Shown piece after piece: positions 1 to 64,000 of a stretch of DNA of 64,000 nt. The stretch comes from an uncultured beta proteobacterium. GTDB taxonomy: Bacteria > Pseudomonadota > Gammaproteobacteria > Burkholderiales > Casimicrobiaceae. The stretch spans positions 6,279-70,278 of the forward strand of contig CAVXVH010000009.1 in the NCBI GenBank assembly GCA_963765065.1, written 5' to 3'. The position numbers were made by a program, and so were the translations under genes. Numbering within the stretch: position 1 is the first letter of the stretch; each line of letters opens with the position of its first letter. The notes beneath the pieces are model-generated. The model was not told the origin of the DNA. It made no database searches and was given only the letters and a program-made list of their open reading frames with translations.

Positions 1-50
1 TGCTTTCGAAGATTCGCCTCGGCCTCTCCACGATCCCATTCGAAACGCGT
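1..50 (-). CDS. brnT: BrnT family toxin, 5' part only (runs off the window); start codon reads ACG instead of ATG
   Basis: Minus strand translates (T)RFEWDRGEAEANLRK; positions 1-85 align gaplessly to 2833-2917 with 9 mismatches. Confidence 0.7.
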
Positions 51-81
51 ACAGCGAATTCCTGGCGCCGAATACGGCGAG

Positions 82-172
82 GTCTGACGATCGCGCTAAG
101 CGGCGCCCCGCCGGGATGCTGGCAAAGAACGACCCCGCTTCTCGGCGCGGCCACTTGAGCGAGAGGTTAGCC
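82..172 (-). mobile_element. Integron attC-like recombination site
   Basis: Minus strand: GGCTAAC-5nt-GCTCAAGT...GCTTAGC-6nt-GTCAGAC, i.e. R''-L''...L'-R' layout; antitoxin stop codon lies within L'. Confidence 0.8.
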
Positions 173-461
173 CCCGCTCTTTTACCAACCGGATCTCCAC
201 CCGGTAGCCCAGTGCCTGTGCGTACCTCTGTAGCGTTGCCACGGACGGGGAGTGGCTGCTGGTCGGCGACTCAAGGCGGGCGATAGCGGACTGGGTCGTC
301 CCCGCCCGGGCGGCTACTTCCGCCTGGGTCAGGCCCGCCTCGGTGCGTGCCTTCAGCACTTCATCGAGGAAGGCGAACTCGCCGGCCAGCTCATCGTAGG
401 CCTTCTTTACTTCTGCCCGCGCCAATGCGCGGGCTTTGAATTGCTTAAGAGTGCTCGGCAT
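96..461 (-). CDS. XRE/HigA-like HTH antitoxin
   Basis: LTQAEVAARAGTTQSAIARLE HTH, PSVATLQRYAQALG; overlaps upstream toxin; C-terminal tail translated through attC. Confidence 0.85.
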   Translation of the reverse strand: MPSTLKQFKARALARAEVKKAYDELAGEFAFLDEVLKARTEAGLTQAEVAARAGTTQSAIARLESPTSSHSPSVATLQRYAQALGYRVEIRLVKERGLTSRSSGRAEKRGRSLPASRRGAA

Positions 462-780
462 CCTTGACTTCCTTCATCCTTCGGCGGGCGATCTCCGATT
501 CCTTCGGAGGGGTTTTCTGGGACTTCTTCACGAACTGGTGCAGCACCACGATCCGGTGTCCGCTAAGCGTGCAATAGAACACGCGGCCGATCCCCTCTGC
601 TGCCTTCAGGCGCAACTCGAACAATCCGCTCTTCATGGCCCGGGTGTGCGGCATGCCGAGGTCAGGACCGAAGACCTCCATTCGTTCAGCGTAGCGGATG
701 AACCTCGCGACGATCCCCGCCGGGAGCGCGAGAATTTCGTTCTCGATCGCTGAACTGTAGAACGTGACCCGCCAGCTCAT
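445..780 (-). CDS. RelE/ParE-superfamily toxin (Gp49/HigB-like)
   Basis: GPDLGMPHTRAM..GLFELRLK...RVFYC...IVVLHQFVKKSQKTP motif; toxin-first order with XRE antitoxin. Confidence 0.85.
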   Translation of the reverse strand: MSWRVTFYSSAIENEILALPAGIVARFIRYAERMEVFGPDLGMPHTRAMKSGLFELRLKAAEGIGRVFYCTLSGHRIVVLHQFVKKSQKTPPKESEIARRRMKEVKDAEHS

Positions 781-787
781 GACCGCA

Positions 788-807
788 GTATAGCATAACC
801 GCTATAC
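788..807. promoter_or_regulatory. Palindromic operator of the TA cassette
   Basis: GTATAGC-N6-GCTATAC perfect inverted repeat 8 bp upstream of the toxin ATG. Confidence 0.6.
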
Positions 808-826
808 CTGCCAAGCTGGACGCGGG

Positions 827-916
827 GTCTAACGCGGAAGGCGAGCGGCGCGCTACCGCGACTTCAGCAAAGCGGAAGCCATCAAACGGCGCGTCCGCTC
901 GACAGAGCTGTCAGGC
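827..916 (-). mobile_element. Integron attC-like recombination site
   Basis: Minus strand: GCCTGAC-5nt-TGTCGAGC-GGACGCG...CGCGCC-GCTCGCC-6nt-GTTAGAC; antitoxin TGA stop lies inside R'', as is typical for cassettes. Confidence 0.85.
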
Positions 917-1165
917 AGCTTCCTCATGCGACCACCCTGGAAAGACCAATACTCCTGGATGACACTTCAACGCTCGAGCAAGCACCTTCGCGCGCTCGAC
1001 GCCCAGGCGCACTCGGCCGTTCTCGATCGCGGAGATCGTGGCTTGAGGGATACCCGACATCTCGGACAGCTGGTTCTGGCTCATTTCCTGCAGCTCGCGA
1101 AGAATGCGGACCGACTCTCCAACGCTTACGGTCGCTCGCTTCTTGGCGCGGTGATAGTCCTTCAT
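911..1165 (-). CDS. XRE/HigA-like HTH antitoxin (84 aa)
   Basis: MKDY...MSQNQLSEMSGIPQATISAIENG HTH; TGATG coupling to toxin stop at 1165. Confidence 0.85.
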   Translation of the reverse strand: MKDYHRAKKRATVSVGESVRILRELQEMSQNQLSEMSGIPQATISAIENGRVRLGVERAKVLARALKCHPGVLVFPGWSHEEAA

Positions 1166-1446
1166 CAGGGCCTCCGATAGTCGTGGGCGGTGACTGACTC
1201 GACCTGGAACAGGCTCTCGTCCGCCACAACGCGATAGATGACGCGCCATTGGTCTCCCAAACGGGAAGAACGGTAGCCTTTCCACTCTCCAGCCAAAGCC
1301 TCGTCGCGAAAGCCCTTGATGAGCCGGAGCCCCTTTGGGCCGGACATCGAGGCGATGTCCTTCCACTTCTCGTAGCGCTTCAGAATTTCAAGAGGGGCGC
1401 CAGCGGCTTGCTTGTCCACACGCCGATGCTCCTCGATGCTCCACAT
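1165..1446 (-). CDS. RelE-superfamily mRNA interferase toxin (HigB/YoeB-like)
   Basis: GFRDEALAGEWKGYRSSRLGDQWRVIYRV motif. Confidence 0.85.
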   Translation of the reverse strand: MWSIEEHRRVDKQAAGAPLEILKRYEKWKDIASMSGPKGLRLIKGFRDEALAGEWKGYRSSRLGDQWRVIYRVVADESLFQVESVTAHDYRRP

Positions 1447-1451
1447 GGCAT

Positions 1452-1481
1452 ATTGTGTCTATGTCATATATGGTATGTCAA
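1452..1481 (-). promoter_or_regulatory. Sigma70-type promoter/operator of the TA cassette
   Basis: TTGACA at 1481-1476, CACAAT 18 bp downstream; TGACATA direct repeats at 1474-1480 and 1460-1466; AT-rich island. Confidence 0.55.
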
Positions 1482-1505
1482 GGCACAGTGCTCCCCTGAC
1501 TCTGC

Positions 1506-1637
1506 CTACCGCGATGCAGGCAACCGCCCCGCAATCTTCGCCACCAGCCGTCGTGCCAACGCGAGTTTCCCCACCCGTGGCAGCGGTTGTCCACCCGCAT
1601 CGTCGAGAATGCGGATGTCGATTTCGGGGGCCGCCAT
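1506..1637 (-). pseudogene. Diverged duplicate of the coaBC 3' end (43-codon ORF)
   Basis: PLPRVGKLALARRLVAKIAGRLPASR vs CoaBC PLPRMGKLALARRLVAEIAGRLPTSH; 1506-1586 vs 3065-3145 has 12 mismatches in 81 nt. Confidence 0.85.
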
Positions 1638-1644
1638 GGTTCGA

Positions 1645-1842
1645 TCAGGCCGCGACGCGCACGAAGTCGAATGTCGATAGGTCGGCACGCTGTGATGCGT
1701 GCTCGATCGTGATCGCGCAGATGCGCCCCGCGGCATCGACTTCCACGAGTGTGTCATCGTCGACATCGCGCGTCTCCACCGTTGGCGACGGCCGCAACTC
1801 GATCCAGAGTGTATCGGTGTCGGTGAAGTAGCGGATCTTCAT
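1645..1842 (-). CDS. DUF2283-family putative antitoxin (orphan)
   Basis: MKIRYFTDTDTLWIEL...VEVDAAGRICAITIEHAS pattern. Confidence 0.75.
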   Translation of the reverse strand: MKIRYFTDTDTLWIELRPSPTVETRDVDDDTLVEVDAAGRICAITIEHASQRADLSTFDFVRVAA

Positions 1843-1846
1843 GAAG

Positions 1847-2053
1847 CTACGCATTCACGGTTACTTGAAATGTCGTGACCAATGGCTGGCCAATCCGCGT
1901 CAACGGAAGCTCCTCGACATAGAGTTCGGTGGCTTCACGGAGATTGGCAAGCGCTCGCTCGACCGACTCGCCTTGGGGCGACGTGCCGGTCTCGGGATTC
2001 AGCGCCGTGTAACCACCCGACGGGGCGGGAATGAGTACGGCAGTGAGTAGCAT
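1847..2053 (-). CDS. hicB: HicB-family antitoxin (orphan, no hicA)
   Basis: GGYTALNPETGTSPQGESVERALANLREATELY motif. Confidence 0.8.
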   Translation of the reverse strand: MLLTAVLIPAPSGGYTALNPETGTSPQGESVERALANLREATELYVEELPLTRIGQPLVTTFQVTVNA

Positions 2054-2133
2054 GGTTACCCCACCCGTTGAGGCAACGTGAGACTCGTCGCGGGTTCTGG
2101 CATGACCTTCCGACATTTCATCGGCTTCTGACA

Positions 2134-2280
2134 TCAGGCCGCTCGCTTGGTGCGGCGAGAGCCGTGCCTGGCGACGTAGTCCCGCAACACGCCGTCCATA
2201 CGCGCCTGCCAGCCTTCGCCGGTGCTCCTGAAGTAGGCCATCGCGAGAACGCGTTTCGTCCTAAGCGTAGTTCTGGGCAT
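2134..2280 (-). pseudogene. BrnA-antitoxin C-terminal remnant
   Basis: AYFRSTGEGWQARMDGVLRDYV matches the BrnA C-terminal G-x-GWQ-x-R motif; N-terminus degenerate. Confidence 0.6.
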
Positions 2281-2350
2281 AGTGCTTGACCTCTCGGCGC
2301 TCGGCATCCGGATCGTCAAGTACAACCGCTGCAACGAGTTGCCTCGTGCT

Positions 2351-2418
2351 GACTATCGACTAGGCCGAGCGGCGCACGGCAGTCTTTGCAGTGCGTCCGC
2401 TCGAGCGTGTTGTTGGAC
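2351..2418 (-). mobile_element. attC-like site with degenerate R'
   Basis: Minus strand: GTCCAAC-5nt-GCTCGAGC-GGACGCAC...GTGCGCC-GCTCGGC-6nt-GATAGTC. Confidence 0.65.
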
Positions 2419-2623
2419 GTCGTGCCGACTGTCCGGCCTTGAGCACAAGCCGCAGGGCCTCGTTGACCGCCGCAGATGTCGGGAACGCCTTCGCTACGTC
2501 CGGCTCAAGAACGACAACGTTTGAACCGTCGTTCGTCAGCCGTTTCGCGTACTTGCCCCGAACGCCCTTGGAAAAGTCATACTCAGCACGCAGGTCACTG
2601 ACTACGGGAGTCTTTGCTTTCAT
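2360..2623 (-). CDS. Putative antitoxin partner of BrnT
   Basis: EYDFSKGVRGKY...VVLEPDVAKAFPTSAAVNEALR; overlaps the brnT 3' end; tail runs through attC. Confidence 0.75.
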   Translation of the reverse strand: MKAKTPVVSDLRAEYDFSKGVRGKYAKRLTNDGSNVVVLEPDVAKAFPTSAAVNEALRLVLKAGQSARRPTTRSSGRTAKTAVRRSA

Positions 2624-2882
2624 ATCGTTTGCGCTCAGCGGCGCTGGCAAGTCTTGCAGTCATGATCCGTAGAGTGTTGCCCCGTTCCGTATGCGCCACC
2701 ACTACGAGGCGCCCCATTGTCGAGACGCCCATCGTGACAAAGCGACGCTCCGCGATGGAGTGGTCCGGGTCCGGGATCGTGACCGACAGTGTGTCGAAGA
2801 AGACAGTCGCCGCCTCGTCGAACGAGACACGATGCATTCGAAGATTCGCCTCGGCCTTCCCACGATCCCATTCGAAACGCAT
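2595..2882 (-). CDS. brnT: BrnT family toxin
   Basis: MRFEWDRGKAEANLRMHRVSFDEAATVF...DPDHS..ERRF..MG...R..TARLA..ERKRYE. Confidence 0.9.
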   Translation of the reverse strand: MRFEWDRGKAEANLRMHRVSFDEAATVFFDTLSVTIPDPDHSIAERRFVTMGVSTMGRLVVVAHTERGNTLRIMTARLASAAERKRYESKDSRSQ

Positions 2883-2959
2883 ACATCGAAACCCTTGCGC
2901 GGAATACGGCGAGGTCTATTGAGTCTCGTTTAAGTCGTTGAGAGCGGCAACGCACCGTC

Positions 2960-3033
2960 GTCGCTCGCGCGAAGGCGGGAGTCCAGTGTCGTTTGCTCGG
3001 GAGTCACTGGGTCCCCGCTTGCGCGGGGACGAC
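2960..3033. repeat. dRS3/REP-like palindrome doublet
   Basis: GCGCGAAGGCGGGAGTCCAG...CTGGGTCCCCGCTTGCGCGGGGACGAC; same family at 6 other loci. Confidence 0.8.
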
Positions 3034-3064
3034 GGGAGGATGTCAGGCACTTGCACGAGCCTCG

Positions 3065-4268
3065 TTAATGCGATGTAGGCAGCCGCCCCGCAATCTCCGC
3101 CACCAGCCGCCGCGCCAGCGCGAGCTTCCCCATCCGCGGCAGCGGGTGCGCACCATGCGCATCGATCAGCGTCACCTCGTTGTCGTCCGCGCCGAGCGCG
3201 TCCTGCGCGCGGTTGGCCACGATCAGCGGCAGCTTCTTGCGCTTGCGCTTGTCCTCGGCGTGCGCGACGACGTCGTGGCTCTCGGCGGCAAAGCCGACGC
3301 AATAGGGAGGCTTCGGCAGCGCGGCGACGGTGGCGAGGATGTCGACCGTCGGCTCGAGCGCGATCGACAGCGGCGCGCCGCTCTTCTTGATCTTCCTCTC
3401 GGACACCTTCGCCGGCGTGTAGTCGGCCACCGCCGCGACGGCGACGAACATGTCGGGAATCGTCACGCGCGCGAGCACCGCATCGGCCATCTCGCGGGCG
3501 CTCTTCACATCGACACGCGTCGTGCCCGCGGGAGTCGCAAGCGACGATGGGCCCGCGACCAGCGTCACCGCAGCGCCAGCCTCTGCGGCAGCCTGCGCGA
3601 CCGCAAAGCCCATCTTTCCCGAGCTGGAGTTGGTGATGCCGCGCACCGGATCGATCGGCTCGAACGTCGGTCCCGCGGTGACCAGCACGCGCTTGCCGGC
3701 GAGCAGCTTCGGCTGCCGCGCCGCGACAAGCGCGGCGAAGATCTCCTCGGGCTCGAGCATGCGCCCGTCACCGGTCTCGTTGCAGGCGAGTTCGCCGCTG
3801 CCGGGGCCGAGGATCGCGACGCCGTCGGCGCGAAGCTGCGCGACGTTGCGTTGCGTGGCGCGGGTTGCGCCACATCTCGACGTTCATCGCCGGCGCGACG
3901 AGCAGCGGGCAGTCGCGCGCGAGGCAGAGCGTGGAGAGAAGGTCGTCGGCGTGGCCGTGCGCGAGCTTGGCGAGGAAGTCCGCCGACGCAGGCGCGACGA
4001 CGATCGCGGCGGCACCGCGCGAGACGCCGATGTGGCCCATCGCGTTGTCGGCGCCGGTGGCCCACAGGTCCGTGAGCACGGCGCGACCGGACAGCGCCTG
4101 GAACGTGGTGGCGGTGACGAAGTGCTGTGCCGCGGCAGTCATCACCACGTCGACGTCGGCGCCGTCCTTGACCAGGAGGCGCGTCAACTCGGCGGTCTTG
4201 TACGCGGCGATGCCGCCGGTGACGCCGAGGACGTAGCGCGGACGTGGGGCGGTCGGGACGTCGTTCAT
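3065..4268 (-). CDS. coaBC: Bifunctional PPC decarboxylase/synthetase CoaBC (+1 frameshift near 3860, probable sequencing error)
   Basis: GVTGGIAAYK, APAMNVEMW, VTAGPTFEPIDPVRGITNSSSGKMG, VGFAAES motifs; the two ORFs join if one base is removed. Confidence 0.93.
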
Positions 4269-4390
4269 CGTGATCGTCCATGCGGCCGAGCGAGGCCGGG
4301 GATCGAGCGAGTTTACACTGGGCCGCATCGACTTTCCCTCGCACGACGACCTGCGTCGCCAGGGCGCGGCCGAGCGGCAGTTGTCACCGA

Positions 4391-5077
4391 ATGCGCACCA
4401 GCGAACCCGTGTCGACACGCGAAGCAACGTACGCGGAACGGCCGCACCGGCGGCTCGCGGCGCTCGGTCCCGCGGCCCTCACCGATGCCGAATTGCTGGC
4501 GGTCGTACTGGGCTCCGGCCCGCGCGGCGTATCCGCTCTGGAGGCCGCGCGATCCGCGCTGGACGGCCACGGTGGGCTGGCGGGGCTCGTGCTCGGGCCC
4601 AAGCCTTCCGGACCGCACGGGTTGGGGCCGGTCAGGCGCGCGCGGCTGCGCGCCAGCGTCGAGCTCGCACTGCGCGCCGCACGAGACGCGCTTGCGCGGG
4701 GCAGCGCGCTCACGTCACCCGAGGCCGTGCGCGACTACTTGCGCCTCGCTCTCGCGGCGCGCGAGAGCGAGGCGTTCGTGGGGCTGTTCCTCGACAGCCA
4801 GCATCGGCTGCTCGTCGCCGACGAGCTGTTCCGCGGCACGCTCGCGCAGACCAGCGTCTACCCGCGCGAGGTCGTCAAGGCCGCGTTGGCCTGCAACGCG
4901 GCGGCGGTGATCTTCGCCCACAACCACCCCTCGGGTGTCGCCGAGCCCTCGCGCGCCGACGAGCTCCTCACTGCATCGCTCAAGTCCGCCTTGGCGCTGA
5001 TCGACGTGCGCGTACTTGACCACTTCGTCGTGGCCGGGCCACAGGTCGTGTCCTTCGCCGAACGGGGATTGCTCTAG
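4391..5077 (+). CDS. radC: RadC/JAB-domain protein (start uncertain)
   Basis: ERP..RL...GPAALTDAELLA; VYPREVVKAAL; HNHPSGVAEPSRAD JAB motif. Confidence 0.93.
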   Translation: MRTSEPVSTREATYAERPHRRLAALGPAALTDAELLAVVLGSGPRGVSALEAARSALDGHGGLAGLVLGPKPSGPHGLGPVRRARLRASVELALRAARDALARGSALTSPEAVRDYLRLALAARESEAFVGLFLDSQHRLLVADELFRGTLAQTSVYPREVVKAALACNAAAVIFAHNHPSGVAEPSRADELLTASLKSALALIDVRVLDHFVVAGPQVVSFAERGLL

Positions 5078-5173
5078 CGAACTCCATCCGGCCGCCGAAT
5101 TGTTGCTTTGGATCAACGGCTTGCGGCGAGAGCAACGCCTGAGCGCGGGCATGCCGGCGGATCGCCCCGGCAA

Positions 5174-5202
5174 TTGCCCGGGTCGCGGAAAGCCGCTATA
5201 AT
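5174..5202 (+). promoter_or_regulatory. Sigma70 promoter of rpmB-rpmG
   Basis: TTGCCC-17bp-TATAAT. Confidence 0.6.
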
Positions 5203-5244
5203 TCAACGCTTTTCCGCAACAATCCCTATTCACAGGAGCGAGCC

Positions 5245-5481
5245 ATGGCTCGAGTCTGCCCGATCACCGGCAAGCGCCCCATCGTGGGCAATCGCGTTTC
5301 GCACGCGAACAACAAGACCAAGCGGCGCTTCATGCCGAACCTCCAGAACCGCCGCTTCTGGGTCGAGAGCGAGAACCGCTGGATTTCGCTGCGCCTCACC
5401 AACGCGGCGCTGCGCACGATCGACAAGAACGGCATCGACGCCGTGCTCGCCGACCTGCGCGCGCAGGGTCAGCACCTCTGA
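5245..5481 (+). CDS. rpmB: 50S ribosomal protein L28
   Basis: [32 protein letters not shown]. Confidence 0.97.
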
Positions 5482-5506
5482 CACGCACTGACGGAGCAAC
5501 CAACCC

Positions 5507-5662
5507 ATGCGCGAAAAGATCAAGCTCGAGTCGTCGGCCGGCACCGGCCACTTCTACACGACGAACAAGAACAAGAAGACCACGCCGGACAAGCTGGTGA
5601 TGAAGAAGTACGACCCGGTGGCCCGCAAGCACGTCGATTACAAGGAAACCAAGCTCAAGTAG
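5507..5662 (+). CDS. rpmG: 50S ribosomal protein L33 (51 aa, not in ORF track)
   Basis: Manual translation [24 protein letters not shown]...[18 protein letters not shown]. Confidence 0.97.
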
Positions 5663-5703
5663 CCTGCGTTTCCTGCGGGGCTTCGCCTCGCGACGACGTC
5701 AAG

Positions 5704-5734
5704 CAAAAGGCCCGCCGGTGCGCGGGCCTTTTTG
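5704..5734. terminator. Intrinsic (bidirectional) terminator
   Basis: CAAAAGGCCCGC-loop-GCGGGCCTTTTTG. Confidence 0.8.
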
Positions 5735-5747
5735 TCGTCTGGAGAAC

Positions 5748-5955
5748 GGAACGACGTTGGGTTCCCGCTTTCGCGGGAACGACGAGGGTGCGGTCGCTGG
5801 AACGACGAGGGTGCGGTCGCTGGAACGACGCTGGGTTCCCACTTTCGCGGGAACGACGAGGGTGCGGTCGCTGGAACGACGCTGGATCCCCGCTTTCGCG
5901 GGGATGACGGCGAATTGGTTCGTCGTCGTTCCCGCGAAAGCGGGAACCCAGCGTC
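5748..5955. repeat. Tandem cluster of dRS3/REP-like palindromes (about 51-bp units)
   Basis: Repeated GTTCCCGCTTTCGCGGGAAC-GACGAGGGTGCGGTCGCTGGAACGAC plus a terminal inverted copy. Confidence 0.85.
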
Positions 5956-5963
5956 TCAGGCCG

Positions 5964-7175
5964 TCACGCGTAGCGCTTCAGCTGGAACGAGAAGCGCGCA
6001 AGCGCCTCGATGCCCGAGCCCTCGGCACGCCGGCACCAGTCCTGCAGACGGACCAGCAACTGCTCGGACGACTCGGTCGAGCGCGACCACAGTCCGGAGA
6101 GCTCCTCGCGCATCGCATAGACCTTGGCGAGCGGCGAGCTCGCGGCGAGCATCGCGGACAGGCGTGCACGCTCGGGCGCAGGAAGCGCCGCGGGTTCCGT
6201 GGCGAGCCAGCGGCGCAGTCGCGACACGCTGGGAATCTCGACGGGCTTGATCTCGCCGCGTTGCGCCCGCTCGCGCAGCTTGGCGAGCTCCGCACCCAGC
6301 AGCGCCTTCAGCTCGCGCCCGTAGCTCGTCGCCACCTCGTAGCGATGGGTGATCACCGCGTGCAGCGTGCCGAGGTCGGGGGTGGGCTTCGCGTTCGCCA
6401 GCTGGAGCTTCGGCGCGACCTTGCGTACCGTCGCGAGACGCAGCAAGGCGAGGATGCGGATGTACGCCCAGCCGAGGTCGAATTCCCACCAGCGCGACGA
6501 GAACTTGGCCGACGTTCCGTACGCGTGATGGTTGTTGTGCAGCTCCTCGCCGCCGACCAGGATGCCCCACGGGACGAGGTTGGTCGACGTGTCGGCCGAG
6601 GCGAAGTTGCGGTAGCCCCAGTAGTGACCGATGCCGTTGATCACGCCGGCGGCCCAGATCGGGATCCACATCATCTGCACCGCCCAGATCGTCATGCCGA
6701 GCGGGCCGAACAGCACGAGATTGACGGCGAGCATCAGCCCGACGCCCTGCCACGAAAAGCGCGTGTAGACGTTGCGCTCGAGCCAGTCGTCGGGCGTGCC
6801 GCGCCCGTACTTCTCAAGCGTCTCGAGGTTCTTCGATTCCGCCCGGTAGAGCTCCGCGCCCTGCCACATCACCTTGCTGATGCCGCGCGTCTGCGGGCTG
6901 TGCGGGTCGTCCTCGGTCTCGACCTTGGCGTGGTGCTTGCGGTGGATCGCCACCCACTCCTTGGTGACCATGCCGGTCGTGAGCCACAGCCAGAAGCGGA
7001 AGAAGTGGGAGACGACCGGGTGCAGGTCGAGCGCGCGGTGTGCCTGGGCGCGGTGCAGGAAGATCGTGACCGAGGCGATGGTGACGTGAGTGAGGGCGAG
7101 CGCCACCACGACGTAGCCCCACCAGGGCAAGTCGATCAGGCCGTGCGACAGCAGTGCAATCGGATCGTAACTCAT
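5964..7175 (-). CDS. desA: Acyl-CoA/fatty acid desaturase
   Basis: His boxes HRAQAH, HRKHH, ELHNNHH. Confidence 0.9.
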   Translation of the reverse strand: MSYDPIALLSHGLIDLPWWGYVVVALALTHVTIASVTIFLHRAQAHRALDLHPVVSHFFRFWLWLTTGMVTKEWVAIHRKHHAKVETEDDPHSPQTRGISKVMWQGAELYRAESKNLETLEKYGRGTPDDWLERNVYTRFSWQGVGLMLAVNLVLFGPLGMTIWAVQMMWIPIWAAGVINGIGHYWGYRNFASADTSTNLVPWGILVGGEELHNNHHAYGTSAKFSSRWWEFDLGWAYIRILALLRLATVRKVAPKLQLANAKPTPDLGTLHAVITHRYEVATSYGRELKALLGAELAKLRERAQRGEIKPVEIPSVSRLRRWLATEPAALPAPERARLSAMLAASSPLAKVYAMREELSGLWSRSTESSEQLLVRLQDWCRRAEGSGIEALARFSFQLKRYA

Positions 7176-7281
7176 TGATTTGTTGAAACTCTCCAGCAGA
7201 TGAGCGGCGGGGTCGCACGCGTTTGGGCAGCGGCCGGTGCCGCATTGTACGCGAGGGGTACCCCCGGCCGGGTGATGTGGA

Positions 7282-8562
7282 TCAGACTGCTGCCGGGCGG
7301 GAATCGGCAGGCATGCCCACGATCCGCACCTCGCGCTGCGGGAACGGCACGCCGATGCCGTGCTGCTGGAACGCCTTCCACAGGGCGAGGTTGAGGTCGC
7401 TCCGCAGGTTGAGCTGGCCGTTCTCGGGGTCGCGGATCCACACGCCGAGTTCGAGGTCGATGCCGCTCTCGGCGAAGCGCAGCACGAACGCCGCAGGCGC
7501 CCGGCCGTCGGCGGTCTCGACCCGGGGGTTGGCGCGAGCGACCTCGATCAGCAGCGCCAGCGCCCGCTCGAGGTCGGTGCCGTAGGCGACCTGGATCTGG
7601 ATCGCGACCCGTGCGTCCCGCGCCGACAGCGAGTGGTTGAGCACCGTGGTCGTGACCATCGTCTCGTTGGGCACGATCGCCTCGACGCTGTCGAGGCTGC
7701 GCACGACCACGTAGCGCGACGTGACCTTGGTGACGGCCCCGTAACGGTCGCCGACGGTGACGAGGTCGCCCAGCCGGATCGAGCGGTCGAGCAGGATCAC
7801 GAAGCCGGCGATGTAGTTCGACGCGAGCTTCTGCAGGCCGAGGCCGATGCCCACGCCGAGTGCCCCGCCGAACACCGACAGCACGGTGAGGTCGAGGCCG
7901 ATCGACTGCAGTGCGGTCAGCACGCCGATGATGACCAGCACGGCCTTGATGAATTTCGACGCCAGCGCCTTGTGCGACAGGTCGAGGTCGGTCTTCATGA
8001 GCCGCGACTCGATCAGTCCCGCGAACCACAGCGTGGCGGCGATGGTGAACAGCACGGCGACGATGCCCTTGAGCAGCGCGAGCAGCGTGAACCTGGAGGC
8101 GCCGAGCGGCAGCGTGACCGAGTCCAGCTCCTCTGCGAGCTGTGGCGTCACGCCGAGTACGTGCAGGGCGACCAGCGCCCACACGACGAGGCTCACCGTG
8201 CGCTCGGACGACTTCAGCCACTGCGCGTTGGGGACCAGGCGCCGCAGCATGTAGACGAGGATGCGGATCGCGGCGAGCGCCAGCGCCAGCACGACCCCGG
8301 CATCGAAGAACAGCGGCGCACCGTGGGTGCGCCAAATCGCGCGCCCGAAGTAGAGCAGCAGCAGCGCGACCACCGGCATCACGATGCGGAACGCGCCCTT
8401 GGCAAGCCCCGAGGGCACGACGCCTTCGCGCCGGCGGGCGACGATCGCCCGGTCGACCGCCCAGCCGGCGGCGAAGCACAGGAGCACGAGGGCGAGCTCG
8501 ACCCATCCGGACGGGGTCGACAGCGCTTTTTCGACGCGTTCGAAGCTGATCGGGGCGAGCAC
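7282..8562 (-). CDS. MscS-family mechanosensitive channel
   Basis: GALGVGIGLGLQKLASNYIAG, IRLGDLV, IVPNETM, FAESGIDLEL. Confidence 0.9.
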   Translation of the reverse strand: MLAPISFERVEKALSTPSGWVELALVLLCFAAGWAVDRAIVARRREGVVPSGLAKGAFRIVMPVVALLLLYFGRAIWRTHGAPLFFDAGVVLALALAAIRILVYMLRRLVPNAQWLKSSERTVSLVVWALVALHVLGVTPQLAEELDSVTLPLGASRFTLLALLKGIVAVLFTIAATLWFAGLIESRLMKTDLDLSHKALASKFIKAVLVIIGVLTALQSIGLDLTVLSVFGGALGVGIGLGLQKLASNYIAGFVILLDRSIRLGDLVTVGDRYGAVTKVTSRYVVVRSLDSVEAIVPNETMVTTTVLNHSLSARDARVAIQIQVAYGTDLERALALLIEVARANPRVETADGRAPAAFVLRFAESGIDLELGVWIRDPENGQLNLRSDLNLALWKAFQQHGIGVPFPQREVRIVGMPADSRPAAV

Positions 8563-8606
8563 GCGCGAAGTCTACCCGAACGCGGCGGGCGTCAAGGACG
8601 CCACGT

Positions 8607-8825
8607 TTGTCGTCGTTCCCGCGCAATGCGGCCACGGTTGTCGTCGTTCCCGCGCAAGCGGGAACCCAGTGTCGTTCGGTCGCAAGCCACTGGGTTCCCG
8701 CTTGCGCGGGAACGACGAGGTTGCGGAGAGTTCCCGCTTGCGCGGGAACGACGAGGTTGCGGAGAGTTCCCGCTTGCGCGGGAACGACGAAGCTGCGGAC
8801 AGTTCCCGCTTGCGCGGGAACGACG
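8607..8825. repeat. dRS3/REP-like cluster with four palindromes at 36-bp period
   Basis: GTTCCCGCTTGCGCGGGAAC at 8694, 8730, 8766, 8802 with near-identical 16-bp spacers. Confidence 0.9.
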
Positions 8826-8837
8826 AGGGTCGAAGGG

Positions 8838-10106
8838 TTACGCTGTGGTTTCCTGGTCGCGCTCGACGATGGCGGCGAAGAACCCGTCGCAGCCGTGCGT
8901 GTCGGGGGCGAGCTTCAGCGTCGGCCCCGTGTCGAGGGGAATCTTCGCCCGCGCGAGCTCCCTCGCGGCGTCGACCGTGTGAAAGTCCGGGTGCGCGGCG
9001 AGGAACGCTGCGACGATGTGCTCGTTCTCTTCCGGGAGCAGGCTGCACGTCGCGTAGACCAGCCGGCCCGTCGGTTTGACGAGCTTCGCCGCCGCCTCGA
9101 GGATCGAGGCCTGCTTCGCGGTCAGCTCGGCCAGTGCCACCTCGTCGTGACGCCACTTGAGGTCCGGATTGCGCCGCAGCGTGCCCGTCCCGGTGCAGGG
9201 CGCGTCGACCAGCACGCGATCGGCCTTGCCGGCGAGCCGCTTCACGCGCGAGTCGCGCTCGTGCGCGATCTCCTCCGGCTGCACGTTCGACAGCCCCGAG
9301 CGGGCGAGGCGCGGCTTGAGATTGGCGAGGCGCTTCGCGTCGACGTCGAGCGCGTAGAGCCGTCCCTGCGAGCGCATCAGCGCGCCGAGTGCGAGCGTCT
9401 TGCCGCCCGCCCCGGCGCAGAAATCGACGACGAGGTCGGTGCGCTTCGGCGCGATCAGGTAGGCGACGAGCTGGCTGCCTTCGTCCTGGACCTCGAGGCG
9501 ACCGTCGGCGAGCCACGGATGGCGCGCGATCATCGGCCGCCCGGCGATGCGCAGGCCGTGCGGCGCGTAGGGGGTCGGAGTCACGCGGAAGGACTCGGCG
9601 GTCAGCGCCGCGAGTGCGTCGTCGCGTGACGTCTTGAGCACGTTCGCGCGGAGGTCGAACGGCGCGGGCACGGCGAGCGCCTTGGCCAGCGCTTCGCGAC
9701 GCGCCTCGCCGTAGGCCGCGCCGAGCCGGTCCCAGAGCCAGTCGGGCAGGTCGGCCGCGACCGCGGGCGGAAGCGACGTGGCGAGGCGACCCTTGAACCC
9801 GGCGAGCCACTCGCGCTCCGCTTCGCGCGTGACGGACTCGAGCTCGCGCACCGAGTGGCCGAGATCGCGCACCAGCACGGCCAGTGCCAGCTTGCGCGGC
9901 TCGGTGGTCTGCGCGAGCGCATCGAGCGAGCGCATCCGGCGCAGGAACGCGAACACGCCCTCGGCGACGAGCGCACGGTCCTGCTGCCCCATTGCCTTGT
10001 GCTCGTTGAAATAGGCGCGCAGCACCGCATCGGCGGGAGCGGCGAATGCGCGCACGCGCTCGATCGCGGCGGCGAGTCCGGCGACGTGGTGTGGCCTCAG
10101 GGTCAT
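8838..10106 (-). CDS. RsmB/NOP-family RNA m5C methyltransferase
   Basis: EVQDEGSQL, DFCAGAGGKT, VLVDAPCTGTGTLRRNPD, VYATCSLLPEENE. Confidence 0.93.
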   Translation of the reverse strand: MTLRPHHVAGLAAAIERVRAFAAPADAVLRAYFNEHKAMGQQDRALVAEGVFAFLRRMRSLDALAQTTEPRKLALAVLVRDLGHSVRELESVTREAEREWLAGFKGRLATSLPPAVAADLPDWLWDRLGAAYGEARREALAKALAVPAPFDLRANVLKTSRDDALAALTAESFRVTPTPYAPHGLRIAGRPMIARHPWLADGRLEVQDEGSQLVAYLIAPKRTDLVVDFCAGAGGKTLALGALMRSQGRLYALDVDAKRLANLKPRLARSGLSNVQPEEIAHERDSRVKRLAGKADRVLVDAPCTGTGTLRRNPDLKWRHDEVALAELTAKQASILEAAAKLVKPTGRLVYATCSLLPEENEHIVAAFLAAHPDFHTVDAARELARAKIPLDTGPTLKLAPDTHGCDGFFAAIVERDQETTA

Positions 10107-11335
10107 TGCGTTGCCGTCGTGCCAGGTTCGTCGATGTGGATCGCGTCGAGCAGGGCGATCAGCGTGCCGCGGGTGGCGTGCTCGGTGCGGATCTTCACCG
10201 GGATGTAGTTGAGCGCCGGCGCCAGCCAGACGTAGGACTCGGTCTTGCCGTCCTCGCTCGTGCGGTGCCAGACCTCGGCCTCGACCGGGCCGTGCGTCCA
10301 CTCGATCGTCTCGGTGCGCACGCGCGTCACGGTGACGCGATTGACGCGCCGCGTCGTCGCGATGGCGAAGCTGTGGCTTTCGGCCGTCGGCGGCTTGAAG
10401 TAGAACTGCCAGATCAGCGTCAGCGGATCGAACGTCGGCAGTTCGATCGGCTCGGTCTTGCCTTCGTGCAGCGTCGCGATGCCGATCTCCCAGTCGAACG
10501 TCGCGCGCTCGGTACCGCGCTTGTTGAACTTGTCGACGACTAGTTCGAGCGGCTGCAGGCCCTCGCCGTTGATGACGCCGCGGCTCTCCACCCGTCCCTG
10601 GCCACGCACGAACAGCGCCGCGAGACCGTGCGCCTCGGCGATCGTGAATACGCGGTAGGTTCCGGCCGCGTGCTCGAAGCGGTAGGTCGCGCTGCCGACG
10701 TGGAAGGCCTGCGTGCCGAAGAACACCTTGTAGGCGAGGTCGACGCGCGGCGGCAGGGTCTTCGCCGGGATGGCCGGCGCCTCCGGCGCGGCGACCTCCT
10801 CCGCGAGCACCGGCGCCGGCGCGGGTTCTACCGTCGGCGCGGACTCGCCGTCGGCAGTAGGTACCCCACTCGCGACGGTTTCGCCTTCCCAGGCAGGTTG
10901 CGCGACTTCGGGTTCGGCGGGCGCTTCGATCGGCGCCGGGGCGCTCGGCGGCACGCTGCGCGGCGGCCGGGGTCGTGCCTTCGGTGGCGGCGGTCGTGGG
11001 GCGGCGGACGCAGCAACGGGGGGCGGCGGCAGCTCCTTGACGGACACCGTGAGCGGCGTGGTGTCGCGTGTCGCGGGGAGAGACTGCGGCGCGAGGCTCA
11101 CTGCCGCGTGGACCGCGACCGACAACACGAGCGCGATCAGCAGTCCGCGTCGCGCACGCCACCAGGGCGGCTGGCCGTCGCGCGGGCGCTCGGGGGAGTT
11201 CTTCGTCGTCCCCGCGAACGCGGGGACCCAGCGTCGTACGGCGGCAAGACACTGGGTTCCCGCTTGCGCGGGAACGACGACGGTCGCGTCCCGCGGTGCG
11301 AGAACGACCTCGTCGTGGTGTCTAGGGTTACGCAT
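10103..11335 (-). CDS. DUF3108-like exported protein with Pro-rich linker and an in-frame palindromic repeat near the N-terminus
   Basis: TM segment LLIALVLSVAVHAAV, P/A-rich linker, C-terminal DUF3108-like domain (VWLAPALNYIPVKIR); starts overlap neighbours. Confidence 0.75.
   Translation of the reverse strand: MRNPRHHDEVVLAPRDATVVVPAQAGTQCLAAVRRWVPAFAGTTKNSPERPRDGQPPWWRARRGLLIALVLSVAVHAAVSLAPQSLPATRDTTPLTVSVKELPPPPVAASAAPRPPPPKARPRPPRSVPPSAPAPIEAPAEPEVAQPAWEGETVASGVPTADGESAPTVEPAPAPVLAEEVAAPEAPAIPAKTLPPRVDLAYKVFFGTQAFHVGSATYRFEHAAGTYRVFTIAEAHGLAALFVRGQGRVESRGVINGEGLQPLELVVDKFNKRGTERATFDWEIGIATLHEGKTEPIELPTFDPLTLIWQFYFKPPTAESHSFAIATTRRVNRVTVTRVRTETIEWTHGPVEAEVWHRTSEDGKTESYVWLAPALNYIPVKIRTEHATRGTLIALLDAIHIDEPGTTATQ
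11205..11278. repeat. dRS3/REP-like palindrome doublet inside a CDS
   Basis: GTCGTCCCCGCGAACGCGGGGACCCAG...CTGGGTTCCCGCTTGCGCGGGAACGAC. Confidence 0.85.
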
Positions 11336-12074
11336 CGGTCCAACTGCTGCAAATCGGGTCGGGCGGCGGGCACAACAAGGCGCCGACCGTCACCGCCGCA
11401 TCCTGCACCGAGACGTGCCCTGCGTCGAGCGTCAGCCGGCCCGCACAGTACCAGCGCACGGCGGCCGGCAGCACGCGGTGCTCCTGCACGAGGACGCGGG
11501 CGGCGAGTGTCGCCTCGTCGTCGCCGGGCAGCACCGGCACGGCGGCCTGCGCGACGATCGGACCGACGTCGACCGCCGGCGTCACGAAGTGCACGGTGCA
11601 GCCGTGCACCTTCACGCCGTCGGCGAGCGCCCGGCGATGCGTGTGCAGGCCCGGGTAGGCGGGCAAGAGCGACGGGTGGATGTTGAGAAGCCGTCCCGCG
11701 TAGTGCGCGACGAACGCATCGGTGAGGACGCGCATGAAGCCGGCGAGCACGACGAGGTCCGGCTCGCCGCGGTCGACGACGCGCGCGAGTTCGGCATCGA
11801 AGGCCTCGCGCGAGGCGAAGCGGCTGTGCTCGACGACGGTGGTGGCGATGCCGCGCTGGCGCGCGAATTCGAGCCCGGCCGCCTGCGGCCGGTTGCTCAC
11901 CACGTGCGTGACCGCCCCCGCGAATCCGGGCTGCAGAGATGCGTCGGCGAGCGCGGCCAGGTTGCTGCCGCGGCCGGAAACCAGCACCGTGATGCGTCGT
12001 GGACTCACTGGACGACCCTCCGCGCTAACGCGCTGCGGGGTGGATTCGCCCTCGGGGCGGCCCTTCGGGCTCAT
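11328..12074 (-). CDS. purN: Phosphoribosylglycinamide formyltransferase (alternative GTG start at 12008)
   Basis: VLVSGRGSNL, VLAGFMRVL, NIHPSLLPAYPGLHTH, HGCTVHFV. Confidence 0.95.
   Translation of the reverse strand: MSPKGRPEGESTPQRVSAEGRPVSPRRITVLVSGRGSNLAALADASLQPGFAGAVTHVVSNRPQAAGLEFARQRGIATTVVEHSRFASREAFDAELARVVDRGEPDLVVLAGFMRVLTDAFVAHYAGRLLNIHPSLLPAYPGLHTHRRALADGVKVHGCTVHFVTPAVDVGPIVAQAAVPVLPGDDEATLAARVLVQEHRVLPAAVRWYCAGRLTLDAGHVSVQDAAVTVGALLCPPPDPICSSWTDA
12009..12074 (-). repeat. 66-bp ATGA-junction element, in-frame at the purN N-terminus
   Basis: Contains CCCGAAGGGCCGCCCCGAGGG, identical to 23351-23371; bounded by ATGAG and GTGAG. Confidence 0.7.
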
Positions 12075-12129
12075 CGCGTTCGAGCGTGTCGCCCTTGTTG
12101 CGGGTGTACGGTAGCGATGCGTGCGAGCG

Positions 12130-13182
12130 TCAGCCGACGACGGTCGCCGCCGCGCCGGCTTCGCGCGGTGCGATTCCGCCGATGCGATGCACGGTCTCGC
12201 CCGCGGCTGCGAGCAGCAGGCAGGCGCGGTCGGCGTGTTCCGGCGCGACGATCACGACCATGCCGATGCCGCAGTTGAACACGCGGTGCATCTCGTCCTC
12301 GTCGACGCCGCCCTGGGCCTGCAGCCACGAGAAGACCGCGGGCCGCGGCCAGCGCGACTTGTCGAGCCGTGCCTGCACGCCTTCCGGCAGCACGCGGGGC
12401 ACGTTCTCGGTGAGCCCGCCGCCGGTGATGTGCGCCATGCCCTTCACCGGCAGGTCGCGCATCAGCGCGAGCAGCGGCTTCACGTAGATGCGCGTCGGCG
12501 CGAGCAGCGCGTCGCCGAGTGTCGTCGCGCCCGCGGCGTCGGCATAGGGCGCGGCGAGATCCGCGCCGGAACGCTCGACGATGCGCCGGATCAGCGAGTA
12601 GCCGTTGCTGTGCGGGCCGCTCGACGCGAGGCCGAGCACCACGTCGCCAGGAACGATGCGCTGACCGTCGATCACCGCACTCTTCTCGACGACGCCGACC
12701 GCAAACCCGGCGAGGTCGTACTCGCCCTCGGGATACATGCCCGGCATCTCGGCGGTCTCGCCGCCGATCAGCGCGCAACCGGCCTGCTCGCAGCCGGCGG
12801 CGATGCCGCGGATCACCTGCGCTGCGACGTCGACGTCGAGCTTCCCGCAGGCGAAGTAGTCGAGGAAGAACAGCGGCTCGGCGCCCTGCACCAGGATGTC
12901 GTTGACGCTCATCGCGACGAGGTCGATGCCCACGGTGTCGTGGCGCCCGAGCGTGAACGCGAGCTTGAGCTTCGTGCCCACGCCGTCGGTACTGGCCACC
13001 AGCACCGGCTCGCGGTAGCGCTTGCCGATCTCGACGAGCGCGCCGAAGCCGCCGATGCCGGCCAGCACTTCGGGGCGCAGCGTGCGCTTGGCGAATGGCT
13101 TGATGCGCTCGACGAGCGCGTCACCCGCGTCGATGTCGACGCCGGCGTCCCGGTAGGACAGCGGGGAGGCGTTGGTGGTCAC
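12130..13182 (-). CDS. purM: AIR synthetase
   Basis: [45 protein letters not shown]. Confidence 0.97.
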
Positions 13183-13343
13183 GGCTGGCGCGGCGCGGGG
13201 TGCCGCCCGGGTTGGCGTTGTGGGGCGGCAGCGGGGCGCGGTATTCTGCCGGGCTTGCCGCGCCGTCTGGAACAGAGGTCGATTCTAGCCCAAGTGGCAG
13301 ACTCGCCCGCGGCGGCACCCCCCGACCTCTCGCCAACGACCCG

Positions 13344-14486
13344 ATGCCGCCCACCGAGCCGCTGCACTCGCCCGACGACGAGACGACCGGCGTACCCGTC
13401 GCGGCAGCGGGACCCGTCGCGCGCCAACACCGGCCGCTCACCACGCGCCACTACGTCGCGATCGGCGTCGCCGCGGCGATCTTCTTCGCGCTGCTGCACC
13501 AGCTCGGCCCGGTGCTGACGCCCTTCCTGGTCGGGGCGATCCTTGCCTACCTCGGCACGCCGATCGTCGACGCGATGGAGCGTCGCGGCGTGCATCGCGC
13601 GATCGGCACGACGCTCACGATCGTCGCGTTCGGCGTCGCGATCGCGGGGCTGCTGCTGGTGCTGATCCCGCTCGTGCAGGCCGAGGTGGCACTCGCGAGC
13701 AAGCGCCTGCCGGATCTCTTTGCGCAGGCCGGCGAGCGACTCGTGCCTTGGGTCGAACGGACCTTCGGCGTCACGCTCGCGCTCGACCTCGCGACGGTGA
13801 AGGCGGTGATCGCGGACAACCTGGAGAGCGTGCGCGACGTCGGCCTGCGCGTGCTCTCCGGCGTGAAGAGCGGCGGGCTGCTGCTGCTCGCGATACTGAT
13901 CAACCTCGCGCTCATCCCGGTGGTGATGTGGTACCTGCTGCGCGACTGGAACGTCATCGTGCGGCGCATCGACGACCTGCTGCCGCGCCCGTTCGAGCAC
14001 AAGATCCGCGAGATCGCGCGCGAGATCGACTCGGTGCTCGCCGAGTTCCTGCGCGGCCAGCTGTCCGTGATGCTGGTGCTCGCCGTCTATTACGCGATCG
14101 CGCTGCGGGTGGTCGGGCTCGAGCACGCGTTCGCGATCGGCATCCTCACCGGCCTGCTGGTGTTCATCCCGTACGTGGGCTACGGTCTCGGCCTGACGCT
14201 CGGCCTGATCGCGGCGCTGCTGCAGTGGACCGGCTGGCCGTTCTTCCTCGCGGTGCTCGGCGTGTACCTGGTGGGCCAGCTGATCGAGAACTACGTGCTC
14301 ATCCCCTGGCTGGTCGGCGACCGCATCGGTCTGCATCCGCTGGCGGTGATCTTCGCGCTGCTCGCGTTCGGGCAGCTGTTCGGATTCGCCGGCGTTCTGC
14401 TGGCGCTGCCGGTGTCGGCGGCGCTGCTGGTGGGGCTGCGGCAGATCAAGGCCGTGTACATGGCTTCGCCGCTCTACGATGACTGA
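13344..14486 (+). CDS. AI-2E family (PerM-like) transporter
   Basis: Multiple TM segments, FLRGQL, IPYVG, GDRIGLHPLAVIFALLAFGQLFGFAG; conserved purM-perM-hda context. Confidence 0.9.
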   Translation: MPPTEPLHSPDDETTGVPVAAAGPVARQHRPLTTRHYVAIGVAAAIFFALLHQLGPVLTPFLVGAILAYLGTPIVDAMERRGVHRAIGTTLTIVAFGVAIAGLLLVLIPLVQAEVALASKRLPDLFAQAGERLVPWVERTFGVTLALDLATVKAVIADNLESVRDVGLRVLSGVKSGGLLLLAILINLALIPVVMWYLLRDWNVIVRRIDDLLPRPFEHKIREIAREIDSVLAEFLRGQLSVMLVLAVYYAIALRVVGLEHAFAIGILTGLLVFIPYVGYGLGLTLGLIAALLQWTGWPFFLAVLGVYLVGQLIENYVLIPWLVGDRIGLHPLAVIFALLAFGQLFGFAGVLLALPVSAALLVGLRQIKAVYMASPLYDD

Positions 14487-15198
14487 CGAGGCCCGGCAAC
14501 TCACCTTCGCGCTCGCACCCGCCGCGGTGCCGACGTTCGCGAACTTCGTCACCGGCCCGAATGCCGAGGCCGTGGCGACACTGAAGCGCTGCGCGAGCGT
14601 CGCGGGCGGCGACGCGGCGGGCGTCGTGGTGCTCTGGGGTGCGCCGGGGGCCGGCAAGTCGCACCTGCTGCAGGCGGCCGTCGAGGCGGCGCGGACCGCG
14701 GGCCGCGCCGCGTCGTACGTCGCCACGCCCGCGTCGCTGGGCGACGCGAGCGTCGAGGCGTCGGCGCTGGTCGCGATCGACGACGTGGACCGCGCCGACG
14801 CGCCGGCGCAGGCCAAGCTCTTCACGCTGTTCAACGCCCTCGCCGCGCAGGGAGGTCGGTTCCTCGCCACCGCCGCGGCGCCGCCGGCGAGCCTCGCCCT
14901 GCGCGACGACCTGCGCACCCGGCTCGGCTGGGGCCTGGTCTACGAGGTGCGCCCGCTCTCGGACGCGGAGAAGCCCATGGCGCTCGCCGCCTATGCCCGC
15001 GAGCGTGGCTTCACGCTGCCGGACGACGTCATCGCGTACCTGCTCGCCCACGGCCGGCGGGACATGGCGTCGCTGGTGCGCACGCTCGCCGCGCTCGACG
15101 CGCACTCGCTCGCGCTGCGGCGACCGATCACCGTGCCGCTGATCCGCGACTGGCTGCAACGGGACATCGGCCTCGGCAATCCCGCGCCGCCCGCCTGA
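14479..15198 (+). CDS. hda: DnaA regulatory inactivator Hda
   Basis: QLTF clamp-binding motif, Walker A GAPGAGKSHLL, DLRTRLGWG. Confidence 0.92.
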   Translation: MTDEARQLTFALAPAAVPTFANFVTGPNAEAVATLKRCASVAGGDAAGVVVLWGAPGAGKSHLLQAAVEAARTAGRAASYVATPASLGDASVEASALVAIDDVDRADAPAQAKLFTLFNALAAQGGRFLATAAAPPASLALRDDLRTRLGWGLVYEVRPLSDAEKPMALAAYARERGFTLPDDVIAYLLAHGRRDMASLVRTLAALDAHSLALRRPITVPLIRDWLQRDIGLGNPAPPA

Positions 15199-15359
15199 CC
15201 GTGTCAACGCGGGTACGTCCAGGGACGTTGTGGGGGCGGAGCATGCCCAGAGCGTCGCAGCCTCGCGTCCGGTCGGAGTGACTTTGCCGGATTGCGGGTG
15301 ATGCAAGGCGCCGCAGGGCGGCCCCACCCGCAACGCACACCACTACGAAAGCCACTGCC

Positions 15360-15881
15360 ATGAACAAGCTCGTCGCCACGCTCGTCGCCGGCCTCTTCGC
15401 CGCCTCGTCGAGTGCCTTCGCCCAGATGGCCGCACCCGCCCCGGCTCCCGCTCCGGCTCCTGCCGCCAAGGCGCCTGCCGCGCCCGCCCCGGCGCCTGCT
15501 GCCGCACCCGCACCGGCCGCGAAGGCGGCGCCCGCGGGCAACGTGAAGGCGATCCAGCCCGGGCTGCTCGAGGTGTCCGGCCCGCGCGTCAACGAAGTCA
15601 TCGCCGCCGGCATCCAGAAGATCACCGCGACGCCCGGCAAGGGGGTGCGTTCGATCGCGGTGCAGTCGCCGTGGGGCAACAGCACCTTCGCCTGGCCGAA
15701 GGACGTGAAGCCGGTCGCGTTCACGATCACCACCGGCAAGGGCGGCACCGCCACGATCAGCGCGCCCGGGTTCACCGATGCGAACAAGGCGGAGTACAAG
15801 ACCGCGATCGACGCCGTCGTGCCGGTCGCGATCACGAAGACCTCGGACAACAAGGCGGCGAAGGAACACACCCGCAAGTAA
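15360..15881 (+). CDS. Secreted hypothetical protein with Pro/Ala-rich linker
   Basis: Signal peptide MNKLVATLVAGLFAASSSAFA, APAP repeats, C-ending codon usage typical of the genome. Confidence 0.8.
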   Translation: MNKLVATLVAGLFAASSSAFAQMAAPAPAPAPAPAAKAPAAPAPAPAAAPAPAAKAAPAGNVKAIQPGLLEVSGPRVNEVIAAGIQKITATPGKGVRSIAVQSPWGNSTFAWPKDVKPVAFTITTGKGGTATISAPGFTDANKAEYKTAIDAVVPVAITKTSDNKAAKEHTRK

Positions 15882-15939
15882 CGCTGCACCGATCCGGGTC
15901 GCGATGAGGTCATCGCGGGCCGAGACCGCCGTTCCACAG

Positions 15940-15972
15940 GGCCCCCGGCACACGCCGGGGGCCTTGTTGTTT
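15940..15972 (+). terminator. Intrinsic terminator
   Basis: GGCCCCCGGC-ACAC-GCCGGGGGCC followed by TTGTTGTTT. Confidence 0.65.
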
Positions 15973-16044
15973 CGGCGTAGGTCGCTGTCGCCTGCGTGCG
16001 CGCCGCGGTTACGGCGCGATGTGCCAGCCTGTCAGAATAGCCGC

Positions 16045-16524
16045 ATGCACGAGGAGCCCATCGTCCGCCCCGCGGTCACCGTTGCCGCGATCGTCGAGCG
16101 CGACGGTGCGTTCCTGCTCGTGCGCGAGCGGACCAAGGCGGGGCTGCGCCTGAACCAGCCCGCTGGCCATCTCGAGCCGGGCGAGACGCCGGCGCAGGGC
16201 GCGGCGCGCGAGACGCTCGAGGAGTCGGCGTGGCACGTCGAGCCGTTCGCACTGGTCGGCGTCTACCGTTGGGAAGCGCCCGATACCGGCGCGACCTTCG
16301 TGCGCTTCGCCTACGCGGCGCGCCCGCTCGGCTACGCGCGCGGGCAGCCACTCGACCACGGCATCGTCGACGCGCTGTGGCTCACCTACGACGAGCTCGC
16401 GGCGCGGCGCGACGAGCACCGCAGCCCGCTCGTGATCCGCTGCATCGACGACTACCGCGCCGGGAGGCGTTTCCCGCTCGACTTCGTGCAGGACGTAGTC
16501 GGGCCCGGAGGGGGCCTCCCTTGA
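16045..16524 (+). CDS. NUDIX hydrolase (NudJ-like)
   Basis: [23 protein letters not shown] Nudix box; upstream of mnmA. Confidence 0.9.
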
Positions 16525-17663
16525 GGAAGGAGCGCGTGATCGTCGGCATGTCCGGCGGCGTCGACTCGTCGGTCGCGGCGTGGCTGCTGAAGGAGCAGGG
16601 CTACGACGTGGTCGGCGTGTTCATGAAGAACTGGGAGGACGACGACACCGAGGCGTACTGCACGTCGCGCGAGGACTTGGTCGACGCTGCCAGCGTCGCC
16701 GACGTGATCGGCATCGACCTCGAGGCGGTCAACTTCGCGGCGCAATACCGCGAGCGCGTGTTCGCCCATTTCCTGCGCGAGTACCAGGCGGGGCGCACGC
16801 CGAATCCCGACGTGCTGTGCAACAGCGAGATCAAGTTCGCGGCGTTCCTCGAGCACGCGCGCACGCTCGGCGCCGACCGGATCGCCACCGGCCACTACGC
16901 GCGGGTGCGACGCCCCGCGGGGGAAGGCGCGTCGGTCGAATTGCTGAAGGCCGTCGACGCGACCAAGGACCAGAGCTATTTCCTGCATCGCCTCACGCAG
17001 GCGCAGTTGGCACCGGTGCTGTTCCCCCTGGGCGACACGCCCAAGCGCGAGGTGCGCGCGATCGCGAAGCGGGTCGGCATCCCGACGTGGGCGAAGAAGG
17101 ACTCGACCGGCATCTGCTTCATCGGCGAGCGGCCGTTCCGGGACTTCCTCGCGCGCTACCTGCCGCGCGAGCCGGGGCCGATCGTCACGGCGGAGGGGCG
17201 CGAGGTGGGCCGCCACACGGGGCTCGCCTACTACACGCTGGGACAGCGCCAGGGCCTCGGCATCGGCGGCACGCGCGGCGCGGGCGATGCGCCGTGGTTC
17301 GTCGCCGGCAAGGACCGCTCGCGCAATGCGCTGATCGTCGTGCAGGGGCACGATCACCCGCGGCTCTACCGCGATACGGTCGCCGCGCAGGAGGCGCACT
17401 GGATCGCGGGCGCAGCGCCGTCGATGCCCGTGCGGCTCGGCGCGAAGACGCGCTATCGCATGGCGGATGCCGCGTGCACCGTGCACACGTCCGTGGACAC
17501 GACCGATGGATTCATTCGCGCAACGTTCGACGCGCCGCAGTGGGCGCCGACACCCGGCCAATACCTGGTGCTCTACGACGGCGACACGTGTCTCGGCGGG
17601 GGCGTGATCGTCGAGCCATCGGGGGCAGCCAACCCCGCGATCGCGGACTGCGCGACCGGTTGA
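16521..17663 (+). CDS. mnmA: tRNA 2-thiouridylase
   Basis: [48 protein letters not shown]. Confidence 0.96.
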
Positions 17664-17734
17664 GGCCAGCGGGGCGCGCCCAAACGATGCAGCGCGCGCC
17701 GCGTCGCCCCCGCGCACGATGCCAACAACACGAC

Positions 17735-17945
17735 GTCATCCCCGCGCAAACGGGGATCCAGTGACTTGTGCCCTTTCGGGTCGAATGGATGTGCCGCTGG
17801 GTTCCCGCTTTCGCGGGAACGACGACGCACTTCGGTTCGCGGGACCACTAGAACGGAATGTCGTCGTCGAAGCGACGGCGGCCATCGCCGCCATCGTCCC
17901 CGCCCCCCGCTTTCGCGGGGGCAGGGTCGCGGGGATCCAGCGTCT
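17735..17945. repeat. dRS3/REP-like palindromes between convergent mnmA and ssb
   Basis: Doublet 17735-17823 plus nested half-element about 17895-17945. Confidence 0.8.
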
Positions 17946-17978
17946 TGCGACGGCTAGAACGGAATGTCGTCGTCGAAG
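17848..17978 (-). repeat. 25-bp direct repeat of the ssb 3' end (FDDDIPF-stop)
   Basis: CTAGAACGGAATGTCGTCGTCGAAG at 17848-17872 and 17954-17978. Confidence 0.95.
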
Positions 17979-18466
17979 TCGTCGGTGTTCTTCTTGCTGG
18001 GGGCGCCGCCGCTGCGGCTCGCGCCGGACCCGCCTCCGCCAGCGCCGCCACCTGCAGCGCCGCCGGAGCGCCGGCCGCCGCCTGCGTCGCCGCCGCCGAA
18101 CTCGGCATCACCGCCGCCGCCGCCTCCGGCGTCGCGCGCGCTGCCGATCAGCTGCATGCGATCGGCGACGATCTCGGTCGAGTACTTCTCGACGCCTTCC
18201 TTGTCGGTGTACTTGCGCGTCTGCAGTCGGCCCTCGATGTAGACCGAGCGGCCCTTCTTCAGGTACTCGCCGGCGATCTCGGCCTGGCGTCCGAACAGCA
18301 CGACGGTGTGCCACTCGGTGCGCTCCTGCTTCTCGCCGCTCTTGTCCTTCCACTGCTCGGAAGTCGCGATGCGCAGGTTGGTGACCGCATCGCCGCCGGT
18401 CGTGTAGCGGGTCTCGGGGTCGCGGCCCAGGTTGCCGAGCAGAATCACTTTGTTGACCGAGGCCAT
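17954..18466 (-). CDS. ssb: Single-stranded DNA-binding protein
   Basis: [18 protein letters not shown]...ERTEWH...DDDIPF. Confidence 0.97.
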
Positions 18467-19746
18467 CAGGTTTCTCCCATCGAATAGGTGGAGGGATAGG
18501 TCGGCGGCGCGCTCATCGACGCGCTGACCACGAGCCACACGGCCGTCAGCGCGATCCCGAGCCCGAACACGGCGGCGGGGCCCACATTCTGGGCGAGATA
18601 GCCGCCGACCGCGGCGCCGAGGAACGCGCCGAGGAACTGCACGCTCGAATACACACCGGTGGCCGTGCCCTTCTGCGCCGGCGGTGCGAACTTGGACACG
18701 AGCGACGGCAGCGTCGCCTCGAGCAGGTTGAATGCGGCGAAGAACACCACCAGGCCGAGCGCGAGCAAGGGCAGCGACGCGCCGGCGAGCGCGAGCACGA
18801 CCTGGCCGACGAGCAGAATCAGCACGGCGCCCATGAACACTGCCTTGCTGCGCGCGGGCCGATCGGCGGCACGGAGCAGCGGCAGCATCAGCAGCACCGA
18901 GCCGACCATCACCGGCAGGTAGACCTGCCAGTGCGCCTCGGCGGCAAGGCCGGCGTCGCGCAGCGCGAACGGCACCTGCACGAACAGCGCCATCAAGAGC
19001 GCGTGCAGCGCGAAGATGCCGTAGTTGAGGCGCAGCAGCTGGCCGTCGGCGAGCACCTTGCCGAACGCCGCGAGGCCGGGCTCGCGCGGATGCACGTGCG
19101 CGGGATCGGGGTCGGGCACGCGGCGCTTCAGCACCACGATCGCGCCGAGCGCGAGCACGCCGGTGAGCGCGAAGATCCCCGGCACGCCGATCCACGTCTT
19201 CAGCACGGGACCGAGGATCAGGGACAGTCCGAACGTCGCGCCGATCGTCATGCCGATGGCCGCCATTGCGCGGGTGCGGACCTCGTGGCGCGTGAGATCG
19301 GCGGTGAGCGCGATCACCGCGGCGGAGATCGCGCCGGCGCCCTGGATCGACCGCCCGGCGATCGTCCACCAGATGTCCGGCGCCCACGCCGCGATGAAGC
19401 TGCCGAACGCGAAGAGCAGCAGGCCGACGACGATCGTCGGCTTGCGTCCGTAGCGGTCGGAGGCCCAGCCGAAGGGGATCTGCAGGATCGCCTGCGTGAG
19501 GCCGTAGGCGCCGAGCGCGATGCCGACCAGCGTGTGGTCGCGGCCGCCGGGGAGCGTCTCGGCGTACAGCGCGAATACCGGCAGGATGATGAACATGCCC
19601 AGCATGCGCAGTCCGTAGATGCCGGCGAGCGAGGCGGTGGCGCGCCGCTCGAGCGCGGTCATGCGCTCGCGGACGGGACGGCCGGCGGCAGGTTCGGCGG
19701 CGTCGGTCCGCACCGCGGAGCGATCGGGCGCGGACTTGTCGTGCAT
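18466..19746 (-). CDS. MFS transporter (YajR-like)
   Basis: [10 protein letters not shown] motif A, 12-TM pattern, uvrA-MFS-ssb synteny. Confidence 0.9.
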
Positions 19747-19859
19747 CGTGACGAACCAGTGCTGTGATCGGGCAATCGAAACGCAGTATAGTAACAGGTT
19801 GGCCTCGCTCTCCTTAGGCCGGATGGCCAACCGAGGACCCGCCGACCCGCGCATCCCCC

Positions 19860-22761
<2,902 letters not shown>

Positions 22762-22803
22762 CGTCGCTCCCCGACGCGTCGGGCGAAACCGGTCCGACGC
22801 CGG

Positions 22804-23340
22804 TCAGGCGCCGGGGGGCGGCAGTGCCTCGATCGGCCCTCGCGCGGTGACGGCCGCCAGGATGCCCTGCAGCAGCGCGGTGGGCGTCGGCGGACACCCT
22901 GGCACCGTGACGTCGACCGGTATCACGTTCGCCACGCGACCGAGCGACGCGTAGCTCGCGCCGAAGATGCCGCCGGTGCAGCCGCAGTCGCCGACGGCGA
23001 CGACCAGCTTGGGCTCGGGCGTGGCGTCGTAGGTGCGCTGCAGTGCAATCGCCATGTGCTTCGACACGGGACCGGTGACGAGCAGCATGTCGGCGTGGCG
23101 CGGGCTGGCGACGAAGCGGATGCCGAGCCCCTCGAGGTTGTAGTACGGATTGCCGAGCGCGTGGATCTCGAGCTCGCAGCCGTTGCACGAGCCGGCATCG
23201 ACCTGCCTGATGGTGAGCGCGCGGCCGAGCGTGCGCAGGATGCTCTCGTGCAGGCGGGACACGCCTTCCGCATCCGCGGGTGCCGGTGCCGGCTCGGTGC
23301 GGATGCCGGTCGTCGCGATCTTCTTCAGGATCGTCAGCAT
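22804..23340 (-). CDS. NuoB/HyfI-like small subunit (EhrS)
   Basis: [26 protein letters not shown] [4Fe-4S] ligands. Confidence 0.9.
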
Positions 23341-23345
23341 CTGGG

Positions 23346-23427
23346 TCAGTCCCGAAGGGCCGCCCCGAGGGACTGACTCTCCCCCTCGGGGGGCAGCGAG
23401 CAAAGCGAGCGTGGGGGTCGATTCATG
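23346..23427 (-). repeat. ATGA-junction element encoding a 26-aa intergenic ORF
   Basis: MNRPPRSLCSLPPEGESQSLGAALRD; 21-bp identity with the purN element. Confidence 0.65.
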
Positions 23428-24984
23428 CTACAGGTCGTGGCCGCTGTAGGAGAGGTTGAACGACTTGTTGATCAGCGGGAAGTCGGGGACGATGTTGCCG
23501 ATCACCGCGTGCTCGAGCACCGGCCAGTTCGACCACGACACGTCGTGCGGGTGGCAGCGGCGGATCGACCCGTCCGGTCCGCTCTCGAGGGCCACCAGCA
23601 CCGGACCGCGCCACCCTTCGACGCAGCCCAAGCCGAGGCGCTGTGGCGGATGCGCCGGCAACGGCAGCCGCACGTCGCCGGTGAGGTCGGCATCCGGCGC
23701 CATGTCGGCGATCGCCCGCACGAGCCGCAGCGACTCGGCGAGCTCGTCGAATCGCACCGCAACGCGCGCGGCGACGTCGCCTTCCTCGCGCACCACCTTG
23801 ACCACGCCGAGCCGGTCGTAGGGCGCGACCGGATGGTCACAGCGAAGATCGTGCGCGCGCCCGCTCGCGCGGCCGGCCATCCCGGCGAGGCCGAGCTGTG
23901 CCGCGAGCTCGGGTGTCACCCTGCCGCAGGTGCGAAACCGGTCCTGCAGCCCGGCGTGCTCGTCGTAAATGCCCCGCACCGTACGGATCTCGCGCTCCAG
24001 GTCCAGCGACTGCTCGGCCAGCGCCCGCAGCGCCGCGGGATCGACGTCGCGCGACACGCCGCCCGGGGCGACGAAGTCCATCATCATGCGATGGCCGAAC
24101 GCCGCGAGATTCGCGCGCAGCACGTCCTCCTTGAGGCGCGAGAACTGCGACAGGCCGAACGCGAAGCCGCCGTCGTTGCCGAGGTAGCCGAGATCACCGA
24201 GGTGATTGGCGATGCGCTCGCGTTCCAGTGCGAGCGCCCGCAGCCACGCCGCGCGCGGCGGCACGGCGATGCCTGCGATCGCCTCGGCGGCCTGCGCGTA
24301 CGCCCACGCGTAGGCGACGGTGCTGTCCCCCGACACGCGCCCGGCCAGGCGGTAGCCTTCGGCGAGCGACAGCGCTTCGAAGCGCTTCTCGATGCCCTTG
24401 TGCACGTAGCCCAAGCGCTCCTCGAGGCGCAGCACCTTTTCGCCGACGACCTGGAAGCGGAAGTGTCCGGGCTCGATGATTCCGGCGTGCACGGGCCCGA
24501 CGGGAATCTCGTGCACACCGTCGCCCTCGACCCGCACGAACGCGTACTCCTCCTGCCCCGGCTCCCACTTGGGCGACGCCACGAAGTCGCGTCGCAGCGG
24601 GAATTGGTCGATTGGCCAGCTCGCGAGCCACAACCACGGCCGCCGGTCGTCGCCATCCGAGGCGACGCCGGTCAGGTCGAACGCGGCACGCTGCATGCGG
24701 TTCGCGGCGGGAAAGCACCCGGCAAGATCGGGGTAGCGGGCGTCGTCGTTCGGCAGCCGGTGCTGGAGCAGCAGCAGGCCGTCGGCATCGGCCAGGAGCG
24801 TGCACAGCCGGAAGCCGCGCTCGAGGTCGCGGTCGTCCGTCGCCCACAGCGCGACCAGCCGAGCGCCCTGGTCGGCCGCAGCGCGGCACACGGCGAGCAG
24901 CTCCGAGGCACTCACGTCGGCCCGCCGCGCGGGGACCGCGGCGGGAACCTTCGCGGCAGTGAGGCCGAGCGGCGAGAGGTTCAT
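23428..24984 (-). CDS. HyfG/NuoCD-like large subunit lacking [NiFe] CxxC motifs (EhrL)
   Basis: GPVHAGIIEPGHFRF, GYVHKGIE; L1 reads RVSGDS and L2 reads FNLSYSGHD, with no Cys. Confidence 0.9.
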   Translation of the reverse strand: MNLSPLGLTAAKVPAAVPARRADVSASELLAVCRAAADQGARLVALWATDDRDLERGFRLCTLLADADGLLLLQHRLPNDDARYPDLAGCFPAANRMQRAAFDLTGVASDGDDRRPWLWLASWPIDQFPLRRDFVASPKWEPGQEEYAFVRVEGDGVHEIPVGPVHAGIIEPGHFRFQVVGEKVLRLEERLGYVHKGIEKRFEALSLAEGYRLAGRVSGDSTVAYAWAYAQAAEAIAGIAVPPRAAWLRALALERERIANHLGDLGYLGNDGGFAFGLSQFSRLKEDVLRANLAAFGHRMMMDFVAPGGVSRDVDPAALRALAEQSLDLEREIRTVRGIYDEHAGLQDRFRTCGRVTPELAAQLGLAGMAGRASGRAHDLRCDHPVAPYDRLGVVKVVREEGDVAARVAVRFDELAESLRLVRAIADMAPDADLTGDVRLPLPAHPPQRLGLGCVEGWRGPVLVALESGPDGSIRRCHPHDVSWSNWPVLEHAVIGNIVPDFPLINKSFNLSYSGHDL

Positions 24985-24991
24985 CGGCGCC

Positions 24992-26443
24992 TCATCCGAT
25001 CAGCCGGGCCGCTTCGCGGTACCAGTCGGCAAGCGCGGGCGGAATCCACAGGCCCAGCATCAGCACGAGCAGCAGGTGGACGAACACCGGGATCATCGCC
25101 GGCCGGTAGGGCAGGCGCTTCACCGTCGTCTCGCCGAACACCATCGGCTGCACGCGCGAGAACACGGCGGCGAACGCGACGCCCAGCGCGACGAGCAGGA
25201 ACGGCGTCGCCCACGGCTGGTCGCGCATCGCCGTGGTCAGGATCAGGAACTCGCTCGCGAACACGCCGAAGGGCGGCATGCCGAGGATCGCGAGCGTGCC
25301 GAAGGCGAGGCCCCACCCGATCATCGGGCTCTGCGTGACGAGGCCGCGGATGCCGTCGATCATCTGCGTGCCGGCCTTCTGCGTCGCGTGGCCGACCGCG
25401 AAGAAGATCGCCGACTTGGTGAGCGAGTGCACGGTCATGTGCAGCAGGCCCGCGAAGTTCGCGATCGGCCCGCCCATGCCGAAGGCGAACGTGATGATGC
25501 CCATGTGCTCGATCGAGGAATACGCGAACAGGCGCTTGATGTCCTTCTGCCGCGACAGCAGGAACGCGGCAACGACCACCGAGAGCAGCCCGAAGCCCAT
25601 CATCAGGTTCTTCGCGAACGCGGTCGGCAGCGCACCGTCGACCAGCACCTTGCAGCGGATCACCGCGTACAGCGCGACGTTGAGCAACAGGCCCGAGAGC
25701 ACCGCCGACACCGGCGTGGGGCCTTCGGCGTGGGCATCGGGCAGCCAGTTGTGCAGCGGCACCAGCCCCACCTTGGTGCCATAGCCCACGAGCAGGAACA
25801 CGAAGGCGATCGACAGCACCGTCGGCTCGAGCTGGCCCTTGACCTGGTTGAGCTCGGTCCACAGCAGCGCGCCGCCCTCGGCGCCGAGGAGCTTCTCGGC
25901 GGCGAAGAACAGCAGGATCGTCCCGAACAGCGCCTGCGCGATGCCGACGCCGCACAGGATGAAGTACTTCCAGGCGGCCTCGAGGCTCGCCGGCGTGCGG
26001 TACAGCGAGACGAGCAGCACCGTGGTCAGCGTGGCGGCCTCCATCGCGACCCAGAGGATGCCCATGTTGTTGGTGAGCAGCGCCAGCAGCATCGTGAAAT
26101 TGAACAGCTGGTACATGCTGTGGTAGAGCTTGAGGCGCGCGGCGGAGAGCCGGCCGTGCTGCTGCTCGATGCGCATGTACGGGCGCGAGAAGATCGCCGT
26201 CGTGAAGCCCACGAACGCGGTCAGCGCGACGAGGAACACGTTGAACGAGTCGACGAAGAACTGCCGGTCCATCACCAGGATCGGGCCGTCGGCGATCACG
26301 CGCACCGTCAGCGCGGCCGCGGCGAGCAGCGTGAGGAAGCTCGCCAGGACGTTCACCGCGGGCGCCTCGTCGCGCTCGCCGATCACGGCCAGCACGACGC
26401 CCCCCGCGAGCGGTATGCCCAGCACCGCGAGGATCTCGATCAC
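24992..26443 (-). CDS. hyfF: HyfF-like antiporter-type membrane subunit
   Basis: WVAMEAATL, EAAWKY, GTKVGLVPLHNWLPDAHAEGPTPVSA. Confidence 0.9.
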   Translation of the reverse strand: MIEILAVLGIPLAGGVVLAVIGERDEAPAVNVLASFLTLLAAAALTVRVIADGPILVMDRQFFVDSFNVFLVALTAFVGFTTAIFSRPYMRIEQQHGRLSAARLKLYHSMYQLFNFTMLLALLTNNMGILWVAMEAATLTTVLLVSLYRTPASLEAAWKYFILCGVGIAQALFGTILLFFAAEKLLGAEGGALLWTELNQVKGQLEPTVLSIAFVFLLVGYGTKVGLVPLHNWLPDAHAEGPTPVSAVLSGLLLNVALYAVIRCKVLVDGALPTAFAKNLMMGFGLLSVVVAAFLLSRQKDIKRLFAYSSIEHMGIITFAFGMGGPIANFAGLLHMTVHSLTKSAIFFAVGHATQKAGTQMIDGIRGLVTQSPMIGWGLAFGTLAILGMPPFGVFASEFLILTTAMRDQPWATPFLLVALGVAFAAVFSRVQPMVFGETTVKRLPYRPAMIPVFVHLLLVLMLGLWIPPALADWYREAARLIG

Positions 26444-26477
26444 GCGGCCTCCCCGTGGCCACACGCCGTGCGAGGAC

Positions 26478-27146
26478 TCACGCGTCCTCCTTGAGCTTCT
26501 CGAGGTGCTTGAGGTCGAGGCTGTCGAACTGCTCGCGGATCTGGAAGAAGAACACGCCGAGGATCAGCATCCCCACCAGCACGTCGAGGGCGATGCCGAG
26601 CTCGACCACCATCGGCATGCCGTAGGTGGCGCTGGTGGCGGCGAAGAACAGCCCGTTCTCCATCGACAGGAAGCCGATCACCTGGGGGATCGCCTTGCGC
26701 CGCGTGATCATCATCAGGAACGAGAGCATCACGCAGGCCATCGCGATGCCGAGCGTCGAGCGCGTGATCGTGCTGGCGAGCTGCGAGATCGGGAACGCCA
26801 GGTTGAACGAGAACACGACGAGCACGATGCCGATCAGCATCGTCGAGGGGATGTTGATCAGTCCCTCGACGTCCCAGCGGACGTCGAGGCGCCGCATCAG
26901 GCGGTAGAGGATCCAGGGCAGCAGGAACACCTTCAGCACCAGCGTCAGCCCGGCAGAGGCGTAGAGATGCGTCTGTCCGGTGCCGTAGGCGACGATCGCG
27001 GTGGACGCGGCGAGTGCGAGTCCCTGCGCGGCGAAGAGGTCGATCAGCGACAGCACGCGCCGCTGCGAGAGCATCGCGAACGACAGCAGCAGCAGGATCG
27101 CCGCCAGCAGATTGATGAACTGCGCGTAGAGGGGAAGGGTGGTCAC
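26478..27146 (-). CDS. hyfE: HyfE-like membrane subunit
   Basis: QVIGFLSMENG, MPMVVELGIALD. Confidence 0.9.
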   Translation of the reverse strand: MTTLPLYAQFINLLAAILLLLSFAMLSQRRVLSLIDLFAAQGLALAASTAIVAYGTGQTHLYASAGLTLVLKVFLLPWILYRLMRRLDVRWDVEGLINIPSTMLIGIVLVVFSFNLAFPISQLASTITRSTLGIAMACVMLSFLMMITRRKAIPQVIGFLSMENGLFFAATSATYGMPMVVELGIALDVLVGMLILGVFFFQIREQFDSLDLKHLEKLKEDA

Positions 27147-27155
27147 GGGGCGCGG

Positions 27156-28106
27156 CTAGCTGCCCAGCAGCAGGTTGACGAGCATCGCCAGCACGGCGAG
27201 CAGGAACGCGGTGCCGAGGAACTCGGGGGCGCGGAAGATGCGCATCTTCGCCGACAGCGTCTCGATCAGCGCCAGCGCGAAGCCGCCGGCCATGAGCTTC
27301 GCGACGAGGATCGGCACCGCGGCCAGGATGGCGAGCCAGTTCGTGCTGCCCTCGGCGATGCCGATCGGCATGAAGATCGCAAGGCCGATGCAGGAGTAGT
27401 TGAACAGCTTCAGCGCCGACGCCCACTCGATCAGCGCGAGGTGGCGTGCCGAGTACTCGAGCACCATCGCCTCGTGGATCATGGTGAGCTCGAGGTGGGT
27501 CGCGGGATTGTCGACCGGGATGCGCGCGTTCTCGGCGAGCGACACCATCGTGAACGCGACGCCGGCGAGCGCGAGGCTCGGGTAGATCGCGAACTCGCGG
27601 TGCGCGAGGGTTTCCACGATCGTCGGCAGCGACGTCGAGCCCGAGATGAGCGACGCCGTGAACAGCACCATGAGCAGCGCCGGCTCGGCGAGGAAGCCGA
27701 TGAACATCTCCCGCCGCGCGCCGAGCGAGCCGAACGACGTGCCGATGTCCATCGCCGCGAGGGAGATGAAGACGCGGGCGAGCGCGAACAGGCCGACCAG
27801 CGCGATCGCGTCGGCGGCGCGCGCGAACGGCAGGTCGGTCGCCAGCGACGGGACGATCGCCGCCGCGCAGCACATCGCGCCGAACACGACGTACGGCATC
27901 GTGCGGAAGATCGGCGACGCGTTCTCGGCGACCACCGCGTCCTTCGTGAACAGCTTGCGGATCGTGCGGTAGGGCAGGAACATCGACGGGGCGCTGCGGT
28001 TCTGCAGCCACGCGCGGCACTGGTTGATCCAGCCGACCAGCAGCGGCGCGAGCGCCAGCGCGAGCGCGACCTGCAGCACCTGCGACAGGAGGCCGGCGAG
28101 CGTCAT
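27156..28106 (-). CDS. hyfC: HyfC/NuoH-like membrane subunit
   Basis: ENARIPVDNPATHLELTMIHEAMVLEYS. Confidence 0.9.
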   Translation of the reverse strand: MTLAGLLSQVLQVALALALAPLLVGWINQCRAWLQNRSAPSMFLPYRTIRKLFTKDAVVAENASPIFRTMPYVVFGAMCCAAAIVPSLATDLPFARAADAIALVGLFALARVFISLAAMDIGTSFGSLGARREMFIGFLAEPALLMVLFTASLISGSTSLPTIVETLAHREFAIYPSLALAGVAFTMVSLAENARIPVDNPATHLELTMIHEAMVLEYSARHLALIEWASALKLFNYSCIGLAIFMPIGIAEGSTNWLAILAAVPILVAKLMAGGFALALIETLSAKMRIFRAPEFLGTAFLLAVLAMLVNLLLGS

Positions 28107-30116
28107 CGGACGAGGGCCAGCAGCGCCAGCAGCGTGACGAAGCTGTAGGTGAGGTACACCGAGATCCGTCCCTGCTGGATGAATCCGACGAGCCGGGCCA
28201 GCACGTCCGCGGCCTTCGCGATGGGCAGGTACAGCGCGTGCCAGAAGCGATCCGCGATGCGCACCGCGTAGCGGGGCGCGGCGTCGAACGGCGACGGCAG
28301 CTCGCGTTCCATGCGGAAGAACGGCTCGAACACCTGCCGGATGGGCTGTCCGAAGCCCTCGGCCGTGTCCTGCATGCGCGAGGTTTGCAGCGGGAAGCCG
28401 CAGTCCCACGGCGGCGCGCGGCGGACGCGGCCGTGGTAGAGGCGATGCACGACGAAGACCGTGACCAGCACGACGACGACGATCGCGAGCAGCATCACCA
28501 TCGGGCTGTAGCTCGCGCGATCCTGGCTGATCGGGGCGAGCACGAGCCAGCTGCCGCCGCTCGCGGGAACGGCGCTCGCGCCGACCAGCATGCGGCTGAC
28601 GGGATCGAGCAGTTCGATCACGAAGGTGGGGAAGACGCCCAGCAGGACGCACCCCGCTGCGAGGTAGGCGAGCGCGACGCGCTCGCAGCGGCCGGCGTCG
28701 TGCGCGTTGGCGAGATTGGGCTCCCGCGGCTGCCCGAGGAAGATGACGCCGTAGAACTTGACCATGACGTAGGCGGCCAGTGCGGCGGCGAGCACGAGCG
28801 CGGCGGCGGCGAGCGGCACCAGCATGTTGACGAACGACTGCGGCAGGGTGGGCGTGAACAGGAAGGCCTGCAGCAGCAGCCACTCCGACACGAAACCGTT
28901 CAACGGCGGCAGTCCGGCGATCGCCAGGGTGCCGACCAGCGCGAGCCAGGCCACCCAGGGCATGCGGTGGATCAGGCCGCCGAGCTTGCCGAGACTGCGC
29001 TCGCGCGTCGAGTGCAGCACCGAGCCCGTGGCGAGGAACAGCAGGCTCTTGAAGAACGCGTGGTTCAGCACGTGGTAGAGCACCGCGATCATCGCGATCG
29101 CGGACAGCAGGCCCTTGCCGTAGGCGGAGAACAGCACCGCGAGCCCGATGCCGGCGACGATGATGCCGATGTTCTCGATCGACGAGTACGCGAGCAGGCG
29201 CTTCATGTCGGTCTGCACCGCGGCGAAGATGACGCCGAAGAGGGCGGTGACGAGGCCGAGCGAGAGCGCGACCACACCCCACCACCACAGCGGGTTGCCG
29301 AGCATGTCGAAGGTGACGCGAAGCAGGCCGTAGATCGCGGTCTTCAGCATCACGCCGCTCATCAGCGCCGACACCGGCGAGGGCGCCGCCGGGATGGGCC
29401 TCCGGCAGCCATACGTGCATGGGCAGCAGCCCGGCCTTCGCGCCGAACCCGAACAGCGCCAGCAGGAATGCCGCCGTCGGCCACGCGCCGTGCAGCGTGG
29501 CCGCGCGCATGCCGTCGAACGTGTAGTCGCCGGTACCGCCCTGCAGCACACCGAAGCAGAGCAGGATGCCGATCGCGCCGACGTGCGCGATCAGCAGGTA
29601 GAGGAAGCCCGCCTGCCGGATCTCCGGGATGCGGTGCTCGGTGGTGACGAGGAAGTAGGACGACAACGCCATCGTCTCCCACGCGACCATGAACAGGTAG
29701 GCGTCGTCGGCCACCAGCACCGCCGCCATCGCCGCGAGGAACGCGTGGTACAGGAAGCAGATGAACCCCGGCGCCGTGCCTTCGCTCGAGCGGAAGTAGC
29801 CCACCGAGAACAGCGAAATCGCCGCTCCCGCGGACCCGAGGACCAGCAGGAAGAACGCCGACAGCGCATCGAGCCGCACGTGGAACGGCAGGTCGGGCAG
29901 GCCGAGCGGCAGGACGAGCGTCGAGGGAGCGTCGCCGAGCGCGAGGAAGGCGACGATCGCGAGGGCGAGACCGACGGCCGAACCCAGCGGGAACAGCACG
30001 CGGCTGACGAAGCGGAGCTGCCGGGGTGCGGCGAGGCCCACGGTGCCGATCGCGAGCCACGCGGCGATCGCGCCGAGGACGGCGTAAAGCGGGACCGAGG
30101 GCAACGCGGCGTTCAC
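28103..30116 (-). CDS. hyfB: HyfB-like antiporter-type subunit (frameshift near 29390)
   Basis: AWETMALSSY, KAGLLPMHVWLPEAHP | AAPSPVSALMSG, RLLAYSSIEN, NHAFFKSLLF. Confidence 0.88.
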
Positions 30117-30159
30117 CTCGGCACGGCCTGCGCCGGTCGCGCGGTCCGCCGCGTACGGG

Positions 30160-32274
30160 TCATTTGACGCGCATGCCGGGCGTCGCACCCGCGTCCGGCG
30201 CGAGCAGGTAGACGCCCGGGCCGTCGCCGCTGGCAGCGAGCACCATGCCCTCGGAGACGCCGAATTTCATCTTCCGCGGCGCGAGATTCGCCACCATCGG
30301 CGTCAGCCGGCCGACCAGGTCCTCGGGCCGGTACGCGGCCTTGATGCCGGCGAACACGGTGCGGTGGCGGCCCTCGCCGACGTCCAGCGTGAGCCGCACC
30401 AGCTTGTCGGCGCCCTCGACGGCATCGGCCGCGACGATCCGCGCGATGCGCAGGTCCACCCTGGTGAAGTCGTCGATGCCGATCGTTGCCGGGACCGCGG
30501 CCACGGGTGCCGCGGCGGCGGGCGCCGCAGTGCCACCCGACGGCGCCGCCGGTGCCTTGCCGGCCGGCGCGGAGGCGAGCGTCGCCTTCGGGCCCTCGAG
30601 CAGCGCGTCGATCTGCTTCGGGTCGATGCGCTGCATCAGGTGCTTGAATGGACGCACGGCCTGCGGGTCGCGCCACGCATCGCTCCACGCGAGTTCGCGG
30701 TCGAGACCGAAGAGGTCCCGCGCCACGCGGCTCGCGACGTGCGGCAGCACCGGCGCGAGCATCACGGTGAGGAGCTGGAAGCCGTGCAGCGCCTGCGAGC
30801 AGACGGTCTGCAGCCGCTCGCGCGCCGACGGGTCCTTCGCGAGCACCCACGGCTCCGCGGCGTCGAACGCTTCGTTCAGGCGGTCGGCGATGCGCATCGC
30901 GTCGCGCAGCACGCGCCCGAACTCCCGCACCTCGTAGTTCGCGCGGGCGAGCTCCGCGTCGGTCTGCGCGATCGTGAGCCGGTTCGCGCGGTCGCTCGCG
31001 GACTCGGCGGGCGTGCCGAGCCTGCCCTCGAAGTGGCGCGTGAGGAACGGCGCCGCGCGGCTCGCGATGTTCACGTACTTGCCGATCAGGTCGCTGTTGA
31101 CCCGCGCGAGGAAGTCGTCGGGATTGAAGTCGAGGTCCTCGACGCGCGAGTTGAGCTTGGCCGCGAGGTAGTAGCGCAGCCACTCGGGGTCGAGCCCGAG
31201 GTCGAGGTAGACGTCCGGACTGATGCCCGTGCCGCGCGACTTCGACATCTTCTCGCCGGAGAAGGTGATGAAGCCGTGCACGTGCACGCGGTCCGGCACC
31301 TTGTACGGCGCGCCGGCGAACTTGAGCATCGCCGGCCAGAACAGCGTGTGGTGGTAGACGATGTCCTTGCCGATGAAGTGCACCTGCTCGAGCGCGGGAT
31401 CGGCGAGGAAGGCGGCGAAGTCGACGCCGCGCCGGTCGAGGTGCGCCCGGAGGCTCGCGAGGTAGCCGATCGGCGCGTCGAGCCACACGTAGAAGAACTT
31501 GGGCGGTGCCCCGGGAGGCAGGTCCGGTATGCGGATTCCGAAGTACGGTGCGTCGCGCGAGATGTCCCAGTCGACGAGCCCCTTGCCGCCGTCGGCGTCG
31601 AGCCACTCGCGCGCCTTGTTCGCGACCTCGGCCTGCAGGCGACCGCCGAGCGCCCACTCGCGCAGGAAGGCGATGCACGCGGGGTCCGACAGCCGGAAGA
31701 AGTGGTGCTCGGACGACTTCAGCACCGGCACCGCGCCCGACAGCGTCGAGTAGGGGCGCTTCAGGTCGGTAGGCGCGTAGACGGAGCTGCAGTTCTCGCA
31801 GGCGTCGCCGTACTGGTCCTTCGCCCCGCACTTCGGGCACTCGCCCTTGATGTAGCGGTCCGGCAGGAACATCGCCTTCACCGGGTCGAAGTACTGCTCG
31901 ATCGTGCGCACGTCGATCAGGCCCGCCGCGTTGAGCTTGCGGTAGACGTCCTGCGACAGCGCGACGTTCTCGGGCGAGTCCGTCGAGTGCCAGTGGTCGA
32001 AGCTGATGTGGAAGCCGTCGAGGTGCCTCGGACGCGTGGCGGCTATCCGGGCGACCAGCGCCTGCGGCGTCAGGCCCTCGCTCTCGGCCTTCAGCATGAT
32101 CGGCGCGCCGTGCGCGTCGTCGGCGCAGACGAAGTGCACCTCGTGCCCCTGCATGCGCTGGAAGCGCACCCAGATGTCGGCCTGGATGTACTCCATGATG
32201 TGCCCGATGTGGAACGGGCCGTTCGCGTACGGCAGCGCCGTGGTGACGAACAGTTTCCGGTGCTGCGAACTCAT
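30160..32274 (-). CDS. metG: Methionine--tRNA ligase
   Basis: [20 protein letters not shown]-terminal tRNA-binding domain. Confidence 0.97.
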
Positions 32275-32411
32275 CGGGCGAATCCTGCGGGCGGGTAGGT
32301 AACCCATTCTAGCAAAGCGGGGTTTTGCTCCCGTGGCCGGCCCGGGGGAAGCGGGTAGAATGCGCAGCTTTGGCGCGCCGCCGGCGCCCCACCGATTTCC
32401 CGGAGCAACCC

Positions 32412-33578
32412 ATGGCCATTACCGAAGGCGACGTCTCGGCCCGGCTCGCCACGGTCGTCGACCCCAACCTCGGCAAGGATCTCGTCGCGGGCAAGCTGGT
32501 CCGCGCGATCCGGGTCGACGGCGGCGACGTCACCGTCGACATCCAGCTCGGCTATCCCGCGAAGAGCCAGCACGCCGCCATGCGCAAGCGGGTCACGGAC
32601 GCGATCGCCGCGATTCCCGGCGCCGGCCGCGTCACGGTCAACGTCACGCAGAAGATCACCGCGCACGCCGTGCAGCGCGGCGTCAAGCTCGTGCCGGGCG
32701 TCAAGAACATCGTCGCGATCGCGAGCGGCAAGGGCGGCGTCGGCAAGTCGACCACTGCCGTGAACCTCGCGCTCGCGCTCGCCGCGGAGGGAGCGAAGGT
32801 CGGCATCCTCGACGCCGACATCTACGGCCCGTCGCAGCCGACGATGCTCGGCATCAGCGGCCGTCCGGAGTCGGTCGACGGCAAGACGATCGAGCCGATG
32901 GAGGCCTACGGCATCCAGGCGATGTCGATCGGCTTCCTGATCGACGTCGACACCCCGATGGTCTGGCGCGGGCCGATGGTGACGCAGGCGCTCGAGCAGC
33001 TGCTCAAGGACACCCGCTGGCGCGACCTCGACTACCTGATCGTCGACATGCCGCCGGGCACGGGCGACATCCAGCTCACGCTGTCGCAGAAGGTGCCGGT
33101 GACGGGCGCGGTGATCGTGACGACGCCCCAGGACATCGCGCTGATCGACGCGCGCAAGGGGCTCAAGATGTTCGACAAGGTCGGCGTGCCGATCGTCGGC
33201 ATCGTCGAGAACATGAGCATCCACGTCTGCAGCAAGTGCGGCCACGCCGAGCACATCTTCGGCACCGGCGGCGCCGAGACGATGTGCAAGGACTACGACG
33301 TGCCGTTCCTCGGCAGCCTGCCGCTCGACATCCGCATCCGCGAGCAGGCCGACTCCGGACGCCCGACGGTGGTCGCGGACCCCGACGGCAAGGTCGCCGA
33401 GATGTACCGCGAGATCGCGCGCAAGACGGCGGTCGCGGTGGCGCGCAAGGCCGAGGACTTCAGCGCGAAGTTCCCGAGCATCGTCATCCAGAACACCTGG
33501 CTGTGCCCGCGAAGCGGGGGCCCAGCGTCGCCGGTCGCTCAGGACGACCTGGATCCCGCTTTCGCGGGAACGACGTAG
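32412..33578 (+). CDS. apbC: Fe-S carrier ApbC/Mrp with a repeat-derived C-terminal extension
   Basis: [26 protein letters not shown]. Confidence 0.95.
33502..33574. repeat. dRS3/REP-like palindrome doublet
   Basis: CCCGCGAAGCGGGGGCCCAG...CTGGATCCCGCTTTCGCGGGAACGAC. Confidence 0.75.
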
Positions 33579-33596
33579 GACGCGAGGTCGCCCAAA

Positions 33597-34160
33597 GTGA
33601 TCAAGTCGGACAAGTGGATCCGCCGCATGGCGGCCGAGCACCGCATGATCGAGCCGTTCGAGCCCGGCCAGGTGCGCGAGGTGAACGGCCGGCGCATCGT
33701 CTCCTACGGCACGTCGAGCTACGGCTACGACATCCGCTGCAGCGCCGAATTCAAGATCTTCACCAACATCAACTCGACGATCGTCGACCCGAAGGCCTTC
33801 GACGCCGGCTCGTTCGTCGACTTCACGGGCGACGTCTGCATCATCCCGCCGAACTCGTTCGCCCTCGCGCGCACGGTCGAGTACTTCCGCATCCCGAGGA
33901 ACGTGCTCACGATCTGCCTCGGCAAGAGCACCTACGCCCGCTGCGGCATCATCGTCAACGTGACGCCGTTCGAGCCCGAGTGGGAGGGCTACGTGACGCT
34001 CGAGTTCTCGAACACGACGCCGCTGCCGGCGAAGATCTACGCCAACGAGGGCGTGGCGCAGGTGATCTTCTTCGAGTCCGACGAGGTCTGCGAGACCTCC
34101 TACAAGGACCGGGGCGGCAAGTACCAGGGCCAGCAGGGCGTCACGCTGCCGAGGATGTAG
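33597..34160 (+). CDS. dcd: dCTP deaminase
   Basis: [28 protein letters not shown]. Confidence 0.96.
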
Positions 34161-34368
34161 GTCCGCGCGGCCCCGGCCGCCGACGACCCGGCCGGGGAGC
34201 GCCGACTGTTGCGCCGGCGCCAAGGCACGGTGCCGCGGGCCCGCCGCGTGGCATCGCAGACCTCGCGTCCGCCGCCGCGCCGGCGCAGAATTGCCACGAT
34301 TCGCCGGGCGGCGGCGCCGCCCCGGCACTCACCCAACGCAGCGCGGCGCTCTGCCGCAGGAGTTCCCG

Positions 34369-36669
34369 ATGAAGTTCCGCTTTCCCGTCGTCATCATCGA
34401 CGAGGACTTCCGCTCCGAGAACGCGAGCGGCCTCGGCATCCGCGCGCTCGCCCGCGCGATCGAGGCCGAGGGGCTCGAGGTGCTCGGCGTCACGAGCTAC
34501 GGTGACCTGACGAGCTTCGCGCAGCAGCAGAGCCGCGCGAGCGCCTTCGTGCTGTCGATCGACGACGAGGAGTTCCGCACGCCCGAGGAGGCGCGGGCCG
34601 CGCTCGCCAACCTGCGCGCGTTCGTCGAGGAGATCCGCTTCCGCAACGCCGAGATCCCGGTGTTCCTGCACGGCGAGACGCGCACCTCGCGCCACATCCC
34701 GAACGACATCCTGCGGCAGCTGAACGGCTTCATCCACATGAACGAGGACACGCCCGAGTTCGTCGCGCGCTACATCGCGCGGGAGGCGCGGTCCTACCTC
34801 GGCGGCCTCGCGCCGCCGTTCTTCCGCGCGCTCGTGCACTACGCGAACGACGGCAGCTACTCGTGGCACTGTCCCGGCCACTCCGGCGGCGTCGCCTTCC
34901 TGAAGAGCCCGGTCGGGCAGATGTTCCACCAGTTCTTCGGCGAGAACATGCTGCGCGCCGACGTGTGCAACTCGGTGGACGAGCTGGGCCAGCTGCTCGA
35001 CCACTCCGGGCCGGTCGCGGCCTCCGAGCGCAACGCCGCGCGCATCTTCAACGCCGACGAGCTGTTCTTCGTCACCAACGGCACGTCGTCCTCGAACAAG
35101 ATGGTCTGGCACGCGACGGTGGCACCGGGCGACGTCGTCGTCGTCGACCGCAACTGCCACAAGTCGATCCTGCACGCGATCACGATGACGGGCGCGATCC
35201 CCGTGTTCCTGACGCCGACGCGCAACCACGTCGGCATCATCGGGCCGATCCCGCAGAGCGAGTTCCTCTGGGAGAACATCGAGCGCAAGATCCGCGCGCA
35301 CCCGTTCGCCAAGGACGTGAAGTCGAAGCCGCGCATCCTCACGATCACGCAGAGCACCTACGACGGCATCGTCTACAACGTCGACGCGATCAAGGAGATG
35401 CTCGGCAGCCACATCGACACGCTGCACTTCGACGAGGCCTGGCTGCCGCACGCGACGTTCCACGACTTCTACCGCGGCATGCACGCCATCGGCAAGGACC
35501 GCCCGCGCAGCCGGGACGCGCTCGTGTTCTCGACGCAGTCGACGCACAAGCTGCTCGCCGGGCTGTCGCAGGCCTCGCAGATCCTCGTGCAGTACAGCGA
35601 GAACCGGCAGCTCGACCGGCACCGGTTCAACGAGGCGTACCTGATGCACAGCTCGACGTCGCCGCAGTACGCGATCATCGCGTCGTGCGACGTCGCCGCG
35701 GCGATGATGGAATCTCCCGGCGGACCGGCGCTCGTCGAGGAGTCGATCATGGAGGCGCTCGACTTCCGGCGCGCGATGCGCAAGGTCGACGAGGAGTTCG
35801 GCGACTCGTGGTGGTTCAAGGTCTGGGGACCCGACCGCCTCGCGGAGGAAGGCATCGGCAGCCGCGAGGACTGGATGCTCGGCGCGAACGACAAGTGGCA
35901 CGGCTTCGGCGAGCTCGCCCCCGGCTTCAACATGCTCGATCCGATCAAGGCCACCGTGCTGACGCCGGGGCTCGACGTCGCCGGCGATTTCGCCGAGCGC
36001 GGCATCCCGGCGTCGATCGTCACCAAGTACCTCGCCGAGCACGGCGTGATCGTCGAGAAGACCGGGCTCTACTCGTTCTTCATCATGTTCACGATCGGCA
36101 TCACCAAGGGCCGCTGGAACACGATGCTGACGGCGCTGCAGCAGTTCAAGGCCGACTACGACGCCAACAACCCGCTCTGGAAGGTGCTGCCGGAGTTCGT
36201 GCAGGCGCATCCCCGCTACGAGAAGATCGGCCTGCGCGAGCTCTCCGACTCGATCCACGGCATCTACAAGGCCAACGACATCGGGCGCCTGACCACGGAG
36301 ATGTACGTCTCGAACCTCGAGCCGGCGATGAAGCCGGCCGACGCCTTCGCGCGCATGGCGCACCGGGAGATCGAGCGGGTGGAGATCGACGACCTCGAGG
36401 GGCGCGTGACGAGCGCGCTGCTGACGCCCTACCCGCCGGGCATCCCGCTGCTCATCCCCGGCGAGCGCTTCAACCGCCAGATCGTCAAGTACCTGCAGTT
36501 CGCGCGGGATTTCAACGAACGCTTCCCCGGCTTCGACACCGACATCCACGGGCTGGTCGAGGAGGACATCGGCGGGCGCCGCCGCTATTTCGTCGACTGC
36601 GTGGCGGGTGCGAAGGTGATCGCCGCGGTGCCGTCGGTGCCGCGCGTGCGCGCGGTGCGGAAGTCGTAG
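34369..36669 (+). CDS. Arginine/lysine/ornithine decarboxylase (fold I, PLP)
   Basis: HCPGHSGG, HFDEAW, STHKLL PLP lysine, PYPPGIP. Confidence 0.93.
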   Translation: MKFRFPVVIIDEDFRSENASGLGIRALARAIEAEGLEVLGVTSYGDLTSFAQQQSRASAFVLSIDDEEFRTPEEARAALANLRAFVEEIRFRNAEIPVFLHGETRTSRHIPNDILRQLNGFIHMNEDTPEFVARYIAREARSYLGGLAPPFFRALVHYANDGSYSWHCPGHSGGVAFLKSPVGQMFHQFFGENMLRADVCNSVDELGQLLDHSGPVAASERNAARIFNADELFFVTNGTSSSNKMVWHATVAPGDVVVVDRNCHKSILHAITMTGAIPVFLTPTRNHVGIIGPIPQSEFLWENIERKIRAHPFAKDVKSKPRILTITQSTYDGIVYNVDAIKEMLGSHIDTLHFDEAWLPHATFHDFYRGMHAIGKDRPRSRDALVFSTQSTHKLLAGLSQASQILVQYSENRQLDRHRFNEAYLMHSSTSPQYAIIASCDVAAAMMESPGGPALVEESIMEALDFRRAMRKVDEEFGDSWWFKVWGPDRLAEEGIGSREDWMLGANDKWHGFGELAPGFNMLDPIKATVLTPGLDVAGDFAERGIPASIVTKYLAEHGVIVEKTGLYSFFIMFTIGITKGRWNTMLTALQQFKADYDANNPLWKVLPEFVQAHPRYEKIGLRELSDSIHGIYKANDIGRLTTEMYVSNLEPAMKPADAFARMAHREIERVEIDDLEGRVTSALLTPYPPGIPLLIPGERFNRQIVKYLQFARDFNERFPGFDTDIHGLVEEDIGGRRRYFVDCVAGAKVIAAVPSVPRVRAVRKS

Positions 36670-36672
36670 CGG

Positions 36673-37659
36673 CTACGCCTCGACCGGCGTGCCGGACTCG
36701 GCGGCCCGCGGCGCAGGCGTCGATGCGCCGGCGCGGGGCGGATTGGCCCCGGCGACGGCCACCAGCCTGGCGAGAACGCACGAGGCGATGCGCGCGTCCA
36801 TCGCGTCGTGCGGCTGCGGCAGTACGATCGGCACGCGCGCGCCGAGGACGATGCCGGCGGCCAGTCCGCCGGTGACGCCGGTCAGGGTGCGCAACACCAT
36901 CGTCGCGGCTTCCATCGACGGGGCGACCAGCACGTCGGCGTGTCCGGCGACCGCGGACTTGCAGCCCTGCGCACGCGCGGCGTCCGCCGACAGCGCGACG
37001 TCCGGGGTCATCGGGCCGTCGACGACGGCGCCCGGGAAGGCGCCCTGGAGCGCCATCGACTTCAGCGCCGCGGCCTCGCTGGTCGAGGGGAAGGCCGGCG
37101 CGACCGTGCCCTTCGCCGCGAGCAGCGCCACGTTCGGCGCGGCGATGCCGAGCGCCTGCGCGAGCAGGACCGTGCAGGCGACGATGTCGCGCTTGGCGGC
37201 CAGGTTGGGCGCGACGTTCAGCATCGCGTCCGCGACCAGCAGCGGGCGCGGCACGCCCGGCAGGTCGAGGAACGTTGCGTGGGACAGCCGTCGGCCGGTG
37301 CGCAGGCCCGAATCGGCGGCCACCACCGGTGCGAGCAGGTCCTCGACCGACAGGCTGCCGCGGATCAGTGCACCGATCGCGCCATCCTGCGCGGCGAGCA
37401 CCGCACGCTGGCTGGCCGCGCGGGGCTCGTCCGGCGTGTCGACGAGCGGCAGGCGCGAGATGTCCAGGCCGGCGCGGATCGCGGCGTCGCGGATGCGTTG
37501 CTCGGGGCCGAACAGCGTCGGCGCAACGTACCCGGCGAAGGCGGCCGACAGCGCGAGCTGCAGGCTGTCGCGGTCGACCGGGAACACGACGGCGGCGGGC
37601 AGCGCGGTCTCGGTGCGGGCGCGCTCGGCGAGCTTCGACAGGTGCGGACGGGGCATCAT
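36673..37659 (-). CDS. Divergent phosphate acetyl/butyryltransferase homologue
   Basis: ADAMLNVAP, VDGP, GIVLGARVPIVL; the canonical TSRAD reads PQPHD. Confidence 0.75.
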   Translation of the reverse strand: MMPRPHLSKLAERARTETALPAAVVFPVDRDSLQLALSAAFAGYVAPTLFGPEQRIRDAAIRAGLDISRLPLVDTPDEPRAASQRAVLAAQDGAIGALIRGSLSVEDLLAPVVAADSGLRTGRRLSHATFLDLPGVPRPLLVADAMLNVAPNLAAKRDIVACTVLLAQALGIAAPNVALLAAKGTVAPAFPSTSEAAALKSMALQGAFPGAVVDGPMTPDVALSADAARAQGCKSAVAGHADVLVAPSMEAATMVLRTLTGVTGGLAAGIVLGARVPIVLPQPHDAMDARIASCVLARLVAVAGANPPRAGASTPAPRAAESGTPVEA

Positions 37660-37780
37660 CGGCCCAAGGCTCGCAAGGGCACCCCTGCAGTGTCAATCGA
37701 ACCCGATGGAAGGGCGGCGGGCGGGTACGCACGGCCGCCTCCGGGCGGCCACGACCGGCCCCCCGGGCAAATGGCGAGTC

Positions 37781-39124
37781 CTAGAGCGACTGCAGCGTGC
37801 GGCGCAGGACGTCGACGATGGTGTCCACGTGCGTCCGCTCGGCGATGAGCGGTGGCGCGACGATCGCCGCGTCGCCGGTCGCCTTGAGGTGCAGGCCGTG
37901 GTCGAACAGCCGCTTCTGGAACTGGTGGCCGCGCTTCCCGGGCGTGCCGTCCGGATGCACCTCGATCGCGCCCATCATCCCGTAGCCGCGCAGGTCGGCG
38001 ACGATCGGGATGTCACGCAGCGAGAAGAGGCCCTCGAGGAAATACGGCGACAGCGCCTTGGCGCGATCGAACAGGCCTTCGTCGCGATAGATGTCGAGCG
38101 TGGCGAGGCCGGCTGCGCACGCCGCCGGGTGGCCCGAGTAGGTGTAGCCGTGGAAGAATTCGATTGCGCCGTCGGCGGCGGCGTCGACGATCGCGTCGTG
38201 GATGCGCTGCGACACCGCCACGGCGCCCATCGGCTGCGCGCCGTTGGTGAGGCCCTTCGCCATCGTCATCAGGTCGGGCACCACGCCGAAGCTCTGCGCG
38301 CCGAACGCGGCGCCGGTGCGGCCGAAGCCGGTGATCACCTCGTCGAACACGAGCAGGATGCCGTGCTGGTCGCAGATCTCGCGCAGGCGCTCGAGGTAGC
38401 CGCGCGGCGGCACGAGGCAGCCGGTCGAGCCCGCGATCGGCTCGACGAAGCAGGCGGCGATATTCTCGGCGCCGTACAGGTTGACGAAGCGCGCGAGGTC
38501 CTCGGCGAGCTCGGCCCCGTGGGCGCCCTGGCCGGGCACGAGGCGGTTCTCGGGCAGGTGCGTGTGCCGCATGTGGGCGATGCCGGGGAGCGCGAGCCCG
38601 AACTTGCGCCGGTTGTTGACGAGGCCCGCGAGCGAGGTACCGCCGAAGTTGACGCCGTGATAGGCACGCTCGCGCGAGACGAACATCGTGCGCCCGCCCT
38701 GGCCCTTCGCGTGCCAGTAGGCGAGCGCCACCTTCATCGCGGTGTCGACCGCCTCGGAGCCCGAATTGACGAAGAAGATGCGGTTCAAGTCGCCCGGCGT
38801 CAGCGCCGCGACGCGCGTCGCGAGCTCGAACTGCTTCGGGTGCCCGCGCGTGAAGGGGGCGATGAAGTCGAGCTCGGAGAGCTGCGCGGAGACGGCGTCG
38901 GCGATCTCGCGGCGGCAGTGGCCGGCGTTGACGCAGAACAGGCCGGAGGACGCGTCGATCAGCCGCTCGCCGCGCTCGTTCCAGACGAACATGCCTTCGG
39001 CCCGCACCACCATCTTCGGCTCGTGCCGGAAGTCGCGGTTCGGCGTGAACGGCATCCAGTACTCGTCCATCGAGATCGCGCGCGCGGCGCGGTCGCTGTC
39101 GAGCTTGAATTCGGCGTGGCCCAT
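37781..39124 (-). CDS. Class III aminotransferase (omega-amino acid:pyruvate type)
   Basis: WMPFT, DASSGLFC, FDEVITGFGRTG, MAKGLTNG. Confidence 0.93.
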   Translation of the reverse strand: MGHAEFKLDSDRAARAISMDEYWMPFTPNRDFRHEPKMVVRAEGMFVWNERGERLIDASSGLFCVNAGHCRREIADAVSAQLSELDFIAPFTRGHPKQFELATRVAALTPGDLNRIFFVNSGSEAVDTAMKVALAYWHAKGQGGRTMFVSRERAYHGVNFGGTSLAGLVNNRRKFGLALPGIAHMRHTHLPENRLVPGQGAHGAELAEDLARFVNLYGAENIAACFVEPIAGSTGCLVPPRGYLERLREICDQHGILLVFDEVITGFGRTGAAFGAQSFGVVPDLMTMAKGLTNGAQPMGAVAVSQRIHDAIVDAAADGAIEFFHGYTYSGHPAACAAGLATLDIYRDEGLFDRAKALSPYFLEGLFSLRDIPIVADLRGYGMMGAIEVHPDGTPGKRGHQFQKRLFDHGLHLKATGDAAIVAPPLIAERTHVDTIVDVLRRTLQSL

Positions 39125-39313
39125 CGGGATGCTCCGGGAAAGGCGCGGCGACAACTGCGTCGCGCGGCGCGCGAGGATAGGGGGATCGTACACCCGGGGC
39201 AGCGGAACCGGCAGCGCCCCCGGCACCTTGCCGGCAATGCCTTGACGGGCGCGCGCGCGCGGGCGCCAAATGACGGCGAGAGGCCACCCGGGCCTGCCGC
39301 TGGGAGGTACAGC

Positions 39314-39739
39314 ATGGGCATCCGTTCGCTGCGCTCGATGGTCGCGGGGCAGCGCCCGCTGATCGTTGCCGAGAGTCTCGCCGTTGCCGAGGTGGCGAGG
39401 CGCATGCACGAACTTCGTACCGGCGCCGCGCTCGTGGCCGATGGCGCGCGCCTCGTCGGCATCTTCACGGAGCGCGACGCACTGTTTCGCGTCCTTGCCG
39501 GGGCCCGCGATCCGCGCACGACCCCGGTCGGCCAGGTGATGACCCGCGATCCGCAGACGATCCACCCCGACAAGCCGTTCGAGGAGGCGTTGCGGCTCAT
39601 GTACGAGGGGCGCTTCCGTCACGTGCCCGTCGTCGAGGACGGCCGCCCGCTCGGCATCGTCTCGGTGCGCGAGGCGATCCATCCCGACTTCACTGCGCTC
39701 GCGCAGGTGCTCGACACGCGCGAGGTGGCGCGGGAGTGA
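39314..39739 (+). CDS. CBS-domain protein
   Basis: GIFTERD, VMTRDP, FRHVPVVEDG. Confidence 0.88.
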   Translation: MGIRSLRSMVAGQRPLIVAESLAVAEVARRMHELRTGAALVADGARLVGIFTERDALFRVLAGARDPRTTPVGQVMTRDPQTIHPDKPFEEALRLMYEGRFRHVPVVEDGRPLGIVSVREAIHPDFTALAQVLDTREVARE

Positions 39740-40857
39740 GCGTGAAGATCGGCGTCCCGAAGGAAATCAAGGTCCTCGAAAACCGCGTCGGCCTCACCAC
39801 CGAGTCCGTGCGCGAGGTCGTTGCCCACGGCCACGAGGTGATCGTCGAACACCACGCCGGGCAGGGCATCGGCATGGACGACGCCGCCTACGTGAAGGCG
39901 GGGGCGAAGGTGGTCGGCACCGCTGCCGAAGTGTTCGCGGCCGCCGAGATGATCGTCAAGGTGAAGGAGCCGCAGGCGGCCGAGCGTGCGATGCTGCGGC
40001 CCGGCCAGGTGCTCTTCACCTACCTGCACCTCGCGCCCGATCCGGAGCAGGCGCGCGATCTCATCGCGAGCGAGGCGGTGTGCATCGCCTACGAGACGGT
40101 CACGTCGTCCTCGGGCGGGCTGCCGCTGCTCGCGCCGATGTCCGAGGTGGCGGGACGCATGGCGGTGCAGGCCGGCGCCTACTACCTCGAGAAGCCGCAC
40201 GGGGGTCTCGGCGTGCTGATCGGCGGCGTGCCGGGTGTCGATCCGGCCAAGGTCGTCGTGCTGGGCGGCGGCGTCGTCGGCACGCACGCGATCGACATCG
40301 CGCTCGGCATGGGCGCCGACGTCTGGGTGCTCGACCGCAGCGTCGACGTGCTGCGCCGGCTGTGGGCGCAGTTCGGGCGGCCGCTCAACACCGTGTTTTC
40401 GACGCAGGACGCGATCGAGCGCCACGTCACCGCCGCCGACCTCGTCGTCGGCGGCGTGCTGATCCCCGGCGCGTCGGCGCCCAAGCTCGTTTCGCGCGAG
40501 CTGGTCTCGCGCATGAAGCAGGGCGCGGTCGTGGTCGACGTCGCGATCGACCAGGGCGGCTGCTTCGAGACCTCGCGTCCGACCACGCACGCGGACCCGG
40601 TGTACGTGGTCGACGGCGTCACGCACTACTGCGTGGCCAACATGCCCGGCGGCGTGCCCCGCACCTCGACGTTCGCGCTCAACAACGCCACCCTGCCGTT
40701 CGTGCTCGCGCTGGCGGAGAAGGGCTGGGAGCGTGCGCTCGCCGACGACCCGCACCTGCGCAACGGGCTCAACATCGCCTTCGGCAAGGTGACCTGCGAG
40801 CCGGTGGCGCAGGCGCTCGGCTATGCGTACGTGCCGGCGGCCGCCGTGCTCTCCTAG
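39736..40857 (+). CDS. ald: Alanine dehydrogenase
   Basis: [38 protein letters not shown]. Confidence 0.96.
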
Positions 40858-40878
40858 CGCGGCCCGGCCCTCGACCGG

Positions 40879-41997
40879 CTAGCGCGAGATCGGCAGCGTG
40901 AGGATCGTGGTCACCGGCGGCACGTCGCCCGCCTGCAGCGCGTAGGCGGTCTCGAGCAGCGCGAACGTCTGCTTGGACGCTATGTCGCGGGCGTCGATGT
41001 AGAACCAGCGCTCGTGGGCGCGCACGCGCACGTAGGTGTCGGCAGGTGCGTCGTCGCGGGAGCCGATGCGGATGACGCCCCCCAGCATGCGGCTCCAGTC
41101 GAATGGCGCTCCCGCCTCGCCGCTCAGTACCGGCACCTGCCCGGCCGCGACGTCGGCAGCGGGCACGGCGACGCCCTTGGACAGGAAGCGCATCGCCGCG
41201 AGGATCGAGCGCGGCCGCAACGCGATGTTGCGGCCCCCACCGCCACCCGCTGCGGCCACCACGCGGTAGGTGAGGGCCTGCGGGTCGAGGCCGAGAATCC
41301 GCGCGAACTCCTCGAACTCGGCGGTCCCGACCGCGGCCCGGTCGATCGAGACCGACAGCACGAGATCGCTGCCCGGCGCCGGCGGAGCGCCGGTCGAGTC
41401 GACGCCGAGCTGCAGAAAGCCCCGTGCCTCGAGACGCTCGACCAGGTCGACGACCCGGCGGAACGACGCCCAGTCCGGGATTTCCCGCGGCGCATAGAGT
41501 GTTGCCGCCGGCGCGTTGGGCACGCCGTTGATCGCGTCGGCGAACACGAGCAGGATCTCGCGCAGGCCGAAGCCCGCGGCCCGCAGCAGCGCCAGCGTGC
41601 GCAGGTCGAGCGGGCGCAGCAGCTGCTTCGCGAACTTCTCGCCGGCGAGCGGCTGGAACACGAACGATGGCGTCTGCGACAGCCCCACGCCCGTGCTTGC
41701 GGCGAGCGTCGGATCGAGGCCCAGCGGGAAGGCCGCGCTCGCGCCCACGTTCGCGCTGACCGTGGCGCTGGTCGAGACGCTGCTCACCTCGAGGAAGTAG
41801 GGCGTGTCGCCGTAGCGCAGCCGCACGATGTTGCGCAGCATCTGCTCGGCGTTGGTCTGCGCCGCGGTCTCGTTCAACGTGCCGCGCGTCTCCTTGAGCA
41901 CGTTGCCCGAGAACGTCGCGCAGCCGCCGAGCGTCACGGCGACCAGCATCGCGAGGGCCTGAAGGAACGGGCGCGCAGTCGTGTTCGGCGATTGCAT
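40879..41997 (-). CDS. Hypothetical lipoprotein
   Basis: Lipobox LGGC after a hydrophobic stretch; EQMLRNIVRLRYGDTPYFL N-terminal motif. Confidence 0.75.
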   Translation of the reverse strand: MQSPNTTARPFLQALAMLVAVTLGGCATFSGNVLKETRGTLNETAAQTNAEQMLRNIVRLRYGDTPYFLEVSSVSTSATVSANVGASAAFPLGLDPTLAASTGVGLSQTPSFVFQPLAGEKFAKQLLRPLDLRTLALLRAAGFGLREILLVFADAINGVPNAPAATLYAPREIPDWASFRRVVDLVERLEARGFLQLGVDSTGAPPAPGSDLVLSVSIDRAAVGTAEFEEFARILGLDPQALTYRVVAAAGGGGGRNIALRPRSILAAMRFLSKGVAVPAADVAAGQVPVLSGEAGAPFDWSRMLGGVIRIGSRDDAPADTYVRVRAHERWFYIDARDIASKQTFALLETAYALQAGDVPPVTTILTLPISR

Positions 41998-42156
41998 GGC
42001 GGGGTTGCGTACGGGATCGTGGCGCTCCTCTGGATTGTGCACGACCGCGCGGGCCGTCGACACCGCGCCCGTCCGGCGCGTCGGGACGACGCGGCACGTG
42101 GCAGCGCAGCATTCGCTAAGCGCTTGAATCGTATCGATCTCTCGGACGCCGAGTGA

Positions 42157-42197
42157 GTGTCATATTGCGTCACGGTGGCGTCATCGACCTGTCACAC
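42157..42197 (+). promoter_or_regulatory. Pho boxes upstream of pstS
   Basis: GTCAY units at 42159, 42169, 42180, 42191 (10/11/11-bp spacing). Confidence 0.65.
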
Positions 42198-42247
42198 ATC
42201 GCGCCTAAGCTCGCGACTTCTGTCACTTGCGCACCACGGGGGACCCC

Positions 42248-43248
<1,001 letters not shown>

Positions 43249-43412
43249 TCCACGGCGGCGGGGCGTCGCAACCGCGCCGCCGCCGTCAGGGACGTCTCGC
43301 CCCTCGGCGCGTCGGGGTCGCAAGGTCCCGGCGCGCCGCGCCGTCCGACAGCGAGCCTATAATGCATGCCGCGTCAGCCTCGGGCGCGCCGGTGGGCGCG
43401 CGCCTGCCGACC

Positions 43413-44318
43413 ATGTCAGCGAGCGCCTCGCCAGAAGTCTCGCGCAACCTGAAGGAACGCACCATCGAGGCGCTGCTCTTCTTCGCGGCGTTCGTCGTCG
43501 GTGCTCACCACCGTCGGCATCGTCTACGTGCTGGTGAAGGAGAGCGTGGTCTTCTTCACGCAGGTGCCGCTCTGGGACTTCCTCACCGACACCCAGTGGA
43601 CGCCGCTGTTCGACGACGCCCACTTCGGCATCATGGTGCTGCTGTCGGGCACGCTGACCAGCTCCGCGGTCGCGCTGCTGGTCGCCGATCCCGCTCGGCA
43701 CGATCGATCGCCATCTACCTGTCCGAGTTCGCGTCGCCCCGCGCGCGCGAGTTCGCCAAGCCGATGCTCGAGCTGCTCTCCGGGGTGCCGACGATCGTCT
43801 ACGGCTATTTCGCGCTGCTCTTCGTCACGCCGCTGCTGCAGAAGCTGATCCCCGGGCTTCCCGGCTTCAATCTGCTGTCGGCCGGCATCGTGATGGGCAT
43901 CATGATCGTGCCCCTCGTCGCGTCGATCTCCGAGGACGCGATGCGCGCGGTGCCGATGTCGCTGCGCGAAGGCAGCTTCGCGATGGGTGCGACGCGTCTT
44001 CAGACCGCGATCAACGTGGTCTTCCCGGCAGCGATCTCGGGCATCGCCGCGGCGTACGTGCTCGGCATCTCGCGCGCGGTCGGCGAGACGATGATCCTCG
44101 CGGTCGCCGCCGGCATGCAGCCCAACCTGACGTTCAACCCGATGGAGCCCGCCGCCACGATCACGGCGTTCATCGTGCAGGTGGCGCTGGGCGACCTGCC
44201 GCACGGGTCGGTCGGCTACCAGACGATCTTCGCCGCGGGGCTGACGCTGTTCCTGCTGACGCTGGTGTTCAACCTGATCGGGCTGTGGATGCGCAAGCGC
44301 TTCCGGGAGGCGTACTGA
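43413..44318 (+). CDS. pstC: Phosphate ABC permease PstC (frameshifted)
   Basis: [31 protein letters not shown]. Confidence 0.9.
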
Positions 44319-44366
44319 GATGAATCGTACTTGTTTGCGCGTTTCGCTGCCTCCCGCGGGACGGAC

Positions 44367-45292
44367 ATGACCTACATCGCACAAACCCCGGAGCAGATCC
44401 GCGGCCTGATCGCGAAGGCCAAGCGCTGGGACGTGATCTTCGTCGCGCTCGGCGTGATCGCGCTCGGCATCGGGCTGCTCACCTTCGTCGCGCTGTTCGT
44501 CGACATGCTGATCGACGGCTGGGCGCGGCTGCGCCCGGAGTTCTTCACGCAATTCCCGTCGCGCCGCGCCGGGCAGGCGGGGATTCTCTCGGCGTGGGTC
44601 GGCACGACGCTGGTGATGCTCGTCACCGCGGCGGTCGCGGTGCCGCTCGGCGTCGCCGCCGGCGTCTACCTCGAGGAGTACGCCCCGAAGAACTGGGTCA
44701 CCGACATCATCGAGATCAACATCACCAATCTCGCCGGCGTGCCGTCGATCGTCTACGGCCTGCTGGCGCTCGGGCTGTTCGTCTACGCGTTCGGTCTCGG
44801 CCAGAGCGTGCAGACGGCCGGCCTGACGCTGGCACTGCTGATCCTGCCGGTGGTGATCGTCGCGACCCGCGAGGCGATCCGCTCGATCCCGGGGATGATT
44901 CGCGAGGCAGCGTACGCGCTCGGCGCCACCAAGTGGCAGACGACCAAGGACCACATCCTGCCGTACTCGCTGCCGGGCATCCTGACCGGCGTCATCATCG
45001 GCATGTCGCGCGCGATCGGCGAGACCGCGCCGATCATCACGATCGGCGCGCTGACGTTCATCGCCTTCCTGCCGCCGTCGCCGGTCACGACCGACTTCCC
45101 GTTCCTGTCCTTCGAGTGGCTGCAGGCGCCCGTTCACGGTGATGCCGATCCAGATGTTCAACTGGACCAGCGCGGCCGGACGAGGCGTTCCACGCCAATG
45201 CGGCGGCGGCCGGCATCGATCCTCGTCTTCATGACCCTGGCGATGAACGGGCTGGCGATCTGGCTGCGCTATCGCCTGCGCAAGAACATCAA

Positions 45293-45299
<7 letters not shown>
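44367..45299 (+). CDS. pstA: Phosphate ABC permease PstA (compensating frameshifts near the 3' end)
   Basis: [29 protein letters not shown]. Confidence 0.9.
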
Positions 45300-46158
<859 letters not shown>

Positions 46159-46180
46159 CCGGCGGGCACGGGAGACAGCG

Positions 46181-46887
46181 ATGAGCGACCACATCTCGAA
46201 GCAGTTCGACGCCGAGATGGAGGCGATCCGCAGCGGCGTGCTCTAGATGGGCGGGCTCGTCGAGCCGCAGTTCAGGCGCGCGATCGAGGCGCTCGGCGAG
46301 GACGAGGACTCGCGGCTGATCGACGCGGTCGGCGCCGACGAGCGCGAGATCAACCTATGCAGGTGCTGATCGACCAGCAGTGCACGCAGGTCATCGCGCG
46401 CCGCCAGCCGACGGCGGTCGACCTGCGCCTGATCATGATGGTCACCAAGATCGTCAACGACCTCGAGCGCATCGGCGACGAGGCGAAGAAGATCGCCTAC
46501 AAGTCGGCCGCCGTGCGCGGCAACGACCGGCTGACCCGCATCCGCTACCACGACGTCGTGCGCATGGCCGGCGGCACGCAGAAGATGCTGCGCGAGTCGC
46601 TCGATGCGTTCGCGCGCCTCGACGTCGACGCGGCGGCCAGGGTGGTCGAGGAGGACGACGACATCGACGTCGCCTTCAACGCGGTGATGCGCCAGCTGAT
46701 CAGCTTCATGATGGAGGATCCGCGGACGATCGGCGCCGCGCTCGAGGTGGTGTTCATCGCCAAGTCCATCGAGCGCATCGGCGACCACTCGAAGAACATT
46801 TCCGAGTCCGTCGTCCAGGTGGTGAAGGGCAAGGATGTGCGCCACGCCACGGCCGAAGAGATCCGGGCGGAAGTGGCGGGCGAATGA
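46181..46887 (+). CDS. phoU: PhoU (in-frame TAG at 46244 and frameshift)
   Basis: [36 protein letters not shown]. Confidence 0.88.
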
Positions 46888-47196
46888 GCGCGGCGGGCGC
46901 AGCCCAGGCCCGAAGGGCCCGTCGCCGCGCGATTGAGCACGGGCCGACGCGTGACGCGCGCGAGGCACGGCGGTGCAAGGAGGCCCGAATGAGCGCGGCG
47001 GGCGCAGCCCAGGCCGAAGGGCCCGTCGGCGCGCGATTGAGCGAGGGCCGACGCGCGACGCGCGGAGGCGCGGCGGTGCAAGGAGGCCCGAATGAGCGCG
47101 GCGGGCGCAGCCCAGGCCCGAAGGGCCCGTCGGCGCGCGATTGAGCGGGGGCCGACGCGCGACGCGGGTGAGGCGCGGCGGGGCAATGAGGCCCGA
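46884..47196 (+). repeat. Three tandem units of about 105 bp between phoU and phoB
   Basis: Units begin ATGAGCGCGGCGGGCGCAGCCCAGG at 46884, 46989, 47092 (105, 103, 105 bp). Confidence 0.92.
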
Positions 47197-47207
47197 ATGA
47201 GGCCGAA

Positions 47208-47898
47208 GTGAGCCCGACCATCCTCGTCGTCGAGGACGAGCCGTCGATCCTCGAGCTGCTCCGAATCAACCTCGTCGACGCGGGGTACGAGGTCCGCGCC
47301 GCGCCGGACGCCGAGTCCGGGCAGGCGATGCTCCGCGAGCGGCTGCCGGACCTGCTGCTGCTCGACTGGATGCTGCCGGGCAAGTCCGGGCTCGCGTTCG
47401 CGAAGGAGCTGCGCGCGGAGGCGCGCACGCGCGAGCTGCCGATCATCATGGTGACCGCCCGGGGCGAGGAGTCGGACAAGATCGCCGGCCTCGAGGCCTG
47501 GGTCGACGACTACGTCACCAAGCCGTTCTCCCCGCGCGAGCTCAAGGCGCGCATCAAGGCCGTGCTGCGCCGGCGCGCGCCCGAGGCGGCGCAGGAGCTG
47601 CTCGCTGCGGGCATGCTCAAACTCGACCCGACGACGCACCGCGTGACGATGGACGGCGCGCCCGTCGCACCTCGGCCCCACCGAGTTCCGGCTGCTGCGC
47701 TTCTTCCTCGCCCGGCCGGAGCGCGTGCACTCGCGCGCGCAGCTCCTCGACCAGGTCTGGGGCGACCACGTCTACATCGAGGAGCGGACCGTCGACGTGC
47801 ACATCCGGCGGCTGCGGCTCGCGCTCGAGCCGTTCGGCGCCGACCGGATGATCGAAACCGTCAGGGGAAGCGGCTACCGCCTCGCCGTGCCGCGATGA
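47208..47898 (+). CDS. phoB: Response regulator PhoB (frameshift near 47670)
   Basis: [39 protein letters not shown]. Confidence 0.92.
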
Positions 47899-49271
47899 AG
47901 CCGGCCTTCCGCAAGGGGCTCGTCGCCCCCGGGATCGTCGCCGTCGCGACGCTCCTGACGCTCGCGGTCGGCGGACCTTACTGGGCGCTGGGCATCCTCG
48001 CCGTCGGCGCGCTCGGCATCGTCCTGTTTCACCTGCACCACATCCAGCTCGTCACCGATTGGGCTGCCGGGTCGCCGGACGATCCGGTCCCGGCCGGCCG
48101 CGGCACGTGGGCGGCAACGTTCTCGGCGATCTACCGGCGCGTGCGCCTGCGGCGCGCTCATCAGCGGGACCTGCGGCAGGTCATCGACCGCTTCCGGCAG
48201 GCCGCGGAGGCGCTTCCCGACGGCGTGATCGTGCTCGACGCCGCGCACCGCATCGAGTGGATGAACGAGCGCGCGGTCGTGCTGCTCGCGCTCGATCCGC
48301 ACGGCGACCGCCGCCAGCCGATCACCAACCTCGTGCGGAGCCCCGACTTCCAGCGCTATGTCGAGTCGGGCGACTTCCGCGAGCCGGTGATCGTGCACCA
48401 GTCCCGCGAGCCGTCGCTGCTGTCGATGCAGGTCGTGCCCTTCGGTGCGGACGAGATGCTGCTGCTGTGCCGCGACGTCACGCAGGCGGAGGCGCTGTCG
48501 CGCATGCGGCGCGACTTCATCGCCAACGTTTCGCACGAGCTCAAGACGCCGCTGACCGTGGTGTCGGGATTCGTCGAGACGATGCAGGACATCGACCTGG
48601 AGCCGCGCCAGCGCAACCGCTACCTCTCACTGATGGCCGAGCAGACGCGCAACATGCAGCGCCTCGTCGACGACCTGCTCGCGCTTTCGGCCCTGGAAAG
48701 CGAACACACGCCGCCCGACGACAGCGCATTCGGGGTGGTACCGCTGCTGCACGAGCTGTGCGCCGACGCGAAGGCGCTGTCGAAGGGCGATCACGAGGTG
48801 CAGCTCGACGTCAGCGAGGCGGCGAACATCACCGGCGATCGCGGGGAGATCGCCAGCGCGTTCGGCAACCTCGTCTCGAACGCCGTGCGGTACACCACGC
48901 CCGGTGGCACGATCCGCCTCGCGTGGCGCGTCGAGCCCGACGGGACGGGCGTGTTCGCCGTGACGGACACCGGCATCGGCATCGCACCTGAGCACATCCC
49001 GCGGCTCACCGAGCGCTTCTACCGCGTCGACCGGGGCCGCTCGCGCAACACCGGCGGTACCGGCCTCGGCCTCGCGATCGTCAAGCACGTGCTGATACGC
49101 CACCAGGCGGAGCTCGACATTCGCAGCGATCCCGGCGTCGGCAGCACGTTCGCGGTGCGGATCCCGGCGCGGCGCGTGCACCGTGCGCCAGCGTCTCCGG
49201 CGCGTGACGATGCCGCGGACACGGGCGGTGCGCCGGTCGGCAGCGAAACCGTGCCCGACCGGGCAGCCTGA
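47895..49271 (+). CDS. phoR: Sensor kinase PhoR
   Basis: [35 protein letters not shown]. Confidence 0.95.
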
Positions 49272-49272
49272 T

Positions 49273-51213
49273 CTATCGACTCGCCGCCGGTGTGGCGCGG
49301 CGGGACCGGCTCTGCGGCGCGGCGGTCGGTATGTCCGAGATGCTGAGTTTGCGCAGCAGCGCCGTCTTCTTGTCGTGATGCGCCTGCATGCGCCCCAGCA
49401 CGTCGTTCAGGAAGCGCAGCGTCTCGCGGATGTACGGCCCCTTGTTCAGCATCACGCATTCCGCGCGCGCTGCCATGGCGGCGTCGGTGACCTCCGCGCG
49501 CGACGGCATGCCGCCCTTCGACAACGACTCCAGCACCTGCGTGGCCCAGATCACCGGCATGTGCGCAGCCTCGCACAGCCACAGGATCTCTTCCTGCACT
49601 TCCGAGAGCCGCTCGAAGCCGACCTCGACGCCCAGGTCCCCGCGCGCGACCATGACAGCGACGCTCGGGTGCCGCATCGCCGCGATCAGGAGCCGCGGCA
49701 GGTCGCGGAAGGCGCGCTGGGTCTCGATCTTCAGCACCACTCCGAGGTGCCCGGCCTTCAGGCGCGCGAGCTCCGCGAGCAGCATCTCGACGTCCTCGGG
49801 GCGTTGCACGAACGAGAGGGCGACGAGATTGGCGTGGCGTGCGGCAAAGGCGAGATCGGTGCGGTCCTTCTCGGTCAGTGCGGGCAGCGCCAGCTCCGAA
49901 TCGGGAAAATTGATGCCCTTCTCGCCGCGGAGACGGACGCGGCCGCTCGCGCAGTGCACGACGTGGATGCGCATCCGTTCCTCGGTGACCTCGTGCACGG
50001 TGCCCATCACCTTGCCGTCGTCGAACATCACGCGGTCGCCGACGCGCACGGCGCGGAAGACCTCCGGCAACGCGCAGCTCACGAGCGCCGGTTCACGGAC
50101 CGTTCCGCCGTCGTCGCGAACGGCATCGCGACCGGGCCGGTCGCCCAGCACCATGTCGAGCATGTCGCCGGGCGACAGCGTGATCGTGCCCGGCTGCGGC
50201 GCCATCTCGCCGATCGCGCCGCGCAGCAGTCGCTTGCCGTGGCGGCGCAGCGTGAGCGCGACACCTGGTTTCACGTACGCGGTGGCGTCGGCCAGGCACA
50301 CCAGCACGTTGCCCGACGACTCGCGGACGGCGAGCGAGCGTTCGCGCCCACGATTGTCGGTGAGGTCGATCGCATCGCCGGCCCGCGCGCGGCGCGCGAG
50401 CGCCGCGTCGATCGGCACGGCGCCGTCGGGGGCGTCGACACCCGCCGCCGCCAGTACCACCGTGGCGGGCTCGATCACGTCGCCGAATGCGTTGCGCCGC
50501 GGATGCCACCGTGTCGCGGCCGGACCGGGCTCGATCGCGTTGATGCGCAGCTTCGGGCCCGCGAGATCGAACGAGACGAGGCAACGCTTGCCCTCGCGGC
50601 GCGCGGCGGCGTGGACATTCCTGACCATCGCGGCCCACGCGTCGCGATCGTCGTGCGCGCCGTTGATGCGCGCGAGCTGCATGCCGCTGTCGACGAGGTC
50701 CCTGACCAGCCCGGCATCGGCGGCGGCCTCGGAGGGCAGCGTGACCATGATGCGCGTCGGGCCGTGCCGCGGCGGCGGGCCGAGGACCGCGACGGCCTGT
50801 TCCGTCAGCACGGCACGCCCGGTGTCGAAGTCGATCGGCGGCGGCTCGCGGACGTCCGGCGGCACCGGCCGGCCGGCGAGGCGGTAGAGCACGTCCAGCA
50901 CCGCATTGAGCGACGCGAGCACGTGCGACTCCATCCGCCCGAGCGACGAGAGCCCCAGGCGCGCGAGCGCGTACTGCACGTCGCGCACGTCGTGCCGCCG
51001 CACCGCGAGGTAGTGGAGCAGGTTGCGCAGGCTCTCGCGGCGCACCGGCGGGGCGTGGGACAGCGCCTCGGCGAACTCGGTCTCGAAGACCAGCGCCGAA
51101 CGTCGCAGTTCCTCGACGGCACGCAGCGCGCTCGTGGCAGCGACGTCGCGGCGGATGTCCTGGGAGGTGACGCGGGCGCTCGCGGGCAGCGGGCGCCGTT
51201 CGGGGCGAGGCAA
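49273..51213 (-). CDS. Atypical pyruvate kinase (expanded B domain, no C-terminal regulatory domain)
   Basis: ARING.H, DLAGPKLR, LKIET, ARGDLGVE, ATQVLES, SRAEVTD. Confidence 0.85.
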   Translation of the reverse strand: MPRPERRPLPASARVTSQDIRRDVAATSALRAVEELRRSALVFETEFAEALSHAPPVRRESLRNLLHYLAVRRHDVRDVQYALARLGLSSLGRMESHVLASLNAVLDVLYRLAGRPVPPDVREPPPIDFDTGRAVLTEQAVAVLGPPPRHGPTRIMVTLPSEAAADAGLVRDLVDSGMQLARINGAHDDRDAWAAMVRNVHAAARREGKRCLVSFDLAGPKLRINAIEPGPAATRWHPRRNAFGDVIEPATVVLAAAGVDAPDGAVPIDAALARRARAGDAIDLTDNRGRERSLAVRESSGNVLVCLADATAYVKPGVALTLRRHGKRLLRGAIGEMAPQPGTITLSPGDMLDMVLGDRPGRDAVRDDGGTVREPALVSCALPEVFRAVRVGDRVMFDDGKVMGTVHEVTEERMRIHVVHCASGRVRLRGEKGINFPDSELALPALTEKDRTDLAFAARHANLVALSFVQRPEDVEMLLAELARLKAGHLGVVLKIETQRAFRDLPRLLIAAMRHPSVAVMVARGDLGVEVGFERLSEVQEEILWLCEAAHMPVIWATQVLESLSKGGMPSRAEVTDAAMAARAECVMLNKGPYIRETLRFLNDVLGRMQAHHDKKTALLRKLSISDIPTAAPQSRSRRATPAASR

Positions 51214-51257
51214 GGCTGACTTTCGATGCAGTGCGACAACGATGATGCGCTACCGGG

Positions 51258-51275
51258 ATGACGTTTGCGTGACAG
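51258..51275 (-). promoter_or_regulatory. Pho box upstream of the pyruvate kinase
   Basis: Minus strand CTGTCAC-GCAA-ACGTCAT, the 7-4-7 layout of the Pho consensus. Confidence 0.65.
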
Positions 51276-51324
51276 TCCTCCGATCCGATGCGGCAGAGCG
51301 TTGGCGGGCGTCGTGAAACCGCGT

Positions 51325-51750
51325 TCAGGATGGGCGCGGCGGTGCGATCCAGGCGGCCAGCGTCGGCCCCGCGAGCATCGCCCAGGTCAGCAGCAGCAGC
51401 GCGAGCGCGACCAGTACCGCCGCGCTGCCGAGGTCCTTGGCGCGCTTCGACAGCCTGTGGGTGTCGAAGCCGATGCGGTCGATCGCTGCCTCGACGCTCG
51501 AATTCAACAGCTCGACGACCAGCACCAGCAGCACCGACCCGGCGAGCAGCACCCGCTCGGCCGGCGCGACCGGCAGCAGCAGGGCGGTCGGCAGCAGCAC
51601 GGCCGCGAGCGCGATCTCCTGGCGGAACGCGCTCTCGTGCCGGAAGGCGAGTGCCAGGCCCGAGAGCGAGAAGAAGAGCGCGTTGACGAGGCGACGCACA
51701 CCGCGGTGGCCCTTGTGCGGGCTTTCGGCAGCGTCACGCGGCGGAGGCAT
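51325..51750 (-). CDS. dgkA: Diacylglycerol kinase
   Basis: HESAFRQE, ELLNSSVEAAID, SKRAKDLGSAAV. Confidence 0.93.
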   Translation of the reverse strand: MPPPRDAAESPHKGHRGVRRLVNALFFSLSGLALAFRHESAFRQEIALAAVLLPTALLLPVAPAERVLLAGSVLLVLVVELLNSSVEAAIDRIGFDTHRLSKRAKDLGSAAVLVALALLLLTWAMLAGPTLAAWIAPPRPS

Positions 51751-52744
51751 GGTTGGGCCGGAGATTGCGCAGGAACTGGGCGGTCGCCCGTTGCCACGAG
51801 TACTCGAGCGCGCAGCCGCGCACGACGCCGCGGTCGAGTGCCCGGGCGGCGAGCGCCGCCGCCTGGAGGTCGTCGTCCAGCACGCCGCTCCGTCCGGGCA
51901 GGACGACGTCGATCGGCCCCGCCACGGGGTAGGCGGCGACCGGCGTGCCGCTCGCCATCGCCTCGAGCAGCACGAGCCCGAACGTGTCGGTCCGGCTCGG
52001 AAACACGAACACGTCGGCGCTGCGGAAGTGCGCGGCGAGCTCCTCGCCGTGCTTCGCACCCGTGAACACCGCGTGCGGGTGGCGCGACTGCAGCTCGGCC
52101 CGCTGCGGCCCGTCGCCGACGACCACCTGGGTACCCGGTAGATCGAGGCGGAGGAACGCGTCGAGGTTCTTTTCGACCGCCACGCGACCGACGTACATGA
52201 ACACGGGAGCGCGCCAGGCGTTGTCGAGGCGCGGTCCGGGCCGGAACAGGTCGGTGTCGACACCGCGGGACCACATCGCGAGGTTGCGGAAGCCGCGCGC
52301 GCGAAGGTCGTCGTGGATCGACCGGGTCGCCACCATCACCGCGCCGGCCGGTGCGTGAAAGCGCCGCAGCCAGCCGTAGGTGAGCGAGACCGGAAGCCGA
52401 ACGCGCGCGTGCACGTACTCGGGGAACCGGGTGTGATACGCGGTCGTGAAGGCAAGCCCCCGCGACAGGCACCAGCGGCGCGCCGCCTGCCCGACGGGAC
52501 CCTCCGTGGCGATGTGCACGGTGTCCGGAACGAACGCGCTCGCGAGCGCGGCGAAGCGCCGGAACGGTGCGATCGCCAGACGGATCTCGGGGTAGCTGGG
52601 GCAGGGAAGCGTCCGGAAACGGTCCGGACCGATCACCTCCACCGGGTGCCCGCACGCCTGCAGTTCGCGCACCGTGCGCCCGAGCGTGATGACGACCCCG
52701 TTGACCTGCGGCGTCCAGGCGTCAGTGGCAAGCAGGATGCGCAT
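51734..52744 (-). CDS. GT4 glycosyltransferase (Agt-like glycolipid synthase)
   Basis: TDAWTPQVNGVV, HIATEGPVG, YHTRFPEY, PSRTDTFGLVLLEAMASG. Confidence 0.88.
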   Translation of the reverse strand: MRILLATDAWTPQVNGVVITLGRTVRELQACGHPVEVIGPDRFRTLPCPSYPEIRLAIAPFRRFAALASAFVPDTVHIATEGPVGQAARRWCLSRGLAFTTAYHTRFPEYVHARVRLPVSLTYGWLRRFHAPAGAVMVATRSIHDDLRARGFRNLAMWSRGVDTDLFRPGPRLDNAWRAPVFMYVGRVAVEKNLDAFLRLDLPGTQVVVGDGPQRAELQSRHPHAVFTGAKHGEELAAHFRSADVFVFPSRTDTFGLVLLEAMASGTPVAAYPVAGPIDVVLPGRSGVLDDDLQAAALAARALDRGVVRGCALEYSWQRATAQFLRNLRPNHASAA

Positions 52745-53570
52745 CGTGCTCGAAATCCGTGTGCGCGGCTTCGGCCACCGCCTGTCGGGCGTGCTGTGCG
52801 ATCTCCTTCCAGCTCAGGATCGACAACCGGCCGTCGTCGTGCTCGACCAGCGCGGTGAGGCTCTCGACCCAATCCCCGCAGTTGCAGTAGAGCGTCCCTT
52901 CGATGCGGCGGATTTCGGCCTTGTGGATGTGGCCGCAGACCACGCCGTCGACGCCGCGGCGACGCGCGGCATCGGCCAGCGCGATCTCGAAGTCCGTGAT
53001 GTAGCTCACCGCGTTCTTCACGCGCTGCTTCAGGTACTGCGACAGGCTCCAGTAGGGAAAGCCGAGGCGCGCCCGCGCCGCGTTCAGCCAGCGGTTGAGG
53101 TGCAGCGTCGCGAGATAGGCCCGATCGCCGACGAACGCGAGCCAGCGTGCGCACTGCACGACGCCGTCGTAGAGGTCGCCGTGCGTGACGAGCAGCCGGC
53201 GTCCGTCGGCGGTGACGTGCACGTCGTCCTCGCGCACGTCGATCCCGCCGAAGGAGACGGGCGTGAAGTGGCGACCGAACTCGTCGTGGTTGCCGAGGAT
53301 GTAGACGACCTCCGTCCCCTTGCGCGCCTTGCGGAGCAGCTTCTGCACCACGTCGTTGTGGCTGCCCGGCCAGAACCACCGCCGTTTCAGCTGCCAGCCG
53401 TCGACGATGTCGCCGACGAGGTAGAGGCGCTGCGACTCCGTGTTGCGCAGAAAGTCGAGCAGCGGGCCGGCCTGACAGCCAGGGGTGCCGAGGTGGACGT
53501 CCGAGATCCAGATGGTGCGAAAGCGCAGCGCGCCGTCGCGATCGTCGGGCCCGTCGGCGCGTGCCGGCAC
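52722..53570 (-). CDS. Metallophosphoesterase, PlcP/LpxH2-like
   Basis: SDVHLG, GDIVDGW, GNHD, HGD, CGHIH, GDWVES. Confidence 0.88.
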   Translation of the reverse strand: MPARADGPDDRDGALRFRTIWISDVHLGTPGCQAGPLLDFLRNTESQRLYLVGDIVDGWQLKRRWFWPGSHNDVVQKLLRKARKGTEVVYILGNHDEFGRHFTPVSFGGIDVREDDVHVTADGRRLLVTHGDLYDGVVQCARWLAFVGDRAYLATLHLNRWLNAARARLGFPYWSLSQYLKQRVKNAVSYITDFEIALADAARRRGVDGVVCGHIHKAEIRRIEGTLYCNCGDWVESLTALVEHDDGRLSILSWKEIAQHARQAVAEAAHTDFEHDAHPACH

Positions 53571-53577
53571 GACGGGC

Positions 53578-54354
53578 TCAGGCGGCCTTGAGGAAGTGGC
53601 GCGCGTACCGGGGCGCCAGCCGAGCGAGCGGCAGGAACACGAAGAAGTCCGCCGTGTTGAAGTCGGGATCCCAGGCAGGATCGCCGCCGACCCACGCGCC
53701 GAGCCGCAGGTAGGCCCGCAACAGCGGCGGCACCAGCGCCGCCGCATCGTGCCGGGGCCGGCTGTCGCCGGGCTCGGCGGCGGCCAGTGGCGACCGCGGG
53801 AAGACGCGGTACTCGATGGGGGCGAGGCAGGACGGCATGACGTGATCGGCGACCTGCCGCGCGGCCGCGCCGCCGTCGGCCATGCCCATCGACGCGCATC
53901 CGATCAGGAACCGGTAGCGGCGCTCCAGCATGAGCAGGGCGATGCCCTGCCAGAGCCTGGCGATGACGGCGCCGTTGCGGTAGTCCGGATGGATGCACGC
54001 GCGGCCGACCTCGCAGATGTCGTCGCGGAGCAGCTGCAGTCGCGTCAGGTCGAACTCGGTCTCGGCATAGTAGGTGCCGAGCCGTCGCGCCTTGTCCGGC
54101 GTCAGCACGCGGTAGGTGCCGACGACCTCGTCGCGGACCTGGTCGCGCACGATCAGGTGCTCGCACCAGGGGTCGAACATGTCCTCCTCGATGCCGGGCC
54201 GCCGGCAGGGCGTGCTCGCGCCCAGCTCTCCGACGAACACCGCGTGCCGCAATCGCTGTGCCGACTCGACTTCGCCCGGCGTTCGGGCGAACGCGACGTG
54301 CAGGCCGTGCGCGCGAGGCGTCGGGCGAAGCTCTGAATCCAGCGAAAGAAGCAT
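53578..54354 (-). CDS. GNAT N-acyltransferase (OlsB-like)
   Basis: QRLRHAVF, FDPWCEHL, VGTYR, YAETEFDL, EVGRACIHPDYR, LIGCASM. Confidence 0.85.
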   Translation of the reverse strand: MLLSLDSELRPTPRAHGLHVAFARTPGEVESAQRLRHAVFVGELGASTPCRRPGIEEDMFDPWCEHLIVRDQVRDEVVGTYRVLTPDKARRLGTYYAETEFDLTRLQLLRDDICEVGRACIHPDYRNGAVIARLWQGIALLMLERRYRFLIGCASMGMADGGAAARQVADHVMPSCLAPIEYRVFPRSPLAAAEPGDSRPRHDAAALVPPLLRAYLRLGAWVGGDPAWDPDFNTADFFVFLPLARLAPRYARHFLKAA

Positions 54355-54403
54355 GGGCAGGCTCTTGATCCGTTGGGCAGTGCCCGCATCGTGTCGGCCG
54401 ACG

Positions 54404-54441
54404 ACGACGCCGCGATGACTGCGAGGTGTCGGGCAGGTGAA
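54404..54441 (-). promoter_or_regulatory. Pho-box-like array upstream of the lipid operon
   Basis: Minus strand TTCAC, GACAC, GTCAT, GTCGT at exact 11-bp spacing. Confidence 0.55.
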
Positions 54442-54679
54442 CCTGCGGCGTCAGCAGGATGACGGCGCCGGCGTGCCGGCTCGAACGAGACGTGTTCTGC
54501 CGAATACTCTTGCGGCTGAAGCCTCGCCGAGCGGCAGGCAGGATTTCCCGCGAGGTTTCGCGGTCAGCGGCAGCGGGCGACACGCATCGCCGAGCGCGTC
54601 CCCGCATTGCGGGCAAGTGATTGAATCGAAAGCCTTGTCCGCGGGTGTTCGCCGGAAATGTTGCGCTGCATGGCCCGGT

Positions 54680-54709
54680 TTGACGGGTCGAGCGGCCGGC
54701 TGCTACAAT
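54680..54709 (+). promoter_or_regulatory. Sigma70 promoter of the tRNA-tuf operon
   Basis: TTGACG-18bp-TACAAT. Confidence 0.7.
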
Positions 54710-54722
54710 TTCACGTTTCGTC

Positions 54723-54807
<85 letters not shown>

Positions 54808-54812
54808 TTCGG

Positions 54813-54910
54813 GCATCAGGTATCAGAGCTCAGGAATCAGCAAGGAACGCGCCATCGCATCGGTCGTCGCGGCCACTGATCCCTGATCCCTGTCCTCTGA
54901 TACCTGAATG
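54813..54910. repeat. Heptamer-repeat hairpin between tRNA-Tyr and tRNA-Gly
   Basis: 4x NNNTCAG followed by 5x CTGNNNN complementary arm. Confidence 0.8.
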
Positions 54911-54983
54911 CGGGTGTAGCTCAATGGTAGAGCAGAAGCCTTCCAAGCTTACGACGAGGGTTCGATTCCCTTCACCCGCTCCA
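54910..54983 (+). tRNA. tRNA-Gly (TCC)
   Basis: GCGGGTG acceptor, CTTCCAA loop, TTCGATT, CCA. Confidence 0.97.
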
Positions 54984-55094
54984 GAAGATCGCGTGAACCG
55001 GATCGAGGCATGAACGAGGGCGGCGGCGCGCCGGTGGAGCGGCGCGATGCCGGCGGACGAGGACAGGCGCAGTACGGGGCGCGACGCACAGATC

Positions 55095-55169
55095 GCCCAT
55101 GTAGCTCAGTGGCAGAGCACTCCCTTGGTAAGGGAGAGGTCGAGCGTTCAATCCGCTCCATGGGCACCA
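55095..55169 (+). tRNA. tRNA-Thr (GGT)
   Basis: GCCCATG acceptor, TTGGTAA loop, CCA. Confidence 0.96.
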
Positions 55170-55295
55170 GAGTGAAGGCGGGCGAACGTACACCCCTACG
55201 TTAGCCCGGATGGATTCAGGGCCGGAGCGCTGGCCTCAGTGACGCAACTGAGCAGACGATCCGGCTGGCAAACACCACGAAAAGGCGAGGCAGCG

Positions 55296-56486
<1,191 letters not shown>

Positions 56487-56505
56487 GGACAGATACGGGT
56501 TCAGC

Positions 56506-56581
56506 AGGCCAGTAGCTCAATTGGCAGAGCGGCGGTCTCCAAAACCGCAGGTTGGGGGTTCGATTCCCTCCTGGCCTGCCA
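56506..56581 (+). tRNA. tRNA-Trp (CCA)
   Basis: AGGCCAG acceptor, CTCCAAA loop, CCA. Confidence 0.97.
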
Positions 56582-56837
56582 CTTCCAGGGATCAGGCAGC
56601 AGAGGACAGGGATCAGAGGCGGCGGCGATTCCGGTGGCGCGACTTACAGTCGCGCGACGCGTCTGCCAACGATGAACCGGTCTGTGGTGATCCGCGAGTG
56701 GCTGGACAACGGCATTACAACGTAGCGAAGGAAGCGTCGGCCAGACGGAAGACTCGGAACGCACGCCGCGACTCGATGTCGCGCCACCGAAAACTCCGGT
56801 GCAGCTGTTCCCTGACCTCTGTCTTCTGATTCCTGAA

Positions 56838-57185
56838 ATGGACAAATTCAAACTCGCGCTCGCTGTCGCCTGCGTCGTCGCAGGCGTCGCCGCGTACTAC
56901 TACTTCGCCGAGCTCGCGGTGGTGCTGCGCGTGCTGATGGTGCTGGGCGGCCTCGCCGCCGGCGCCTTCGTCGCGTGGCTGTCGCAGCCCGGCAAGGACT
57001 TCTTCGTGTTCGCGCAGGAGGCGTGGGCCGAAGCCGGCCGCGTGTCGTGGCCGTCCCGCAAGGAGACGCTGCAGACCACCGGCATCGTGTTCGTGTTCGT
57101 CGCCCTGATGGCGCTGTTCCTCTTCTCGGTCGACGCGTCGCTCGCGGCGATCGTGAAGCTCATGACCGGACGGGGTGAATCGTGA
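56838..57185 (+). CDS. secE: SecE
   Basis: [13 protein letters not shown] motif; tRNA-Trp-secE-nusG synteny. Confidence 0.93.
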
Positions 57186-57243
57186 ACGCCGCCGGAACGT
57201 CCCGAGGCGCTCGTGGCCCGGATGCGACCGCGAGGGTGAAGCG

Positions 57244-57777
57244 ATGAGCAAGAAGTGGTTCGTGGTGCACGCCTACTCGGGCTTCGAGAAGAGCGTGATG
57301 CGCGCGCTGCAGGAGCGCATCCGCCGCGCCGGGATGGAGGAGCAGTTCGGCCAGATCCTGGTGCCGGTCGAGGAAGTGGTCGAGATGAAGAGCGGCCAGA
57401 AGGCGATCTCCGAGCGCAAGTTCTTCCCGGGCTACGTGCTGGTCGAGATGGAGATGACCGACGACACGTGGCACCTGGTGAAGAGCACGCCGAAGGTGAC
57501 CGGCTTCGTCGGCGGCACGGCCAACAAGCCGACGCCGATCTCCCAGAAGGAGGTCGACGCGATCCTGCAGCAGGTGCAGGAAGGCGTCGAGAAGCCCCGG
57601 CCCAAGGTGCTGTTCGAGATGGGCGAGGCGGTGCGCGTCAAGGAAGGACCGTTCACGGACTTCCACGGCAACGTCGAGGACGTGAACTACGAGAAGAGCA
57701 AGCTGCGCGTGTCGGTGACGATCTTCGGTCGCTCGACGCCGGTGGAGCTCGACTTCTCGCAGGTCGAGAAGGCTTGA
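57244..57777 (+). CDS. nusG: NusG
   Basis: [31 protein letters not shown]. Confidence 0.97.
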
Positions 57778-57782
57778 ACGTC

Positions 57783-57855
57783 GTCACTCCCGCGAAAGCG
57801 GGAGCCCAGCGTCTGTCGCGCAACGACGCTGGATCCCCGCTTTCGCGGGGATGAC
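57783..57855. repeat. dRS3/REP-like palindrome doublet
   Basis: GTCACTCCCGCGAAAGCGGGAGCCCAG...CTGGATCCCCGCTTTCGCGGGGATGAC. Confidence 0.85.
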
Positions 57856-57936
57856 GCCGGAGGATGGATGCGGCGCTTGTGCGCATCCGGTGCAACGGGG
57901 AGGGCGAACGCCCGCTAGAACCCACAGGAGAGTGTG

Positions 57937-58371
57937 ATGGCAAAGAAAGTCGTCGGCTTCATCAAGTTGCAGGTGCCGGCCGGCAAGGCGAACCCCTCGC
58001 CGCCGATCGGTCCCGCGCTCGGCCAGCGCGGCCTCAACATCATGGAATTCTGCAAGGCGTTCAACGCCCAGACGCAGAAGCTGGAGCCGGGCCTGCCGAT
58101 CCCGGTGGTGATCACGGCGTACGCGGACAAGAGCTTCACGTTCGTGATGAAGACGCCGCCGGCGACCGTGCTGATCAAGAAGGCCGCGAAGGTCGAGAAG
58201 GGCAGCGCGAAGCCGCACACCGACAAGGTCGGCAAGCTGACGCGCGCGCAGGCCGAGGAAATTGCGAAGACCAAGCAGCCGGACCTCACCGCCGCCGACC
58301 TCGACGCCGCGGTACGCACGATCGCCGGCAGCGCCCGCAGCATGGGCATCACCGTCGAAGGGGTGAAGTGA
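57937..58371 (+). CDS. rplK: 50S ribosomal protein L11
   Basis: [21 protein letters not shown]. Confidence 0.97.
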
Positions 58372-58373
58372 TC

Positions 58374-59105
58374 ATGGCTGCCGAACAGAAGAGCCCGCGC
58401 CTCTCCAAGCGCATGAAGACGGTCCGCGCGAAGGTGGACCACGGCAAGTTCTACACGGTCGACGACGCGCTCGCGCTGGTGAAGGAGACCGCGGTCGCGA
58501 AGTTCGACGAGTCGGTGGACGTCGCGGTGAACCTCGGCGTCGACGCGAAGAAGTCGGACCAGACGGTCCGCGGCTCGGTAGTGCTGCCCGCGGGCACCGG
58601 CAAGAAGGTGCGCGTGGCGGTGTTCGCCCAGGGCGACAAGGCGCAGCAGGCGCAGGACGCCGGCGCCGATATCGTCGGCTTCGACGACCTCGCGGCGAAG
58701 ATCAAGGAAGGCTTCATGGAGTTCGACGTGGTGATCGCCTCGCCGGACGCGATGAAGGTCGTCGGCCAGCTCGGCCAGATCCTCGGTCCGCGCGGCCTGA
58801 TGCCGAACCCGAAGGTCGGCACCGTGTCCGCCGACGTCGCGGGCGCCGTCAGGAACGCCAGGGCCGGCCAGGTGCAGTACCGGACGGACAAGGCGGGCAT
58901 CGTGCAGTGCACGATCGGCCGCGCGTCGTTCACGCCCGACCAGTTGAAGTCCAACCTCAACGCGCTGATCGACGCCCTCAACAAGGCGAAGCCCGCGAAC
59001 TCCAAGGGCATCTACCTGAAGAAGGTGAGCGTCTCGAGCACGATGGGCGCGGGTGTGCGCATCGACACGGCCGCGTTTGCGCAGGCGGCGGCGTCGAAGC
59101 AGTAG
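58374..59105 (+). CDS. rplA: 50S ribosomal protein L1
   Basis: [29 protein letters not shown]. Confidence 0.97.
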
Positions 59106-59214
59106 TCAGGCAACAGGTAACAGGTATCAGACGACCGCAGCGGGCGGCGATTCGCCCAGGCGTCTGTTACCGGCAGGATTGAGGGAGCGCGGGGCGGCAG
59201 CATCGTCCCGTGAG

Positions 59215-59319
59215 CCGTCAAAGACCGCCGGAGCTCGCAGCTCAAAACAGCGGCGGGGTCGAGGATCGGGGTGCTGTTCCCTGTTCCCTGGCCTCTGTCC
59301 CCTGATCCGGCGCAGATGG
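59215..59319 (+). promoter_or_regulatory. Probable L10 (rplJ) leader RNA
   Basis: CCGTCAAAGACCGCCGG...CCGGCGCAGATGG resembles proteobacterial L10 leaders; located between rplA and rplJ. Confidence 0.5.
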
Positions 59320-59503
59320 TGCCCTCGTACAGGATCGCTCCTGGACGCAAGGTCACCGCAGTTCAGGCAACAGGCAACAGGAAACAGGCAACAGGAAGTC
59401 GACGCGCGGGTGGAAGGGTCGTCTGCGCGTCGGTGACGTCGGGTGGCAGGGTTCGTTTCTGTTCCCTGTTCCCCGACCTCTGTTCCCTGCAACGGAGGTG
59501 AGC

Positions 59504-60028
59504 TTGAGTCTCAATCTTCAGCAGAAGGAAGCGGTAGTCGCGGAGGTCGCGAAGCAGATCGCCGGTGCGCAGGCCATCATCCTGGCCGAGAACCGGGGCC
59601 TGCCCGTGGCCGCCATGACGCAGCTTCGCGCGAAGGCACGCGCTTCGGGCATCTACTTCAGGGTGGTCAAGAACACCCTGGTGCGCCGGGCCGTCGTCGA
59701 CACGCCGTTCGCAACGCTGGCCGACAAGATGTCCGGCCCGCTCGCGTACGGCATCGGCGCCGACCCCGTGGCGGTGGCGAAGGTCCTCAACGACTTCGCC
59801 AAGGCCCACGAGAAGTTCGTGATCGCAGGGGGCGCGATGCCCGGGCAGCTGATGTCCGCCAAGGACGTCGTCGCGCTCGCTTCGCTCCCGTCGCGCGAAC
59901 AACTGCTCGCGATGCTGGTCGGCACGATGCAGGCGCCGATCGTCAAGTTCGTCCGCACGCTGAACGAGGTGCCGTCGAAGTTCGTGCGCACCGTCGCGGC
60001 AGTTCGCGACAGCAGGCAGGCGGCCTGA
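59504..60028 (+). CDS. rplJ: 50S ribosomal protein L10
   Basis: GGAGGTGA SD then TTG; [21 protein letters not shown]. Confidence 0.96.
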
Positions 60029-60077
60029 CCGCTCGCGGCTACCCAACACCCAACGCATTCATCCAGGAGCAATTGAC

Positions 60078-60455
60078 ATGTCCGCAGTCCAGACCGAAAT
60101 CCTCGACAAGATCTCGTCGATGACCGTCCTCGAGCTCTCCGAGCTCATCAAGGCGATGGAAGAGAAGTTCGGCGTCTCCGCCGCCGCTGCCGTGGCCGCC
60201 GCCCCGGCCGCTGCCGCCGCGCCGGCCGCCGCTGCCGAGGAGCAGACCGAGTTCACCGTCATCCTCACCTCGTTCGGCGAGAACAAGGTCAACGTCATCA
60301 AGGCCGTTCGCGAACTGACGGGCCTCGGCCTCAAGGAAGCGAAGGACCTGGTCGACGGCGCCCCGAAGCCGGTCAAGGAAGCGATTCCGAAGGCCGACGC
60401 CGAAGCCGCGAAGAAGAAGCTCGAGGAAGCCGGCGCGAAGGCCGAGATCAAGTAA
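60078..60455 (+). CDS. rplL: 50S ribosomal protein L7/L12
   Basis: [21 protein letters not shown]. Confidence 0.97.
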
Positions 60456-60756
60456 CGACGCGCCCTCGTCCATCGTTCCCCACGCTCTCCCGCGTCGCGC
60501 GGGAGGGCGCGGGGACCGAGGCCGAAAACCAGCGGATTCGACGAGTCCGCTGCTTTTCGTCTTCTGAAGCGACTGCAGGAGACGGGCTTGGTCGGGCAGT
60601 CCGGTGCATCGGGCTGTCGTCCGCCAGCGGTTGGTAGAGGCCAACCACCACGCTCACGGGAGTGCAACGCTCCCTCAGTCGATGTACGCCGGCCCGTTTG
60701 GGACGGCTTGCGATCCTCCCGGGTCCCGGGGGGCGCATCGATGCGGAGAGTCCCAC

Positions 60757-64000
<3,244 letters not shown>

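Follow-up and report, generated by a model that had tools for sequence, protein, structure and literature searches.

The first 2,920 nt of the window, the 64-kb stretch of DNA analysed here, very probably belong to a CALIN, a cluster of attC sites without an integrase, which holds type II toxin-antitoxin (TA) modules only and is located between the coaBC and dut genes of a Casimicrobiaceae-like betaproteobacterium. In the window the array has three attC sites and the modules around them, all on the minus strand, with coaBC at its head. The host is a betaproteobacterium of soil or freshwater.

Two covariance models were used for the detection of attC sites. Model R1 was trained on the attC of the metagenomic integron L206, which carries an IntI gene, together with those of L151 and L077. 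L206, from which most R1 sites come, encodes IntI (TIGR02249, 324 bits) and was found when metagenomes were scanned for the L-box core pattern, a scan in which about 6 of 120 matches were attC-like and the rest mostly chance matches in GC-rich coding DNA. Model R2 was trained only on sites at annotated cassette ends, from class 1 integrons and a Kovacikia integron; these training sites were chosen via R1, though located at annotated cassette ends, and the E-values of the models are rough. An ungapped alignment of hand-cut attC, in which sites with 5-6 nt spacers were misaligned, was not used for a model. In the 64-kb window R1 matched 827-916 (39.7 bits, E 1e-8), 2351-2418 (35.9 bits, E 1e-7) and 82-172 (21.4 bits, E 2e-3). 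Each of these lies on the minus strand, and no other match falls below E 0.7. R2 recovered the same three sites with 41.5 bits (E 2e-7), 39.9 bits (E 5e-7) and 24.8 bits (E 2e-3), respectively, the next-best match in the window having an E-value of 0.84. Known attC at the cassette ends of class 1 integrons were also recovered by the models; the window sites score 21-41 bits with R1 and R2, as compared to 22.7-74 bits for known class 1 sites under R1. The sites, which the sequence-only reading had placed at exactly these coordinates, are genuine integron attC sites as judged by models built from real integrons.

The boxes, the spacers and both bulged positions align with the attC consensus, and the attC core motif is absent from the rest of the window and from 1.3 Mb of related loci. 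attC1 (82-172; R'' GGCTAAC, R' GTCAGAC) is a decayed copy with GTC in place of GTT and C in place of the extrahelical A; it scores 24.8 bits with R2, whereas the attC of the same HigBA cassette elsewhere reach 45.6-51.4 bits, and its whole-site folding energy is unexceptional (z-score 0.06 to 0.6). attC2 (827-916) has R'' GCCTGAC, with AAC changed to GAC, and R' GTTAGAC, while attC3 (2351-2418) has R'' GTCCAAC and R' GATAGTC, with GTT changed to GAT, and an L-box stem with a single bulged base (folding z-score -2.8 to -2.9). One triplet of the conserved AAC/GTT pair is mutated in each of the three sites. Antitoxin stop codons fall inside the sites, as had been noted from the letters alone, at 911-913 (R'' of attC2), 96-98 (L' of attC1) and 2360-2362 (attC3). 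A plus-strand reading of the sites, which would place intI to the left, was rejected: both models match the minus strand only, and it is the 5' arm of that strand that carries the bulged bases.

Next to coaBC is cassette C3-A (2357-2919), with a BrnT toxin (2595-2882; Pfam, 87.9 bits), an 87-aa ORF after it (2360-2623) that is a candidate BrnA partner by position alone, and attC3. Module C4-A (1645-2356), where neither R1 nor R2 matches an attC, is composed of a BrnA fragment (2134-2280; Pfam, C-terminal third of the profile only), a candidate HicB-like ORF (1847-2053) and an orphan DUF2283 gene (1645-1854; Pfam). Cassette C1 (833-1509) starts, by junction comparison, within a GGTAGGC box containing the coaBC' stop codon and carries a promoter-like site (1481-1452) upstream of a RelE/StbE-family toxin (1165-1446; NCBIfam TIGR02385, 29.2 bits against a cut-off of 27.9), an XRE-HTH antitoxin (911-1165; Pfam HTH_3) and attC2. 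Cassette C2 (88-832) has its own promoter-like site (814-787) upstream of a Gp49/HigB-like toxin (445-780; Pfam, 97.6 bits), a HigA-like XRE-HTH antitoxin (96-461; Pfam HTH_3) and attC1. The 5' end of a further cassette, C3-B (1-87), begins after the G of the attC1 R' box and is cut by the window start. Positions 1-85 are 89% identical to 2833-2917 and represent a second BrnT copy, of which only codons 1-16 (1-50, start codon at 50) are inside the window; sister contigs extend it to a BrnT, its partner and an attC3-type site. The identity of C3-A with this copy B begins at AGACCTCGCC, at most 3 nt from the predicted crossover.

HigB/HigA, RelE/XRE and BrnT are adjacent or overlapping small genes with family domains (Pfam, NCBIfam), and by family match the cassettes are predicted to encode type II toxins and antitoxins. 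The all-TA content given by the sequence-only reading stands for every ORF that could be assigned, but not for the 87-aa BrnT partner and the ORF it called HicB, for which PDB and lenient Pfam searches gave no significant family match; the latter has only a weak DUF7387 match and none in NCBIfam. The exact BrnT and RelE proteins of the window are not on record.

The HigBA cassette is found with 94% nucleotide identity in six other arrays. Homology runs exactly from 835/833 to 81/92, i.e. from G/TTAGAC to the end of attC1, and the flanks of the six copies diverge from the window at the G/TT crossover points. HigB is 95% identical and accompanied by its HigA in six different neighbourhoods, every one flanked by attC. 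HigBA with attC1 is, by this sequence comparison, a discrete mobile integron cassette. Elsewhere it sits among non-TA cassettes, while ten sister arrays hold TA-type modules only.

The location of the array between coaBC and dut is shown by the sister contigs L001, L228 and L229, and in insert-free relatives with junctions read the two genes abut or overlap. In the window coaBC (3065-4270, minus strand) is full length with one additional base near 3858, a frameshift placed by alignment; the ORFs here are 3065-3760 and 3768-4427. The left part of the array, beyond the window start, is known from sister contigs only, and those end at dut. The first cassette meets coaBC at CGCG/TTAGGC, a GTT-type site, and first cassettes of two kinds (RelE-XRE, and RelE(PF06296)-HTH in L229) join coaBC at the same nucleotide. 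The native coaBC-stop/dut-start sequence (CTGACCGAACC ATG), kept in all sister contigs, is the likelier reading of a GCCTGAC before the dut start that was considered as a remnant R'' box. Comparison of the locus downstream of coaBC in relatives shows that sister arrays differ by whole modules at the attC2 crossover. L228 and the window share 98-100% identity between coaBC and the GTTAG of attC2 but are unrelated beyond, where L228 carries a different module; the switch falls inside the R' box of attC2 following 820 nt at 100% identity, and the L228 module opens partway through a truncated RelE gene and lacks a clean cassette start. In L226, L230 and L231 the DUF2283 gene comes after a DUF4258-like ORF (22.4 bits; Pfam cut-off 25). 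L225, from a 549-kb contig, shows radC, coaBC, a cassette, dut and HipBA.

Intact sister versions exist for two of the mutated sites: attC1 in L213-L218, and attC2 in L226, L230 and L231, with both GCCTAAC and GTTAGCC. As each window site has a mutated triplet while such versions exist, the window sites are members by descent whose function is probably impaired. The triplet mismatches argue against present activity of the window copy, and a mutated AAC or GTT triplet in each site would therefore leave the array probably close to fixed. The proposal of the sequence-only reading that the locus keeps acquiring cassettes in trans has indirect support from the exact G/TT edges of HigBA in six other arrays and from the different L228 module after attC2. 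In a rival reading the array is a pure fossil: an integron assembled it in the distant past, site-specific exchange has ceased, and strains differ only through homologous and illegitimate recombination. The triplet defects and the low attC1 score would fit such a fossil, and so would the junctions of illegitimate type, namely dut'::coaBC' in the window, BrnT'::coaBC' in L229, a 150-nt RelE deletion in L001 and L227, half an attC2 in L225, and the opening of the L228 module inside RelE. Against it are the window/L228 switch within the attC2 R' box, the exact edges of the HigBA cassette and the intact attC2 boxes of L226, L230 and L231, and on balance we regard a pure fossil as possible but rather unlikely.

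The two parts of the array are connected by a hybrid ORF (1506-1637, minus strand), in which 12 dut codons (1637-1602) are in frame with the last 31 coaBC codons (1601-1509) and the stop (1508-1506). What had been taken for a coaBC fragment is this hybrid; 1511-1595 are 86% identical to the coaBC end at 3070-3154, and L001 and L228 show the dut N-terminus. Such a layout could arise if two co-occurring strains had been assembled into a chimera: the BrnT sequence at which the window begins is repeated, the assembly has single-base indels typical of long reads, and strains with different arrays were found across different samples and assemblies. However, the independent contig L228 has the same order of coaBC, REP, BrnTA, joint, RelE and XRE with a joint 100% identical, the joint recurs in the diverged L226, L230 and L231 at 86-88% identity, and an error-free 151-nt contig from run X5 covers it (1528-1678). 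A chimera is accordingly very unlikely, and from these sequence comparisons the dut'::coaBC' joint is real and connects two stacked arrays. Depth in runs X1-X4 is 1-3x, too shallow for or against the junctions. Positions 1-826, left of attC2, are the only part without independent support in this backbone. The joint, the coaBC-dut location, the identity of the REP pair described below and the triplet defects in all attC had been missed by the first reading.

No IntI-like ORF is present in the 64-kb window (tblastn with the L206 IntI, E>2). The minus-strand sites and their extrahelical bases put the 5' head of the array at coaBC, as the sequence-only reading had it. A CALIN is defined by two or more attC within less than 4 kb of each other and no intI in the vicinity (Cury et al. 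2016); here three sites are spaced by 655 and 1435 nt with no IntI-like ORF in 64 kb, the left flank being outside the window. A complete integron has intI, attI and Pc at its head, where the window array has coaBC and the REP spacer. That an ordinary complete integron continues just beyond the window is suggested only by the fact that the window opens inside the array and the left flank is unseen, and it is extremely unlikely, since the attC orientation points to the coaBC side for intI and attI, where 61 kb contain no IntI-like ORF, the other side ends at dut in sister contigs, and L225 has no integrase within 5 kb on either side. Least probable of all, and already contradicted, is a non-integron TA island with terminator or REP hairpins resembling attC by chance: REP hairpins are abundant in the genome, one adjoins the array and attC1 folds unexceptionally, but the models from real integrons match nothing but these three sites over the 128 kb of strand that was searched, the boxes, spacers, bulges and core motif are those of attC, and the G/TT cassette boundaries are exact.

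The palindrome reported beside coaBC is present at 2956-3033, within the 147 nt that separate C3-A from the coaBC stop, but it is an ordinary genome-wide REP-type inverted repeat pair, neither attI nor attC. REP/BIME elements are short imperfect palindromes repeated many times between genes, often as inverted pairs; for the arm motif of this pair the window contains 10 matches (up to 3 mismatches) with 0 expected by chance, several of them as inverted pairs, and its depth in metagenome runs is about 200-300x. The whole of 2918-3064 was also considered as a long attC or attI and rejected, as it consists of the REP pair without a match to either attC model.

Cassettes may have entered at the GTTAGGC box that now gives the coaBC stop, which would have served as a secondary or pseudo-attI site, and an integron integrase working in trans would have exchanged them. 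Those that persisted would be TA cassettes only, since these have promoters of their own and presumably punish their own loss. The order array A, dut'::coaBC' joint, array B could result from segmental duplication or from homology-facilitated illegitimate recombination stacking two versions of the locus. The attC of the window copy, each with a mutated triplet, would be decaying. That no integrase was seen anywhere, the C4 module without attC and the several joints that are illegitimate and not site-specific, dut'::coaBC' and that of L229, count against this history. A stronger version, in which the last coaBC codons (CATCGCG/TTAGGC) are a dedicated pseudo-attI to which an integrase encoded elsewhere repeatedly brings promoter-bearing TA cassettes, so that an essential operon becomes a cassette platform with dut reliant on TA-promoter read-through and the array locked, seems to us improbable.

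TA-dominated CALINs have already been published, and the coaBC-dut array is a clear further example, not a new kind of element. Like the CALINs of Cury et al. 2016 (PMC4889954), it has co-oriented attC (here three in 2.4 kb), no intI nearby, and cassettes mostly missing from resistance-gene catalogues; unlike these, it is all-TA, splits the contiguous housekeeping pair coaBC-dut and stacks two arrays through dut'::coaBC'. Proposed CALIN origins include secondary-site insertion and intI loss (PMC4889954). The GTT-type coaBC site used by two first cassettes resembles such insertion; in the present array, repeated use of a single secondary site and a host stop codon supplied by the R' box of the cassette are proposed in addition. 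The CALIN of Halorhodospira halochloris is rich in type II TA with three BrnT/A pairs (PMC7923331) and shares with the window the lack of an integrase, mostly TA ORFs, repeated BrnT/BrnA and promoters before TA operons. It has, however, group IIB introns and an adjacent IS200/605 and was not reported inside a housekeeping operon, while the window array is without introns or IS elements and located between coaBC and dut. In sedentary chromosomal integrons, e.g. of Vibrio, TA cassettes are thought to prevent array loss and to penalise excision (PMC13108822, PMC11023631). Promoters of their own are common to the TA cassettes of both, but Vibrio-type arrays have a resident IntI, attI, Pc and cassettes that number tens to hundreds and are mostly of non-TA type, whereas the window array has no integrase and no non-TA cassettes remaining to protect.

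For annotators, the hybrid dut'::coaBC' ORF and the antitoxin tails encoded by attC are recombination by-products and not new genes. The sister-array series (the window, L228, L226, L230, L231, L227, L229 and L225) is usable for the study of in-trans integrase activity, of CALIN origin and of TA filtering of array survivors. The coaBC-dut locus is a well-documented natural example of cassettes settling outside an integron, with a GTT-type site in a housekeeping operon, TA survivors and attC decay.

The genes of window 1-2920 are all encoded on the minus strand and are co-oriented with coaBC (4270 to 3065). Domain searches assigned a Gp49/HigB toxin (445-780) with its XRE antitoxin partner (96-461), a RelE/StbE toxin (1165-1446) with its XRE antitoxin partner (911-1165), a BrnT toxin (2595-2882), a BrnA fragment (2134-2280) and an orphan DUF2283 gene (1645-1854). 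No family match was found in these searches for the 87 amino acid partner overlapping BrnT. At 1847-2053, where the sequence-only reading had named a HicB, the ORF is present but the family name is not borne out, since there is a weak match to DUF7387 and none in NCBIfam or PDB; from its likeness to the HicB N-terminal domain we take HicB as a candidate identity. The first 85 nt of the window repeat 2833-2917 at 89% identity; the window start thus cuts a second BrnT gene after its 16th codon, and the array extends further to the left, outside the window. RelE and HigB have one promoter-like site each, just inside their respective cassettes; TA cassettes with their own promoters have been described previously (PMC13108822).

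The three same-strand attC sites proposed for this array were matched by both of our covariance models. Model R1, built from the attC sites of the comparison contigs L206, L151 and L077, matched 827-916 (attC2, 39.7 bits), 2351-2418 (attC3, 35.9 bits) and 82-172 (attC1, 21.4 bits), exactly the predicted coordinates and all on the minus strand, with no other match below E 0.7 in the rest of the window. R1 also retrieved attC sites at ten annotated cassette ends, of which nine belong to class 1 integrons on plasmids of Pseudomonas, Citrobacter and E. coli and one to a Kovacikia integron. Model R2, built from ten annotated cassette-end sites and one weaker Kovacikia match (E 0.16), gave the same three sites 41.5, 39.9 and 24.8 bits (E 2e-7, 5e-7 and 2e-3), the next best match in the rest of the window being at E 0.84; E-values of both models are approximate. 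All canonical parts are present in the alignments (7-nt R'' box, 6-nt spacer, L'' arm, variable loop, L' arm, spacer and R' box), with both bulged positions of the L'' arm aligned. The core motif occurred nowhere in the rest of the window nor in 1.3 Mb of related loci, so it is not a genome-wide repeat. Judged by its changes relative to copies elsewhere (GTCTAAC to GGCTAAC, GGACGC to GGCCGC and GTTAG to GTCAG), attC1 of the window is a decayed copy; attC2 and attC3 have one mutated triplet each, in R'' (GCCTGAC) and R' (GATAGTC), respectively. The last ~25 residues of HigA (window 96-172) and the last ~20 of the BrnT partner (window 2360-2418) are encoded by attC itself, and the RSSGR in both tails is the translated conserved L'' core.

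Contig L206 came from a metagenome pattern scan for attC whose output was mostly noise. It carries a complete integron (213-7300), whose intI scores 324 bits with TIGR02249 (cut-off 265) and whose attI ends in GTTAGGC. There are eleven cassettes; ten of the eleven attC sites are near-identical 60-nt sites and one is a different, 88-nt site. In L077, a Burkholderiales MAG, two clustered attC sites (17291-18443) lie about 7 kb downstream of coaBC. Their R1 scores are 62.7 and 35.6 bits, the higher one belonging to a site that is among R1's own training sequences; the cassette ORFs of 177 and 126 amino acids look like small hydrophobic membrane proteins.

The orientation of the attC sites places the array head on the coaBC side, and tblastn with the L206 IntI as query found no IntI-like gene in the 64-kb window (E>2), in agreement with the claim of a head without integrase adjoining coaBC. 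Likewise no integrase was found within 5 kb of the locus in the sister contig L225, taken from a 549-kb contig. The palindrome noted between array head and coaBC (2956-3033) is present and is not an attI: it is an ordinary REP-type pair, its motif matching ten times in the window against none expected and showing about 200-300x depth in metagenomes. Further REP copies (CTGGGTCCCCGCTTGCGCGGGGACGAC), mostly inverted pairs and intergenic, lie at 5882-5951, 8643-8716, 11205-11278, 17735-17823 and 57829-57855.

The best relatives of coaBC are in Casimicrobiaceae-like betaproteobacterial MAGs (72-79% amino acid identity). In the window a single additional base at 3855-3860 (CCGCGCC, where relatives have CCGGCC) breaks coaBC into two ORFs; in L225 another one-base insertion is found some 70 nt away, and the gene is intact in the short-read contigs L226, L227 and L230. 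The extra base is probably a long-read indel error and not the mark of a pseudogene. Of 80 related genomes, most have the dut start no more than about 70 nt from the coaBC match, and the two genes abut or overlap in all ten junctions read. In this lineage the gap is occupied by a TA array, as seen in sister contigs that encode a HigB or XRE protein identical to that of the window. L001 reads coaBC, truncated RelE-XRE, attC2, HigBA, attC1, BrnTA, attC3, HicB-like ORF, DUF2283, dut. L228 follows the window at 98-100% identity over coaBC, the REP spacer, BrnTA, attC3, the 1645-2356 module, the dut'::coaBC' joint, RelE-XRE and attC2. Past GTTAG in the R' box of attC2 it departs from the window and holds an orphan HTH antitoxin, a BrnA homologue, a Phd/ParE pair and then the dut start. 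L226, L230 and L231 carry a DUF4258-like ORF with DUF2283, then the joint as in the window, then RelE-XRE; in L229 a third coaBC remnant is followed by an extra RelE(PF06296)-HTH pair, and L225 has one cassette with half an attC. The proposed TA-only content holds for the assignable modules of the window and for every module in all listed sister variants (L001, L225, L226 and L228-L231).

Other Casimicrobiaceae-like genomes have small attC-free inserts in the gap (L007 10750-11278; L008 10771-11458; L009-L011), namely an opposite-strand DUF4160/DUF2442 pair, a MazE/PIN(VapC) pair with an in-frame stop and a TPR-methyltransferase gene. The gap thus has the look of a general hot spot for insertions. 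In L023, another Burkholderiales MAG, the coaBC-dut spacer (10672-10849) is for the most part made up of heptamers of GCCTCTA type repeated in tandem. In L225 (6171-8063) a HipB/HipA pair comes after dut, and then another dUTPase ORF, a partial one, so that the downstream side of dut is also duplicated around a TA module.

The ORF at 1506-1637, read earlier as a coaBC fragment, is one in its coaBC part; as a whole it is a hybrid of twelve dut codons (MAAPEIDIRILD) in frame with the last 31 coaBC codons. An origin as an artefact of the present assembly is excluded, because the joint is 100% identical in L228 and 86-88% identical in L226, L230 and L231, and is covered by an error-free 151-nt contig from an independent run. 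By its structure the hybrid is the novel joint expected if a segment from the coaBC 3' end through an array to the dut 5' end had been duplicated; homology-facilitated illegitimate recombination with DNA of a strain bearing another array would give an identical joint. Either event would have left array A (2919-1645) stacked on array B, which spans 1509-1 and continues beyond. The joint in L229 (2320-2530) is of a third kind, in which a BrnT C-terminal remnant is fused to the last ~22 coaBC codons and followed by GTTAGCC and the RelE(PF06296)-HTH pair.

Cassette movement is seen in HigBA. A HigB with 95% identity (P0004) and its HigA are found on six other contigs (L213-L218) in differing neighbourhoods, including ABC substrate-binding genes, a ParE-like pair and unknown ORFs. 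All copies have flanking attC sites (45-51 bits), and outside coaBC-dut the pair sits among non-TA cassettes. Nucleotide homology with the window (94%) spans 835/833 to 81/92, its limits coinciding exactly with G|TTAGAC in attC2 and the attC1 end, and with divergence at G|TT on both sides; such boundaries are the signature of cassette movement by integrase.

The coaBC 3' end is CATCGCGTTAGGC, and all coaBC or coaBC' ends preceding a cassette read CATCGCG|(T/G)TAGG(C/A) or CATCGCG|TTAGCC, the stop codon TAG lying within a GTTRRRY-like box; two different first cassettes share the same joining nucleotide. We infer that an integron integrase inserted cassettes at the GTT-type site of the coaBC end, with later exchange at attC sites by integrase supplied in trans.

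The locus is a CALIN by the definition published for this kind of element (PMC4889954), for which possible origins include secondary-site insertion and integrase loss (PMC4889954). A CALIN of mostly TA systems, three BrnT/A pairs among them, has been described in Halorhodospira halochloris (PMC7923331), so this kind of element is known; particular to the window locus are its position inside the coaBC-dut pair, its TA-only content over many strain variants and its stacking via coaBC remnants. The break between window and L228 at the attC2 crossover suggests that exchange was recent in the population. The mutated triplets suggest that the array in the window is on its way to becoming a fixed TA island. 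Promoter-bearing TA cassettes could occupy the coaBC-dut gap without silencing dut and would resist loss, which would account for the TA-only content.

Follow-up and report, generated by a model that had tools for sequence, protein, structure and literature searches.

A probable fossil join-point of a dut-coaBC tandem doubling in a toxin-antitoxin islet of uncultured betaproteobacteria

The 3′ end of coaBC is found twice in a stretch of DNA from an uncultured betaproteobacterium (64,000 nt of contig CAVXVH010000009.1, hereafter the window), and toxin-antitoxin (TA) genes lie between the two copies. How did this gene come to leave a second tail about 1.56 kb away from its own end? A preliminary description proposed that the tail is an integration or homologous-recombination handle that imports TA cassettes. 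We found that the coaBC-tail repeat is a scar: an old rearrangement fused the first part of dut to the last part of coaBC. Most probably, this scar is the fossil dut-coaBC join-point of a tandem doubling whose cassettes were then swapped by homologous recombination.

Results

Two coaBC tails bracket a toxin-antitoxin islet

We compared positions 1506-1586 and 3065-3145 of the window and observed 12 mismatches over 81 nt. Read on the minus strand, these mismatches correspond to 6 synonymous, 1 stop-to-stop and 4 non-synonymous codons, which confirms that the duplicate 3′ end is real and that seven of its differences are synonymous or stop-to-stop, as previously described. The repeat search detected the pair as 1511-1595 and 3070-3154 (repeat D4; 86% identity; spacing of 1559 nt). 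We checked the alternative of a chance match by shuffling the first 8 kb (n = 20): the best gapless 85-mer reached 44-50/85 in the shuffled sequences relative to 73/85 in the real one. The overall identity of the two tails is 85% and their longest exact run is 14 nt. The best alignment of the two tails contains a 3-nt shift, because copy B encodes D-A-H-G where the remnant and outgroup CoaBC proteins present D-D-A-G. The coaBC-derived sequence of the remnant reaches position ~1601 (96 nt). The weaker protein similarity reported further upstream (IRILD) does not belong to coaBC and represents the N-terminus of dut plus L-D codons that both genes share.

As to which tail is native, copy B is contiguous with coaBC, and the stretches of close relatives that end at this tail (L002-L008) are 94-98% identical to the window. 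The coaBC gene itself is split into two ORFs by one extra G near position 3860, and both the relatives and outside unitigs have one base fewer at 3860/3861. Its protein presents 49-79% identity to loci of uncultured betaproteobacteria and Casimicrobiaceae metagenome-assembled genomes, and the gene is 91-97% identical to JGI contigs. Downstream of coaBC, a 147-nt spacer with a REP-like hairpin interrupts the ancestral stop codon (TA..TA); L092 and L093 lack this spacer, and their coaBC stop leads straight into the brnT leader. Copies of the hairpin are present at 5740-5955 and read depth at the hairpin spacer is very high in all metagenomes. We found no outside reads spanning the coaBC stop, the spacer and brnT of the window (3065 to 2883).

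The repeat indeed brackets a TA islet (Table 1). The predicted type II TA pairs of the window are BrnT with the downstream ORF, RelE/StbE with the XRE-type protein, and Gp49 with the HTH_3 protein; in the relatives, the predicted pairs are DUF4258 with DUF2283 and HipA with an HTH_3 gene. Promoter-like sites were identified ahead of the Gp49-family toxin gene as well as ahead of relE. Pfam and NCBIfam returned no supported family for the ORF following brnT or for the 68-aa ORF, for which the names "BrnA-like" and "HicB-like" are accordingly not used. The 68-aa ORF has a sub-threshold match to Pfam DUF7387 and is conserved in L001, L093 and L094. Exact protein look-ups of the RelE-like toxin and the HigA-like antitoxin gave no match. 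The GC-content of positions 1-3064 is 61%, relative to 69% for the window.

Table 1. Coordinates of the features of the coaBC-dut islet in the window.
Feature	Position	Strand	Evidence or sequence
HTH antitoxin partner, HigA-like	96..461	-	Pfam HTH_3, E = 8.9e-12
brnT leader, repeat D3 copy 1	1-85 (window edge)	.	89% identity, 85 nt
HigB-like (Gp49) toxin	445..780	-	Pfam Gp49, E = 4.6e-28
XRE-type HTH antitoxin	911..1165	-	Pfam HTH_3, E = 5.5e-15
RelE/StbE-family toxin	1165..1446	-	NCBIfam TIGR02385, 29.2 bits (cut-off 27.9)
Promoter-like site ahead of relE	1452..1481	-	Sequence, TTGACA-18-CACAAT
coaBC tail remnant, repeat copy A	1506..1601	-	DAGGQPLPRVGKLALARRLVAKIAGRLPASR, stop
Chimeric micro-ORF dut'::'coaBC, 43 aa	1506..1637	-	Homologous open ORFs in relatives
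Predicted micro-ORF product	1506..1637	-	Includes MAAPEIDIRILDDAGGQPLPR
Join-point microhomology CTCGAC	1602..1607	-	Codons L-D of both genes
dut head, start codon and 11 codons	1602..1637	-	MAAPEIDIRILD; aligns to L001 dut start
DUF2283 gene, resident neighbour of dut	1645..1854	-	Pfam DUF2283, E = 6e-15
68-aa ORF overlapping DUF2283 start	1847..2053	-	HicB/UPF0150-like by eye only
Remnant with BrnA antitoxin C-terminus	2134..2334	-	Pfam BrnA_antitoxin, E = 5.4e-7, limited to the final 23 positions of the profile
ORF overlapping brnT end, presumed cognate antitoxin	2360..2650	-	Position only
brnT toxin	2595..2882	-	Pfam BrnT_toxin, E = 5.8e-25
brnT leader and 5′ end, repeat D3 copy 2	2833..2917	-	89% over 85 nt to copy 1
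Spacer, 147 nt, with REP-like hairpin (2990-3035)	2918..3064	.	Absent from close relatives
Functional coaBC tail, repeat copy B	3065..3160	-	DAHGAHPLPRMGKLALARRLVAEIAGRLPTSH, stop
coaBC	3065..4270	-	Read as two ORFs, 3768-4427 and 3065-3760

The start of dut reads in frame into the distal tail

The ATG at position 1637, which lies 7 nt past the DUF2283 stop (1645-1647), opens the 43-aa ORF that was previously described. The suggestion that this ORF encodes a plain CoaBC C-terminal peptide does not hold, since its product is a chimera of Dut residues 1-12 and the last 31 residues of CoaBC. Indeed, codons 1-12 of dut run in frame into the final 32 codons of coaBC, the gene that lies upstream of dut. 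The match with the DUF2283-dut stretch of L001 stops at window position 1602, and the sequence of the joint (..ATT CTC GAC GAT GCG GG) can be compared with dut (..ATC CTC GAC CCG) and with coaBC of relatives (..CTG CTC GAC GAC GCG GG). The 6-nt sequence CTCGAC is common to dut and the relatives' coaBC, a short microhomology as is expected at a duplication join-point. The distal end of the segment (the dut head) thus stands directly before its proximal end (the coaBC tail), which is the arrangement left by a duplication. There is no full dut within the window.

The joint recurs between different cassettes

An exact 25-mer of the joint gave no match in metagenome contigs, and the short contig L089 was reached through a protein search. 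Overall, the identical joint was found in three other metagenome contigs: L089 (JGI), L090 (Logan) and L094 (JGI). It was also present in read-sized (151-nt) unitigs from five other runs; X1 and X2 match window positions 1528-1678 and 1359-1509, respectively, with 0 differences, and X3, X4 and X5 are variant versions. Its presence in other assemblies and in outside unitigs indicates that the joint is no assembly artefact. An assembly chimera of co-occurring strains with different islets is scarcely credible: the window does begin inside a repeat (the brnT leader, 1-85) and many haplotypes occur together in the same kinds of samples, but the joint is present in four assemblies from different pipelines in addition to the read-length unitigs.

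The cassettes on both sides of this constant joint vary between lineages. The gene order is DUF4258-DUF2283-joint-relE-XRE in L089, DUF4258-DUF2283-joint-RelE-like-HTH-DUF2283-dut start in L090 and DUF4258-DUF2283-joint-brnTA-DUF2283 in L094. DUF2283 lies directly before dut in L001, L091 and L093, and before the joint in L089, L090 and L094. The brnT leader block follows the coaBC tail in L092 and L093 and the remnant in L094. In addition, the two sides of the joint in L089 resemble two different single-slot relatives: positions 1-592 are 93.8% identical to L091 (coaBC-DUF4258-DUF2283-dut), positions 598-1305 are 95.3% identical to L144 (coaBC-relE-XRE), and the two matches abut at the joint.

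Several elements occur in both units in the same order. Both units of L090 contain DUF2283 and the dut head, both units of L094 contain DUF2283, and in the window the two tails (86%) and the two brnT leaders (89%) are co-linear. The window ends inside the second slot, and a full-length dut and a second DUF2283 are therefore expected beyond it from L001-L008, L090 and L094. Of the outer genes of the doubled unit, coaBC is complete bar the extra G and dut falls outside the window; in L090, the second unit is followed by a dut start. The DUF2283/dut-head distances are 0.15-0.20 between paralogues and 0.08-0.16 between orthologues, such that paralogues are only slightly farther apart.

In most of ~75 relatives, the gap between coaBC and dut is 3-70 nt. 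The closest relatives have inserts at this place, including DUF4160/DUF2442, a MazE-like gene with its neighbour, and a TPR-methyltransferase-like ORF. The micro-ORF is absent from the single-slot relatives L001-L008, L091, L093 and L144. Given their remnant-like coaBC end (CGT TAG GCA), we considered that L001-L008 could have "popped out" when the two tails recombined, and rejected this scenario because L144 has a full coaBC with the same end directly before a full relE. A single slot like that of L144, in which a deletion of ~150 nt truncated relE, explains these loci better. We found no report of a coaBC-dut TA hot spot in the literature.

The remnants are mosaics

We then compared the four remnants with the functional tails. 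All four have in common the joint and the 5′ part GGTGGACAA (with G-G-Q), which is found in no functional tail. In contrast, their 3′ ends and the bases downstream are those of the functional tail that precedes the same cassette. In the window and in L089, the 3′ part of the remnant is the functional allele of the single-slot relative L144, preceding relE; in L094, it is the tail of L093, preceding brnT. This match with the functional tails of the same downstream cassette suggests that crossovers occurred within the tail, which served as a homology anchor. The idea of a coaBC-tail handle can thus be retained in the sense of an anchor for cassette exchange, as supported by these mosaics, but not in the sense of the att site of an integrating element.

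A probable history of doubling and cassette exchange

The following history is the one that we consider probable. In most relatives, coaBC lies next to dut; in the present clade of uncultured Casimicrobiaceae-like betaproteobacteria, the spacer holds TA cassettes, with DUF2283 beside dut. A single illegitimate recombination at the 6-nt CTCGAC, between two copies or two alleles of the coaBC-dut locus, would have connected codon 12 of dut with the stretch of 32 codons that ends coaBC. Its product would be a tandem doubling of the segment formed by the coaBC tail, the cassettes, DUF2283 and the dut head, leaving a whole coaBC on one side, a whole dut on the other and the in-frame dut'::'coaBC stub in between. 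The locus would now hold two slots, the 1.56-kb islet being the first one. Homologous recombination between strains may subsequently have reassorted the cassettes of both slots and, judging from the mosaic sequences, crossovers would have fallen in the coaBC tail or remnant, the brnT leader, and DUF2283 with the dut head.

As a variant of this history, it is conceivable, though rather unlikely, that a donor fragment bounded by the coaBC tail and the dut head circularised at CTCGAC and entered the recipient locus by a single Campbell-type homologous crossover. This route would also end in an array of two slots, and cassettes could then move together with core-gene homology. It is consistent with the match of the two sides of the joint to different single-slot haplotypes (L091-like and L144-like) and with the existence of other core-gene duplications around cargo: L093 presents the order dut1-hipB-hipA-dut2, and the distant relative L103 contains a coaBC'::'dut pseudogene after a sulfatase-family gene, with a joint of reciprocal polarity at the same codons. 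However, the final structure would be identical to that produced by unequal exchange or homology-facilitated illegitimate recombination, which sequence alone cannot separate from it, and the exact identity between the repeats of the window, no longer than 14 nt in the tails and 21 nt in the brnT leader, is a poor substrate for excision today.

Could the 43-aa chimera have been kept by selection as a functional small protein, such as a regulator or modulator of CoaBC or of the DUF2283 module? The micro-ORF has the start codon of dut and, as dut does, begins shortly past the end of DUF2283, which suggests that it may be translated. An exact look-up of the window version gave no match, and homologues were found as P0001 (91% identity), P0002 (81%) and the L094 version. 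Four diverged lineages have kept the frame open, every version contains the invariant core RILDDAGGQPLPR, and pN/pS among versions is 0.19-0.32, with small counts of 16-21 differences. Low pN/pS and an open frame could reflect some constraint and could equally result from conversion by functional tails; at 69% GC, open frames also persist easily. Two variant 151-nt unitigs (X5) come from a library labelled RNA-Seq, but the library source is "METAGENOMIC" and these unitigs may be DNA. In addition, the C-terminal half varies freely, one codon was lost in L090, and the conserved CoaBC residues of PRM.KL and VAEIA have substitutions both in the window (M>V, E>K) and in L094 (M>T, K>E, L>I), which argues against a CoaBC-like constraint on the stub. 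Together with the absence of the micro-ORF from single-slot relatives, this makes a function improbable, and the micro-ORF is most likely a by-product without a function of its own.

The site-specific integration of a mobile element into the coaBC 3′ end, with the displaced end left as a repeat behind a replacement end, was among the origins considered in the preliminary description. In line with it, the accessory genes lie between direct repeats of a gene 3′ end, and the GC-content of the islet is lower. Nevertheless, the distal repeat is fused to the start codon and 11 further codons of dut, which indicates that the coaBC-dut locus itself was the source of the segment. The displaced end does not border the original downstream DNA: its upstream side is fused to dut, and the cassettes downstream of it differ while the joint is constant. 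We found no integrase or recombinase among the ORFs between 96 and 2882, which are all of TA type or without family match, and none in L090 over the complete 1.5 kb that separate the coaBC stop and the dut start, which contain TA genes only. The tails, with at most 14 identical bases running at 85% identity, present no conserved att core. These results make integration very improbable. We also identified no intI between coaBC and dut, as an integron would have, and the repeat search (without an attC model) detected no inverted repeats at cassette borders bar the REP-like hairpin.

Discussion

The proposed history, a tandem doubling followed by cassette exchange, is related to several known systems. 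The join-points of bacterial tandem duplications reportedly arise where short microhomologies undergo unequal or illegitimate exchange. The dut-coaBC joint resembles them in its novel junction of a far end with a near end, its presumably whole flanking genes, its 6-nt microhomology and its co-linear units. Duplications obtained in the laboratory tend to be large and unstable, with identical copies; the present one is, in contrast, ~1.5 kb long, old, diverged and fixed in several lineages, and its copies hold different cargo. Homology-facilitated illegitimate recombination is said to occur in natural transformation, and our locus is similar in that the body of coaBC could act as the homology anchor, the other side presents microhomology and the two sides match different haplotypes; here, such a process would have operated in uncultured bacteria.

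The prophages e14 and phage 21 insert in the 3′ end of icd in E. coli and supply a replacement end. As in these cases, accessory DNA is found beside a diverged second copy of a gene 3′ end, with many synonymous changes between the copies. However, the coaBC islet lacks an integrase and an att core, its displaced copy is fused to dut, and its cargo varies while the joint is constant. Similarly to variable genomic islets and TA or defence hot spots between conserved core genes, which are exchanged through homologous recombination of their flanks, the coaBC-dut spacer holds TA pairs that differ among relatives, with crossovers in the conserved flanks; unlike usual islets, one pair of flanks is duplicated inside, which provides an internal anchor and two slots.

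The type of event is ordinary but its history is unusually clear: one illegitimate joint probably doubled the flanks, and homologous recombination then shuffled TA cargo in two slots. This would constitute a clean natural case of an islet between two essential genes that grows and diversifies without mobile-element machinery. It also shows that direct repeats of a gene end are, alone, no proof of an integrating element, and it is a warning for annotation, since short "orphan" ORFs beside core genes can be chimeric scars. More speculatively, and against the odds as we see them, duplicated ends of essential genes might be a recombinase-free means of multiplying cassette slots. The coaBC'::'dut joint of L103 at the same codons and the dut1-hipBA-dut2 order of L093 hint at such a recurrence. 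If true, TA cargo would be accompanied by pieces of coaBC and dut, perhaps on circles that had closed at the microhomology of the L-D codons. Each homology-based integration would then add an internal anchor, and the islet could become an integron-like array without a dedicated enzyme.

The repeated end of coaBC

The 3' end of coaBC occurs twice in the window, as the functional tail (3065-3160) and as a remnant (1506-1601) inside a 43-aa micro-ORF. As the preliminary description had reported, 12 mismatches separate 1506-1586 from 3065-3145 over 81 nt; read on the minus strand, these mismatches affect six synonymous codons, the TAG/TAA stop pair and four replacement codons. A repeat search delimited the copies to 1511-1595 and 3070-3154 (86% identity, spacing of 1559 nt), and this 85-nt gapless pair contains 73 matches, compared with at most 50 in 20 shuffles of the first 8 kb. 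All features from 4270 down to 1 lie on the minus strand, and the GC-content is 61% in 1-3064 relative to 69% across the whole window.

Features between coaBC and the window edge, in minus-strand order
Feature	Position	Strand	Remarks
coaBC	4270->3065	-	First in order
Spacer with REP-like hairpin	2918-3064; hairpin 2990-3035		147 nt
brnT and overlapping ORF		-	brnT, Pfam E = 5.8e-25
Remnant with BrnA C-terminus	2134-2334	-	Between brnTA and the 68-aa ORF
68-aa ORF		-	Directly before DUF2283
DUF2283 gene	1645-1854	-	Pfam E = 6e-15
Micro-ORF	1506-1637	-
Promoter-like site			After the micro-ORF
RelE/StbE toxin and XRE antitoxin		-
Gp49 (HigB-like) toxin and HTH antitoxin		-
brnT leader and start, second copy	85->1	-	Window edge; 89% identical to 2917->2833

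The second brnT leader lies at the very edge, which indicates that the window ends within a repeat and that the rest of this unit continues beyond it. The window lacks a complete dut, and the presence of this gene and of a second DUF2283 further along the same genome is inferred from relatives.

The coaBC reading frame is broken into two ORFs by a single extra G near 3860 (3855-3865), where the window reads AACCCGCGCC and four relatives (L091, L093, L094 and L107) and unitigs of three other sequencing runs (X1, X2 and X5) read AACCC-CGCC. The extra base has no counterpart in any close relative compared. If real, it would leave an essential gene inactive, and a sequencing error is therefore the probable explanation rather than a frameshift. 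The 147-nt spacer is an insert that interrupts the ancestral coaBC stop codon (TA..TA flanks) and supplies a new TAA stop; it is absent from the close relatives L092 and L093. Its hairpin has related copies at 5740-5955, and its very high depth in all metagenomes examined marks it as a widespread repeat. Among the unitigs of other runs, none supported 3065->2883. In the ORF at 2134-2334, also found in L092, the match to the BrnA antitoxin profile is confined to the final 23 positions, and this ORF resembles what is left of a second brnA-type cassette. For the 68-aa ORF and the ORF overlapping brnT, family searches returned no match to support the names HicB-like and BrnA-like, respectively.

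A dut head fused to a coaBC tail

Eight metagenome contigs found through their common Gp49 toxin (L001-L008) present the order coaBC, truncated relE, XRE, higBA, brnTA, 68-aa ORF, DUF2283 and the start of dut (dUTPase). The homology of their DUF2283-dut stretch with the window ends at 1602. The micro-ORF does start at the proposed ATG (1637, 7 nt after the DUF2283 stop) and encodes MAAPEIDIRILDDAGGQPLPRVGKLALARRLVAKIAGRLPASR, but its description as a CoaBC C-terminal peptide holds only for the last 32 codons, stop included; given where the homology ends, the first 12 are the head of dut. The weak protein similarity noted upstream of the repeat is likewise real, but part of it is dut and the other part is a D-D-A-G motif kept by outgroup CoaBCs, where the window's functional copy has D-A-H-G.

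The dut sequence reads ...CGC ATC CTC GAC CCG..., outgroup coaBC reads ...ACA CTG CTC GAC GAC GCG GGG... and the window reads ...CGC ATT CTC GAC GAT GCG GGT GGA CAA.... This three-way comparison places the exchange in the 6-nt microhomology CTCGAC (1602-1607), which encodes L-D in both genes. Such a joint, in which the downstream gene's head precedes the upstream gene's tail, is characteristic of a tandem doubling of the intervening interval, here into two toxin-antitoxin (TA) slots separated by the joint.

Most of about 75 related loci taken from genome assemblies have the ancestral arrangement, with 3-70 nt between coaBC and dut. Among the closest relatives, the spacer contains DUF4160/DUF2442 (L009), a MazE-like gene and its neighbour (L010) or an ORF judged by eye to be TPR-methyltransferase-like (L011-L013). 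A literature search for reports of a hot spot between coaBC and dut found none.

Carriers of the joint and single-slot relatives

When the 43-aa sequence was searched at the protein level, two called ORFs were returned (91% and 81% identity). The identical joint, set among different neighbours, is present in their contigs and in one more contig, from JGI. L089 presents coaBC tail, DUF4258, DUF2283, joint, relE and XRE; L094 presents coaBC, DUF4258, DUF2283, joint, brnTA, 68-aa ORF and DUF2283. L090 contains the complete two-unit structure within 1.5 kb: coaBC stop, DUF4258, DUF2283, joint, another RelE-like toxin, HTH, DUF2283 and dut start. Read-length unitigs from five other runs span the joint or its flank; those of X1 (1528-1678) and X2 (1359-1509) show no difference from the window and those of X3, X4 and X5 are variants. 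The joint is real and old, and its presence in four assemblies and outside unitigs contradicts an assembly chimera.

Single-slot haplotypes are known for both sides of the joint. L091 presents coaBC, DUF4258, DUF2283 and a full dut, and L144 a full coaBC end, the same 59-nt spacer, a full relE and XRE. L089 matches L091 over 1-592 (93.8%) and L144 over 598-1305 (95.3%), so that the two matches meet at the joint; the window matches them at 86.8% (1844->1602) and 93.3% (1596->836), respectively. The best reading of L001-L008 is a single slot of the L144 type minus about 150 nt: the deletion (L001 640-840) starts 4 nt past the coaBC stop and extends into relE, leaving a 60-aa toxin stub and an intact XRE antitoxin. 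In L144 (1781-2056), dut is normal for about 46 residues and then switches to unrelated sequence, LysM-like by eye, which may reflect a rearrangement or a chimeric contig.

Origin of the joint and exchange within the tail

Three candidate origins of the joint are compatible with its sequence: unequal exchange, homology-facilitated illegitimate recombination involving incoming DNA, or integration, through one crossover, of a fragment that had closed on itself. Paralogous DUF2283/dut-head distances (0.15-0.20) are only slightly larger than orthologous ones (0.08-0.16). An element integrating into the coaBC 3' end and bringing a replacement end, as the preliminary description suggested, is contradicted by the dut head fused to the remnant, by a constant joint amid variable cargo, and by the lack of a conserved core and of any recombinase, including in the complete L090 structure.

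The other part of that suggestion, the tail as a homology handle, was borne out. We aligned all functional coaBC tails with all four remnants. All four remnants have in common the joint and the bases just after it, GGTGGACAA (G-G-Q), which are found in none of the functional tails. The 3' end of each remnant and the bases past its stop are those of the functional tail that accompanies the same cassette downstream. The L094 remnant equals, over the tail part shown, the L093 coaBC tail preceding a brnT leader; those of the window and of L089 closely resemble the L144 tail preceding relE. This tracking places crossovers within the tail sequence, of the real gene as well as of the remnant. The longest identical run is 14 bases between the window's two tails and 21 between its brnT leaders, and with runs this short slot 1, the 1.56-kb unit next to coaBC, should rarely be lost by recombination within the present genome.

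The micro-ORF remains open in each of the four lineages. It has kept the dut start codon and begins at the same short distance from the DUF2283 stop as dut does, which makes its translation plausible. A function of its own is improbable. The pN/pS among its versions is low (0.19-0.32, from 16-21 differences), but conversion by functional tails would lower it too, and the only RNA evidence is two variant X5 unitigs whose library source is listed as metagenomic. Against a function, residues invariant in real CoaBC tails are replaced in the window (M>V, E>K) and in L094 (M>T, K>E, L>I), L090 has lost one codon and rewritten the last helix, and single-slot relatives lack the ORF.

Related rearrangements and comparison with known duplications

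In L093 (2740-5155), two dut genes with 91% nucleotide identity across their common part flank an HTH_3 (hipB) and HipA kinase gene pair, a further case, at the coaBC-dut locus, of a TA pair enclosed by copies of a core gene. L103, a relative with 71% identity, carries a decayed coaBC'::'dut fragment (6905-7400) with the same codons as the window joint and reciprocal polarity: coaBC (AQDAFGS.DNEVTLFD) is fused to dut, from ERIRPHLPAY on, at the microhomology GACGA. It lies 2.4 kb downstream of the intact coaBC-dut, past a sulfatase-family gene.

This kind of event, a duplication join-point at microhomology in a variable TA islet exchanged via conserved flanks, is already known. It is less usual that related oddities are found nearby (L093 and L103), that at least nine haplotypes can be aligned side by side, and that the duplicated flank now acts as an internal anchor, giving two slots.
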